From: an uncultured archaeon
GTDB taxonomy: Archaea > Nanobdellota > Nanobdellia > Pacearchaeales > GW2011-AR1
Direction: 5' to 3'
Assembly: GCA_903831045.1 (NCBI GenBank)
Contig: CAIKWG010000038.1
Location: 1 to 42,006 of the forward strand
Length of the DNA stretch: 42,006 nt
Shown here: positions 1-42,006 of the stretch, piece by piece
How the letters are laid out: each line of letters starts with the position of its first letter
Numbering within the stretch: the first letter of the stretch is position 1
Program-made: the position numbers and the translations under genes
Notes under the pieces: generated by a model
Told to the model about the DNA's origin: nothing
Databases searched by the model: none
What the model saw: the letters and a program-made list of their open reading frames with translations, nothing else

Positions 1-2142
1 GAAAAAGAAGAGATAGAAGAGCAGATTCAAAAGAGAAACAAAGAAATAGAAAAAATACAGAAAACAATTCTAACACAAAAGACAACAATTGAAAATTTAG
101 AAGAAAAAATTAAACAAATAAATTCAACTATTCAGCAGTCCACAGGTTTGGAACAAGAGAAGCTGAACAACGAAATTGCAAATCTAAGAGCAGATTTAGC
201 CGGATTAAAGGTTCGTCAGGATAACTATGAAAGAAAAATTAGTTCCATTCAAAAGCAAAAAGTAGATATGCAGAATTCAATAAGAGATACGGAGCTTTCA
301 GTAAAAGAATTGCAGAAAGATTCTCCAACAATCGAAAAGAATCAAAAACAATTGATAAGCAAAAAACAAGAATTAGAAAAATTAGAAGAGAAAAGAAAAA
401 AGTATTATACTACTAAATCTGAATTTAGAGCAATTAAGGACAGAATAAGTGATAAACAAACTATTCTCCAAAGCTATGTTAATGAATCAGAATTTTTAAT
501 AAAACAAATTCAATCTTTGGGTGCAGAACTCTTTGACAAAAAAACCGATGAAAAAAAAGTAGAAGAATTAAAACATTCACTTGCGGATAAAAGACAATTT
601 TTAGAGAATACTAACAAAAGAGAAATTGATTTAGAAAAATTAACCAATAGAAATGAGTTTGAAATCTCAGAACAAAATAAGCTAATAGAGAAAATATCCA
701 AAATGGATGTTTGCCCTGTATGTAAAAGTCATATTACTGATGATCATATTCATCACATTAGAGATGAGGTAATGCCCAAGATACAAGCCTTAAAATTGCA
801 AATTGAAAACTCGGATAAAGAATTAAATGATATTTATTCTAAAAAAAGTTTTCTGAAACAAACTATAGATTCCACAACAGAAGAAATTCAAAAGAGACAA
901 TCAGACCTTTCTAAGCTTTCAGCAATTGAAGATAAAAAAAATCAAATAAAAACTTTACAAGAAAAGATTCAAATTTCCAAGAGTGAGTTAGTGGAATTAG
1001 AAAAGATAAGAGCAGGGTTAGAATCAACCTTTGAAGAAAATTCAAACATTGAAGAAAAGTACGAATCTGCAAGAATAGAAGTTCAGGATATCTCTCTAAG
1101 AAGCAAGGAAAATTTAACTTCTGAAATATCCTTCAAACAAAGAGAATTAGAAAGAATAGAAGCTACAATAAAGCAATTAAATCAAGAGCAGAAAGATGCA
1201 GAAGAAGAATTAGTCTCAATCAAGAAGACTGTTGCTCAAAAAGAAACAATCCTGGATAAGAAAAGAAAAGATGAAGAAAAATTAGCAGAAAGATTTAAGG
1301 TATTAATTTCTGAAAGAGATAATACTCAATTAAAGATAAGAGAAACTGAAGGTCAATCTTCTAGAGACAAAAATGTAGTTTATAACATCGAACAAGGAAT
1401 AAATAATTTTAAGATTGATATTGCTAAGACAAATGCAGAAATAGAAAATTTAGAAACAGAAATACTAGAGTTTTCTAATGTGGAAATAATAAGAACTGCA
1501 AACAAACAAGGATTAACAGAGAGATTAACTAAAACCCAGGAATCTCTAATGAGACTTGGTTCAGTAAACATGAGGGCTCTTGAAACCTACGAATCTATTA
1601 AAGAAGAATATGATCGAGTAAGTGAGAAAGTCGAAATAATTTCAAAAGAAAAAGAAGGGATTATGAAGATTGTCCATGAAATTGATATAAAGAAAAGAAA
1701 AGCATTCCTCTCAACTCTTGAAGCATTGAATCTAATCTTTGGAAGAAACTTTATGCAAATTTCAACAAAGGGGGAAGTTTATCTAGACCTAGAAAATAAA
1801 AAGGATCCTTTTGAAGGAGGAGTTAATATAATTGTTAAGACTGGTCACGGAAAATATTTTGATGTTAAATCTCTTTCTGGAGGAGAGCAAACAATGGTAG
1901 CTCTCTCATTGATATTTGCAATTCAGGAGTTAAAACCCTACTGCTTCTATATACTAGATGAAATTGATGCAGCTCTAGATAAAAGAAATTCTGAGCGTTT
2001 GGCAGGTCTTCTAAAGAAGTATATGCAGAAAGGTCAATATTTGGTAATAACCCATAATGATGAGATTATAACCAATGCAACTAATCTGTTTGGAGTTTCA
2101 ATGCACGAAGGAATAAGTAAGATTGTTAGTCTGAAGGTTTAA
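1..2142 (+). CDS. smc: SMC-family chromosome ATPase (5'-partial) with a central CxxC zinc-hook-like motif
   Basis: Frame is open from base 1, so the TTG at 148 is not the true start. Long coiled coil; C-terminal head with LGSVNMRA, LSGGE signature and Walker B/D-loop FYILDEIDAALD typical of Smc; CPVC at 712-723. Confidence 0.9.
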   Translation, partial: EKEEIEEQIQKRNKEIEKIQKTILTQKTTIENLEEKIKQINSTIQQSTGLEQEKLNNEIANLRADLAGLKVRQDNYERKISSIQKQKVDMQNSIRDTELSVKELQKDSPTIEKNQKQLISKKQELEKLEEKRKKYYTTKSEFRAIKDRISDKQTILQSYVNESEFLIKQIQSLGAELFDKKTDEKKVEELKHSLADKRQFLENTNKREIDLEKLTNRNEFEISEQNKLIEKISKMDVCPVCKSHITDDHIHHIRDEVMPKIQALKLQIENSDKELNDIYSKKSFLKQTIDSTTEEIQKRQSDLSKLSAIEDKKNQIKTLQEKIQISKSELVELEKIRAGLESTFEENSNIEEKYESARIEVQDISLRSKENLTSEISFKQRELERIEATIKQLNQEQKDAEEELVSIKKTVAQKETILDKKRKDEEKLAERFKVLISERDNTQLKIRETEGQSSRDKNVVYNIEQGINNFKIDIAKTNAEIENLETEILEFSNVEIIRTANKQGLTERLTKTQESLMRLGSVNMRALETYESIKEEYDRVSEKVEIISKEKEGIMKIVHEIDIKKRKAFLSTLEALNLIFGRNFMQISTKGEVYLDLENKKDPFEGGVNIIVKTGHGKYFDVKSLSGGEQTMVALSLIFAIQELKPYCFYILDEIDAALDKRNSERLAGLLKKYMQKGQYLVITHNDEIITNATNLFGVSMHEGISKIVSLKV

Positions 2143-2492
2143 ATTTTTTTAGCAAGAGTTTTTCCTCTTTCTGTTTCATCAACAAATTCTGAGATATAAA
2201 ATTGTGGAAGAGTAGAACGTACAATTTCAGTTAATCTTTTTTTTGTATATTCATAGGCTTTTCTTTCTGCTTCTTCCGAAGAAAGAGCTATTGCTACTGG
2301 ATTAAACTGTCTATTAAAGTATGCATTAACACTTGGAGGACTTAAGATAACATATCCTCCATCAACTTTTTTTATTTCAGCAGATATAAAACATCCAGTC
2401 ATTCCCACACCTGCAGTATATCTAACTAGTCCTTCTAATTCCTCTTCCTCATAGGGCATTTGAGAAATATATCCTCTAACTTTGTTATCCAT
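2139..2492 (-). CDS. hypothetical protein (ORFan, probable paralog of the next gene)
   Basis: 117 aa ORF; TATA-like TTATAAATA about 22 nt upstream of ATG. Confidence 0.75.
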   Translation of the reverse strand: MDNKVRGYISQMPYEEEELEGLVRYTAGVGMTGCFISAEIKKVDGGYVILSPPSVNAYFNRQFNPVAIALSSEEAERKAYEYTKKRLTEIVRSTLPQFYISEFVDETERGKTLAKKI

Positions 2493-2539
2493 TATATTCT
2501 AATTAAAATATTATTTATAAGCATTATTGCTTTGTATCC

Positions 2540-2890
2540 CTAATTTTCCCAGGTTCTTTCACCTTCAATGACCTTGGGATGGCCTTCAAGTTGAGTTTCA
2601 TCAATAATGTTCCCAACTCTCATTGCATTTTCTTCTAGAAACTGCTGTACGAGCTTTAATAGATGATTCTTGGCATCTTCATAGAGAGCCTTCTCTGTTT
2701 CTTCTAAATCTTTCTCTACTCTAAACGGCCTTTTTATTCTTGAATAAACATCCGTATGATGTGTTAGAACATATACTCCATTCACATAGTCATATTCGTT
2801 TACAACTGCTCCTGCAACACAATCAGGAATTACAACATATCCTCTCTTAGTTTTGCCAAAGCTAAACTTTTTTATGTGTATGTTCTGCAT
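2540..2890 (-). CDS. hypothetical protein (ORFan)
   Basis: Start moved to ATG at 2890 (MQNIH), which lies about 22 nt from a TATA box; shares G-Y-V...EE-E--YE--K--L...DET pattern with 2139..2492. Confidence 0.7.
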   Translation of the reverse strand: MQNIHIKKFSFGKTKRGYVVIPDCVAGAVVNEYDYVNGVYVLTHHTDVYSRIKRPFRVEKDLEETEKALYEDAKNHLLKLVQQFLEENAMRVGNIIDETQLEGHPKVIEGERTWEN

Positions 2891-2940
2891 ATAGAACAAT
2901 CTACAGCGAGTCTATTTATAAAAATAATTGTCCTATAGAA

Positions 2941-3144
2941 TTAAGGTTTCTTTTCAAAGGTTATTTCACCAGTATCAAGGTTTATTGTCTCAGTCCCCAA
3001 TATTTTATAATCTACTCCTTCAACAAGATTTTCAATCTGTGAGGGTTCACGAGAAGGATAATAATCTGTTTCTCTTTCTGTGCCATGATATGCATCATAT
3101 CCTATTAACCTCTCAAGTTTTCTAGAATCTGAATATACACTCAT
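2941..3144 (-). CDS. small hypothetical protein
   Basis: 67 aa ORF with TTTTTAAA about 21 nt upstream. Confidence 0.6.
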   Translation of the reverse strand: MSVYSDSRKLERLIGYDAYHGTERETDYYPSREPSQIENLVEGVDYKILGTETINLDTGEITFEKKP

Positions 3145-3180
3145 AGATGTTAAAATAATTTTTAGTTTAAAAATTGTTCT

Positions 3181-3220
3181 AAAAAAATAAAGGGGTTGAT
3201 TTGGGTCCCCCGCCCCTCTT
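3181..3220 (-). terminator. GC-rich hairpin plus U-tract downstream of the surface-protein gene
   Basis: Minus strand AAGAGGGG...CCCCTTTT stem followed by ATTTTTTT. Confidence 0.5.
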
Positions 3221-3257
3221 TCATTAAAAAATAAAAATAAAAAAATTAAATGTTACT

Positions 3258-4472
3258 TTAGTAGTAACTTTCGCCGAAGTCTTCTGTTTTTTGAGGTTTC
3301 TTACCAAGCAATACAACTAGTACTACTAATAGTACTAAGAAAATAATTGCTAGGATTACTGTCAATACAACAGTCGCATTCAAAGTTTTACCTTCAACGT
3401 TAAGTTCAAGGTTTGCTGTACTAACTTGGTTTTCACCAGTTAGAACATTAACTAAGAAATTGTATTTTCCTTCTTTAGCTGCTTCTGCAGAGATTGTTAC
3501 TTCCACGCTTGAACCAGCAGGAACAGCAACAACAGTCTTGTCGGCAGTTATAGTAAGGTCTTTTGAAGCTTCTGGTATAATTGTGTAAACTCTTACATTA
3601 TTTGTAGGATTTACAAGTAAAATCTTATACTCAGCAGCCTTTCCTTCAGCAACTGTCTTTTGAGCAGATGTAACAATTACATTGCTTGCATAGTCATTCT
3701 TCACAACAAATTGCTTAGTCTGAGTTGTTTTAGTATCATCGTTGTACACTATAACATCTATAGAATAAGCTCCAGCTTTAACTTCGTAAGGAACTTTCAA
3801 GTATAGTCTTCCAGCAACTGTGTCTTCTTTATCACAATCATCAGTACAGTTTTCAATCTTAACCAAGTCTCCAAACCATGTTGGACCTTGAGAAAGACCT
3901 AATTCTGTAGATCTAACTGTAACATAAAGATCATCTAAGTTGTTGTAACCCATGTTCTTCAGAACAATATCAACTGATAATGTTTCACCAGCAGATATGT
4001 AACTTGGAACAGTGATTGACTTAACTACTGCGTTATATGAAGGTCTTTGAACCCTTAAAGTAATATCGTTAAGAACAGTTTTGTACTCTTTACCGTCAAG
4101 TTCAATGCTAAGAATCAAATCATCAGAAATTGAATCTTTAAGTTCGAAAGGAACTTTTAGAGTCAAAGTTTGTCTGTATGCTTTTCCTGCTTCAACATCG
4201 AAAACTTCAGTTTGAGAACTTGTCTTAAGTTTTTCACCATCAAGTTCAGCATCAATAGTAACATCAGTATCGCTTACGTTGGCAGTGAAATAAACTTTAA
4301 CAGTTATGTCTTCGCCAGCAACAACACTTACGTAATTACTGTATGCATCTAAACCTTCTACTGTAACAGCATAGTCATTAGTAATTTGAGTTGCACTTAC
4401 ATTTACTGTGGCAACTAAAGCTAATGCGAAAAATACTGCGCAGAAAGAAACCAATAGGTTTTTAGTTTTCAT
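3258..4472 (-). CDS. membrane-anchored surface/S-layer-like protein with Ig-like (CARDB-type) repeats
   Basis: N-terminal signal peptide; beta-rich modules (GETLSVDIVLKNMG); C-terminal TM helix, basic residues and short tail ending ESYY. Confidence 0.75.
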   Translation of the reverse strand: MKTKNLLVSFCAVFFALALVATVNVSATQITNDYAVTVEGLDAYSNYVSVVAGEDITVKVYFTANVSDTDVTIDAELDGEKLKTSSQTEVFDVEAGKAYRQTLTLKVPFELKDSISDDLILSIELDGKEYKTVLNDITLRVQRPSYNAVVKSITVPSYISAGETLSVDIVLKNMGYNNLDDLYVTVRSTELGLSQGPTWFGDLVKIENCTDDCDKEDTVAGRLYLKVPYEVKAGAYSIDVIVYNDDTKTTQTKQFVVKNDYASNVIVTSAQKTVAEGKAAEYKILLVNPTNNVRVYTIIPEASKDLTITADKTVVAVPAGSSVEVTISAEAAKEGKYNFLVNVLTGENQVSTANLELNVEGKTLNATVVLTVILAIIFLVLLVVLVVLLGKKPQKTEDFGESYY

Positions 4473-4499
4473 CTTTTGTTTTTTGTTTTATTTAATTCC

Positions 4500-4550
4500 C
4501 AGAAAACATTGTTTTCTGTAAAATAACATCATTATTATCGTTTATAAACT
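4500..4550 (-). promoter_or_regulatory. TATA promoter and 5'-terminal hairpin of the surface-protein mRNA
   Basis: TTTATAAA at 4541-4548; perfect palindrome CAGAAAACA-T-TGTTTTCTG at 4500-4518. Confidence 0.6.
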
Positions 4551-4606
4551 TTGTCATTATACAGTTACACCGCATTTACTTCATGTCTGAACATAAAGTG
4601 AAAGAA

Positions 4607-5392
4607 CTATTTTTTGGCTAATTTCTCGTATATTTTGAGGCCTTCAGCAGCATCTCTAATCATGTCAGGAGATTCGTTTACAATAAAAATCTTCTTATCC
4701 TTTGGTAAGGATTCAATGAGCTCTTTCCAATCAGATGTAGGAGTCTTTAGGTGATTTCTTTCCCCTTTATCTCCATACTCAATACCTGAGAAGTGGATGT
4801 GAAATTCCTCTAGACTTTTGAATAATCTAATTGTCTCTTCAAATCTATAATCTCCATGACTCCTTGCAAGGATGTGTGCAAAATCAATACATGCGTGGCA
4901 TCCAGTGTCTCTAACCAATTGTGCTATTTCTTCAATACTCCCAAAAACATTTATTTTTCCCATTGTTTCTGGAGCTAGTTTAGGAGTATATTTTTTTTCT
5001 TTTCTAATCTTTTCCAATTCAATAATTTCTTCTTTTATTTTTTCATAGGTTTTTTCTTTAGAATCTTTACCATAAAATCCAGCGTGGAAAACAACGTACT
5101 TGGCTCCAAGGTAAGTTCCAATTTCTAAGCATTTCAATATTCTCTGTTTACTTGCTTCTATCTTGGGCTTTTCAGCTGAGTTCAAATTAATATAATATGG
5201 AGCATGAATTGATAATTGAATACCTAACTTTTTAGCGACGTCACCTATTTTCTTTGCATCCTGTTCCTTTATGTAAACACTATAAGTGAATGCAATTTCA
5301 CATGCACCAAAACCCAGCTTGTGAAAATGTTCAAGATTGGATATCGCTTCATCAACAGGTCCCAATGATGCTGGTCCAAATTTAATTGTCAT
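4607..5392 (-). CDS. nfo: endonuclease IV (AP endonuclease family 2, TIM barrel)
   Basis: SIHAPYYINLNS, VVFHAG, PETMGK, CIDFAH, HIHFSG motifs. Confidence 0.9.
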   Translation of the reverse strand: MTIKFGPASLGPVDEAISNLEHFHKLGFGACEIAFTYSVYIKEQDAKKIGDVAKKLGIQLSIHAPYYINLNSAEKPKIEASKQRILKCLEIGTYLGAKYVVFHAGFYGKDSKEKTYEKIKEEIIELEKIRKEKKYTPKLAPETMGKINVFGSIEEIAQLVRDTGCHACIDFAHILARSHGDYRFEETIRLFKSLEEFHIHFSGIEYGDKGERNHLKTPTSDWKELIESLPKDKKIFIVNESPDMIRDAAEGLKIYEKLAKK

Positions 5393-5422
5393 AAATATTA
5401 GAATAAAGAAGGTTTGATAAAT

Positions 5423-5725
5423 TTATCTTTTTGAAGTTATATCTAGTAATCTTCCAATTTGTTTTAAAACAAGTCTGTCTAAAGAAAGATGACCTTGTTC
5501 ATTGTTCTCTGGAATTTCTTTGTAAGAATCAAGAATCTTTTCAATTGTTACATATTCGGAACTAATCTTTGAATTCAAAAATAAGCTGATTATTCTTTCA
5601 TTTTTAAGCTCACTAATAATATTAACACAATTCTCATTTAGTTGTTCTAGTACAATTCCATACAGGGTTCTTTTGAATCCTATTTCTTCTTTGTATTTTA
5701 TTATTGTGCCAGGAGAGTATTGCAT
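5423..5725 (-). CDS. hypothetical protein, possible SH3/KOW-like barrel
   Basis: 100 aa; YSPGTIIKY...YGIVLE pattern; own TATA-like box. Confidence 0.65.
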   Translation of the reverse strand: MQYSPGTIIKYKEEIGFKRTLYGIVLEQLNENCVNIISELKNERIISLFLNSKISSEYVTIEKILDSYKEIPENNEQGHLSLDRLVLKQIGRLLDITSKR

Positions 5726-5797
5726 TACAATCTAAGAAATGTATAGTATAATTAATTTTCTCTAATAACAGGATTAAATTTAATTAAAAAAGAATTC

Positions 5798-6112
5798 TTA
5801 TTGAATGTTGTAACTTTCATAATTTTCTAAAAGGAATTTTTCTATACGATCAAAATCTGTACTACCAGAGGCATATTCTGCTTCTAGATAAGATCTACTT
5901 TCGGGTTCTGGGGAATGGCATACTTTTTCAATATTACACCAAAACGTAAGACTGTTTTCTAAGGATTTTGGCTTGAAATGAGGCAAGATTATTTGATCTC
6001 CCGGGGAGATGGGATTTGTAAATACTAAATCCTCAATATAAATTTGTTTTTCAATTAATCCCTTATAAATAGGATTACGCATTGTCAATCGTATATCATA
6101 GTGAAAAGCCAT
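5798..6112 (-). CDS. hypothetical protein, possible SH3-like barrel
   Basis: 104 aa; PISPGDQIIL...IEKVCH pattern; TTATAAA about 23 nt upstream. Confidence 0.65.
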   Translation of the reverse strand: MAFHYDIRLTMRNPIYKGLIEKQIYIEDLVFTNPISPGDQIILPHFKPKSLENSLTFWCNIEKVCHSPEPESRSYLEAEYASGSTDFDRIEKFLLENYESYNIQ

Positions 6113-6187
6113 AACTAATTTGTATTAATATTAATTTATAAGGTTTATCGTTCTAAGAGGATATATTCCTTAAGGAGAAACTTGATT

Positions 6188-6463
6188 TTACCCAAACAGC
6201 TTTCCAAAGAAAGACTTCTTTTTAGGAGGTTCAGCGATAACTTCTACCTTTTGAGTATTTCTTGCCTGTTCAGCCATTCTTGCAGCTTCAACTTCTTTTC
6301 GTGCTCTAGATTTCCTCTGAACTTCTTCATAGGCTACATTAACCATAGATTTCAAATATCCTTGTGTAAGAAGTGTTTGATAGACATCCTCAATAGTCAT
6401 TCCTCTTGCTAAGCAATTTTCTATATAATTCACCATCTCTTTTTTACTTTCTATGTCTCTCAT
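6188..6463 (-). CDS. small helical protein with C-terminal amphipathic helix
   Basis: YIENCLARGMTIEDVYQTLLTQGY helical motif; ends KKKSFFGKLFG. Confidence 0.7.
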   Translation of the reverse strand: MRDIESKKEMVNYIENCLARGMTIEDVYQTLLTQGYLKSMVNVAYEEVQRKSRARKEVEAARMAEQARNTQKVEVIAEPPKKKSFFGKLFG

Positions 6464-6510
6464 GAAAGAAATATAATTGTGGGGTATATAAATATTATTG
6501 TTATAAAAAA

Positions 6511-6552
6511 GTAAAAAGAATAAAAAAAAGAAAAAGCCCTAAAAAAGGGCTT
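6511..6552 (-). terminator. hairpin plus U-tract terminator of dnaG
   Basis: AAGCCCT-N5-AGGGCTT at 6534-6552, followed on the minus strand by long T runs, 3 nt after the dnaG stop. Confidence 0.65.
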
Positions 6553-6555
6553 AAT

Positions 6556-7785
6556 TTACAAACTTAATAATTTGATTTTTGTATCAGTTGTCTTGAAGTT
6601 GTTCGCAACAATTGTTTGAACACCAACAGCCTCAGCTGCATCTAAGATTGAACCTGTTACAGCCCCATCCATTACAATTACAACTGTGTCTGGTGATCTT
6701 TCAAGACTTCTGCTTAAAGCTTTTGAAGAAACAGTTTTGATTTCTTCTAGTCTGGAATTTAAAAGAACTGCCTTTTCTGAATCCTTAAGTTCATGAGAAA
6801 GTTTTTTTAATTTTTCTTTTTCATTTGCTCCTATTTCCAGCTGAGCTTTCTCAGCCTGTTTAGGAACTTCTCTTGATTCATTTCTATAGTCTCTAGAATT
6901 ATTTCTATAATCCTTAGGTCCAGAGTTATAAGATCTTTGTTCAAAGTTTCTTCTTTGTCCATTAAAATTATCATTTGCGAAAAATTCTTTTGGAGTAACT
7001 CTCTTTCTAAGATTCATTAAAATTTCTTTGCTTGGAAGTTCTTCAACTTCTTTTCCATCCGGTGCCATTGCGATATAATTAATGTCTGCATTTTCACAAA
7101 CATTTTGAGCGATTAATCTTCCACCCCTATCTCCATCTACAAATAATGTAACAATTTTGTTTTTGCTCAATTCTTTAATTTCATCTGGCATCTTTGTTCC
7201 GTTCATTCCAATAACATTGTTAACACCAGCTCTAACCAGGTTAACAACATCAGCACGACCTTCCACTACAATAAGTTCTTCTCCAGAAATGTCTCCACAT
7301 GCAAGCTTACTAGTTCCATACTCTTTAACCCCTGCAATCTTTGCAGAGTCTTTGATTTCGTTTGAAATCTCTCTTGAGTCTGTTGAGCCTTGAATTTCCT
7401 GCATAAGCTTTTTAGCTCTGTCAAGAATATAGTCTCTCTTGCTTCCTCTCACATCTTCGATTTTAGTAATCTCGATTTGAGCATCACAAGGTCCTACTCT
7501 TTCAATAGTCTCAATAGCAGCTGCTATTAAAGTGGTCTCGGACTGGTCTAAAGCAGTAGGTATGTGAATAACTCCAACAGTTCGTCTGTCTTGTTTTTCA
7601 ATTTCTACTTCAATTCTACCAATCTTTCCTTCTTTCTGAAGCTCCCTCATTTCAAGGTCTGCTCCTAGCAATCCTTCTGTTTGTCCAAATAAAGCTCCAA
7701 TCACATCAGGTTTTTCTAAACTACCTTCTGCTGTGATATTTGCATGTATCATATATTTGATTGATACTGGACTAACTTTTGCCAT
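6556..7785 (-). CDS. dnaG: archaeal DnaG (TOPRIM; exosome-associated in characterised archaea)
   Basis: EKPDVIGALFGQTEGLLG, ELQKEGKIGRI, IVVEGRADV, FVDGDRGG. Confidence 0.95.
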   Translation of the reverse strand: MAKVSPVSIKYMIHANITAEGSLEKPDVIGALFGQTEGLLGADLEMRELQKEGKIGRIEVEIEKQDRRTVGVIHIPTALDQSETTLIAAAIETIERVGPCDAQIEITKIEDVRGSKRDYILDRAKKLMQEIQGSTDSREISNEIKDSAKIAGVKEYGTSKLACGDISGEELIVVEGRADVVNLVRAGVNNVIGMNGTKMPDEIKELSKNKIVTLFVDGDRGGRLIAQNVCENADINYIAMAPDGKEVEELPSKEILMNLRKRVTPKEFFANDNFNGQRRNFEQRSYNSGPKDYRNNSRDYRNESREVPKQAEKAQLEIGANEKEKLKKLSHELKDSEKAVLLNSRLEEIKTVSSKALSRSLERSPDTVVIVMDGAVTGSILDAAEAVGVQTIVANNFKTTDTKIKLLSL

Positions 7786-7815
7786 TTTTTTTGTTTTGTT
7801 TCCGTTTTAATTTTT

Positions 7816-7920
7816 TGAAATCTAGGATTTCATTTAGAAAAATACTTTTGAACTAATTCACGAGTCCAACCCGATAAAATGAGTGTGATGATGAATGATA
7901 ATTTGAACGTATCTTTCTAA
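7816..7920 (-). ncRNA. putative structured 5' leader RNA of dnaG
   Basis: TATA at 7943-7950; 12-bp stem 7909-7920/7834-7845, second stem 7891-7903/7851-7861, separate hairpin 7816-7832; G-U pairs work only on the minus (transcribed) strand. Confidence 0.5.
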
Positions 7921-7970
7921 TGTCTAAGAAAGTTGATTTGGGTTTTTAAAGGTTTTGGGAAGAAAAGGCA

Positions 7971-8243
7971 TTATCCTAGCTTGGGTAAGGGTAAATCAAG
8001 CGGTAAATCTACTGCATAAGCGCATGGAATCTGCTTAAGTTCAGAAGCAGAGCAATATTGTCCATGTCCGCCACAGTTATACTTGCACTCTGAAACATCA
8101 GTAGAAATTATATCGCTTCCAGGACGTTTGTATACATTGATTATAACTTTTATAGCTGGGCTAAAAACCTTATTTCCATCCTCATCTCTTCCTCTGCATT
8201 CAATGGGAAAGCCCTTTTCAACATAATCATCAATTCCAGTCAT
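7971..8243 (-). CDS. small Cys/His-rich hypothetical protein
   Basis: 90 aa; CKYNCGGHGQYC...C; own TATA. Confidence 0.7.
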   Translation of the reverse strand: MTGIDDYVEKGFPIECRGRDEDGNKVFSPAIKVIINVYKRPGSDIISTDVSECKYNCGGHGQYCSASELKQIPCAYAVDLPLDLPLPKLG

Positions 8244-8282
8244 AGTTTTTCAAGAATTATTGAGTTTATAAAATTTTATATC

Positions 8283-8588
8283 CTAATAAAGTATATCTGG
8301 TTCTTGATATTCTTCTTTCCCAAGATCCTCTTTTCTTAACCTTTTTAGATAAGATGCATTGTCTTCTTTTGCCTTAATCTCTTGGATGCTGTTGTACATT
8401 CTCATATATTCATCTGCTAGTGCTGGGCAATGAAAATTTAACTGTCCTATTGTTTTATGAAACTTTTCATCCGCTTCAGTCTTAATTCTTTCTTTAGGAT
8501 TTTCTTCAGCCAAAATTTCAACAAGAAGTTCTGAAGCTCTCTCGCTGAGAATAATTAATTTAGTTTTTTCTTCCAGAGATAACTTCAT
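8283..8588 (-). CDS. hypothetical helical protein
   Basis: 101 aa; own TATA about 21 nt upstream. Confidence 0.7.
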   Translation of the reverse strand: MKLSLEEKTKLIILSERASELLVEILAEENPKERIKTEADEKFHKTIGQLNFHCPALADEYMRMYNSIQEIKAKEDNASYLKRLRKEDLGKEEYQEPDILY

Positions 8589-8670
8589 GAATAATTAATA
8601 ATAAACTTATTTATAAGAATTTATATTCTAGTCCCATAATAGCTTTAAACTCAATATTACTACATACGTC

Positions 8671-9156
8671 ATGAATCTTCTATCTGGAACTGAAAAAGAA
8701 AGTGCTCTTGAGTTCTTAATTAAAACAGCTGAAGTGGCAAGGAGTTCAACTTGCGATAGAGCGCATTGTGGTTCAACCATCGTAAAGAATAATGAGATAA
8801 TTGGAAGAGGGTTTAATAGTCCTCCAGGAAACGACGAAAATTCTAGAAGATGTTCTTGTGAAAAAACTTCTTATAATCAAAAGATTACAGATAAAACCTG
8901 TTGTGTTCATGCTGAGCAAAGAGCAATAATTGATGCGTTAAAAAATAATTCAGATAAATTAATTGATTCAAGATTATATTTTATACGTCTTGACGAAGAA
9001 GATAATCCTACATATTCTGGTAAACCCTATTGCACTATTTGTAGTAAAATGGCTCTAGATGTAGGAATAAAAGAATTTGTTCTTTTTCATAAAGAGGGAA
9101 TTTGTGTTTATGATACTAAAGAATATAACGATTGGTCTTTTAATTATTCAGAATAG
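8671..9156 (+). CDS. dCMP deaminase-like zinc deaminase
   Basis: RSSTC, GFNSPP, HAEQRAI and PYCTIC motifs. Confidence 0.85.
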   Translation: MNLLSGTEKESALEFLIKTAEVARSSTCDRAHCGSTIVKNNEIIGRGFNSPPGNDENSRRCSCEKTSYNQKITDKTCCVHAEQRAIIDALKNNSDKLIDSRLYFIRLDEEDNPTYSGKPYCTICSKMALDVGIKEFVLFHKEGICVYDTKEYNDWSFNYSE

Positions 9157-9165
9157 AAAAAAAGT

Positions 9166-9717
9166 TTAAACACCCTTCAATAATCTAGCTTCATTCATCT
9201 TACCGAGCTTTTCGTAAATCTTTATCAGAACAGCTTTAACTTCTTCTTTTTCTACTTTATTCAGATCCATTCTTAAAAGTCTTTCGTAGAATAACGCAGC
9301 TTTGCTAGTCTTATTTGTTCTAGCAAGAAAATCTCCTTGCTGTCTGTAAAAAACTCTCAGTTCTGCAAGAACATTTGCTTTTTGTACACTATTTGTATCT
9401 GTAAATGCTCTTCTAATAGCTCTATCAGCATCTTCAAAATGTGCTCCCTTTGCAAGTTCTTTTGCTTCAAGAACAAGATATTCTATTTTTTCTGAAAAAG
9501 TAAAAGAACTAATTGAAATATCGTTGTATGCTTTTGCAGCGTCCTTATACATCTCTTTTCTATCATAGATTTCAGCAAGTTTCAATAATGCAAATTTTTT
9601 CATGTCTGTTGCAGGCATTAGATTTAGAAATCTTTGTAGATGGTCTATTTGAACAAAATCCCCCTTGCCAGCAATTTCATCCTCCAACTCTTTTTTATGC
9701 ATGAACTTTGTTATCAT
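9166..9717 (-). CDS. TPR-like helical repeat protein
   Basis: LAEIY...AAKAY, AALFYERLL, LIKIYEKLGKMNEA repeats. Confidence 0.7.
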   Translation of the reverse strand: MITKFMHKKELEDEIAGKGDFVQIDHLQRFLNLMPATDMKKFALLKLAEIYDRKEMYKDAAKAYNDISISSFTFSEKIEYLVLEAKELAKGAHFEDADRAIRRAFTDTNSVQKANVLAELRVFYRQQGDFLARTNKTSKAALFYERLLRMDLNKVEKEEVKAVLIKIYEKLGKMNEARLLKGV

Positions 9718-9757
9718 TAAAAATAAAATACTCGAGGGTTTTTAAGTATTTGGGAAA

Positions 9758-10198
9758 TTATTTTCTTTTTAGAGTGTCATATAACTTAGCATAATGACTT
9801 CTCCAAAATTCCACATAACTTTCTCCAAGTTTTTTCCCCCTATTAAAATCATGTAAATTTAATGCAAGGAAAATATCTGCCTTAGCATATTCTTGAGGAT
9901 TTCTTTGATAAACTTCTGGATACTTTTCAGGATTATTTTGGATATCTTCAACATACCCTTTTAAAAATTCCCTTAATTCACTTTTTTTATGAATACGTGT
10001 TAATGCTCGCCCTATCCAGTCTTCTTGCAAATATTCTTTTTCAGGGTCACAGCAATAGGCTTCTTGTTCTTGAAAATAGCTTCCACCCGATTCTCGCACT
10101 TTTTCTATTCTCTCAGAAATTTTTCCAAAATATTCTTTTATTTCCTTTTTTATCTGTGCACTAAGATGTGCTGGCCTTGTTCTTTTTTCTAAATCCAT
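9758..10198 (-). CDS. hypothetical protein
   Basis: Start moved to ATG 10198 (MDLEKR), about 22 nt from TTTAAATA. Confidence 0.7.
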   Translation of the reverse strand: MDLEKRTRPAHLSAQIKKEIKEYFGKISERIEKVRESGGSYFQEQEAYCCDPEKEYLQEDWIGRALTRIHKKSELREFLKGYVEDIQNNPEKYPEVYQRNPQEYAKADIFLALNLHDFNRGKKLGESYVEFWRSHYAKLYDTLKRK

Positions 10199-10320
10199 GT
10201 TCAAAAGAATTTTAAGGAATATTTAAAGATTTATCTCTTCGAATAACTACTTCAATGAAGATAACTTCTAAGAAGAGACCATGCACTATTAACTAGTTGG
10301 ATAAGCCACAACATTTTATT

Positions 10321-10652
10321 TTTTTAGAATTTATTTAAATATTTCTTCAAGTTTTACTTGAATTATTTTTTCAATATCTCTTTTCATGAGATTAGCGGGG
10401 AAAGGTAAATCCCCCTGAAGAACTAATCCTTCATTGTAAAGAGCAACATTTCCAGTAATATTCATCCCACCCATTTCAAATTCAAAATTCATTTCTTCGT
10501 TCTTATCATTCCATTCTTTAATTGGGTGAGAAATCATTTGAGCGTAGTCTTTAGTCAGATTTTCTAAAAAATTGTTCATTCTGGTATAAGCTTCATTGAT
10601 TCCACAAGAATATTTATGAACTATTTTCATTTTAGTTTTTAGAATTTATTTA
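10321..10652. repeat. perfect 17-bp direct repeat flanking ORF 10331..10630
   Basis: TTTTTAGAATTTATTTA at 10321-10337 and 10636-10652. Confidence 0.8.
10331..10630 (-). CDS. small alpha/beta protein resembling the 'polyhydroxyalkanoic acid system protein' family
   Basis: H-x5-EA...W...F...ITG-V...L-G-LP-PA...IEK-I...L pattern; family call from recollection. Confidence 0.6.
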   Translation of the reverse strand: MKIVHKYSCGINEAYTRMNNFLENLTKDYAQMISHPIKEWNDKNEEMNFEFEMGGMNITGNVALYNEGLVLQGDLPFPANLMKRDIEKIIQVKLEEIFK

Positions 10653-10684
10653 TCAAAATTATTTTAGAATCTCTAAGAAAAAAT

Positions 10685-11971
10685 TTAAGCCTTTCTCTTT
10701 ACAATTTCAGTACACATACCAGCTGCAACAGTTGCACCGGCATCTCTTACTGCAAATCTACTCATGAAAGGGTTATCTTTTTGAGTTTCTAAACATAAAT
10801 GTCCTTGAGGTCTAATTCTTACTTTTGCTGTATCCCCATTCTTCAGGAAATCAGGGTTATCTTTGATAGATTGACCTGTTCTTGGATCAATTTGAGAAAT
10901 TAATTCTGTGAATTGACATGGAACTTGTGCAGTATGAACGTGGAATACAGGTGTATATCCTTTAGCTAATACAGTTGGATGGTTGATTACAGTGATTGTA
11001 GCAATAAATTCCTCTACAACTGGGATTGGGTTAGATGCTTCACAAATTACATCTCCTCTAGCTAAATCTTTCTTTCCAATTCCTCTAATATTAACACCAA
11101 CATTATCTCCTGCAGGTGCTTCTGGTAATGATTCGTGATGAGCTTCAATAGTCTTAACTTCTCCGTTAACACCTTTACCAGTTCTTCCTGGAAGGATTAT
11201 AACTTTTTGACCAATCTTCATAATTCCTGTTTCAATTTTTCCAACGGGAACTGTTCCAATACCTGTAATTTCATATACATCTTGGATTGGCATTCTCATT
11301 GGTAAATTTGTAGGCGGTTCTGGAGCAGGGAATATATCAAATTGCTCAAGAATTGTAGGTCCAGTATACCAAGGCATCTTAGTAGATTTCTTGTGGATGT
11401 TATCTCCTTGTAAACCTGAACATGGAATAAAAGCAGTTTTATCTGGGTCAATACCAACACCCTTTAATAATTTTCCAACTTCTTCTTTAACTTTTTTATA
11501 GCTTTCTTCTTTATACTCAACTGCATCCATCTTATTAACTGCAATTGCTAGGTTTTTTACACCCATTGTTCTTAATAACCATAAATGTTCTGTTGTCTGA
11601 GGTTGAACTCCAGCAGGAGCAGCAATTACTAAGAAAGCGCAATCTGCCTGTGAAGCACCAGTAATCATATTTTTAACAAAATCTCTGTGTCCCGGAGCAT
11701 CAATAATTGTAATTTGATATTTGTTAGTCATTAATTTTTTATAAGAAAGATCAATTGTAACTCCTCTTTCTCTTTCTTCTTTAATATTATCCATAACATA
11801 AGCGAATTCGAAACCAGCTTTACCGTTTTTAACAGCTTCTTCTCTTAATTTTACCATTTGCTGTTCACTAACTGCTCCACCGTCGAACATCATTCTACCA
11901 ATACAAGTAGACTTACCAGCATCAACGTGTCCTACGAACACAACATTCATGTTTGGTTTTTCTTTTGCCAT
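10685..11971 (-). CDS. tuf: translation elongation factor EF-1 alpha
   Basis: GHVDAGKST, ERERGVTI, DAPGHRDF, NKMD, RFAVRD. Confidence 0.98.
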   Translation of the reverse strand: MAKEKPNMNVVFVGHVDAGKSTCIGRMMFDGGAVSEQQMVKLREEAVKNGKAGFEFAYVMDNIKEERERGVTIDLSYKKLMTNKYQITIIDAPGHRDFVKNMITGASQADCAFLVIAAPAGVQPQTTEHLWLLRTMGVKNLAIAVNKMDAVEYKEESYKKVKEEVGKLLKGVGIDPDKTAFIPCSGLQGDNIHKKSTKMPWYTGPTILEQFDIFPAPEPPTNLPMRMPIQDVYEITGIGTVPVGKIETGIMKIGQKVIILPGRTGKGVNGEVKTIEAHHESLPEAPAGDNVGVNIRGIGKKDLARGDVICEASNPIPVVEEFIATITVINHPTVLAKGYTPVFHVHTAQVPCQFTELISQIDPRTGQSIKDNPDFLKNGDTAKVRIRPQGHLCLETQKDNPFMSRFAVRDAGATVAAGMCTEIVKRKA

Positions 11972-11991
11972 GTTTAATTAATAAAAAACTA

Positions 11992-12010
11992 GGTTTATAA
12001 ATATTTCGGT
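11992..12010 (-). promoter_or_regulatory. BRE-TATA promoter of EF-1a (leaderless)
   Basis: Minus strand ACCGAAATATTTATAAACC; TATA ends 22 nt before ATG. Confidence 0.75.
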
Positions 12011-12016
12011 TAAGAT

Positions 12017-12613
12017 TTATCTTTTTCTTTCAAAAAGGAATAAAATGAAATTTAAAACAAAAAATCCGAGGGTAAATCCTCCAACAACATCACTTAACCA
12101 ATGGGCATTAATGTATATTCTACTAAATCCTATGAATAAAATTAAAAATATATTCGCTGCAATAAACCAATTTTTTCTAATTTTATCTTTTATTTCATCT
12201 TTGTAAAAATAGATTAACAACGAGAATAAAATTATTGCAAATGTTGCATGCCCACTTGGAAAACTATTTTCTAAATCTTGTATTAATTGTGTAGCTGGTC
12301 TCTGTCTTTCAAATAAAAATTTAATGATTTTTTCAATAGTAAACCCACAGGCAAGTGCAATTGCAAATGTCCATGCTTGTTTTTTCTTTTTCATTGAAAT
12401 GAATATACCTAAAAAAAGAAGAGCAATTGCAATCATAATAAAATTAGAATATTGCCCCAAAAACATAAATAATGAATTAAGATAAATGGTATTAATATCA
12501 TTCATACCCTCGCTGATTTTCACATCAATTGTGTGATTACTAAAAATAACTATTGCAAAAATTGCAAGAAAAATAATTAATGAGCTAACAGCGTAAATTA
12601 ACTTTTTATTCAT
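12017..12613 (-). CDS. PAP2-family membrane phosphatase
   Basis: K-x6-RP, FPSGHA, SRIY-x2-AHWLSDV; multiple TM helices. Confidence 0.9.
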   Translation of the reverse strand: MNKKLIYAVSSLIIFLAIFAIVIFSNHTIDVKISEGMNDINTIYLNSLFMFLGQYSNFIMIAIALLFLGIFISMKKKKQAWTFAIALACGFTIEKIIKFLFERQRPATQLIQDLENSFPSGHATFAIILFSLLIYFYKDEIKDKIRKNWFIAANIFLILFIGFSRIYINAHWLSDVVGGFTLGFFVLNFILFLFERKR

Positions 12614-12650
12614 AAATTAGATTAGAATTTTTAATTTATATAATCTTTTG

Positions 12651-13403
12651 TTATTCAATCCTTGGTCTTCCAATTTCTAAATCATCTTCCCTATCATAAA
12701 TTGTTCCAATAATTCCAGCAAACCTTGCCCAGGGATAATAATCATCTAGCATTCTTTCATAATTTTTAGTAATGCTCTGAGCAATCAATCTCATACCAGA
12801 AGATTTCTTATCACGCATCATAGTATCATATCTTTTTCTAGTGCCAAGACGAATTGCTTTATAATTTTCTTCCTCATCCTTAAACAATTTTCTTTCAATG
12901 CTTGTTAATACTAGCTCTGGATCTTCAAGGATGCTCGCTCCAATAAAATTTAATCTAGCAGACTCTTTATCTTGAGTCATCGCTTGATAATTTCCAGATG
13001 CAAGAAATCCTGCAAGCCTATAAATCCAAAAATTACTTTTAATTAATTTATCTGGATTATCAAAAACATTTTTCACAACCCAAAAAGAAAATTCATCGGG
13101 TGCATTTTTAACAATGTTCTCAACATCCTGCTGCCCAATTAGTTTTAACATTCCATCGAGGTTTCCGCAATTCCACTCTTCTTTAATTTCAGGAGGGATG
13201 TTCCCATTCCAAAAGTTCTTATTTCTCTGATAATTTAAATCAGAACTTCCAAGATTGTGGTATTGCCTAACTGCTTCATTGCTAAGAGCAAAGTCTGGAG
13301 TTGGATTTGTTTTAACATCTTTCCATTTTTCAGAATTAATATCTTTGTCAGTTAGAAAATAATCTTTTCCATTAGATTCAATCCAAGAGATGAATTGTCC
13401 CAT
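12651..13403 (-). CDS. hypothetical protein
   Basis: 250 aa; own TATA; weak helical repeats in the C-terminal half. Confidence 0.75.
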   Translation of the reverse strand: MGQFISWIESNGKDYFLTDKDINSEKWKDVKTNPTPDFALSNEAVRQYHNLGSSDLNYQRNKNFWNGNIPPEIKEEWNCGNLDGMLKLIGQQDVENIVKNAPDEFSFWVVKNVFDNPDKLIKSNFWIYRLAGFLASGNYQAMTQDKESARLNFIGASILEDPELVLTSIERKLFKDEEENYKAIRLGTRKRYDTMMRDKKSSGMRLIAQSITKNYERMLDDYYPWARFAGIIGTIYDREDDLEIGRPRIE

Positions 13404-13454
13404 ATCAAAAGAGAAGGTGATGGAATATATAAGGATTATTGATGTTGAAAAGAA

Positions 13455-13844
13455 TTAATGACCTTGATTTTTTCTTTGCATGGCCGCTTTTGTGTGTGCT
13501 AAATTATCCGGCATTCTATGAGCTATAGCTCTAGCTTGATTTCTTTTATGCTGAGAATTCTTTGCAATAATTTTTTGAACTCCATAAAGCTTTCCAAAAA
13601 CTTCCCTATCAACTTCTTCCAACATTTCAGGATTTTTTCCAGGTTTAGAAATATAATATCTCTCAGGAATTTTAATCTGTTCAAGAATGTTATCTGTAAA
13701 AGTAATTCCTCCCTGATTATAGTAAACCCATCTAAGATATTGATTTTTACCTGCATTCAAGAGGTCTCCAACAGTTGAGTCAGAATATTGTCCAAACTTC
13801 ATAGGAGATTTTTCAGTTAATTTTCTTAATAATGGAACATCCAT
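13455..13844 (-). CDS. DUF3820/ExoX-C-terminal-like small protein
   Basis: MKFGQY-x3-TVGDLL-x5-QYLRW resembles the MPFGKY...YLxW motif. Confidence 0.6.
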   Translation of the reverse strand: MDVPLLRKLTEKSPMKFGQYSDSTVGDLLNAGKNQYLRWVYYNQGGITFTDNILEQIKIPERYYISKPGKNPEMLEEVDREVFGKLYGVQKIIAKNSQHKRNQARAIAHRMPDNLAHTKAAMQRKNQGH

Positions 13845-13894
13845 AGTCTATAAAAGAATAAGAAGTTTTTAAATTTTGCTTGAGAAGAATTATT

Positions 13895-14494
13895 TTACTT
13901 CTTCTTTATAATTAATAATTCTGGTATCGCAGCATAAAATGCTAGCAAAAAGGTATCGTAATCAATAACTTCACTTTTTTCAGTGCTTGGGTTTAAAATT
14001 TTGAATCCTTTTTTATTATATCCTTCAATAATTACCTTATGATTCATACCCAAAGAAACTGTATTCCAAATAAAAGCAGGCTTTAGATTAATTATTACAA
14101 ATTTATTTTTATCAATTATTTCTTTCAAGGCCTTAAGAGTTAATTTTTTTATTGTTACTTTTCCTCCAAGCTCTAAAAATTCTAATGTTTTATCTACGCT
14201 AAATTTTCCAAATTCAATGTAAGTTTTTAATTTTTCTTGAAGAGACTCTTTGAGATTTTTCTTACCTATCTTAAAAATTAGGGGGTTATAACCAATATAT
14301 TCTGCTTTGAATCCAAACTTCAAGGCAGTTATGCCAAGGCTAATAATTGGATTAATTATTCCATTGGATGTTTTGTATACTTCATTTTTTTCCCAAATTT
14401 CTTTTTCAGAAAAAGTTTTTCTATGATAATTAAAAATGCTTCTCAAACAAGCCACACCACAAGATTTGTTTGTTTCTTGCTTAAATATTTTCAT
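13895..14494 (-). CDS. papain-like C39 cysteine peptidase family protein
   Basis: QETNKSCGVACL, HKVIIEGY, ILNP. Confidence 0.8.
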   Translation of the reverse strand: MKIFKQETNKSCGVACLRSIFNYHRKTFSEKEIWEKNEVYKTSNGIINPIISLGITALKFGFKAEYIGYNPLIFKIGKKNLKESLQEKLKTYIEFGKFSVDKTLEFLELGGKVTIKKLTLKALKEIIDKNKFVIINLKPAFIWNTVSLGMNHKVIIEGYNKKGFKILNPSTEKSEVIDYDTFLLAFYAAIPELLIIKKK

Positions 14495-14532
14495 GCATTA
14501 CTAAAGAATTCTCTTTATTTAAAAGATGCTAC

Positions 14533-14916
14533 TTACTTTTTTCTTGCAACAGGAAGACCATAAACTATTTCATCTTTAGATTCTTTTCTTCCTTGTGCGT
14601 ATGAAACTGAAAACTCATTATTAGAATAATGACAATTAATTATTGCTTCAATGCCTTTTTCCACCAATTTCTTTTGACGTTGATCCTCTTCCCAGGCATA
14701 CCATCTCTCTGAATGTTGACTAATATAATAAACTCCAATGTCTCTATCTTTTGTATCAATTATTTCAACTTCGTATCCAACCATTGATTCATATTCTGAC
14801 TTAGAACCAGGAAAGAAACGTACTTTATTCATGTGTTCACTAACTTTCATTAATTCTATTTCTTTTCTCACGTTCTCTTCTCCTTTCGTGATTAATTTTC
14901 CAAGTCCTCCTGCCAT
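14533..14916 (-). CDS. hypothetical protein
   Basis: 127 aa; own TATA; ends YGLPVARKK. Confidence 0.7.
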   Translation of the reverse strand: MAGGLGKLITKGEENVRKEIELMKVSEHMNKVRFFPGSKSEYESMVGYEVEIIDTKDRDIGVYYISQHSERWYAWEEDQRQKKLVEKGIEAIINCHYSNNEFSVSYAQGRKESKDEIVYGLPVARKK

Positions 14917-14968
14917 AGTTTTTTTATCTAAATATCGTTTATAAGAATTACTGTTCTGAAGAATACAC

Positions 14969-17164
14969 TTACTGATTCTCTGACAACCCTTTACGTTCTC
15001 TAATCTTTCTAATTACATCCGCTTGTAGAGATTGAGGCATTCTTTCAAATAACTGATCTTTCAATGAACTTGTTCCTCTACCTTCAGTTGCACTTCTCAA
15101 ATCACTAGACCATCCAATCATTTCAGCAACGGGTAATTTAGCTTCAAGTTGAACCATAGCTCCTTCTTGATTCATATTAATCATCTGACCTCTCTTAGTG
15201 CTTACAAGTTTTGTAGCTGCACCCATGAATGATTCTGGAACTTCTATAACATGTATCTGTAATGGTTCTAGGATAGAAGCATTTGCTTCTTTCATAGCTT
15301 CCTTAATTGCATCTCTAACTGCGGGATAAACCTGAGCAGGACCTCTGTGAATTGCATCTTCATGTAACTTAATATCTACAAGAGTAATCTTCATGTTCAT
15401 ACATGGTTCTCTTGATAATGGTCCTTGATCCATAACCATCTCAAATGCATCCATAACCATTTCCATTACTTCTCCAATATGAACTTCTCCTCTTGTTTCA
15501 TCGAATAACATGTTTCCTTTGTAAACTTCCTTAACATTTCTAATTTCATCAGAACCCCAACCAATTCCAGAAAGTGTTTTTGTAACCAAATCGCTTTTTT
15601 TCTTTATTCTTCCTTCAGGCAATTCTCCCTTTTCAATTAATAACCCTAATTGGGCATCCAATGGTTCAACCTTGATGAAAAAACTATTGTGCTTGTTTGG
15701 GCTTCTTCCTTCGCAAGGGGGGGAAGCTTTTCCAACTGTTTCTCTATATACAACAATTGGTGAAGAAGTTTTAATCTCTAAACCTTTTTCTGTTCTGATT
15801 CTATTTTCAATAATTTCTAAATGTAATTCTCCCATTCCTGAGATTAAACTTTCACCAGTTTCTTCGTTAATTGTAACTTTAATTGATGGATCTTCCTTAG
15901 AAACTTTTCTAAGAATTTCAATTAATTTTGGTAAATCTGCAGTCTTTGTTGGTTCAATTGATTTTGTAATAACCGGTTGAAACAGGTGTTTAATTTCTTC
16001 AAATGGAGTTTGTTCAGTAATAGTAATTGTCTCTCCAACATCCACATCAAGTCCACTTACAGCAAGAACATTTCCTGCAGGAACAGTTTCCAGTTGTTCT
16101 GGTTTAATACCATTGTAAACTAGAACCTGTTGAATTCTTGCTTTTTTCTTTGCCATATTACAATAAACTTCCATTCCACTTTTCATTGTTCCAGAATAAA
16201 TTCTTCCAGCAGAAATTTCTTTTCCAGATCTTGGATCAATTACAATTCGAGTAACTACAAATCCCAATTCCCCATTAGGATTACAAGTCAATAAATCTTT
16301 TCCAAAAGCAGAATCCTTATCCCCGTGCCAAATTTTAGGAATTCTATATTTTTGTGCTTCTAACGGATTTGGTAAATGTTTAACTGCCATATCTAGAATA
16401 ACTTCATTTAGGGGAGCATTTTCCCAGACCCATTTGTCTCTTTCTGCAGAGGTCATACTTCCATCATATAATCTATAAATATCCTTAAAACTAACGCCCT
16501 TCTTTTTCATATAGGGAATTGAGAGTGCCCAATTTTCTCGTGCAGATCCAAACGCAACACTTCCGTCGAGAACATTAACTTTCCATGCATCAACAAATTC
16601 TTTTTCAGCAAGTTGTTCAATTAAATGATTAAAATTTTCAATTAATTTCATAAATCTTTCTTGCATTTGTTCGGGAGTTACTTTTAATTCATTGATTAAT
16701 CTGTCAACTTTATTAATGAACAGAACAGGTTTTACTCTTTCTCTAATTGCTTGTCTAAGAACAGTTTCTGTTTGCGGCATAATTCCTTCAACAGCACAGA
16801 TTAATACAAAAGTACCATCGATAGCCCTCATAGCTCTTGTTACATTTCCTCCAAAATCTACATGACCAGGAGTATCAATTAAATTAATTAAATATTCTTC
16901 TCCATTAAAACTATGAACCATAGAGACATTTGCAGCATCTACAGTCATTAGTCTTTCTTGTTCATCTGAATGTTGCCAGGTTTCCATTCCGCCTTCTAAA
17001 TTTCCTGCATTTTTTGCAGCCATCAATCCTGCTGCTGCCAAAAGGTTATCTGTGAATGCAGTTTTACCGTGGTGAATGTGCGCAGATGTTGCAACATTAC
17101 GAATAGTATCTTGTTTAGAAGTCAATCTTTGAATCTTGTGTAAGCTTGTTTCCTTTTCTACCAT
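14969..17164 (-). CDS. fusA: translation elongation factor EF-2
   Basis: INLIDTPGHVDF, NKVD, GMGELHLE, diphthamide loop HEDAIHRGPAQ. Confidence 0.98.
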   Translation of the reverse strand: MVEKETSLHKIQRLTSKQDTIRNVATSAHIHHGKTAFTDNLLAAAGLMAAKNAGNLEGGMETWQHSDEQERLMTVDAANVSMVHSFNGEEYLINLIDTPGHVDFGGNVTRAMRAIDGTFVLICAVEGIMPQTETVLRQAIRERVKPVLFINKVDRLINELKVTPEQMQERFMKLIENFNHLIEQLAEKEFVDAWKVNVLDGSVAFGSARENWALSIPYMKKKGVSFKDIYRLYDGSMTSAERDKWVWENAPLNEVILDMAVKHLPNPLEAQKYRIPKIWHGDKDSAFGKDLLTCNPNGELGFVVTRIVIDPRSGKEISAGRIYSGTMKSGMEVYCNMAKKKARIQQVLVYNGIKPEQLETVPAGNVLAVSGLDVDVGETITITEQTPFEEIKHLFQPVITKSIEPTKTADLPKLIEILRKVSKEDPSIKVTINEETGESLISGMGELHLEIIENRIRTEKGLEIKTSSPIVVYRETVGKASPPCEGRSPNKHNSFFIKVEPLDAQLGLLIEKGELPEGRIKKKSDLVTKTLSGIGWGSDEIRNVKEVYKGNMLFDETRGEVHIGEVMEMVMDAFEMVMDQGPLSREPCMNMKITLVDIKLHEDAIHRGPAQVYPAVRDAIKEAMKEANASILEPLQIHVIEVPESFMGAATKLVSTKRGQMINMNQEGAMVQLEAKLPVAEMIGWSSDLRSATEGRGTSSLKDQLFERMPQSLQADVIRKIRERKGLSENQ

Positions 17165-17239
17165 TTGAAATAAATTCCATTGATAATTATTTACTGAAAA
17201 ATCGGTTTATAAATCTTTTTAGAAAAAGAAAATTGTCAC

Positions 17240-17569
17240 TTAGAATTTAAGGGAAAGAATTAGCTTTTCTTCTCGAGACAACCCATAGCCAGAAACCATG
17301 ACCAATTCACCATTTCTATTTAGGCATATATTTTCTTTACTATTAAACTTGATTGCCTTGGGCAGTTTTATTAACCCTCCTTCAACAACCATATCTTCTA
17401 ATTTCTCTCTTTCATATTTGATTTGAGTATTCAATCCCAAATAAAATTCTGAGAACAATTCTCCAATGCAAGTATAATATTGTAATGCTTTGAACCCTTT
17501 TTTTGGTGCAGCCTCAGATACAACATAATGGATAAAGAACTCTTTTTCTCCTAAATTATTCGCCTCCAT
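17240..17569 (-). CDS. hypothetical protein inserted between S7 and EF-2
   Basis: Start moved to ATG 17569 (MEANN) to avoid overlap with S7; TATA-like TTTTTAAA about 21 nt upstream. Confidence 0.65.
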   Translation of the reverse strand: MEANNLGEKEFFIHYVVSEAAPKKGFKALQYYTCIGELFSEFYLGLNTQIKYEREKLEDMVVEGGLIKLPKAIKFNSKENICLNRNGELVMVSGYGLSREEKLILSLKF

Positions 17570-17634
17570 AATTAGTCTAGGAAATTTTTGTTTAAAAATA
17601 AATCTGTTGTTAAGAGTATATTTGAAAATTAAAT

Positions 17635-18246
17635 TTAACGAGCAGAATCTGCTTGTGCTTCGCATTCTTTTTTCTTCTTAACAGACATGCTTTCTCCGTT
17701 ATTATCTGCAGCAAGCATGATTTCTTCAGCAAGTGCTTGAGCAAACTTCTTTTTCTTTCCAAAAGATTTATCCGAAGAACCATGAACAAGATGTTTCAAT
17801 GCTTGGTTTACTCTTCTAATTGGAGAAACATCAACAGCCTGGGGGTATCTTGCACCACCATATTCAATAATTGTAACTTCATCTCTTGGTGCTGAATTTT
17901 CTACAGCATCAACCAGAACTTGAACCGGATTTTTCCCAGTTTTCTTCTCAATTACTTCAAATGCTTCAAGAACAATTCCCATATTTCGAGTATATTTTCC
18001 AGTAGATGTTCCAAGTTCAATTCTGTGTTTCTTGTTTCTGTGTCCACCAACTGCAATTTTGTTCATTAATCTTTCAACAATATTAACCTTGACCTGCCCG
18101 AATTTAGAAACATTTCTTCCGCTACTTTTTAAAATTAATTTTGGTTCTAAATTGATTGCTGATTGAAGTCCAAGATCTTTTACTGTAACTTCTGAAATAT
18201 CATACTTATCAAAAATCTTAAATTTTGGAGTTATTGTTTCTGCCAT
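17635..18246 (-). CDS. rps7: 30S ribosomal protein S7 (uS7)
   Basis: IVERLMN, NPVQVLVDAVENSAPRDE, AVDVSP-RR, EAQADSAR. Confidence 0.97.
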   Translation of the reverse strand: MAETITPKFKIFDKYDISEVTVKDLGLQSAINLEPKLILKSSGRNVSKFGQVKVNIVERLMNKIAVGGHRNKKHRIELGTSTGKYTRNMGIVLEAFEVIEKKTGKNPVQVLVDAVENSAPRDEVTIIEYGGARYPQAVDVSPIRRVNQALKHLVHGSSDKSFGKKKKFAQALAEEIMLAADNNGESMSVKKKKECEAQADSAR

Positions 18247-18247
18247 T

Positions 18248-18493
18248 TTATTTTATTAATTTTAATAATCCCCTCTTTAATTCTGAAAGTTTAACATCTG
18301 AGTTTAGTCTGGGAGAACAATGCACAGTTCCTTCCTTAACATTTAATGAAATAAATCCTCTTCCATCTTTTGAAAAATAAACATGATTTCTTGTGTCAGA
18401 TGGTTGTGTTGCAGGATTAAGATCTTCTGCATGATCCAAGTAATACTTTACTTTTTCAATATTTGTAGTTTTATAATCTGTTGATTCTGTCAT
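18248..18493 (-). CDS. hypothetical protein inserted between S12 and S7
   Basis: 81 aa from ATG 18493; TAA-A-ATG junctions on both sides; no promoter space. Confidence 0.7.
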   Translation of the reverse strand: MTESTDYKTTNIEKVKYYLDHAEDLNPATQPSDTRNHVYFSKDGRGFISLNVKEGTVHCSPRLNSDVKLSELKRGLLKLIK

Positions 18494-18494
18494 T

Positions 18495-18917
18495 TTATCT
18501 TCTACCCTTTTCAATCTTACCCAACCATAATCTTTCTAGAGATTGATCATTTACTTTAAGAACTCTATAACGAACACCTGGAATATCTCCTTTTGATCGT
18601 CCCTGTTTTCCACCAATTCTTTCAATCATAACTTCATCATGTTCATCAATAAACTTTTGTGCTAAATTTCCGGGGATAAATACAGAAACCTGTTTTCCAT
18701 TTTTAGTCAATTGTACTTTGCAACATTTTCTCATCGCTGAGTTTGGCTGTTTTGCTTCTTTTTGGAATTTTGAAAGAACAATTCCTTTTGCTTGATTTGC
18801 TCCACCCAGTGGATCAGACTTTGCATAAAGGTCTAAAGCTTTCGCTTTGTAATTCTTATCTTTCCATCGGAATTTCTTCCGATCCTTCATTTTCTTTTTA
18901 GCACTTTTTAATCCCAT
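18495..18917 (-). CDS. rps12: 30S ribosomal protein S12 (uS12)
   Basis: [22 protein letters not shown]. Confidence 0.97.
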
Positions 18918-18959
18918 TTGATATGAATATTTAATGAAATTGGTTTATAAAGATTCCTA

Positions 18960-19289
18960 TTATTCTTCTAATAAGTTAGGATTTCCCAGGAATTTGCCAT
19001 CAGCATTGGAGCAAATCTTCTTTATTAAGCCAAAATGAAACTTTATTTCTTTTGGATTTGATGAATTCACTCTATAAAGTATTCTTTTATCATTAAAATA
19101 AATTCTTTGATGCATATCTCCAAAATGATTTGACGGATCATAAATATTTTCTAAATTTTCAAGGTCACTTTTAATTTGGCCTTTAAAACATTCTGCCCAA
19201 TCATCAAGGATAAAATTAAGTTGTGTTCTTAATTCATCAGGTGTTCCAAAATATTCAATAGCAAAGTCAGGAGTTGTTGTCTTTATCAT
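18960..19289 (-). CDS. hypothetical protein coupled to nusA
   Basis: 109 aa from ATG 19289, 1 nt after the nusA stop. Confidence 0.65.
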   Translation of the reverse strand: MIKTTTPDFAIEYFGTPDELRTQLNFILDDWAECFKGQIKSDLENLENIYDPSNHFGDMHQRIYFNDKRILYRVNSSNPKEIKFHFGLIKKICSNADGKFLGNPNLLEE

Positions 19290-19290
19290 T

Positions 19291-19707
19291 TTAGATAATT
19301 CTGAAATCAACGTCAAAGAAATCTTTTACAATGCTTTGCATTTCGAGTAATCTTCTTTTATTTCTTCCAAGAAGTGCAGCTTTACTTTGCATTCCTGCAG
19401 TTAAAATTATTTCGTTCTCTTTAATTTCCAAATCCTTAAACTCAACTGGAGCAACAACTGCTTGAATAAATGTTCTAGCATCTTGTATGCTATTTGGTTT
19501 TGCAATAATTCTAACTCTCTTTTTTATAATGTCACTTATTCGTTTAAGATTAGAACCTCTATCTCCAAGAGCCATTGGAATTTCAGATTTCTCGACGCAG
19601 AACATTAAAGTTTCATTATAAGTAAAGCAGAATCTAGTTCTTACGTGAGTAATCTTTTCAAAAAGACTTAAATTTCTCATGTCTTGCATATCGATAGTCT
19701 TTATCAT
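19291..19707 (-). CDS. nusA: archaeal NusA (two KH domains)
   Basis: ALGDRGSNLKRI, KAALLGRNKRRL; position after rpoA; start moved to ATG 19707. Confidence 0.85.
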   Translation of the reverse strand: MIKTIDMQDMRNLSLFEKITHVRTRFCFTYNETLMFCVEKSEIPMALGDRGSNLKRISDIIKKRVRIIAKPNSIQDARTFIQAVVAPVEFKDLEIKENEIILTAGMQSKAALLGRNKRRLLEMQSIVKDFFDVDFRII

Positions 19708-19755
19708 TTTCAAATCTTTTAAATTAGTTCTCTTTATAAAAATTATTATTCAGAA

Positions 19756-22700
19756 CTACTTATTAACCTCTTCTACTATTTGAGAACTTGCAGTTTTCTT
19801 TTCGCTTTCTTTCTTTGTTAATGGTCCAATAACATTTACAAGTAAGCCCGGAAGACCAGTACCCACAGGAACAGGTTGGTTTAAGATTATGTTCTCAATA
19901 ACACTTGAAAGCTTATCGTGTTTGCCCTTTACAATCGCATTTACGAATTGTTTGATTGGAGTTTCGAATGTTGCTCTTGCTAAAATAGAAGCTTTCTGTG
20001 CAATGATTCCCATTCTTGTTACACCCTTAATTTCTCCAGTATTAGTCATAGCGTCGGCAGCAAGTCTTAAATGTCTTTCATTAATATCAAGACCTTGAGA
20101 ATTAATAACTTCTTTAATTTCATTAATAATTAACTGTCTTGCAACTTCAATTCCGTAGGTAGCACAAACTTCGTGTAAATCGTTTGAAATTGTTTTTTCA
20201 GGATCAACTTCTTTCATCTTTGTGATTTCTTTTAAGTTTGTTCCAAGAGTTATAACAACAAAGTCTTTTCCTCTTTTTACAATTAAAATTTGTTCAACAC
20301 CCTTAATACCAGATATAATTGTTGTCTTTAATTTTTCCTTTAATTTGTAAATCTCCTTGAAATTATAAGCATTAGCATCAAGAACAATCAAACCACTTTG
20401 TTCTTTAACTTCGAATCCAAGTTCATTTAATCTACCAACAACTGTTGGAACTGTTGTATGTGTTCTTCTTAATCCTTCTCTATCTATTTTTATTTCAATC
20501 TTTTTTGAACCAAAATCTAAATTAATTTCTGAAGAAATTTCTTTTAATGTAACTTCTTTAATCTTTTCAGCAAATACTTTTGCGTGGTCTTCATCATTGT
20601 AATCTTTATTCAGATAAATTTCCATCTTCGGAGTTGAAGGTTTCTTTCTAGCATCGAAGATTTCAATAATTCTTGGTAAACCAGTAGTTACCTGCATTTC
20701 TTCTACACCTGCCATATGGAAAGTATTCAAAACCATCTGTGTTGAAGCTTCACCAAAAGATTGTGCGGCCACAAGTCCAATGGCTTCACCGGGGCAAATC
20801 TTTCCTCCAATGTGCATGTTTGTAACTTCAATTCCGTCTCCACCATAAATGAATTGGATAATATTATTTCCACTATCTCTAACTGTTCCATCATATTCCA
20901 CTCTAATATCTTGGAATGCATTTGCTAATCTTCTATACAAGTATCCTGATTTTGGAGTTCTCAAAGCAGTATCCATCATTGAATCTCTTCCTGTTATAGA
21001 CTGGAAGAAAAATTCTTCTGGTTTCAACCCTTTAATAAACGCACTTCTAATAAATCCTCTTGCTGCTGGAGATAAATCTCCTTTTTTGAAAAATGATAAT
21101 GTTCTATCTGTGTATCCAAAGTCAATTCTTCCTCCTGCGAAAGCCTGTTGACCAATACAAGAAGCCATCTGAGCAATATTAACAATATTACCTTTACTTC
21201 CGGAATTCATTAATGCACTAGCCTGATTTGATTCTGGGAAATTTTTCTTAATCTTCTGACCAATCAATGTTCTTGCTTCATTCAAAGCTTTCAAGATATA
21301 AGTTTCTCTTGATCTTTCAGCTGTTTTACCTGGAATTAATTCTAATGTGTCTTCTGCTTCTTTCTTTAATATTTCTTCTACTTTGTGATATGAATCTTTA
21401 ACAATCTTATCACATTCTTTAAGTAATTCTTCATCCAAATCAAAATCTTCAATTGATAAAGATAATCCGTAATCTGTTAAGAAGAATCTTCCTAAATCTG
21501 AAACTTTCTTAATTATTTCAAATGCTTCAGTTCTTCCGAATTTTTTATCAATTAATTTGATAACTTCTCCATCTTCACCACCGAATACGTTCTTATCAAT
21601 AATTCCACTCTTAATCACACCATTATCAATATCTATTGTTTCAGTTTTATAATCAATCTTAGGCAGGAATGTTGAAAATATTTCTAATCCTGTAACATTT
21701 TTCTTAACTTCAGCATCAATTCCAGATCTATATAATAATTGGTTTGCTTCTTCTTTTGTGAATTTCTTTAATCCTAATAAATAATTTCCTGTAACTGCAT
21801 CAATTGCACATCCAATAAGGTTTGTATTATTCTTTGGAGACATTAAATTTTCTTTAACATCTAAAAGTATTTTTGCTTCAGCTCTTGCTTCTTCAGTTTG
21901 AGGAGAGTGAATATTCATTTCATCACCATCAAAATCCGCATTATACGGATTACATGCAGATGGATGCATTCGGAAAGTTCTTCCTGGAAGTACCTTAACG
22001 AAATGTGCCATCAAACTTCCTCTATGAAGTGATGGGTGTCTGTTGAATAAAACAATATCTCCGTTTTGTAAATGTCTTTCTACTTGATAACCTACTTTTA
22101 ATTCTGCAATAATTTCTTCTTTTAATTCGTTTGAAATCTTTTTCTTTCTTCCATCTGGTCTGATAACATAATTTGCTCCAGGATATTCTGCTCCCATCTG
22201 GATTAATTTCTTTAATTTATTCATATTGATGTCGTTTACCATTTCAGCAACAGTTACTACTCTTGCAATTTCAAATGGAATTCCAACTTCGTTAATTTTT
22301 AAACTTGGATCTGGACTAATAACAGTTCTACCGGAATAATTAACTCTTTTACCTGCAATATTCTTTCTAATTCTTCCTTCTTTACCCTTAATTCTTTCAG
22401 TAATTGTTTTCAAAGGTTGACCACTTCTATGTCTTGCTGGAGGAACTCTAGCAACTGCATTATCAAAGAAAGTTGTAACATGATATTGTAATAAATCCCA
22501 AAGATCTTCAATAATAACTTCTGGAGCACCAGCGTTTAAGTTTTCCCAAAGTCTTTGATTCGCTCTAATAATATCAGAAAGTTTATGTGTTAAATCATCT
22601 TCTGATCTTTCACCTGTTTCTAAAATAATAGAAGGTCTTACTGTAACTGGAGGCACAAGTAATGAAGTTAAAATTGCCCATTCTGGTCTTGAAGTTCTAG

Positions 22701-23244
22701 CATTAACTCCAATCTTTTTTAATTCTTCATCAGGAATTCTAACCAGATGTTCTCTAATTTCTGTTGGGAAAATTCTTGTTTTACCCTTATAGAAACTTGT
22801 TGGTTTATCCAATTTCATTCTTTCTTGAGGTTCATGACAATGAGGACATTTTTTTGCATCTTTTGCTCTTTTAGCTCTTTCACTAGGAGTATATTTTTCT
22901 AATTCTTTTTCAGTAATCATTAATTTTCCACAATGTTGACAGAAACATCTTAATCCCATTTCAATCAAAGGAACAAACTTCAGATGAATTACTGACTTAG
23001 CCAGGTCAATGCTACCAGGGTGTCCTAGACATTCTTTTACTCTTCCACCACAAGTTCTACATCTAACACCCGGATCAACAGCTCCGAGTCTTAAATCCAT
23101 TAATCCACCATCTACTGGATAACCATCAATATCATAAAGTTCTGGAGTTACAACTTTTGCAACTGAAATTCTTTTGATTTGGTCTGGACTAAGTAAACTG
23201 AATCTAAGTTCTCCGATTTTTTTTCTTATTGGTTTTTTTGCCAT
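19756..23244 (-). CDS. rpoA: RNA polymerase subunit A, fused A'+A'' (Rpo1)
   Basis: NADFDGDEMN catalytic motif; Zn motifs; A''-type PGEAIGLVAAQSFGE and ARATFET...GTG in one ORF. Confidence 0.97.
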   Translation of the reverse strand: MAKKPIRKKIGELRFSLLSPDQIKRISVAKVVTPELYDIDGYPVDGGLMDLRLGAVDPGVRCRTCGGRVKECLGHPGSIDLAKSVIHLKFVPLIEMGLRCFCQHCGKLMITEKELEKYTPSERAKRAKDAKKCPHCHEPQERMKLDKPTSFYKGKTRIFPTEIREHLVRIPDEELKKIGVNARTSRPEWAILTSLLVPPVTVRPSIILETGERSEDDLTHKLSDIIRANQRLWENLNAGAPEVIIEDLWDLLQYHVTTFFDNAVARVPPARHRSGQPLKTITERIKGKEGRIRKNIAGKRVNYSGRTVISPDPSLKINEVGIPFEIARVVTVAEMVNDINMNKLKKLIQMGAEYPGANYVIRPDGRKKKISNELKEEIIAELKVGYQVERHLQNGDIVLFNRHPSLHRGSLMAHFVKVLPGRTFRMHPSACNPYNADFDGDEMNIHSPQTEEARAEAKILLDVKENLMSPKNNTNLIGCAIDAVTGNYLLGLKKFTKEEANQLLYRSGIDAEVKKNVTGLEIFSTFLPKIDYKTETIDIDNGVIKSGIIDKNVFGGEDGEVIKLIDKKFGRTEAFEIIKKVSDLGRFFLTDYGLSLSIEDFDLDEELLKECDKIVKDSYHKVEEILKKEAEDTLELIPGKTAERSRETYILKALNEARTLIGQKIKKNFPESNQASALMNSGSKGNIVNIAQMASCIGQQAFAGGRIDFGYTDRTLSFFKKGDLSPAARGFIRSAFIKGLKPEEFFFQSITGRDSMMDTALRTPKSGYLYRRLANAFQDIRVEYDGTVRDSGNNIIQFIYGGDGIEVTNMHIGGKICPGEAIGLVAAQSFGEASTQMVLNTFHMAGVEEMQVTTGLPRIIEIFDARKKPSTPKMEIYLNKDYNDEDHAKVFAEKIKEVTLKEISSEINLDFGSKKIEIKIDREGLRRTHTTVPTVVGRLNELGFEVKEQSGLIVLDANAYNFKEIYKLKEKLKTTIISGIKGVEQILIVKRGKDFVVITLGTNLKEITKMKEVDPEKTISNDLHEVCATYGIEVARQLIINEIKEVINSQGLDINERHLRLAADAMTNTGEIKGVTRMGIIAQKASILARATFETPIKQFVNAIVKGKHDKLSSVIENIILNQPVPVGTGLPGLLVNVIGPLTKKESEKKTASSQIVEEVNK

Positions 23245-23245
23245 T

Positions 23246-26200
23246 TTATTCGTATTTATTCTTTAAAGTAAATTGAGTATTCATATGTAAGCCTTGCAAT
23301 TCCTCAATTAATAATTTAAATGCATATGAAACTTCAACAGGTTCTGTTTCTTCTGAATTACACATTGGACAGATAATCTTATTTCTAATTGTATCTTCAA
23401 GTGCGATTGTTCCACATTTTGAACAAATGTATAATGTTACTTTATCTGAATCATATCTTTCTTTTAATAATAATGAAGCTCCGTGAGCAACAAGTGCTTG
23501 CTGTTCCATTTCTCCAAGTCTTAATGCTCCTCCTCTTGCTCTTCCTTCGATTGGTTGTCTTGTTAATAATGCAACTTTACCTGAAGCTCTTCCGTGCATT
23601 CTATTTCCTACCATATATTTCAACTTTAGATAATATAAACTTCCAACGAAAATCTTTGCAGGAATCTTTTTACCAGTGATTGCGTTGTACATTGTTTCTT
23701 TTCCATCAAATCTAAATCCATATTCTTCTAATTGATCTTCAAGACTATCTTTACTTTCATTATTGAATGGAGTTCCATCAACAACGCTTCCTCTAATTGC
23801 GGCAGCTTTTCCACCAATCAATTCTAATAAATATCCTACAGTCATACGACTAAGTAACCCGTGTGGATTGAAAATTACATCTGGTTTCATACCAGAAATA
23901 GAAAATGGAACATCCTGTTCTGGAATAATTGCTCCAACAACTCCTTTCTGTCCGTGTGGATTTGCATATTTATCCCCTAGTTCTGGGATTCTTTGATCTC
24001 TTGTTTTAACCTGAACAATTTTATTTCCTTCATCATCAATTGTAACAAAAACAGCCTCGGCAATTCCCTTTTCTTCTTGTCTCAGTGTAACACTTGATTC
24101 TTTCTTTGTTCTAACTGAAATTTCTCTTGCTTCGGATAAGAATTTAGGTGGAGAAAGTTTACCAATTACAACATCTCCTTCATTAATATCAGCTTCTGGA
24201 TAAATAATTCCATCATCTTCTAATAGTCTATAGGCTTCTTCTGTTCTATATCCTGAAGTATCTTTTTCTGGAACAACAATTTCATCTTTTAATCCCCCAG
24301 CATAGTTCATTTCAACTGCAGAATATGGTCTGAAATAGAAACTTCTTCCAACACCTCTATCTAAACTTCCTTTATTCAATACAATAGCATCTTCCATATT
24401 ATAACCTTCATAGGTCATAATTGCAACAGTCAGATTTTGACCAGCAGGATAGGTATTAAGAGTATCATAAACAAAACTTCTTACTAATGGTTTTTGAGGA
24501 TATTGTAAAATAGAAACATCTGTATCTAATCTACATAAATAATCTGCAGCATAAAGTCCCAATGACTGTTTCTGTGTTTTTCCTCCCTTAAGAAGTCTTG
24601 AACTTGGATCGTGATTTGCGTATGAAACAATTGCAATTGAAAGTCCTAGAGAACCAATTGGGTCAATTTCTAAATGAGTATGTTCAGCATCTATTTCTTC
24701 TTCTTTTAGTGCAATATAAGCTTCTTCTTCTTCCGCAGCGTCTAAATATTCAACAATTCCTTTGTTTACAAGGTCAATCCACTTTAAACTTCCTTGTTCT
24801 AATTGTACCATGTGTTCATTTTTTAACTTTGAAGAACCATTGTCTACAACAATAAGAGGTCTTAGTGTTCTACCGGGTTCAGTATAAATAGAAACTGTAC
24901 TTAATCCATCATCTTTTCTTACGTTCATTTGAACTGGGAATTGTCCAGCTCTTCTTTTTTCTCTTATATTTTTTACAAATTTACTAGCATCCTTAACATT
25001 TCCAACATATCCTCCGTTGAAGAAAACTTCCATTCCTTCTGTTCCTTCCTTTTCCAGTCCAATTGATTCTAATTCTTTAATGAATTTATCCAAATCTAAT
25101 TCAACTCTTGTAGAAACTTTAGCTAATACAGCAAGGTTTTTTCTCAGACCAATTTCAGTTCCTTCTGGAGTTTCAATAGGACAGAATCTTCCATAATGAG
25201 TTGGATGTAATGTTCTTGCAGCAAAATTTTCTTGTTCACTTTCAAGCATACTAGAAACTCTTTGTAATTGAGAAATCATTGCTAGATAGTTTGTCTTATC
25301 CATATTCTGAGTAACTCCGCTTCTTTCTCCGGTCCAAGAACCAGTAGCAATAGCAGATTCAACTCTGTGTGAGAATAATGTTGATTTAGCTAAAATTTTG
25401 ATAGATAAATATTTTTTTCTCTTTGAAGATTTTTGTAATGAATATTGAATATCTCTAATTAAAATTCCTAGGTTTACTCTGAATAGAGTAGCAAGCAAAT
25501 CTCCAGAAAGTCTAACTCTCTTATTTGCATAATGATCTTTATCTGTTCTTAAATCTGGATTTTCTTTTGCAGTTAAATACTGCTTAATTAGTTTGCATAA
25601 TGTTATTGCTTTTTTTGTTCTATCTTCTTTAGCTTGACCAATGTGAGGAAATAAATATGAATCAATTCTTTGTTTTACTCTATCCATAATTTCTTTTTTT
25701 GTTCCTTGAAGATTTGTTTTTTCAGCAATATACATCATTGCATCTTCTTTTGTTGCTAAATCTACAAATTCATATAGGTTTACAATAACACTGTCTGTTT
25801 CTTTACCAATATATTTAGCAATATCCGATTCTTTAACAAGACCAAGTGCTTTTAGTATTACCACAGCTGGAACATCTTTGAATCTACTAAATGAAACATT
25901 GAAAATTCCTTCTTTGCTTTCACTGATAGTCATTGGAATTCTATAGGTTCCCTTAAGTGAGAATAATTTTAAAGTCAATTCTTTCTTTTTATTTTCTTCA
26001 ATGAATGGTTGGTTTTCTGCAAGGTCTTCAGCCATTACCATAACTCTTTCATTTCCTTTAACAATGAAGTATCCACCTGTATCCAATGGATCATTATATC
26101 TTTGAACAAGTTGTTCTTTTGTTAATCCAGCAGTGTTACAAGCTTTACTCTTAACCATAACTGGAATTCTTCCAATTTCAACAACTTCAGAATCTACATT

Positions 26201-26503
26201 TCCATCTTTCTTAATTGTTAATTCTAATTTAACTGGAGCTGAATAGGTTAAATTTCTTAATCTAGCTTCATATGGTGTAATTAATGCAGAACTTCCATCT
26301 GCTTCAGTAATGTCTGGTCTACCAACTTCAATTTTTCCTAATTTTATTTCAAATTCCTCATTTTCAATTGTTCCGTTGATTTCATCAACAATTTCTTGCA
26401 TTCTATGCTCGATAAACTCATTAAAAGAAATAATATTTGATTCAACAATAGAATGATCTTCTAGATATCTTTTTACAATAAGGTGTTTGTTTGATTGAAT
26501 CAT
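23246..26503 (-). CDS. rpoB: RNA polymerase subunit B, unsplit (Rpo2)
   Basis: GGYFIVKG, CPIETPEG, GYNMEDA, HGQKG, LRLGEME, C-terminal Zn finger; start moved to ATG 26503. Confidence 0.97.
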   Translation of the reverse strand: MIQSNKHLIVKRYLEDHSIVESNIISFNEFIEHRMQEIVDEINGTIENEEFEIKLGKIEVGRPDITEADGSSALITPYEARLRNLTYSAPVKLELTIKKDGNVDSEVVEIGRIPVMVKSKACNTAGLTKEQLVQRYNDPLDTGGYFIVKGNERVMVMAEDLAENQPFIEENKKKELTLKLFSLKGTYRIPMTISESKEGIFNVSFSRFKDVPAVVILKALGLVKESDIAKYIGKETDSVIVNLYEFVDLATKEDAMMYIAEKTNLQGTKKEIMDRVKQRIDSYLFPHIGQAKEDRTKKAITLCKLIKQYLTAKENPDLRTDKDHYANKRVRLSGDLLATLFRVNLGILIRDIQYSLQKSSKRKKYLSIKILAKSTLFSHRVESAIATGSWTGERSGVTQNMDKTNYLAMISQLQRVSSMLESEQENFAARTLHPTHYGRFCPIETPEGTEIGLRKNLAVLAKVSTRVELDLDKFIKELESIGLEKEGTEGMEVFFNGGYVGNVKDASKFVKNIREKRRAGQFPVQMNVRKDDGLSTVSIYTEPGRTLRPLIVVDNGSSKLKNEHMVQLEQGSLKWIDLVNKGIVEYLDAAEEEEAYIALKEEEIDAEHTHLEIDPIGSLGLSIAIVSYANHDPSSRLLKGGKTQKQSLGLYAADYLCRLDTDVSILQYPQKPLVRSFVYDTLNTYPAGQNLTVAIMTYEGYNMEDAIVLNKGSLDRGVGRSFYFRPYSAVEMNYAGGLKDEIVVPEKDTSGYRTEEAYRLLEDDGIIYPEADINEGDVVIGKLSPPKFLSEAREISVRTKKESSVTLRQEEKGIAEAVFVTIDDEGNKIVQVKTRDQRIPELGDKYANPHGQKGVVGAIIPEQDVPFSISGMKPDVIFNPHGLLSRMTVGYLLELIGGKAAAIRGSVVDGTPFNNESKDSLEDQLEEYGFRFDGKETMYNAITGKKIPAKIFVGSLYYLKLKYMVGNRMHGRASGKVALLTRQPIEGRARGGALRLGEMEQQALVAHGASLLLKERYDSDKVTLYICSKCGTIALEDTIRNKIICPMCNSEETEPVEVSYAFKLLIEELQGLHMNTQFTLKNKYE

Positions 26504-26504
26504 T

Positions 26505-26711
26505 TTAGACAACAACCCTGTAATATAAATTTATTTTTTCATCTTCTTTTCTTTCGATTTTTATAACTTCACCAATGTTTGCACCTTCAGGAATTGCAAG
26601 ATCAGTTAAAAGCATCTTCGGTAATTGTGATTTAGATAGGTTTAAAGAATTAAGAATTTTTTTTGTTTCTTCTTCACTTAACTTTGTTTGTTTTGGTTGT
26701 AGAACGTGCAT
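26505..26711 (-). CDS. rpoH: RNA polymerase subunit H (Rpo5)
   Basis: HVLQPK, QLPKM, GEVIKIER, YYRVV. Confidence 0.93.
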   Translation of the reverse strand: MHVLQPKQTKLSEEETKKILNSLNLSKSQLPKMLLTDLAIPEGANIGEVIKIERKEDEKINLYYRVVV

Positions 26712-26727
26712 TTTTGGGTTTATCGTC

Positions 26728-26820
26728 GGAATTTAATTCCAGAGTCATATATTTGCTAACATTATGTTAGTGACTCTATAATAATAAATGAAAGTGATTT
26801 TTTTGGTTTTTAAATGTTTC
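26728..26820 (-). promoter_or_regulatory. rpoH operon promoter and structured leader
   Basis: GAAACATTTAAAAACC BRE-TATA at 26805-26820; nested inverted repeats 26741-26777 and palindrome 26728-26740. Confidence 0.6.
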
Positions 26821-26881
26821 TATTTAATAAAAAAACTGTGAAAATCTAGGTTTTAACCCTAGTTTTAATCAATTTCAACTT

Positions 26882-27283
26882 TTATTCTGTTTTTCCTGTA
26901 ATCAAATAATTATTTAGCCTATTTATATCTAACAGTCTATCTCTGTTTAGAGTTTCATCCCCATAAATGACTATCTTTAGAATGGGATGAATTACTCCTT
27001 TTGTTAAAAATAACTCTCTGTCCGAGTCATAATAATGATTTCCCGGACTTATCTCATGGGTAAAAAATGAACCTTCAGATTCAATAGTTTTTCTAGAAGA
27101 TAATTCTAATCCCTCTACTTTTATTAGATATCTTTGAATTCTGTCTGGTTTGTTATAATTCATTCTCTTAAATATTTCCAATCTCTTACCATAAAATTCT
27201 TCCATATCAAATAATACTTCTAACTTTTGTTTCTTATTCCCAGAACTATCAATAAGATGCGGGGTAAACCTTTGTTCTATCAT
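26882..27283 (-). CDS. hypothetical protein
   Basis: 133 aa; own TATA; lies next to the tRNA 3' end. Confidence 0.7.
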   Translation of the reverse strand: MIEQRFTPHLIDSSGNKKQKLEVLFDMEEFYGKRLEIFKRMNYNKPDRIQRYLIKVEGLELSSRKTIESEGSFFTHEISPGNHYYDSDRELFLTKGVIHPILKIVIYGDETLNRDRLLDINRLNNYLITGKTE

Positions 27284-27338
27284 TGATTTTTAATAATTAA
27301 ATCATTTATATTATTTTATATATTCAAATGAAAGAATA

Positions 27339-27413
27339 TGGCCCCGAGGGGAGTTGAACCCCCGACACCCGGATTAAAAGTCCGGTGCTCTAACCAGGCT
27401 GAGCTACGGAGCC
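27339..27413 (-). tRNA. tRNA-Lys(UUU), no intron, CCA not encoded
   Basis: GGCTCCG/CGGGGCC acceptor stem, anticodon loop CTTTTAA in CCGGA/TCCGG stem, GGTTCAA T-loop, discriminator A. Confidence 0.96.
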
Positions 27414-27497
27414 ATTAAATGAAATAGAAAGAATCGGTTTATAAAATTATCCTCTAGATAGCATAATTAATTTAAAGTTCATGTCAATAAACAGTTT

Positions 27498-28079
27498 ATG
27501 GAATTAACTAAATTATTTCTAACAAAAGACGAAATACCAATACTTCATGATAGTTGTTTTCAAATTCCAATTCATCCAAAAATTTTAGACCCTGCTATTA
27601 ATATAAGGCCTGAAATTGCAAAAGAAATATTTCCCAAGGTGGCACAAGATTGGTATAACGATCTAAGAATCTATGCCAATATAGAAAAAGATTTGGACAA
27701 AAAAATGTGGTATGAAGAAGTTTTTCTAAAGAAGGAACCAAGCATAGTCAATCATTTGAATCATCAATTTTTAAATGAGACTTGGAGAGATGATATTGAT
27801 ACTTTAGATAATGGATTTGTTAATAATTTCTCTATAAGTAGAAATGCGGGGGGAAGTCTTTATTTTTGGCAAGATGAGGTAAATTGTGAATCTATAGTTC
27901 CAAATGTTTATCTTAGACTTTCAGAAGAAAAGATCAATGAATTTGTTTTTAAGAAAATGAATAATTATAACCTTGGGTTTGTGTATGCGTCTCACAACAT
28001 TGATAATCTTCCAGGAGCTTTATTTTTAAGAAATTGGGCAATAGAATATATGAATCAAGTCTTTAAAGAAGTCTTCTAA
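27498..28079 (+). CDS. hypothetical protein
   Basis: 193 aa; TTTAAA about 20 nt upstream; HNID...ALFLRNW may be a conserved motif. Confidence 0.75.
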   Translation: MELTKLFLTKDEIPILHDSCFQIPIHPKILDPAINIRPEIAKEIFPKVAQDWYNDLRIYANIEKDLDKKMWYEEVFLKKEPSIVNHLNHQFLNETWRDDIDTLDNGFVNNFSISRNAGGSLYFWQDEVNCESIVPNVYLRLSEEKINEFVFKKMNNYNLGFVYASHNIDNLPGALFLRNWAIEYMNQVFKEVF

Positions 28080-28402
28080 ATATATCCTCTAATCACATTT
28101 TCAATTTCTTCTTGAGGCATTGCCCCAATAATCTGTTCTACAATTCTTCCATCCTTAAACATAATCAAATTTGGAATAGAGCTAACTCCAAATTTTTCCG
28201 CTATTTCAGGACTATCTTCAATGTTTACCTTCCCTACCTTTAATTTTCCTTTAAAATTTTCACTGATTTCTTCCATTACTGGAGTCATCATAACACAAGG
28301 CATACACCATTCAGCAAAAAAATCTATTAAGACAACCCCCTGTTTAGTAAAAGATTCAAATTCTTTTTCACTTAATTCAGGAACTTCGTTGTTATTTACC
28401 AT
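28076..28402 (-). CDS. trxA: thioredoxin
   Basis: DFFAEWCMPC, SIPNLIMFKDG; start moved to ATG 28402. Confidence 0.93.
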   Translation of the reverse strand: MVNNNEVPELSEKEFESFTKQGVVLIDFFAEWCMPCVMMTPVMEEISENFKGKLKVGKVNIEDSPEIAEKFGVSSIPNLIMFKDGRIVEQIIGAMPQEEIENVIRGYI

Positions 28403-28519
28403 CTTCAACCTAAGGAAATAAGTTTTATAAGTTTTTAGATAATGAATCTCCAGAAGAAATCCTAGTTTATATCTTCCAGAAGATAGATGTTTAAAAAGAA
28501 ATTTATTTTATTCTAACTA

Positions 28520-29386
28520 ATGCAAGCTTATTTAGAGATAGTTGATAAAATTTTAAAAGAAGGTGAATGGAAAAATAATCGTACTGGTGTTGATACATTA
28601 GCTATTGCCGGAGCAATGTTTGAACACGATATGTCTAAAGGTTTTCCTCTTTTAACAACAAAAAAGATGGCTCAAAAGGCTATTAAGGTAGAACTTGAAG
28701 GATTTATCAAAGGTATTACAGATAAAAATTGGTATCAAGAAAGAGGCTGTACAATCTGGGACGAATGGTGTAATCCTCAAAAAGCTCCATATGGGACTGA
28801 TGAAGAATCTAAATCTAAAATGAAAGCAGAAAGAGATTTAGGTCCAATATACGGTTTTCAATGGAGACATTGGAATGCAGATTATGAAAGTTTTAATACA
28901 GATTACGCTGGAAAGGGAATAGATCAATTAGCAAAGATTGTACAAACACTAAAGAAAAATCCAAATGATCGAAGAATGATTGTGAATGCGTGGAATCCTG
29001 AAAAATTATCTCAGATGGCCTTACCGCCCTGTCATTATGGTTTTCAAGTTACAGTAATTAATAATAAACTTAATCTTCTCTGGAATCAAAGATCTGTAGA
29101 TACAATGTTGGGACTTCCATTTAACATAGCAAGTTATGGAACTTTACTTCATCTATTGGCTAAAGAATCTGGATTTGAAGAAGGAAAATTAATTGGATTT
29201 TTAGGCGATGTTCATATTTATGAAAATCATCTTGATGGAGCAAAAGAACAACTAACAAGAACCCCTCTTGCATTGCCTCAAGCGGAGACAGAAAATTTTA
29301 GCTCTATTTTTAATTGGGAATCTTCGGATACAAAATTCAAGGATTATCTTCCTCATGATAAAATAAATTTTCCAATTGCAATCTGA
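28520..29386 (+). CDS. thyA: thymidylate synthase (bacterial/phage-like ThyA)
   Basis: NRTG, FPLLTTK, LGPIYGFQWR, MALPPCH, QRSVD, PFNIASY, DVHIYENH. Confidence 0.96.
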   Translation: MQAYLEIVDKILKEGEWKNNRTGVDTLAIAGAMFEHDMSKGFPLLTTKKMAQKAIKVELEGFIKGITDKNWYQERGCTIWDEWCNPQKAPYGTDEESKSKMKAERDLGPIYGFQWRHWNADYESFNTDYAGKGIDQLAKIVQTLKKNPNDRRMIVNAWNPEKLSQMALPPCHYGFQVTVINNKLNLLWNQRSVDTMLGLPFNIASYGTLLHLLAKESGFEEGKLIGFLGDVHIYENHLDGAKEQLTRTPLALPQAETENFSSIFNWESSDTKFKDYLPHDKINFPIAI

Positions 29387-29391
29387 TTAAA

Positions 29392-30321
29392 ATGGAAAGA
29401 GGTAAATTTTTAGATTTAGTTATAGCTGGTCCAGACATGAGTGGAACAAGCACGCAGATTGGGGATATTGTTAATTATTTTAAAAAGAAAAATTTAGCTG
29501 TTAGAGATTTAAGAGGAACCGAGATAGATGCATTATTTCATGCTGAAATATTTAGATTATTAAATTCTAAATTTTCAAGTGTTTCGGAGTTGCCAGAACA
29601 TATCCGAAATTATTTTTTATTTAAAACTTATAAATTAATGTCTGGAGGAGGAACAAATCAAGACTTACAAATTGCTTCTTGTGTTAGAAATAATGTGACT
29701 ACCTATATTGATCCTAATTCTGCAGATGTATGGATTATGGAAGAGCCAACAAAAAGGGGGGCAGGACAATTAAATAGAACAATCGAACAAAACAGATCTC
29801 AATTCGGAGATGAAATGAATCCAATCGCAGCAGCATTAGCTCATCAAGCCTATAGAACAGATGAATTTCTTAGATTCAGAAAAGCCTTTAGAGGGAATAA
29901 CAAAATAATTATTCGTAGTCGTAGTGAAGAATCTGCATGTTATCAAATCCTTGATTCCCAATTTTTACAAAATGGAATAAGCATGGAAGATTATCTTAAT
30001 TTGCCCGGGCATAAAATAGCTTTTAAAAATTCTCCCACAAATATTTTTGTAGTGTGTGGTCCAGAAGATTGGACAACTCAGGATTATCTTAAACTAAAAT
30101 CGCAAAGAAGTAACGGGCGTGCCATTGATGATTATGAGAGTAATGCTGAATATCAAGTTTTAGTAAATAAGAGATATGCTTCTAATTGGATAGATGAGCT
30201 TTATGAGAAAGGATGTGCAATACATGGAGGGATTGTTCCAGAAATTACGCGATTTAATATTTATGATTCAAAAGGGCAAATAAAAGAAAAAATTATTTCA
30301 AAATTAGAAACTATTCTTTAA
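29392..30321 (+). CDS. divergent thymidylate-kinase-like P-loop protein
   Basis: GPDMSGTSTQ P-loop-like motif, EEP, SRSEESACYQ resembling DRxxxSxxAYQ; directly after thyA. Confidence 0.65.
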   Translation: MERGKFLDLVIAGPDMSGTSTQIGDIVNYFKKKNLAVRDLRGTEIDALFHAEIFRLLNSKFSSVSELPEHIRNYFLFKTYKLMSGGGTNQDLQIASCVRNNVTTYIDPNSADVWIMEEPTKRGAGQLNRTIEQNRSQFGDEMNPIAAALAHQAYRTDEFLRFRKAFRGNNKIIIRSRSEESACYQILDSQFLQNGISMEDYLNLPGHKIAFKNSPTNIFVVCGPEDWTTQDYLKLKSQRSNGRAIDDYESNAEYQVLVNKRYASNWIDELYEKGCAIHGGIVPEITRFNIYDSKGQIKEKIISKLETIL

Positions 30322-30746
30322 TTCAATCCACTGCTTCCAAAAGCTTTTTTTCCACGTACGCTATCGCTAAGATTTTCTGTTTCTTCTATTTCGGCTGTTT
30401 CAATTTTTTGAATTAATAGTTGAGCAATCTTTTGTCCTTTTTTTATTTCATAATCTTTAGAAGATAAGTTTACTAGGATTACCTTATATTCTCCTCGGTA
30501 AGTATGTTCAATAACTCCCCCCATTGTTTTAATTCCATTACTTGCAACTCCGCTTTTATCCCAAATCAGAGAAACAAATCCAGGGGGCAATTCTATTGAA
30601 ATTCCTGTTCCAATAAGCTTTCTATAATTTGGTTTTAGAATAAAATCTTCTTCATTTGAAAATAAATCGAGACCCGCATCGCCTTCATGAGCATAGGAAG
30701 GAAGTTTAGCTTCTGCATTTAATTTTTTTATTTTAAGCTTTACCAT
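30318..30746 (-). CDS. dut: trimeric dUTPase
   Basis: AGLDL, KSG, GVIEHTYRGE, KIAQL, RGKKAFGSSG; start moved to ATG 30746. Confidence 0.95.
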   Translation of the reverse strand: MVKLKIKKLNAEAKLPSYAHEGDAGLDLFSNEEDFILKPNYRKLIGTGISIELPPGFVSLIWDKSGVASNGIKTMGGVIEHTYRGEYKVILVNLSSKDYEIKKGQKIAQLLIQKIETAEIEETENLSDSVRGKKAFGSSGLN

Positions 30747-31026
30747 TTTCCCCCTCAATCATCTTGATGATGTTTTCTTCGATGTGAGGAAAAGTACAAT
30801 TACTACAATCAAGAATTTTTTTACCAAGAGAAGTTGTCACATATTTTATAGAAGGAGAATTAATTTTGCAAGTTTCTCCATAATAAGGGCAATAGCAAAA
30901 ATAACAGTTTAAACTTTCTAAATCGTGGCATTTTTTATCTTGCTCATAGCAGATACATTTTTCTTTTTGAACTTTCATTCTTTCAAAATTAAACTCTTCC
31001 AAAACGGCCTTGGTTCTTTTTTCCAT
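30733..31026 (-). CDS. cysteine-rich small domain protein (zf-like)
   Basis: CH...NCYFCYCPY...DCSNCTFPH; start 31026 overlaps the RNR stop (TAATG). Confidence 0.75.
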   Translation of the reverse strand: MEKRTKAVLEEFNFERMKVQKEKCICYEQDKKCHDLESLNCYFCYCPYYGETCKINSPSIKYVTTSLGKKILDCSNCTFPHIEENIIKMIEGENGKA

Positions 31027-33704
31027 TATCCGCAACTAACTCCATTGTCGTGTCCGCACTTTTTGCACTTTGGACTATGACAACCCGATTCAAATAACGG
31101 GTCAGTGCCTCCGCACTTTTTGCATTCAAATTTAGTATCCAGCTTTCCATTTGTTCCGCTAGCTTCTATTTCTATTTCATCAGCTACTCTTACCTGAGAT
31201 ATTATTTTAGAATATTCTTCGGTTCCTCTTTCAATTTTTCTTAAATCTTTTTTATTAATTAAATTGATTAGCTTTCCAGAATTTTCATCCCTTCCAATAA
31301 TTCCATTCCTTAGAAGATAATCTTCAAAAATTAATCCTGCTGCATGTTCTATGGATTTAATTCTTCTTGGTCCAATTCCCTCATCTTCGCTAGACACAGG
31401 GGATTGTAATCTTGAAACAAATTCTGCATAATTAGGGTTCTGCCCTCTCAAAATTTCTGTTCTATCCATTCCCGCTTGAGCAAATGTTACACTTGTGGCT
31501 GCCCCATGAGGAGCTCTAACTTGAAAATCTTCATCTGGAATAAAATAAGCTTTTTTATTTTTATCATCAACATATAAATCGCTTGTTAAGGTAACATGTA
31601 AACTATCTTGATTTTCAAACCGTTTTATTTTATATTTCATTGCTTGAGGTTTAATATCCAACAGCGGATGTGGCTTAATGTTGTGTTGGACTAATTCAAC
31701 TTTTTTTTCTAAATTTTCTCTAGGTTTTAATACTCCTTCTCTTGAGCCTTCTCTATAAACAGTAACCCCCTTGCATCCAGCTTTCCAGGCTTCTTCATAA
31801 ACTTTAGCAACCATATCTTCAGAAATATCTTTTGGTAAATTCACGGTAACGCTAATAGAATGGTCTACCCACTTTTGCATTTCTCCTTGCATCTTAACCT
31901 TTTCAACCCAATCCACGTCGTTACTTGTGGCTTTGTAGTATGGAGACTGACTAACCAATTCATCCAGTTTTTCTTTTGAATATCCTTTTACTTCTTCTGG
32001 ATTGTATCCCTGTACTTTTAACCATTCCTCAAATTTATGATGAAATACATTAAATTCTTCCCAGGAATCTCCCTGTTCATCTACAAAAGCAACATTAACA
32101 TTTTGATCGTTCGAATTAATTTTTCTTCTTCTCATATAAGCGGGCAAAAATACTGGCTCAATTCCAGATGTGGTTTGAGCCATCAGACTAACTGTTCCAG
32201 TTGGGGCTATAGTAAGAAGAGATATGTTTCTCCTTCCATGTTTAACCATTTCTTCATAGAGTACAGGGTCTTCATTTTTAATTCTATTAATAAAAGGATT
32301 ATCTTTTTCTCTTTGAGCGTCATATATCTCAAATGCTCCTCTTTCTTTTGCCAATTCAACTGAAGATCTATAGGCTTCAATGGCAAGGGTCTTTTGTACT
32401 TCAACTGCGAATTTAGTTGCTTCTGGGGTTCCATAGGTTAATCCAAGCGCAGCAATCATATCTCCCTCGGCAGTTATTCCAAGACCCATTCTTCTTCCTT
32501 CTTGTGCTTTGTGAGTTATTTTTTCCCATAAAAGTTTTTCAGTTCTCTTAATCTCTTCGTCTTCTGGGTCATTGTCAATTTTTTTCATTATTGCATCAAT
32601 TTTTTCAATTTCTAAATCAATTATATCATCTGAAATTCTTTGAGCATAATGTACATGCTCTTTAAATTTATCAAAATTGAATTTTGCTTCTGGAGTAAAA
32701 GGATTATCCACATATCCATATAGATTCATAGATAATAATCTACAACTATCATAAGGACAAAGAGGTATTTCTCCACATGGATTTGTTGAAACTGTTTTAT
32801 ATCCCAGGTCAGCATAACAATCAGGAATTGATTCTTTTATTATAGTATCCCAAAATAAAACCCCTGGTTCAGCACGCTGCCAAGCATTATGAATTATTTT
32901 TTTCCATAATCCTCTTGCCTCAATTTCTTTTTCAAAAGTTGGTTCCTCTGAATTAACAGGATATTGCTGAGTATATGTTTTATTATTGATAACCGAATTC
33001 ATGAATTCATCGTCTATTTTTACAGAAATATTTGCATTTGTTACTCTTCCTTTATCCATTTTAGCATCAATAAACTTTTCAGCATCGGGGTGTTTAACCG
33101 AAATACTAAGCATTAATGCTCCTCTTCTTCCGTCCTGGGCAACTTCTTTAGTTGAATTAGAATATCTTTCCATAAATGGAACAACTCCTGTGGAAGTTAA
33201 TGCACTGTTATTTACTTCGCTCCTATCTGGACGTATGTGAGATAAATCATGTCCTACTCCTCCTCTACGTTTCATCAGCTGAACCTGCTGTTGGTCTATC
33301 TGCATAATTCCTCCATAGGAATCTGCTTCGTTTCCAATAACAAAACAATTAGACAAAGATGCAATTTGAAGAGGATTTTCAACCCCGGTCATAGGTCCTC
33401 CCTGAGGAATTATATAACGAAATCCATCCATCAGTTCAAATAATTTTTCTTTAGTGAGGCCATTATCATATTTTGATTCAATTCTAGCAATTCCATTAGC
33501 CAATCTCTGGTGCATTTGTGTGGGGGAAGATTCATATAAATTTTCTTTAGAATCCTTTAGAGCGTATTTATTCATCCAAGTGCTTGCAGCCATTTCATCT
33601 CCATTGAAATATAATAAAGATTTTTTATAAACTTCATCTGCAGAATAAATTATTCTTCCTCCAATTCCTAAACTTCTTGCTTTATCATCCAAACTTTTTG
33701 TCAT
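31026..33704 (-). CDS. nrdJ: class II adenosylcobalamin-dependent ribonucleotide reductase
   Basis: SNCFV, RRGALM, TNPCGEIPL, SCRL, IAPTGT, GCKGVTVYREGSR, C-terminal Zn ribbon ending SCG; no NrdB or activase nearby. Confidence 0.93.
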   Translation of the reverse strand: MTKSLDDKARSLGIGGRIIYSADEVYKKSLLYFNGDEMAASTWMNKYALKDSKENLYESSPTQMHQRLANGIARIESKYDNGLTKEKLFELMDGFRYIIPQGGPMTGVENPLQIASLSNCFVIGNEADSYGGIMQIDQQQVQLMKRRGGVGHDLSHIRPDRSEVNNSALTSTGVVPFMERYSNSTKEVAQDGRRGALMLSISVKHPDAEKFIDAKMDKGRVTNANISVKIDDEFMNSVINNKTYTQQYPVNSEEPTFEKEIEARGLWKKIIHNAWQRAEPGVLFWDTIIKESIPDCYADLGYKTVSTNPCGEIPLCPYDSCRLLSMNLYGYVDNPFTPEAKFNFDKFKEHVHYAQRISDDIIDLEIEKIDAIMKKIDNDPEDEEIKRTEKLLWEKITHKAQEGRRMGLGITAEGDMIAALGLTYGTPEATKFAVEVQKTLAIEAYRSSVELAKERGAFEIYDAQREKDNPFINRIKNEDPVLYEEMVKHGRRNISLLTIAPTGTVSLMAQTTSGIEPVFLPAYMRRRKINSNDQNVNVAFVDEQGDSWEEFNVFHHKFEEWLKVQGYNPEEVKGYSKEKLDELVSQSPYYKATSNDVDWVEKVKMQGEMQKWVDHSISVTVNLPKDISEDMVAKVYEEAWKAGCKGVTVYREGSREGVLKPRENLEKKVELVQHNIKPHPLLDIKPQAMKYKIKRFENQDSLHVTLTSDLYVDDKNKKAYFIPDEDFQVRAPHGAATSVTFAQAGMDRTEILRGQNPNYAEFVSRLQSPVSSEDEGIGPRRIKSIEHAAGLIFEDYLLRNGIIGRDENSGKLINLINKKDLRKIERGTEEYSKIISQVRVADEIEIEASGTNGKLDTKFECKKCGGTDPLFESGCHSPKCKKCGHDNGVSCG

Positions 33705-33757
33705 TTTATTTATTTCTTTTTCCTCTTTATATTGTTTTCTCCAATTGAAAATATACT

Positions 33758-34198
33758 TTATTCAAGTTCTTCCAATTGTTGTTTAAAGTCTTCTAAATCT
33801 TTGAAATCTCTATACACTGAAGCAAATCTTACATAGGCTACTTTATCTATTTTTTTTATCTTTTTCATAATCATCTCTCCAATCATCGAACTTTTTATTT
33901 CTCTTTTCCCACGCTTTCTAATCTGTTCTTCAATATCCTGTGCAAGCTGTAATATCTTTTCTTTTGAAATCTGCCTTTTCTCAAACGCTCTCTCCAACCC
34001 ACGAATAATTTTTTGAATATCAAATTTTTGTCTTGTATTATTCTTTTTTATTACATAAACATCCGATTCAGCAATTTTTTCATAGGTAGTAAATCTTTTT
34101 TTACATTTCAAGCATTCTCTTCTCCTTCTCACTCCTTCAGGAGAAATTCTTTTGTTTGTTACACTTGATTTTGTATGTGAGCAAAATGGGCACTTCAT
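33758..34198 (-). CDS. nrdR: NrdR transcriptional repressor (Zn ribbon plus ATP cone)
   Basis: MKCPFC, RRRRECLKCKKRFTTYE, VAYVRFASVYRDF; start moved to 34198. Confidence 0.95.
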   Translation of the reverse strand: MKCPFCSHTKSSVTNKRISPEGVRRRRECLKCKKRFTTYEKIAESDVYVIKKNNTRQKFDIQKIIRGLERAFEKRQISKEKILQLAQDIEEQIRKRGKREIKSSMIGEMIMKKIKKIDKVAYVRFASVYRDFKDLEDFKQQLEELE

Positions 34199-34210
34199 TA
34201 TTTGATTAGT

Positions 34211-34257
34211 ATACAATATGTTGTATAGTATTACCTCTTTATTACTGATTATGGTAT
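34211..34257. promoter_or_regulatory. tandem NrdR boxes
   Basis: ATACAATATGTTGTAT (34211-34226) fits acaCwAtATaTwGtgt; degenerate TTACTGATTATGGTAT starts 31 bp away (34242-34257). Confidence 0.7.
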
Positions 34258-34342
34258 ACAAAACGAAATATTCTATTTAAATTTTCGTCATAACTAAAAT
34301 TTACAACAAGAAAAATTTAAAAATAAGTTTTTCTTCATTGGT

Positions 34343-34636
34343 ATGGAGGTGCTAATGGAAGGATATTTATCAACAATTGCAACACAACTTGGAATGTCTG
34401 TTGGTTTACTCGCAATAGTAATTATCTGGACACTTGTCTGGAAATTAATTGCGTTATGGAAATCAGCTAGAAATAATCAACCTGTATGGTTTGTGATTCT
34501 AGGTATTGTGAATACAATGGGGATACTTGAAATCTTATACATCTTCGTATTCCATAAACTTGGAATTAAAGAAAAGTCAATAGAACAAGTAAAACCCAAA
34601 GCTGCTAAGAGAAAAGTTTCAAAGAAACGAAAATAA
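34343..34636 (+). CDS. DUF5652-like small membrane protein
   Basis: WTLVWKLIALWKSAR-x4-WF...NTMGILEILY. Confidence 0.75.
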   Translation: MEVLMEGYLSTIATQLGMSVGLLAIVIIWTLVWKLIALWKSARNNQPVWFVILGIVNTMGILEILYIFVFHKLGIKEKSIEQVKPKAAKRKVSKKRK

Positions 34637-34726
34637 GCGGCAACAATTTTTATTTTTATTTTTATTTTTTAATCTAGTTTCTGGATTACAATAGTCTTTA
34701 AATAGAAGAAGAACAATTCTTCTATT

Positions 34727-34951
34727 ATGAAAGAATTAGACAAAGACTTTATCGATAATTTACAATTGAAAGCAGGAACTTGCTATGGTTGTCCAGCCTA
34801 TCCTGGAGGGGATTTCAAGTTATGTGACGAATTCCACAACATTAAAAAAATGCAAAAAATAAATTCTCCTTGCTATAATGAAAATGTTCATGTCATGAAT
34901 AATGTTGACGCTCACGATGAATATGGTAATATAACCAAGATATCTTTCTAA
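34727..34951 (+). CDS. small Cys-rich hypothetical protein
   Basis: 74 aa; CYGC...C...C; TTTAAATA about 22 nt upstream. Confidence 0.6.
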   Translation: MKELDKDFIDNLQLKAGTCYGCPAYPGGDFKLCDEFHNIKKMQKINSPCYNENVHVMNNVDAHDEYGNITKISF

Positions 34952-34996
34952 TTTTCTAATAGTTAACTTTTTATTCTAATTTCTTCTTGATATTTC

Positions 34997-36187
34997 ATGA
35001 AAAAACGCTATGAATTATTGGCCCCAGCAGGAGATTTTCCAATGTTAAGTGCAGCTGTAAAAGCAGGAGCAGATGCAGTTTATTTTGGATTGAAAGAATT
35101 TTCTATGCGTCAAGCTGCAAAAAACTTTTCAATTAAAGATCTAGATAAAATAAATAAGATTTGTGGCAAGAATGTAAAGAAATATCTTACAGTGAATGTA
35201 ATAGTTTATGATAATGAATTAAAAAAACTTGAAGAAACAATAAAAAAAGTAAGAGGCAAAGTTGATGCAATAATTTGCTGGGATTTATCGGTAATAGAAT
35301 TATGTAGAAAATACAAAATTCCTTTTCACATCTCAACTCAAGCTTCAGTTTCAAATGCAAAAGCTGCCAAATTTTACAAATCTCTTGGAGCAGAAAGAAT
35401 TGTTCTCGCAAGAGAACTAAATTTAAAGCAGATAAAGGAAATATCAAAAATAATTCCAATTGAAACTTTTATTCATGGAGCAATGTGCGTATCTGTTTCA
35501 GGAAGATGTTTTACTTCTCAATTTTTGTTCAACTGCTCTGCAAACAGAGGAGTTTGTCTTCAGCCCTGTAGAAGATCTTACACCATTAAGGATGAAGATG
35601 GAAATGAATTGAAGCTAGAGAACAATAGAGTAATGTCCGCAAAAGACCTCTGCACACTTCCATTTATTGAAAAATTAAAAAATGCAGGAATAACCTGTTT
35701 TAAAATTGAAGGAAGAAATAGAGACCCTCGTTATGTGGACACAGTTGTAAAAGTCTATAGAAAAGCGTTAGATAAAAAATTAACTTCAAAAGAAATTCAA
35801 GAATCTCTTGAAGAACTTGAAAAAGTTTACAATAGAAAGTTTTCTTCTGGATTTTATATCAAAATGCCAACCTCGGACGATTTCACAAACATTGAACACA
35901 GTGCTTCAACAGAACAAAAAAAGTTTGTTGGTAAAATTTTAAAATATTATACTAAACCTGAAGTTGGAACAATTCAAATTCAAGCAGGAGAATTAAAGGT
36001 TGGAGATGAAATTAATGTTATTGGTAACACAACCGGAATAGAAAAAATAAAAATATCTTCCATGGAAATAAAGAACCAGTCGGTTCAAAAAGCAATAAAA
36101 GGTCAAGAAGTTGGAATTAAACTTCCAAGAGTTAGAACCAATGACGAAGTATACCTAATTAAGAAGCGAGTTGCGGGAATTAGATAA
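34997..36187 (+). CDS. peptidase U32 family Fe-S protein (TrhP/RlhA-like RNA hydroxylase)
   Basis: ELLAPAG, GADAVY, HISTQ, LAREL, HGAMCVSVSGRC...NRGVCLQPCR, KIEGR; C-terminal beta-barrel. Confidence 0.9.
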   Translation: MKKRYELLAPAGDFPMLSAAVKAGADAVYFGLKEFSMRQAAKNFSIKDLDKINKICGKNVKKYLTVNVIVYDNELKKLEETIKKVRGKVDAIICWDLSVIELCRKYKIPFHISTQASVSNAKAAKFYKSLGAERIVLARELNLKQIKEISKIIPIETFIHGAMCVSVSGRCFTSQFLFNCSANRGVCLQPCRRSYTIKDEDGNELKLENNRVMSAKDLCTLPFIEKLKNAGITCFKIEGRNRDPRYVDTVVKVYRKALDKKLTSKEIQESLEELEKVYNRKFSSGFYIKMPTSDDFTNIEHSASTEQKKFVGKILKYYTKPEVGTIQIQAGELKVGDEINVIGNTTGIEKIKISSMEIKNQSVQKAIKGQEVGIKLPRVRTNDEVYLIKKRVAGIR

Positions 36188-36252
36188 TTCTTCAGTATTC
36201 ACTAATATCCAAAAAAATAAGAAATAGAAAAATAAAAAAAAATAAAATAAAT

Positions 36253-36711
36253 TTAGTTACCTATTGCCTTGAAGTTATAAACTGTTTCAGGACATCTTTG
36301 CTTTTCACCCTTAGTATCTGTGAAATAAGCTGAAACTATTGCTCTACTAACATTCGCTAATCCTAGTTTATATATTGAAAAAGTCTTAACCTTCATTGGT
36401 CCGAAAGCTTCTTCAAAAGTAGTCACATCACTAGCATCGGTATCACTTTGAAGTACAATTTCAACACCCTCAATTATATCTTCTCCACCTGAAGTTCTAG
36501 CCACAGTAACACTGTAGTTTCCAGCTGAATTATTTATAACCTTTGTAGCTTGAATATCAATTTCTAAGCACCTTGTACTTTTATCAATTGTAGAACTACT
36601 ACTATCAAGAAGGCCCTTAACAACTCCCCAGATAATCATAATAGCAACAATTGTTAATAGGATTATAATCAATGTTGTCACAACAGCAGATAAACCTTTG
36701 TTGTTTTTCAT
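36253..36711 (-). CDS. archaeal type IV pilin-like protein
   Basis: Class III signal KG|LSAVVTTLIIILL; SD-like AGGAGGT at 36721-36727. Confidence 0.88.
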   Translation of the reverse strand: MKNNKGLSAVVTTLIIILLTIVAIMIIWGVVKGLLDSSSSTIDKSTRCLEIDIQATKVINNSAGNYSVTVARTSGGEDIIEGVEIVLQSDTDASDVTTFEEAFGPMKVKTFSIYKLGLANVSRAIVSAYFTDTKGEKQRCPETVYNFKAIGN

Positions 36712-36720
36712 ATCTTTTTA

Positions 36721-36790
36721 ACCTCCTTTCAATAATTGGAACGAATTAAACTTTAATTCAAAATAATATAGTTAAACCCCTATAAAAAGC
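36721..36790 (-). promoter_or_regulatory. pilin promoter, 5' hairpin and Shine-Dalgarno site
   Basis: TTTTTATA at 36781-36788; palindrome GAATTAAA-C-TTTAATTC at 36743-36759; ACCTCCT at 36721. Confidence 0.65.
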
Positions 36791-36793
36791 TTA

Positions 36794-38020
36794 TTATTCT
36801 CTAGGCTTAGTTAGCTCTTTAGTGAAATTTTCAATTATTTGAAAAAAATCCTTAGAAGACATTACTTTATCCACATCTGTCAATCCTCTTTGCTCTGAAA
36901 ACTTTGCAAATGCTTTTGGACTGAAATTTCTCTTCCTCAAAGAAGCAATTGTTGGAAGTTTTTCATCTTCAAAGCCGGTGTATTCCCCTTCCTCAATTTT
37001 CTTCATGATATTTCTTTTAGATAATACCAAATCATTAAACTTGATCCTTCCCATAAAAAATGCCCATGGATATTTCTTATCAAATACTTCAAAAATCATT
37101 TCTTGCCTCTTGGCATTATCCATATGGTCCTTTCCTCTAATAATATGAGTCATTCCCAGTTCAATATCATCCACTGGAACAGCTAAATTCATCAGAGGCC
37201 AAACTCTGTACTTTTTTCCCTGTCTTGGGTGTTCAGTTAGATTAATTCTAGCAAGAGGGAAATCTCTCATTGCAGGATTTGGATGTTTCATGTCTGATTT
37301 AAATCTCAGAACAGCTTCTCCTTCCTTGAAACCTTTTTTATCAAGCATTTTTTCCCAATCTTTAATATTTGCTTTCACCGTTTTTTTTCTACAAGGGCAA
37401 TCTTTTTTGCTTTCGGATATTTTTTTAAAATCTTCCTGAGAACAAGTACAGATGTACCCTTTAGACTTTTCAATTAAACTTACTGCATATCCATAGTATA
37501 AATCCATTCTATCTGAAGAAGCCAAATATTCTGTAACATTTCCAAAAATCCAATCAAAATCTTTTTTTACATTTTCATAGGATTCAGGTCTGGCGGTCGT
37601 AGGATCAGTGTCATCCATAATTGAGTAAAATTTTCCTCCATATTTTTTTACATAAAGTGAAGTTGGCATTGCAGAAATAATATGCCCAACATGTAAAGGT
37701 CCAGAAGGTGCAGGTCTGAATCTCATAATAACTCCAGACTTAGGAACATCTGGTAATTCAGGTAAGCCCTCACGATGCTCACGTTCAGAAACAGCATCTT
37801 TCAATTTTTCAAATTCTTTTTCTTGCTTATCCAAACTTAATTTTGAAATTTCTTTTATAATCTCATTAATTTTTGGCATAATTTCTTTAACTTCTGATTT
37901 CTCAAGTCCTTCATTAAATAATGCAGAAAGCACAGCTCCAGGATTAGCTTTTCCTTCATAGTGAATTGCATTCTTCAAGGCATAGGCTTTAATTTTTTTA
38001 TCTAAATTTTTTATTACCAT
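36794..38020 (-). CDS. gltX: archaeal-type glutamyl-tRNA synthetase, C-terminally short
   Basis: ALKNAIHYEGKA N-domain, PSGPLHVGH, DDTDP, THIIRGKDH, VLSKR; 408 aa. Confidence 0.85.
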   Translation of the reverse strand: MVIKNLDKKIKAYALKNAIHYEGKANPGAVLSALFNEGLEKSEVKEIMPKINEIIKEISKLSLDKQEKEFEKLKDAVSEREHREGLPELPDVPKSGVIMRFRPAPSGPLHVGHIISAMPTSLYVKKYGGKFYSIMDDTDPTTARPESYENVKKDFDWIFGNVTEYLASSDRMDLYYGYAVSLIEKSKGYICTCSQEDFKKISESKKDCPCRKKTVKANIKDWEKMLDKKGFKEGEAVLRFKSDMKHPNPAMRDFPLARINLTEHPRQGKKYRVWPLMNLAVPVDDIELGMTHIIRGKDHMDNAKRQEMIFEVFDKKYPWAFFMGRIKFNDLVLSKRNIMKKIEEGEYTGFEDEKLPTIASLRKRNFSPKAFAKFSEQRGLTDVDKVMSSKDFFQIIENFTKELTKPRE

Positions 38021-38050
38021 AGTTTTCTATAGAAAAAATAGTTTATTAAT

Positions 38051-38413
38051 TTAATCATAACTTCCAGAATTCTTTTTTTCAAGAACTTCTATTCTTTGTT
38101 GTAAATGATAAATCTGATTTGATAAATCTTCAATTTTGTTTGTCATGTCCAGTAATCTTCTACCAAGTCTTTGTCTTTTTTCTTCGGGGGTTAGAGTGCT
38201 TGCTCCTTCAGAACTATCACTTGTGTAACCAGAAGAACTTGCTGAACTTGGCATAGCTCCTCCAAATATACTAAATTGAGAAGAATCACTAGAACTTGTA
38301 GAATTAGAAGTAGCTACAGGGGCTTCTTCGTAAACCTTACGTCTTGGGGTACCAAGATTTCCCTCTGCTTTTCCAGTCCAATCAACAACTTTCTTTTTTC
38401 CGAAAATAGCCAT
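38051..38413 (-). CDS. hypothetical protein: Ser-rich linker plus C-terminal coiled coil
   Basis: MAIFGKKKVVDW...IEDLSNQIYHLQQRIEVLEKK. Confidence 0.75.
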   Translation of the reverse strand: MAIFGKKKVVDWTGKAEGNLGTPRRKVYEEAPVATSNSTSSSDSSQFSIFGGAMPSSASSSGYTSDSSEGASTLTPEEKRQRLGRRLLDMTNKIEDLSNQIYHLQQRIEVLEKKNSGSYD

Positions 38414-38487
38414 GGTTTATCTAGGAGAAGGATATTTTTAAGGATATTGGTAGAACAATTTTTAAATAGAATTTCCTTTAATTTATC

Positions 38488-40056
38488 ATGGCTACAGTGC
38501 AACAAATCATAGCCGCAATCAATCCAGATTTGTACTATGATTCAAAGGGTGATAAAAAAAATTTAAATGACTTCAAGGAATTAATAAAAAAAGAGGGAGT
38601 TATTACTGCTGCTGAAAAAGCAAAACCCAAACCAATTAGTTTTAGAAAAATTGATCCAACCTTTAGAGATACAAGTGCAGGAGATATGCTCAAAGGAGAT
38701 TTGAAAGCAACTCATAATCTAGTCTATGACTCTTCATCAGAAGCACTTGAGCCAGTTTATTTTTTCTTACTTGACCTAATGAATGATTTTGGGCTTGCAC
38801 CAGAAAAACTTTATGATAACTTTTCTTCTTCAGAAGGTTCGGGGCACTTTGGAGATATGGGTCAAAGAAAAACTATGATGCAAAAAACAGCATCAGAATA
38901 TCTTGCAAATATTAACACAGTATTAAGAAGCATTCTTAATCTATTATATGACCTTCGTGATTTTGAGATAAGACTTCAAGCTTACAAGGAGTTACATAGT
39001 GATAAAAAAGATATTCGTGATGGAGCATTGTTAGCATTAAAACAAGTTTGGATGGATAAGGTAGATGCAGTTCAAAAAGGAAATTCTAGTATAAAGGCAA
39101 TGGCTCTTGGTCAAGGGGGATATTTTTCAACACTTATTGATGCTTTTCTTGCCGCAGAAGATGCTTCAAAGGTAGAAAGTTTAGATTTGAATCAAATTGT
39201 AAAAAGAATCATCAAACAACGTCTAGTTGAATTTGATGGATGGATAAAACTTTCTGAAAAAGAATTGGATAAAAGATACAAATTAGAAAGAAGTTATCTA
39301 AAAAGTCAAGTGAACAGTTTGAAGCTCTATGCAAACTGGGCAAAACCTTATCTTAAAGCAGCAAAGACTTTAGAAATGAAAGATGCAGGAAGAAATCCTG
39401 CTTTGGTAAAATCTTTTGATACGATGATTTTAGAACTTACTCTTTTCGGAAAGAATAGAATTGATCCAGTTTCTCTTGCTAAAGAAGGAAAGCTTCCAAA
39501 GAATTTTGTCAAAATGAAATTGAAAAGGGATTATTATGCATGTATTCTTGTTGATTTAAATTTTAGAAGTATCCCTCAGAGAGTGCAAGGACAATCTCAC
39601 TATGCTTTTGGAGGAAGAACGGAATTTTCTGTTTGGGCCTATGCTCTAAGTGGAGATGAACTAAAGCAATTGGACGAAATTCTTAAGAAAACAGAACTGG
39701 ACGATGTTTTGGGTCTAATTGAGGGTGCCACAACAGACAGTTTAGATTTTATGAAAGAAGAACTGGATAAATATCTTAATGATGAAGACTCTGAAGAATC
39801 AAAAGCAGCAAAAAAAACAAAGGACCAATCAAATCCTTTCCTTGCTTTGTTTGGAAAATATGATTCCTCTGGAGAAAAAAAGAAGGATGTAAAAAAAGAT
39901 GCAAAACCTAAAGATTTTACAAAAGCTCCAGTTGAGAAAGATAACTGGTATGAAAAAGAGTATATAAGAAAAATGGCTGCCGCAGCTGCAATTGATAGCG
40001 CATTTAGTATTTTTGATATCTACAAAAAGGCACATCAAATGCCAAGTTATACCTAA
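38488..40056 (+). CDS. large helical hypothetical protein
   Basis: 522 aa uninterrupted ORF; divergent from 38413; own TATA. Confidence 0.85.
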   Translation: MATVQQIIAAINPDLYYDSKGDKKNLNDFKELIKKEGVITAAEKAKPKPISFRKIDPTFRDTSAGDMLKGDLKATHNLVYDSSSEALEPVYFFLLDLMNDFGLAPEKLYDNFSSSEGSGHFGDMGQRKTMMQKTASEYLANINTVLRSILNLLYDLRDFEIRLQAYKELHSDKKDIRDGALLALKQVWMDKVDAVQKGNSSIKAMALGQGGYFSTLIDAFLAAEDASKVESLDLNQIVKRIIKQRLVEFDGWIKLSEKELDKRYKLERSYLKSQVNSLKLYANWAKPYLKAAKTLEMKDAGRNPALVKSFDTMILELTLFGKNRIDPVSLAKEGKLPKNFVKMKLKRDYYACILVDLNFRSIPQRVQGQSHYAFGGRTEFSVWAYALSGDELKQLDEILKKTELDDVLGLIEGATTDSLDFMKEELDKYLNDEDSEESKAAKKTKDQSNPFLALFGKYDSSGEKKKDVKKDAKPKDFTKAPVEKDNWYEKEYIRKMAAAAAIDSAFSIFDIYKKAHQMPSYT

Positions 40057-40123
40057 TTTCTCTCAAATTTTGGCCAATTTTACCCCTCCGTAGCTTTTTA
40101 AACGCAATTTTCTTCGATATTGG

Positions 40124-41902
40124 ATGGCAAAGGAAAAAAACCCCATATTTAAACTATTTTCTGAAGAATGGAAGAATCTTGGAACAAAAAAGCGAAAAAG
40201 GCTCTTTGTTGGCTATATGTTTCTGTTTTTAATAGCCGGAGCCATAAATCTTCTTCAACCTCTTTTAATTGGGTTAATTTTTAATTCTATTCAGCAAAAT
40301 ATTACTTCTCACGCAGACTTTACAAGATTGATTTTTCTAATTTCCAGTTTACTTCTAGTAACAATAGGTTTTTGGATGTTTCATGGAGTTGGAAGAGTTT
40401 TAGAAGAACTTACGGGATTTCAAGTTAATAGGAATTATATTAATAATAAAATAAAAAAAGTTTTGGAACTTCCAATAAAATGGCATAAGGACAATCATTC
40501 TGGGGATACAATAGATAAAATAAATAAAGGAAGTGACGCTCTTGCAAATTTTGCAAATGCCACAACCTATGATATAGTCTATGCAATTACAAATCTTTTT
40601 GGTTCAATAATTGTCTTGTTTTTCCTAGATTGGAAAATTGCGATTTTCACACTTGGATTTTCAATAGTATGCCTGACTGCAATAGTTTTGATTGATAGAA
40701 GATTGATTAGATATTACAAAGAACTGAACACCTATGGAAATAAAGTTTCTTCTACAATATTTGATTATATTAGCAATATAATTACTGTGGTTACGCTAAG
40801 ATTAAAGAAAGTAGTATCACGAGATGTTGATAAAAAACTTTCAGATAGCTATGATCTTAATAAAAAAACGGTAATCCTAAATGAAATTAAGTGGGGGGCA
40901 GTAAGTATTGCAATTTCCCTTATGATTGTTCTAGCTTTAATATTCAGAGCAACAACGGATTACAATACAACTGGAATAATCCTAATTGGAACACTCTACA
41001 TGCTCTACGGATATCTAAGTAATGTGGGACAAACATTTTATGGATTTGCTTATCTTTATGGAAGATTAGTAAAATATAGTTCAAGAATTTCAAATGCAGA
41101 ATCAATAGAAAAAGCCTATGATGAAATTCCTTCTGAATCTGGAGGAAAGCTTCCAGAAAATTGGAGAGAAATAAAACTAAAAGACGTTTCTTTTGCCTAT
41201 GATGTTAATGGAAAAAGACAACACATAGATGGAATTAATCTAAAGTTTAGAAAAGGTCAAAAGATTGCACTTGTGGGAGAAAGTGGTTCAGGAAAGAGTA
41301 CTGTACTTTCACTTTTAAGAGGATTGTATACTCCAAGCAGAGGAGAAATCAAATGCGACGGAGAAAAATTAGAAGGTGGACTTTCTAAATTAAAGTCCCA
41401 TGTAACTTTAATTCCTCAGGATCCAGAATTATTCAACAATACAATAAGATATAACATTACCTTAGATCAATCTGTGAAAAAAGATGAACTTAACAAAATA
41501 ATTTCAATGGCTCAGTTTAGTCAGATTGCTCAAAGATTGGAAAATGGATTAGATACAAATGTTCTAGAAAAGGGAGTTTCTCTAAGTGGCGGAGAAAAAC
41601 AAAGATTAGCACTAGCGAGGGGATTGCTAGCTGCACGAGATAGCGATATTGTTCTTCTAGATGAACCAACAAGTAGTGTTGATAGTATGAATGAATTGAA
41701 GATACATGAAAATGTTTTCAAAGAATTCAAAAAGAAAACTATTATCTCTTCAATCCATAGATTACATCTGCTTGAAAAATTTGATTATATCTATTTCTTT
41801 GAAAAAGGAAAAATAATTGCAGAAGGAAGTCTAAATCAAATGAAAAAGAATGCAAAATTCAAGGTTCTCTGGGATAAATATTCTACAACAAAACAAAAAT
41901 AA
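40124..41902 (+). CDS. ABC exporter, fused permease-ATPase (MsbA/MdlB-like)
   Basis: TM domain, GESGSGKST, LSGGEKQR, LLDEPTS, IHR. Confidence 0.93.
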   Translation: MAKEKNPIFKLFSEEWKNLGTKKRKRLFVGYMFLFLIAGAINLLQPLLIGLIFNSIQQNITSHADFTRLIFLISSLLLVTIGFWMFHGVGRVLEELTGFQVNRNYINNKIKKVLELPIKWHKDNHSGDTIDKINKGSDALANFANATTYDIVYAITNLFGSIIVLFFLDWKIAIFTLGFSIVCLTAIVLIDRRLIRYYKELNTYGNKVSSTIFDYISNIITVVTLRLKKVVSRDVDKKLSDSYDLNKKTVILNEIKWGAVSIAISLMIVLALIFRATTDYNTTGIILIGTLYMLYGYLSNVGQTFYGFAYLYGRLVKYSSRISNAESIEKAYDEIPSESGGKLPENWREIKLKDVSFAYDVNGKRQHIDGINLKFRKGQKIALVGESGSGKSTVLSLLRGLYTPSRGEIKCDGEKLEGGLSKLKSHVTLIPQDPELFNNTIRYNITLDQSVKKDELNKIISMAQFSQIAQRLENGLDTNVLEKGVSLSGGEKQRLALARGLLAARDSDIVLLDEPTSSVDSMNELKIHENVFKEFKKKTIISSIHRLHLLEKFDYIYFFEKGKIIAEGSLNQMKKNAKFKVLWDKYSTTKQK

Positions 41903-41943
41903 GAAATACCAAGCCTTAAATATTTCTAAAACCTAAGTTTAAT

Positions 41944-42006
41944 ATGATAAAAACTAAAAAAGAAAAGGAAGAAACAATTGAAGAAATAGAAGAAGAACTT
42001 GATGAA
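41944..42006 (+). CDS. 5' end of an acidic protein (3'-partial)
   Basis: ATG about 22 nt after CTTAAATA; frame open to the window end. Confidence 0.5.
   Translation, partial: MIKTKKEKEETIEEIEEELDE

Follow-up and report, generated by a model that had tools for sequence, protein, structure and literature searches.

A natural archaeal Smc that probably carries a Rad50-derived zinc hook in place of the hinge

We identified, in a 42,006-nt stretch of DNA from an uncultured archaeon of the order Pacearchaeales (the window), the 3' three quarters of a gene that most likely encodes an Smc orthologue whose hinge and hinge-proximal arm gave way once to a Rad50-derived module. In this protein the ATPase heads, the two thirds of each arm strand nearest the heads, and the genomic position are probably SMC by descent, and the gene is likely the single condensin-type smc gene of a small Nanoarchaeota/Pacearchaeota-type genome. 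Zinc binding, homodimerization and condensin function are inferred; no experiment or model shows zinc binding or dimerization. In the literature we searched, a hinge-to-Rad50-hook swap appears to have been known previously only from laboratory chimeras. A preliminary description, made from the sequence alone, had proposed a hinge-to-hook swap in a true Smc. Our analysis supports that inference, leaves its Zn-dependent dimerization inferred, and adds a clade-wide single origin, a graft of ~180 residues or more, and SMCs with neither hinge nor hook.

The gene enters the window as an open reading frame of 713 aa with an open 5' end (Table 1). Nucleotide 1 of the window is base 1 of contig C38, and smc is therefore truncated by the assembly. 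Its 5' part ends contig C34, and ~3 codons fall in the gap between the two contigs. In P0001, a full-length homologue of 945 aa that is 91% identical, only KKK lies between the parts corresponding to the C34 and C38 pieces, so the missing part has no space for a hinge. The C34/C38 join is inferred from this homologue, and smc remains split over two contigs in the window's genome, which is 83% complete. More than 1000 homologues from independent sources have lengths tightly grouped at 944-953 aa, and the hook-type Smc architecture is also found on long contigs and in single-contig genomes. The window additionally carries RNA polymerase, EF-1alpha, EF-2 and RNR genes, indicating a chromosomal setting.

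Table 1. Features of the smc gene; positions are those of the window unless a contig is named.
Feature	Position	Strand	Remarks
3' part of smc, including stop codon	1..2142	+	residues ~241-953 of ~953-aa protein
5' part of smc, 237-aa N-terminal head, 3'-open	G000:C34:16874-17584		last ORF of contig C34
N-strand coiled-coil arm, probably of SMC descent	1..360	+	full-length aa ~241-360; boundaries good to ~30 aa
Rad50-like zinc-hook module	541..1080	+	full-length aa ~421-600; collinear with same-phylum Rad50 aa 307-474
Hook apex CPVCKSHITDDH	712..747	+	aa 238-249 of fragment; CPxC...H
C-strand coiled-coil arm, probably of SMC descent	1171..1761	+	full-length aa ~631-827
C-terminal half of ABC ATPase head	1762..2139	+	motifs and PDB matches
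Signature LSGGE	1873-1887	+	within C-terminal head half
Walker B/D-loop FYILDEIDAALD	1945-1980	+	within C-terminal head half
H-loop His	2053-2055	+	within C-terminal head half

Both halves of the ABC ATPase head are complete, with Walker A, Q-loop, LSGGE, Walker B, D-loop and H-loop. The preliminary description had called the head canonical Smc, and this claim held: the motifs it quoted, RLGSVNMRALETYE, LSGGE and QELKPYCFYILDEIDAALD, are all present in the window ORF, and Smc HMMs and structures outscore those of Rad50. Residues S626, G627, G628, E629, D653, E654, D656 and H685 (fragment numbering) are invariant in a 48-sequence alignment, as are G32..K38 S39, Q144, S866, G867, G868, E869, D893, E894, D896 and H925 in full-length numbering (47 sequences). 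The full-length protein P0003 scored 533.6 bits with TIGR02169, compared with 117.5 for the ASRP model and 103.9 for the best Rad50 model; it missed the curated cut-offs of both Smc models (TIGR02169, 533.6 vs 729.4; TIGR02168, 513.3 vs 567.35). In PDB searches, Smc heads matched at 1e-42 to 1e-33, with Pyrococcus Smc heads at the top, and Rad50 heads at 3e-6 or weaker. Grouping of the head with Rad50, named beforehand as an outcome that would refute the swap, was not seen, as HMMs, PDB matches and trees all place the head in Smc. The N-strand arm is collinear with the hinge-SMC profile (hhalign E 3e-8 to 3e-6 in 60-aa windows) and matches Rad50 at 4e-3 or weaker in such windows. The C-strand arm matches the hinge-SMC profile at 9e-9 to 6e-21, is collinear with aa 817-996 of P0148, and is helical up to aa 827 in the AF2 model.

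SMC_hinge (PF06470) has no match in the protein or anywhere in the 83%-complete genome. The TIGR02169 model aligns only on either side of the centre, with positions 1-234 on C34, 239-469 on nt 1-699 and 701-1164 on nt 748-2136; ~230 hinge positions (470-700, unmatched) are therefore missing. The AF2 model of full-length P0003 (mean pLDDT 79.2) consists of helices 168-474 and 487-827 joined by a 12-residue apex in its middle, and contains no globular middle domain. These calls rest on Pfam and alignment rather than on a regular expression for the hinge G-motif, which was unreliable: it labelled some hinge SMCs 'other' and gave one chance match in a hook protein, L087. The earlier claim that the hinge is absent held, including for the N-terminal part recovered on C34.

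The hook-like peptide reported earlier at 712-747 was also confirmed, CPVCKSHITDDH matching these nucleotides exactly. Exactly one central CP[LVIM]C is present in 120/120 close homologues, and CPxC in 46/46 hook-type rows of the tree set and in all 27 genomes of the window's family. In a 48-sequence alignment reaching down to 29% identity, C238, P239 and C241 are the sole invariant coiled-coil residues, and H249 is kept in at least 90% of sequences. The central CxxC is thus not due to chance and is conserved in every homologue inspected; the conservation expected for CPVC holds in orthologues as CPxC. By inference from the sequence, one Zn2+ would sit between two chains, each contributing its two cysteines. 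AF2 predicts the hook hairpin with a pLDDT of 93.5. Two copies of fragment aa 178-300 folded together with Zn scored 0.17 against a mark of 0.42, which is evidence neither way.

Single-protein comparisons with known hooks were weak. Pfam Rad50_zn_hook gave 17.2 bits on the window protein, under its 24.3-bit cut-off. Foldseek with a 94-aa AF2 hook model ranked 1l8d first and second, at weak E-values of 0.027 and 0.05, and querying the PDB with one hook-region sequence found 1l8d at 0.16, below two spurious interferon matches. When a profile of SMC hook regions was searched against the PDB, Rad50 hooks led (1l8d, 1.1e-5; 6zff, 4.3e-5).

The graft probably comprises more than a CxxC, covering a Rad50-like hook and coiled coil that together span at least ~180 residues. 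Aligned with hhalign, 27 SMC hook regions matched 8 Rad50 hook regions at E 4.9e-23. Flanks of ~45 aa on each side, taken without the motif, still matched Rad50 (N flank, 7.5e-9; C flank, 7.3e-8), compared with 6e-4 to 0.075 for nine mismatched coiled-coil controls. Farther from the apex, pairs in matching register reached 1.5e-3 on the upstream side and 1.7e-5 on the downstream side (to +144). A sliding-window hhalign map resolved collinear blocks of SMC, Rad50 and SMC, with E-values against Rad50 of 8e-9, 2.4e-16, 6e-11, 2.5e-5 and 1.7e-5 along the module. The flank residues ...iskLD(I/V)CPxCK(S/Q)x(I/V)T..EH are common to SMC hooks and Rad50. Symmetric coiled-coil breaks occur at aa 346-354 and 606-612, and the graft begins near them; the reading frame runs through the SMC/hook junctions, and homologues down to ~30% identity still have the module. 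Composition can exaggerate the significance of hhalign matches between coiled coils; the controls speak against such an effect, but their number is small. The donor Rad50 cannot be named: sequences from the protein's own family (9.5e-16), the rest of the order (6.5e-21) and other orders (4.9e-23) all match.

The distribution of these proteins points to a clade-wide swap that likely arose once, in the ancestor of the order. In a phylum sample, PF06470 was found in 359 of 400 genomes and in 0/27, 0/1 and 0/1 genomes of the three families by which this sample represents the order. Within the order sample, no SMC hinge was detected in any of 61 genomes, nor in the 28 of at least 90% completeness, single-contig genomes included. 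All 61 encode an SMC homologue, 60 of them exactly one; the remaining genome, G413, has a further weak SMC-like ORF. In an IQ-TREE phylogeny (LG+C20 PMSF, 681 columns, centre removed), a single clade holds the hinge-less SMCs (SH-aLRT 99); its sister group is the hinge SMCs of the same class (support 88), and it is nested among other hinge SMCs. A FastTree phylogeny of 139 rows gives the same placement. The tree was a quick search, the sister branch has support of only 88, and the root comes from distant SMC cluster representatives whose taxonomy is unknown. The gene immediately upstream of smc is rnhB in the window's own genome and at 9 hook loci; of 8 hinge-SMC genomes, 3 have it there too. 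Taken as a criterion of descent from Smc, a position inside the SMC clade combined with rnhB-smc positional orthology is satisfied.

The window's genome also encodes ScpA (45.8 bits) and ScpB (134.5 bits), and ScpA is present in 58/61 genomes of the order. The presence of scpA and scpB versus mre11 had been suggested as a check of the swap: both scp genes were found, and mre11 lies beside a separate rad50. This Mre11-Rad50 operon is on contig C3, where mre11 is coupled to a distinct 682-aa rad50; mre11 is not adjacent to smc, which has rnhB upstream instead. Rad50 was found in 59/61 order genomes, with CxxC in all 30 Rad50 loci read. The hook motifs of the two proteins differ in the window's family, Rad50 having CPTC(L/F)Q and Smc CP(L/V)CK(S/T).

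At least 13 of the 61 order genomes carry SMCs of ~800 aa with neither hinge nor hook. The centre of these forms is a plain ~100-aa hairpin without a dimerization motif; one of them is basal in the trees, and a search for Rad50 remnants in them found none. Such relatives suggest that an apex dimerizer is maybe unneeded, and therefore make conservation by itself a weaker guide to function. A bolder reading is that the distal third of the arm, beyond the breaks, is an exchangeable cassette of Smc, filled three ways in the order's history, although we lean slightly against it. The three fillings, as tentative as the reading itself, would be the ancestral hinge and arms in sister lineages, a Rad50 hook in most of the order, and a plain hairpin. 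If this reading is true, a cell with the hook Smc would need either to tolerate its own Rad50 hook alongside or to keep the two hooks apart. If hinge, hook and hairpin forms all work with ScpAB, neither the hinge nor an apex dimerizer is essential for a cellular Smc complex.

For the hook form, we propose a Rad50-like junction, in which two cysteines from each of two Smc chains would together hold one Zn2+ and so link the arm tips. The heads would engage on ATP, and the kleisin ScpA with ScpB would bridge them. The predicted outcome is the usual tripartite ring or rod, loading on and moving along DNA without a hinge domain.

Several other explanations were considered. The hook could be convergent, a CxxC having arisen de novo after hinge loss, with the likeness to Rad50 reflecting the constraints of zinc hooks. 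In favour of this, the core motif spans few residues, the window protein does not reach the Rad50_zn_hook threshold and the Foldseek match is weak; moreover, hook-less short forms, one of them basal, belong to the same clade, so a bare hairpin could have preceded the hook. However, the motif-free flanks of ~45 aa on each side still match Rad50 (7.5e-9 and 7.3e-8), and weakly so to +144; the match is collinear, whereas mismatched controls reach 6e-4 or weaker, and flank residues are common to both families. We therefore regard convergence as unlikely. Still less probable is a specialized SMC-like paralogue that resembles ASRP/ClsN or acts in repair, in which case incomplete genomes would have hidden the true Smc. 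The window's genome is only 83% complete, and zinc hooks are known from ASRPs, a group of SMC-related proteins in archaea (PMC9389158). Against this, the ASRP model gives 117.5 bits (cut-off 300) and the Smc model 533.6, no hinge occurs in the 28 order genomes at least 90% complete, 60/61 genomes have one SMC homologue, the rnhB-smc gene order is also seen with hinge SMCs, the tree places the protein among SMCs, and ScpA is retained.

It is also conceivable, if very improbable, that the hook does not serve stable homodimers but bridges Smc complexes or cross-hooks with the cell's Rad50. The two proteins coexist and have related hooks (Rad50 in 59/61 genomes, CxxC in 30/30 loci), and the drift of the Rad50 motif in the window's family could mean insulation or nothing. 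Nevertheless, there is no direct evidence for such roles, the engineered Smc(Zh) acts as a plain dimerizer, and motif drift is a weak signal. Finally, an assembly or gene-calling artefact, such as a chimeric contig joining smc and rad50, might be suspected from the split of smc at a contig end in the window's genome. It is all but excluded by more than 1000 independent homologues of 944-953 aa, the long contigs and single-contig genomes, the in-frame junctions and the conserved module.

Reviews describe SMC as having a hinge and kleisin partners, and Rad50 as having a zinc hook and Mre11 (PMC10586767). Whether the hinge has a role beyond joining the arms, as a DNA entry gate or in DNA binding, has long been debated, and the only approach to it has been through chimeric proteins built in the laboratory (PMC5344682, PMC6969161). 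In the archaea studied here, hinge replacement appears to have happened in nature across an entire order and to have been kept, with a Rad50-derived hook, ScpA retained and a tight length. These natural sequences may be used to ask which hinge functions are dispensable, how the graft constrains arm length and register, and how two hook proteins share one cell. There are also consequences for annotation: hinge-based SMC surveys (the method in PMC5344682) would overlook the hook Smc, and NCBI equivalog models score it under their cut-offs. A zinc hook in a naturally occurring Smc was not described anywhere in the open-access literature searched, which left out most subscription journals and supplements. 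The supplementary sequence sets of PMC5344682, PMC8665677 and PMC9389158 could include such proteins without comment.

Compared with known systems, the protein resembles the Smc of Smc-ScpAB in Pyrococcus furiosus and Bacillus subtilis in its head motifs, its ~300-aa antiparallel arms, the rnhB-smc position of hinge lineages, the presence of ScpA and ScpB genes and its placement in the SMC tree. It differs in having no hinge, in being ~190-220 aa shorter and in falling under both HMM cut-offs. With the Rad50 zinc hook (PDB 1L8D, 6ZFF; PF04423) it shares the CPxC...H apex between antiparallel helices, its zinc binding being inferred; however, its head scores 104 bits or less on Rad50 HMMs with cut-offs of 700-1087, no mre11 adjoins smc, and the cell has its own Mre11-Rad50 operon. 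The ASRP proteins (ClsN/coalescin, Sph1/2; NF045487) likewise are ABC ATPases of archaea that combine coiled coils and a zinc-hook motif (PMC9389158), but are ~590-600 aa long, compared with 953 aa here; our protein reaches 117.5 bits against their cut-off of 300, is nested in Smc, and is accompanied by ScpAB genes. This distinction rests on HMM scores, as the tree contains no ASRP, ClsN or Sph sequences. 'Hinge-less' SMC variants of marine Actinobacteria (PMC12153180, 2025) are bacterial, belong to the SMC clade and are reported to lack a CXXC motif; they are closer to the ~800-aa hook-less forms than to the hook form. Among engineered proteins, the reverse chimera is S. pombe Rad50 with a MukB hinge (Tatebe et al. 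2020, PMC6969161). The same design as ours, Smc with a Rad50 hook, is Smc(Zh) of Buermann et al. 2017 (PMC5344682), in which the hook of P. furiosus Rad50 takes the place of the B. subtilis Smc hinge; this chimera supported growth if arm length was right. Unlike Smc(Zh), the archaeal version is natural, ancient and fixed in an order, with a coiled coil of ~180 aa or more grafted.

The protein encoded at the start of the window is an Smc orthologue that carries a Rad50-like hook module in place of its hinge and distal arms. Its gene is cut at the 5' end, which we attribute to the assembly (821 kb, 56 contigs, 83% complete) because base 1 of the window is also base 1 of contig C38. Searches with SMC_N and TIGR02169 located the other half of the head as the last ORF (237 aa, 3'-open) of contig C34 of the same assembly. 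Since only KKK separates the last residue of C34 from the first of C38 in P0001, a full-length homologue with 91% identity, we infer a whole protein of ~953 aa with its CPxC at ~478, the exact middle. The hinge-holding stretch of TIGR02169 (~230 positions) is reduced to ~16 residues, and the SMC hinge (PF06470) has no match anywhere in this 83% complete genome. The break itself lies in an A-rich lysine run (C34 ends ...CAAAAA, C38 starts GAAAAAG...), with ~9 nt missing as judged from P0001. Immediately beyond smc, the opposite strand carries two small ORFs that have no counterpart at the smc loci of relatives.

Profile searches place the protein with Smc rather than with Rad50 or the archaea-specific SMC-related proteins (ASRPs). 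The window fragment matches SMC_N (4.1e-22) and scores 251.8 bits with SMC_prok_A, far above ASRP (91.7) and the Rad50 models (at most 78.5); Rad50_zn_hook is sub-threshold at residues 221-261 (17.2 bits, cut-off 24.3). Full-length P0003, 87% identical, reaches 533.6 bits with TIGR02169 and 513.3 with TIGR02168, against 117.5 for ASRP and 103.9 for the best Rad50 model; both TIGR scores fall below the curated cut-offs because the hinge is absent. In the PDB, Pyrococcus Smc heads match best (1e-42 to 1e-33), then eukaryotic SMC1-4, with Rad50 heads at 3e-6 or weaker. The preliminary description, made from sequence alone, had claimed canonical Smc head motifs in the C-terminal half, a hook at nt 712-747 (exactly CPVCKSHITDDH) and a missing hinge; the quoted motifs and the hook are present, the recovered N-terminal half contains no hinge, and the affinity of the head to Smc held. 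Databases name hook-type proteins 'chromosome segregation protein SMC' or 'SMC family protein', of Pacearchaeota or Nanoarchaeota.

The hook module is under strong purifying selection. A word-indexed search gave 1286 matches at E <=1e-10 among 8000 scored candidates; 113 of the best 120 homologues measure 944-953 aa, and all 120 carry a single central CxxC (CPLC 90, CPVC 19, CPIC 7, CPMC 4), so that the conservation proposed for CPVC held as CPxC. Across 48 aligned sequences, down to 29% identity, C238, P239 and C241 are the sole invariant residues between the heads, and H249 is retained in at least 90%. When 50%-identity representatives were searched exhaustively, ~25 full-length hook-type clusters aligned end to end; below them rank hinge SMCs of 1100-1200 aa, aligning in two pieces around the centre.

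The architecture extends across the clade. Among 400 genomes of the phylum at >=90% completeness (a tally including six unpublished genomes), 359 encode an SMC hinge, which was found in 0 of 27 from the window's family and in 0/1 and 0/1 from the order's two other sampled families. All 27 family genomes carry a 952-988-aa SMC with CPxC, one of them split across two contigs. Among 61 genomes of the order that were sampled separately, none has an SMC hinge, every one has an SMC homologue, 58 have ScpA and 59 have Rad50. The CPxC hook was read in 34 of these, 13 have a short hook-less form, 3 are fragmentary, and 11 more align end to end with the hook-type query, their apex sequence not being among those read. 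A quick IQ-TREE search (LG+C20+F+G4 PMSF, 64 rows, 681 columns, central columns left out) united every hinge-less row in one clade (SH-aLRT 99). Its sister group (88) consists of hinge SMCs from the same class (96), and the clade sits within a wider set of hinge SMCs. FastTree with 139 rows agrees (support 100). Both trees exclude rows above 1300 aa, classed as intein-bearing, and most fragments below 900 aa.

Regarding the origin of the centre, we compared 27 hook SMCs with 8 Rad50s from the phylum over the hook region, taken as -45 to +49 relative to CPxC; the two sets align over 92 columns at hhalign E 4.9e-23. The core 22 residues give 5.8e-17 and the motif-free N and C flanks 7.5e-9 and 7.3e-8, against 6e-4 to 0.075 for nine mismatched coiled-coil controls; of the two register-matched pairs farther out, the upstream one gives 1.5e-3 and the downstream one (+50 to +144) 1.7e-5. 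Sliding 60-aa windows on P0003, scored against hinge-SMC and Rad50 profiles, resolve SMC, Rad50 and SMC blocks, each collinear with its profile, and neither profile scores between them. In the PDB, P. furiosus Rad50 hooks top the SMC-hook profile matches (1l8d 1.1e-5, 6zff 4.3e-5). In its AF2 model (pLDDT 93.5) the 94-aa hook piece forms a helical hairpin, for which Foldseek ranks 1l8d first and second, weakly (E 0.027, 0.05). The whole-protein model (pLDDT 79.2) has helices 168-474 and 487-827 without a globular centre. Its low-confidence breaks, at 346-354 and 606-612, flank the hook at a distance of ~128 residues and fall at the limits of the non-SMC middle. The most economical reading, which we consider likely, is that recombination transferred a Rad50 hook, together with its coiled coil, to the arms of an Smc.

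Positions of smc parts, profile matches and other features
Feature	Sequence	Position	Strand	Details
smc open frame	window	nt 1-2142	+	713 codons; runs off 5' end
CPVCKSHITDDH	window	nt 712-747		fragment residues 238-249
TIGR02169 1-234	contig C34
TIGR02169 239-469	window	nt 1-699
TIGR02169 701-1164	window	nt 748-2136
SMC match	P0003	151-360		1e-23 to 3e-6
Rad50 match	P0003	421-600		8e-9, 2.4e-16, 6e-11, 2.5e-5, 1.7e-5; Rad50 aa 307-474
SMC match	P0003	631-953		9e-9 to 6e-26
Two small ORFs	window	2139-2899	-	117, 119 aa
Rpb1-domain ORF	window	19756-23244	-	1162 aa; domains 1-5
RpoB-like ORF	window	23246-26515
Rad50 loci compared for hook drift	G000:C3	43256-46471		also L125-L154
Hook-less short SMC	L110-L122			G437, G404, G433, G429, G418, G427, G431, G436, G414, G409, G402, G423, G403; proteins P0141, P0142, P0144, P0149
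Walker A insertion carriers				P0122, P0130 (1479-1483 aa); G424, G426, G438, G439 (ORFs 1490-1514 aa); L035 and other ~1700-aa hinge SMCs
Extra SMC-like ORF	G413:C20	636-3542		~1000 aa

Concerning partner genes, the preliminary description had proposed looking for scpA/scpB or mre11 upstream. Genes for both ScpA (45.8 bits, cut-off 24.6) and ScpB (134.5, cut-off 27.4) are present in the genome; the gene upstream of smc is rnhB, and mre11 (388 aa) lies on contig C3, translationally abutting rad50 (682 aa; best matches Rad50). The rnhB-smc pair recurs in the 9 hook-type loci with flanks available; of 8 hinge-SMC genomes from other families, 3 share it. Elsewhere the window carries core chromosomal genes, namely those for RNA polymerase, EF-1alpha, EF-2, ribonucleotide reductase and a Toprim protein. 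Archaea usually encode RpoA in two parts, A' and A''; here Rpb1 domains 1-5 occupy one ORF, following the RpoB-like ORF, and this gene is possibly fused. In the family to which the window belongs, the Rad50 hook has drifted to CPTC(L/F)Q, and the downstream H is often Y; CPxCK(Q/S)..(T)..H is kept by Rad50 of other families and by the Smc hook itself. The drift might insulate the cell's two hook proteins from each other, or it might be neutral.

Relatives show further architectures. A third SMC form in the order (781-809 aa, one 898 aa), present in several independent assemblies, lacks hinge and CxxC and has no conserved apex motif. Its alignment to the hook form is confined to aa 1-350 and to the part beyond ~580, its ~100 central residues resemble neither Rad50 nor SMC arms, and it occupies four places in the hinge-less clade, one basal. 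Many SMC genes of the phylum, hook and hinge types alike, have a ~530-aa insertion just past the Walker A region, homology resuming at query residue 38; in L035 its junction sequence looks intein-like, a possibility inferred from sequence alone. Genome G413 has an extra SMC-like ORF beside its fragmentary smc, 28-42% identical to P0003 in two pieces, which could be a paralogue or a contaminant.

Kleisin and KITE genes are kept alongside the hook-type Smc. In the Rad50 hook (PDB 1L8D), one Zn2+ is held by four Cys of two chains. Because Rad50 hooks bind in this way and engineered B. subtilis Smc(Zh) permits growth (PMC5344682), we infer, without binding or dimerisation data, that zinc would join two Smc chains at the arm tip; apart from that tip, the complex may work as Smc-ScpAB. 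The preliminary observation is confirmed and its hinge-to-hook reading supported, with zinc-dependent dimerisation remaining an inference. We found no description of a natural Smc with a zinc hook in the full-text literature searched, supplements excluded, and the protein is likely a natural, clade-wide Smc-Rad50 chimera. A review separates SMC, with hinge and kleisin, from Rad50, with hook and Mre11 (PMC10586767), and hinge and hook are swappable in engineered proteins (PMC5344682; PMC6969161). Hinge-less SMCs without CXXC have been reported in marine Actinobacteria (PMC12153180), and the ASRPs ClsN and Sph are archaeal SMC relatives that have a hook but form a separate family (PMC9389158).
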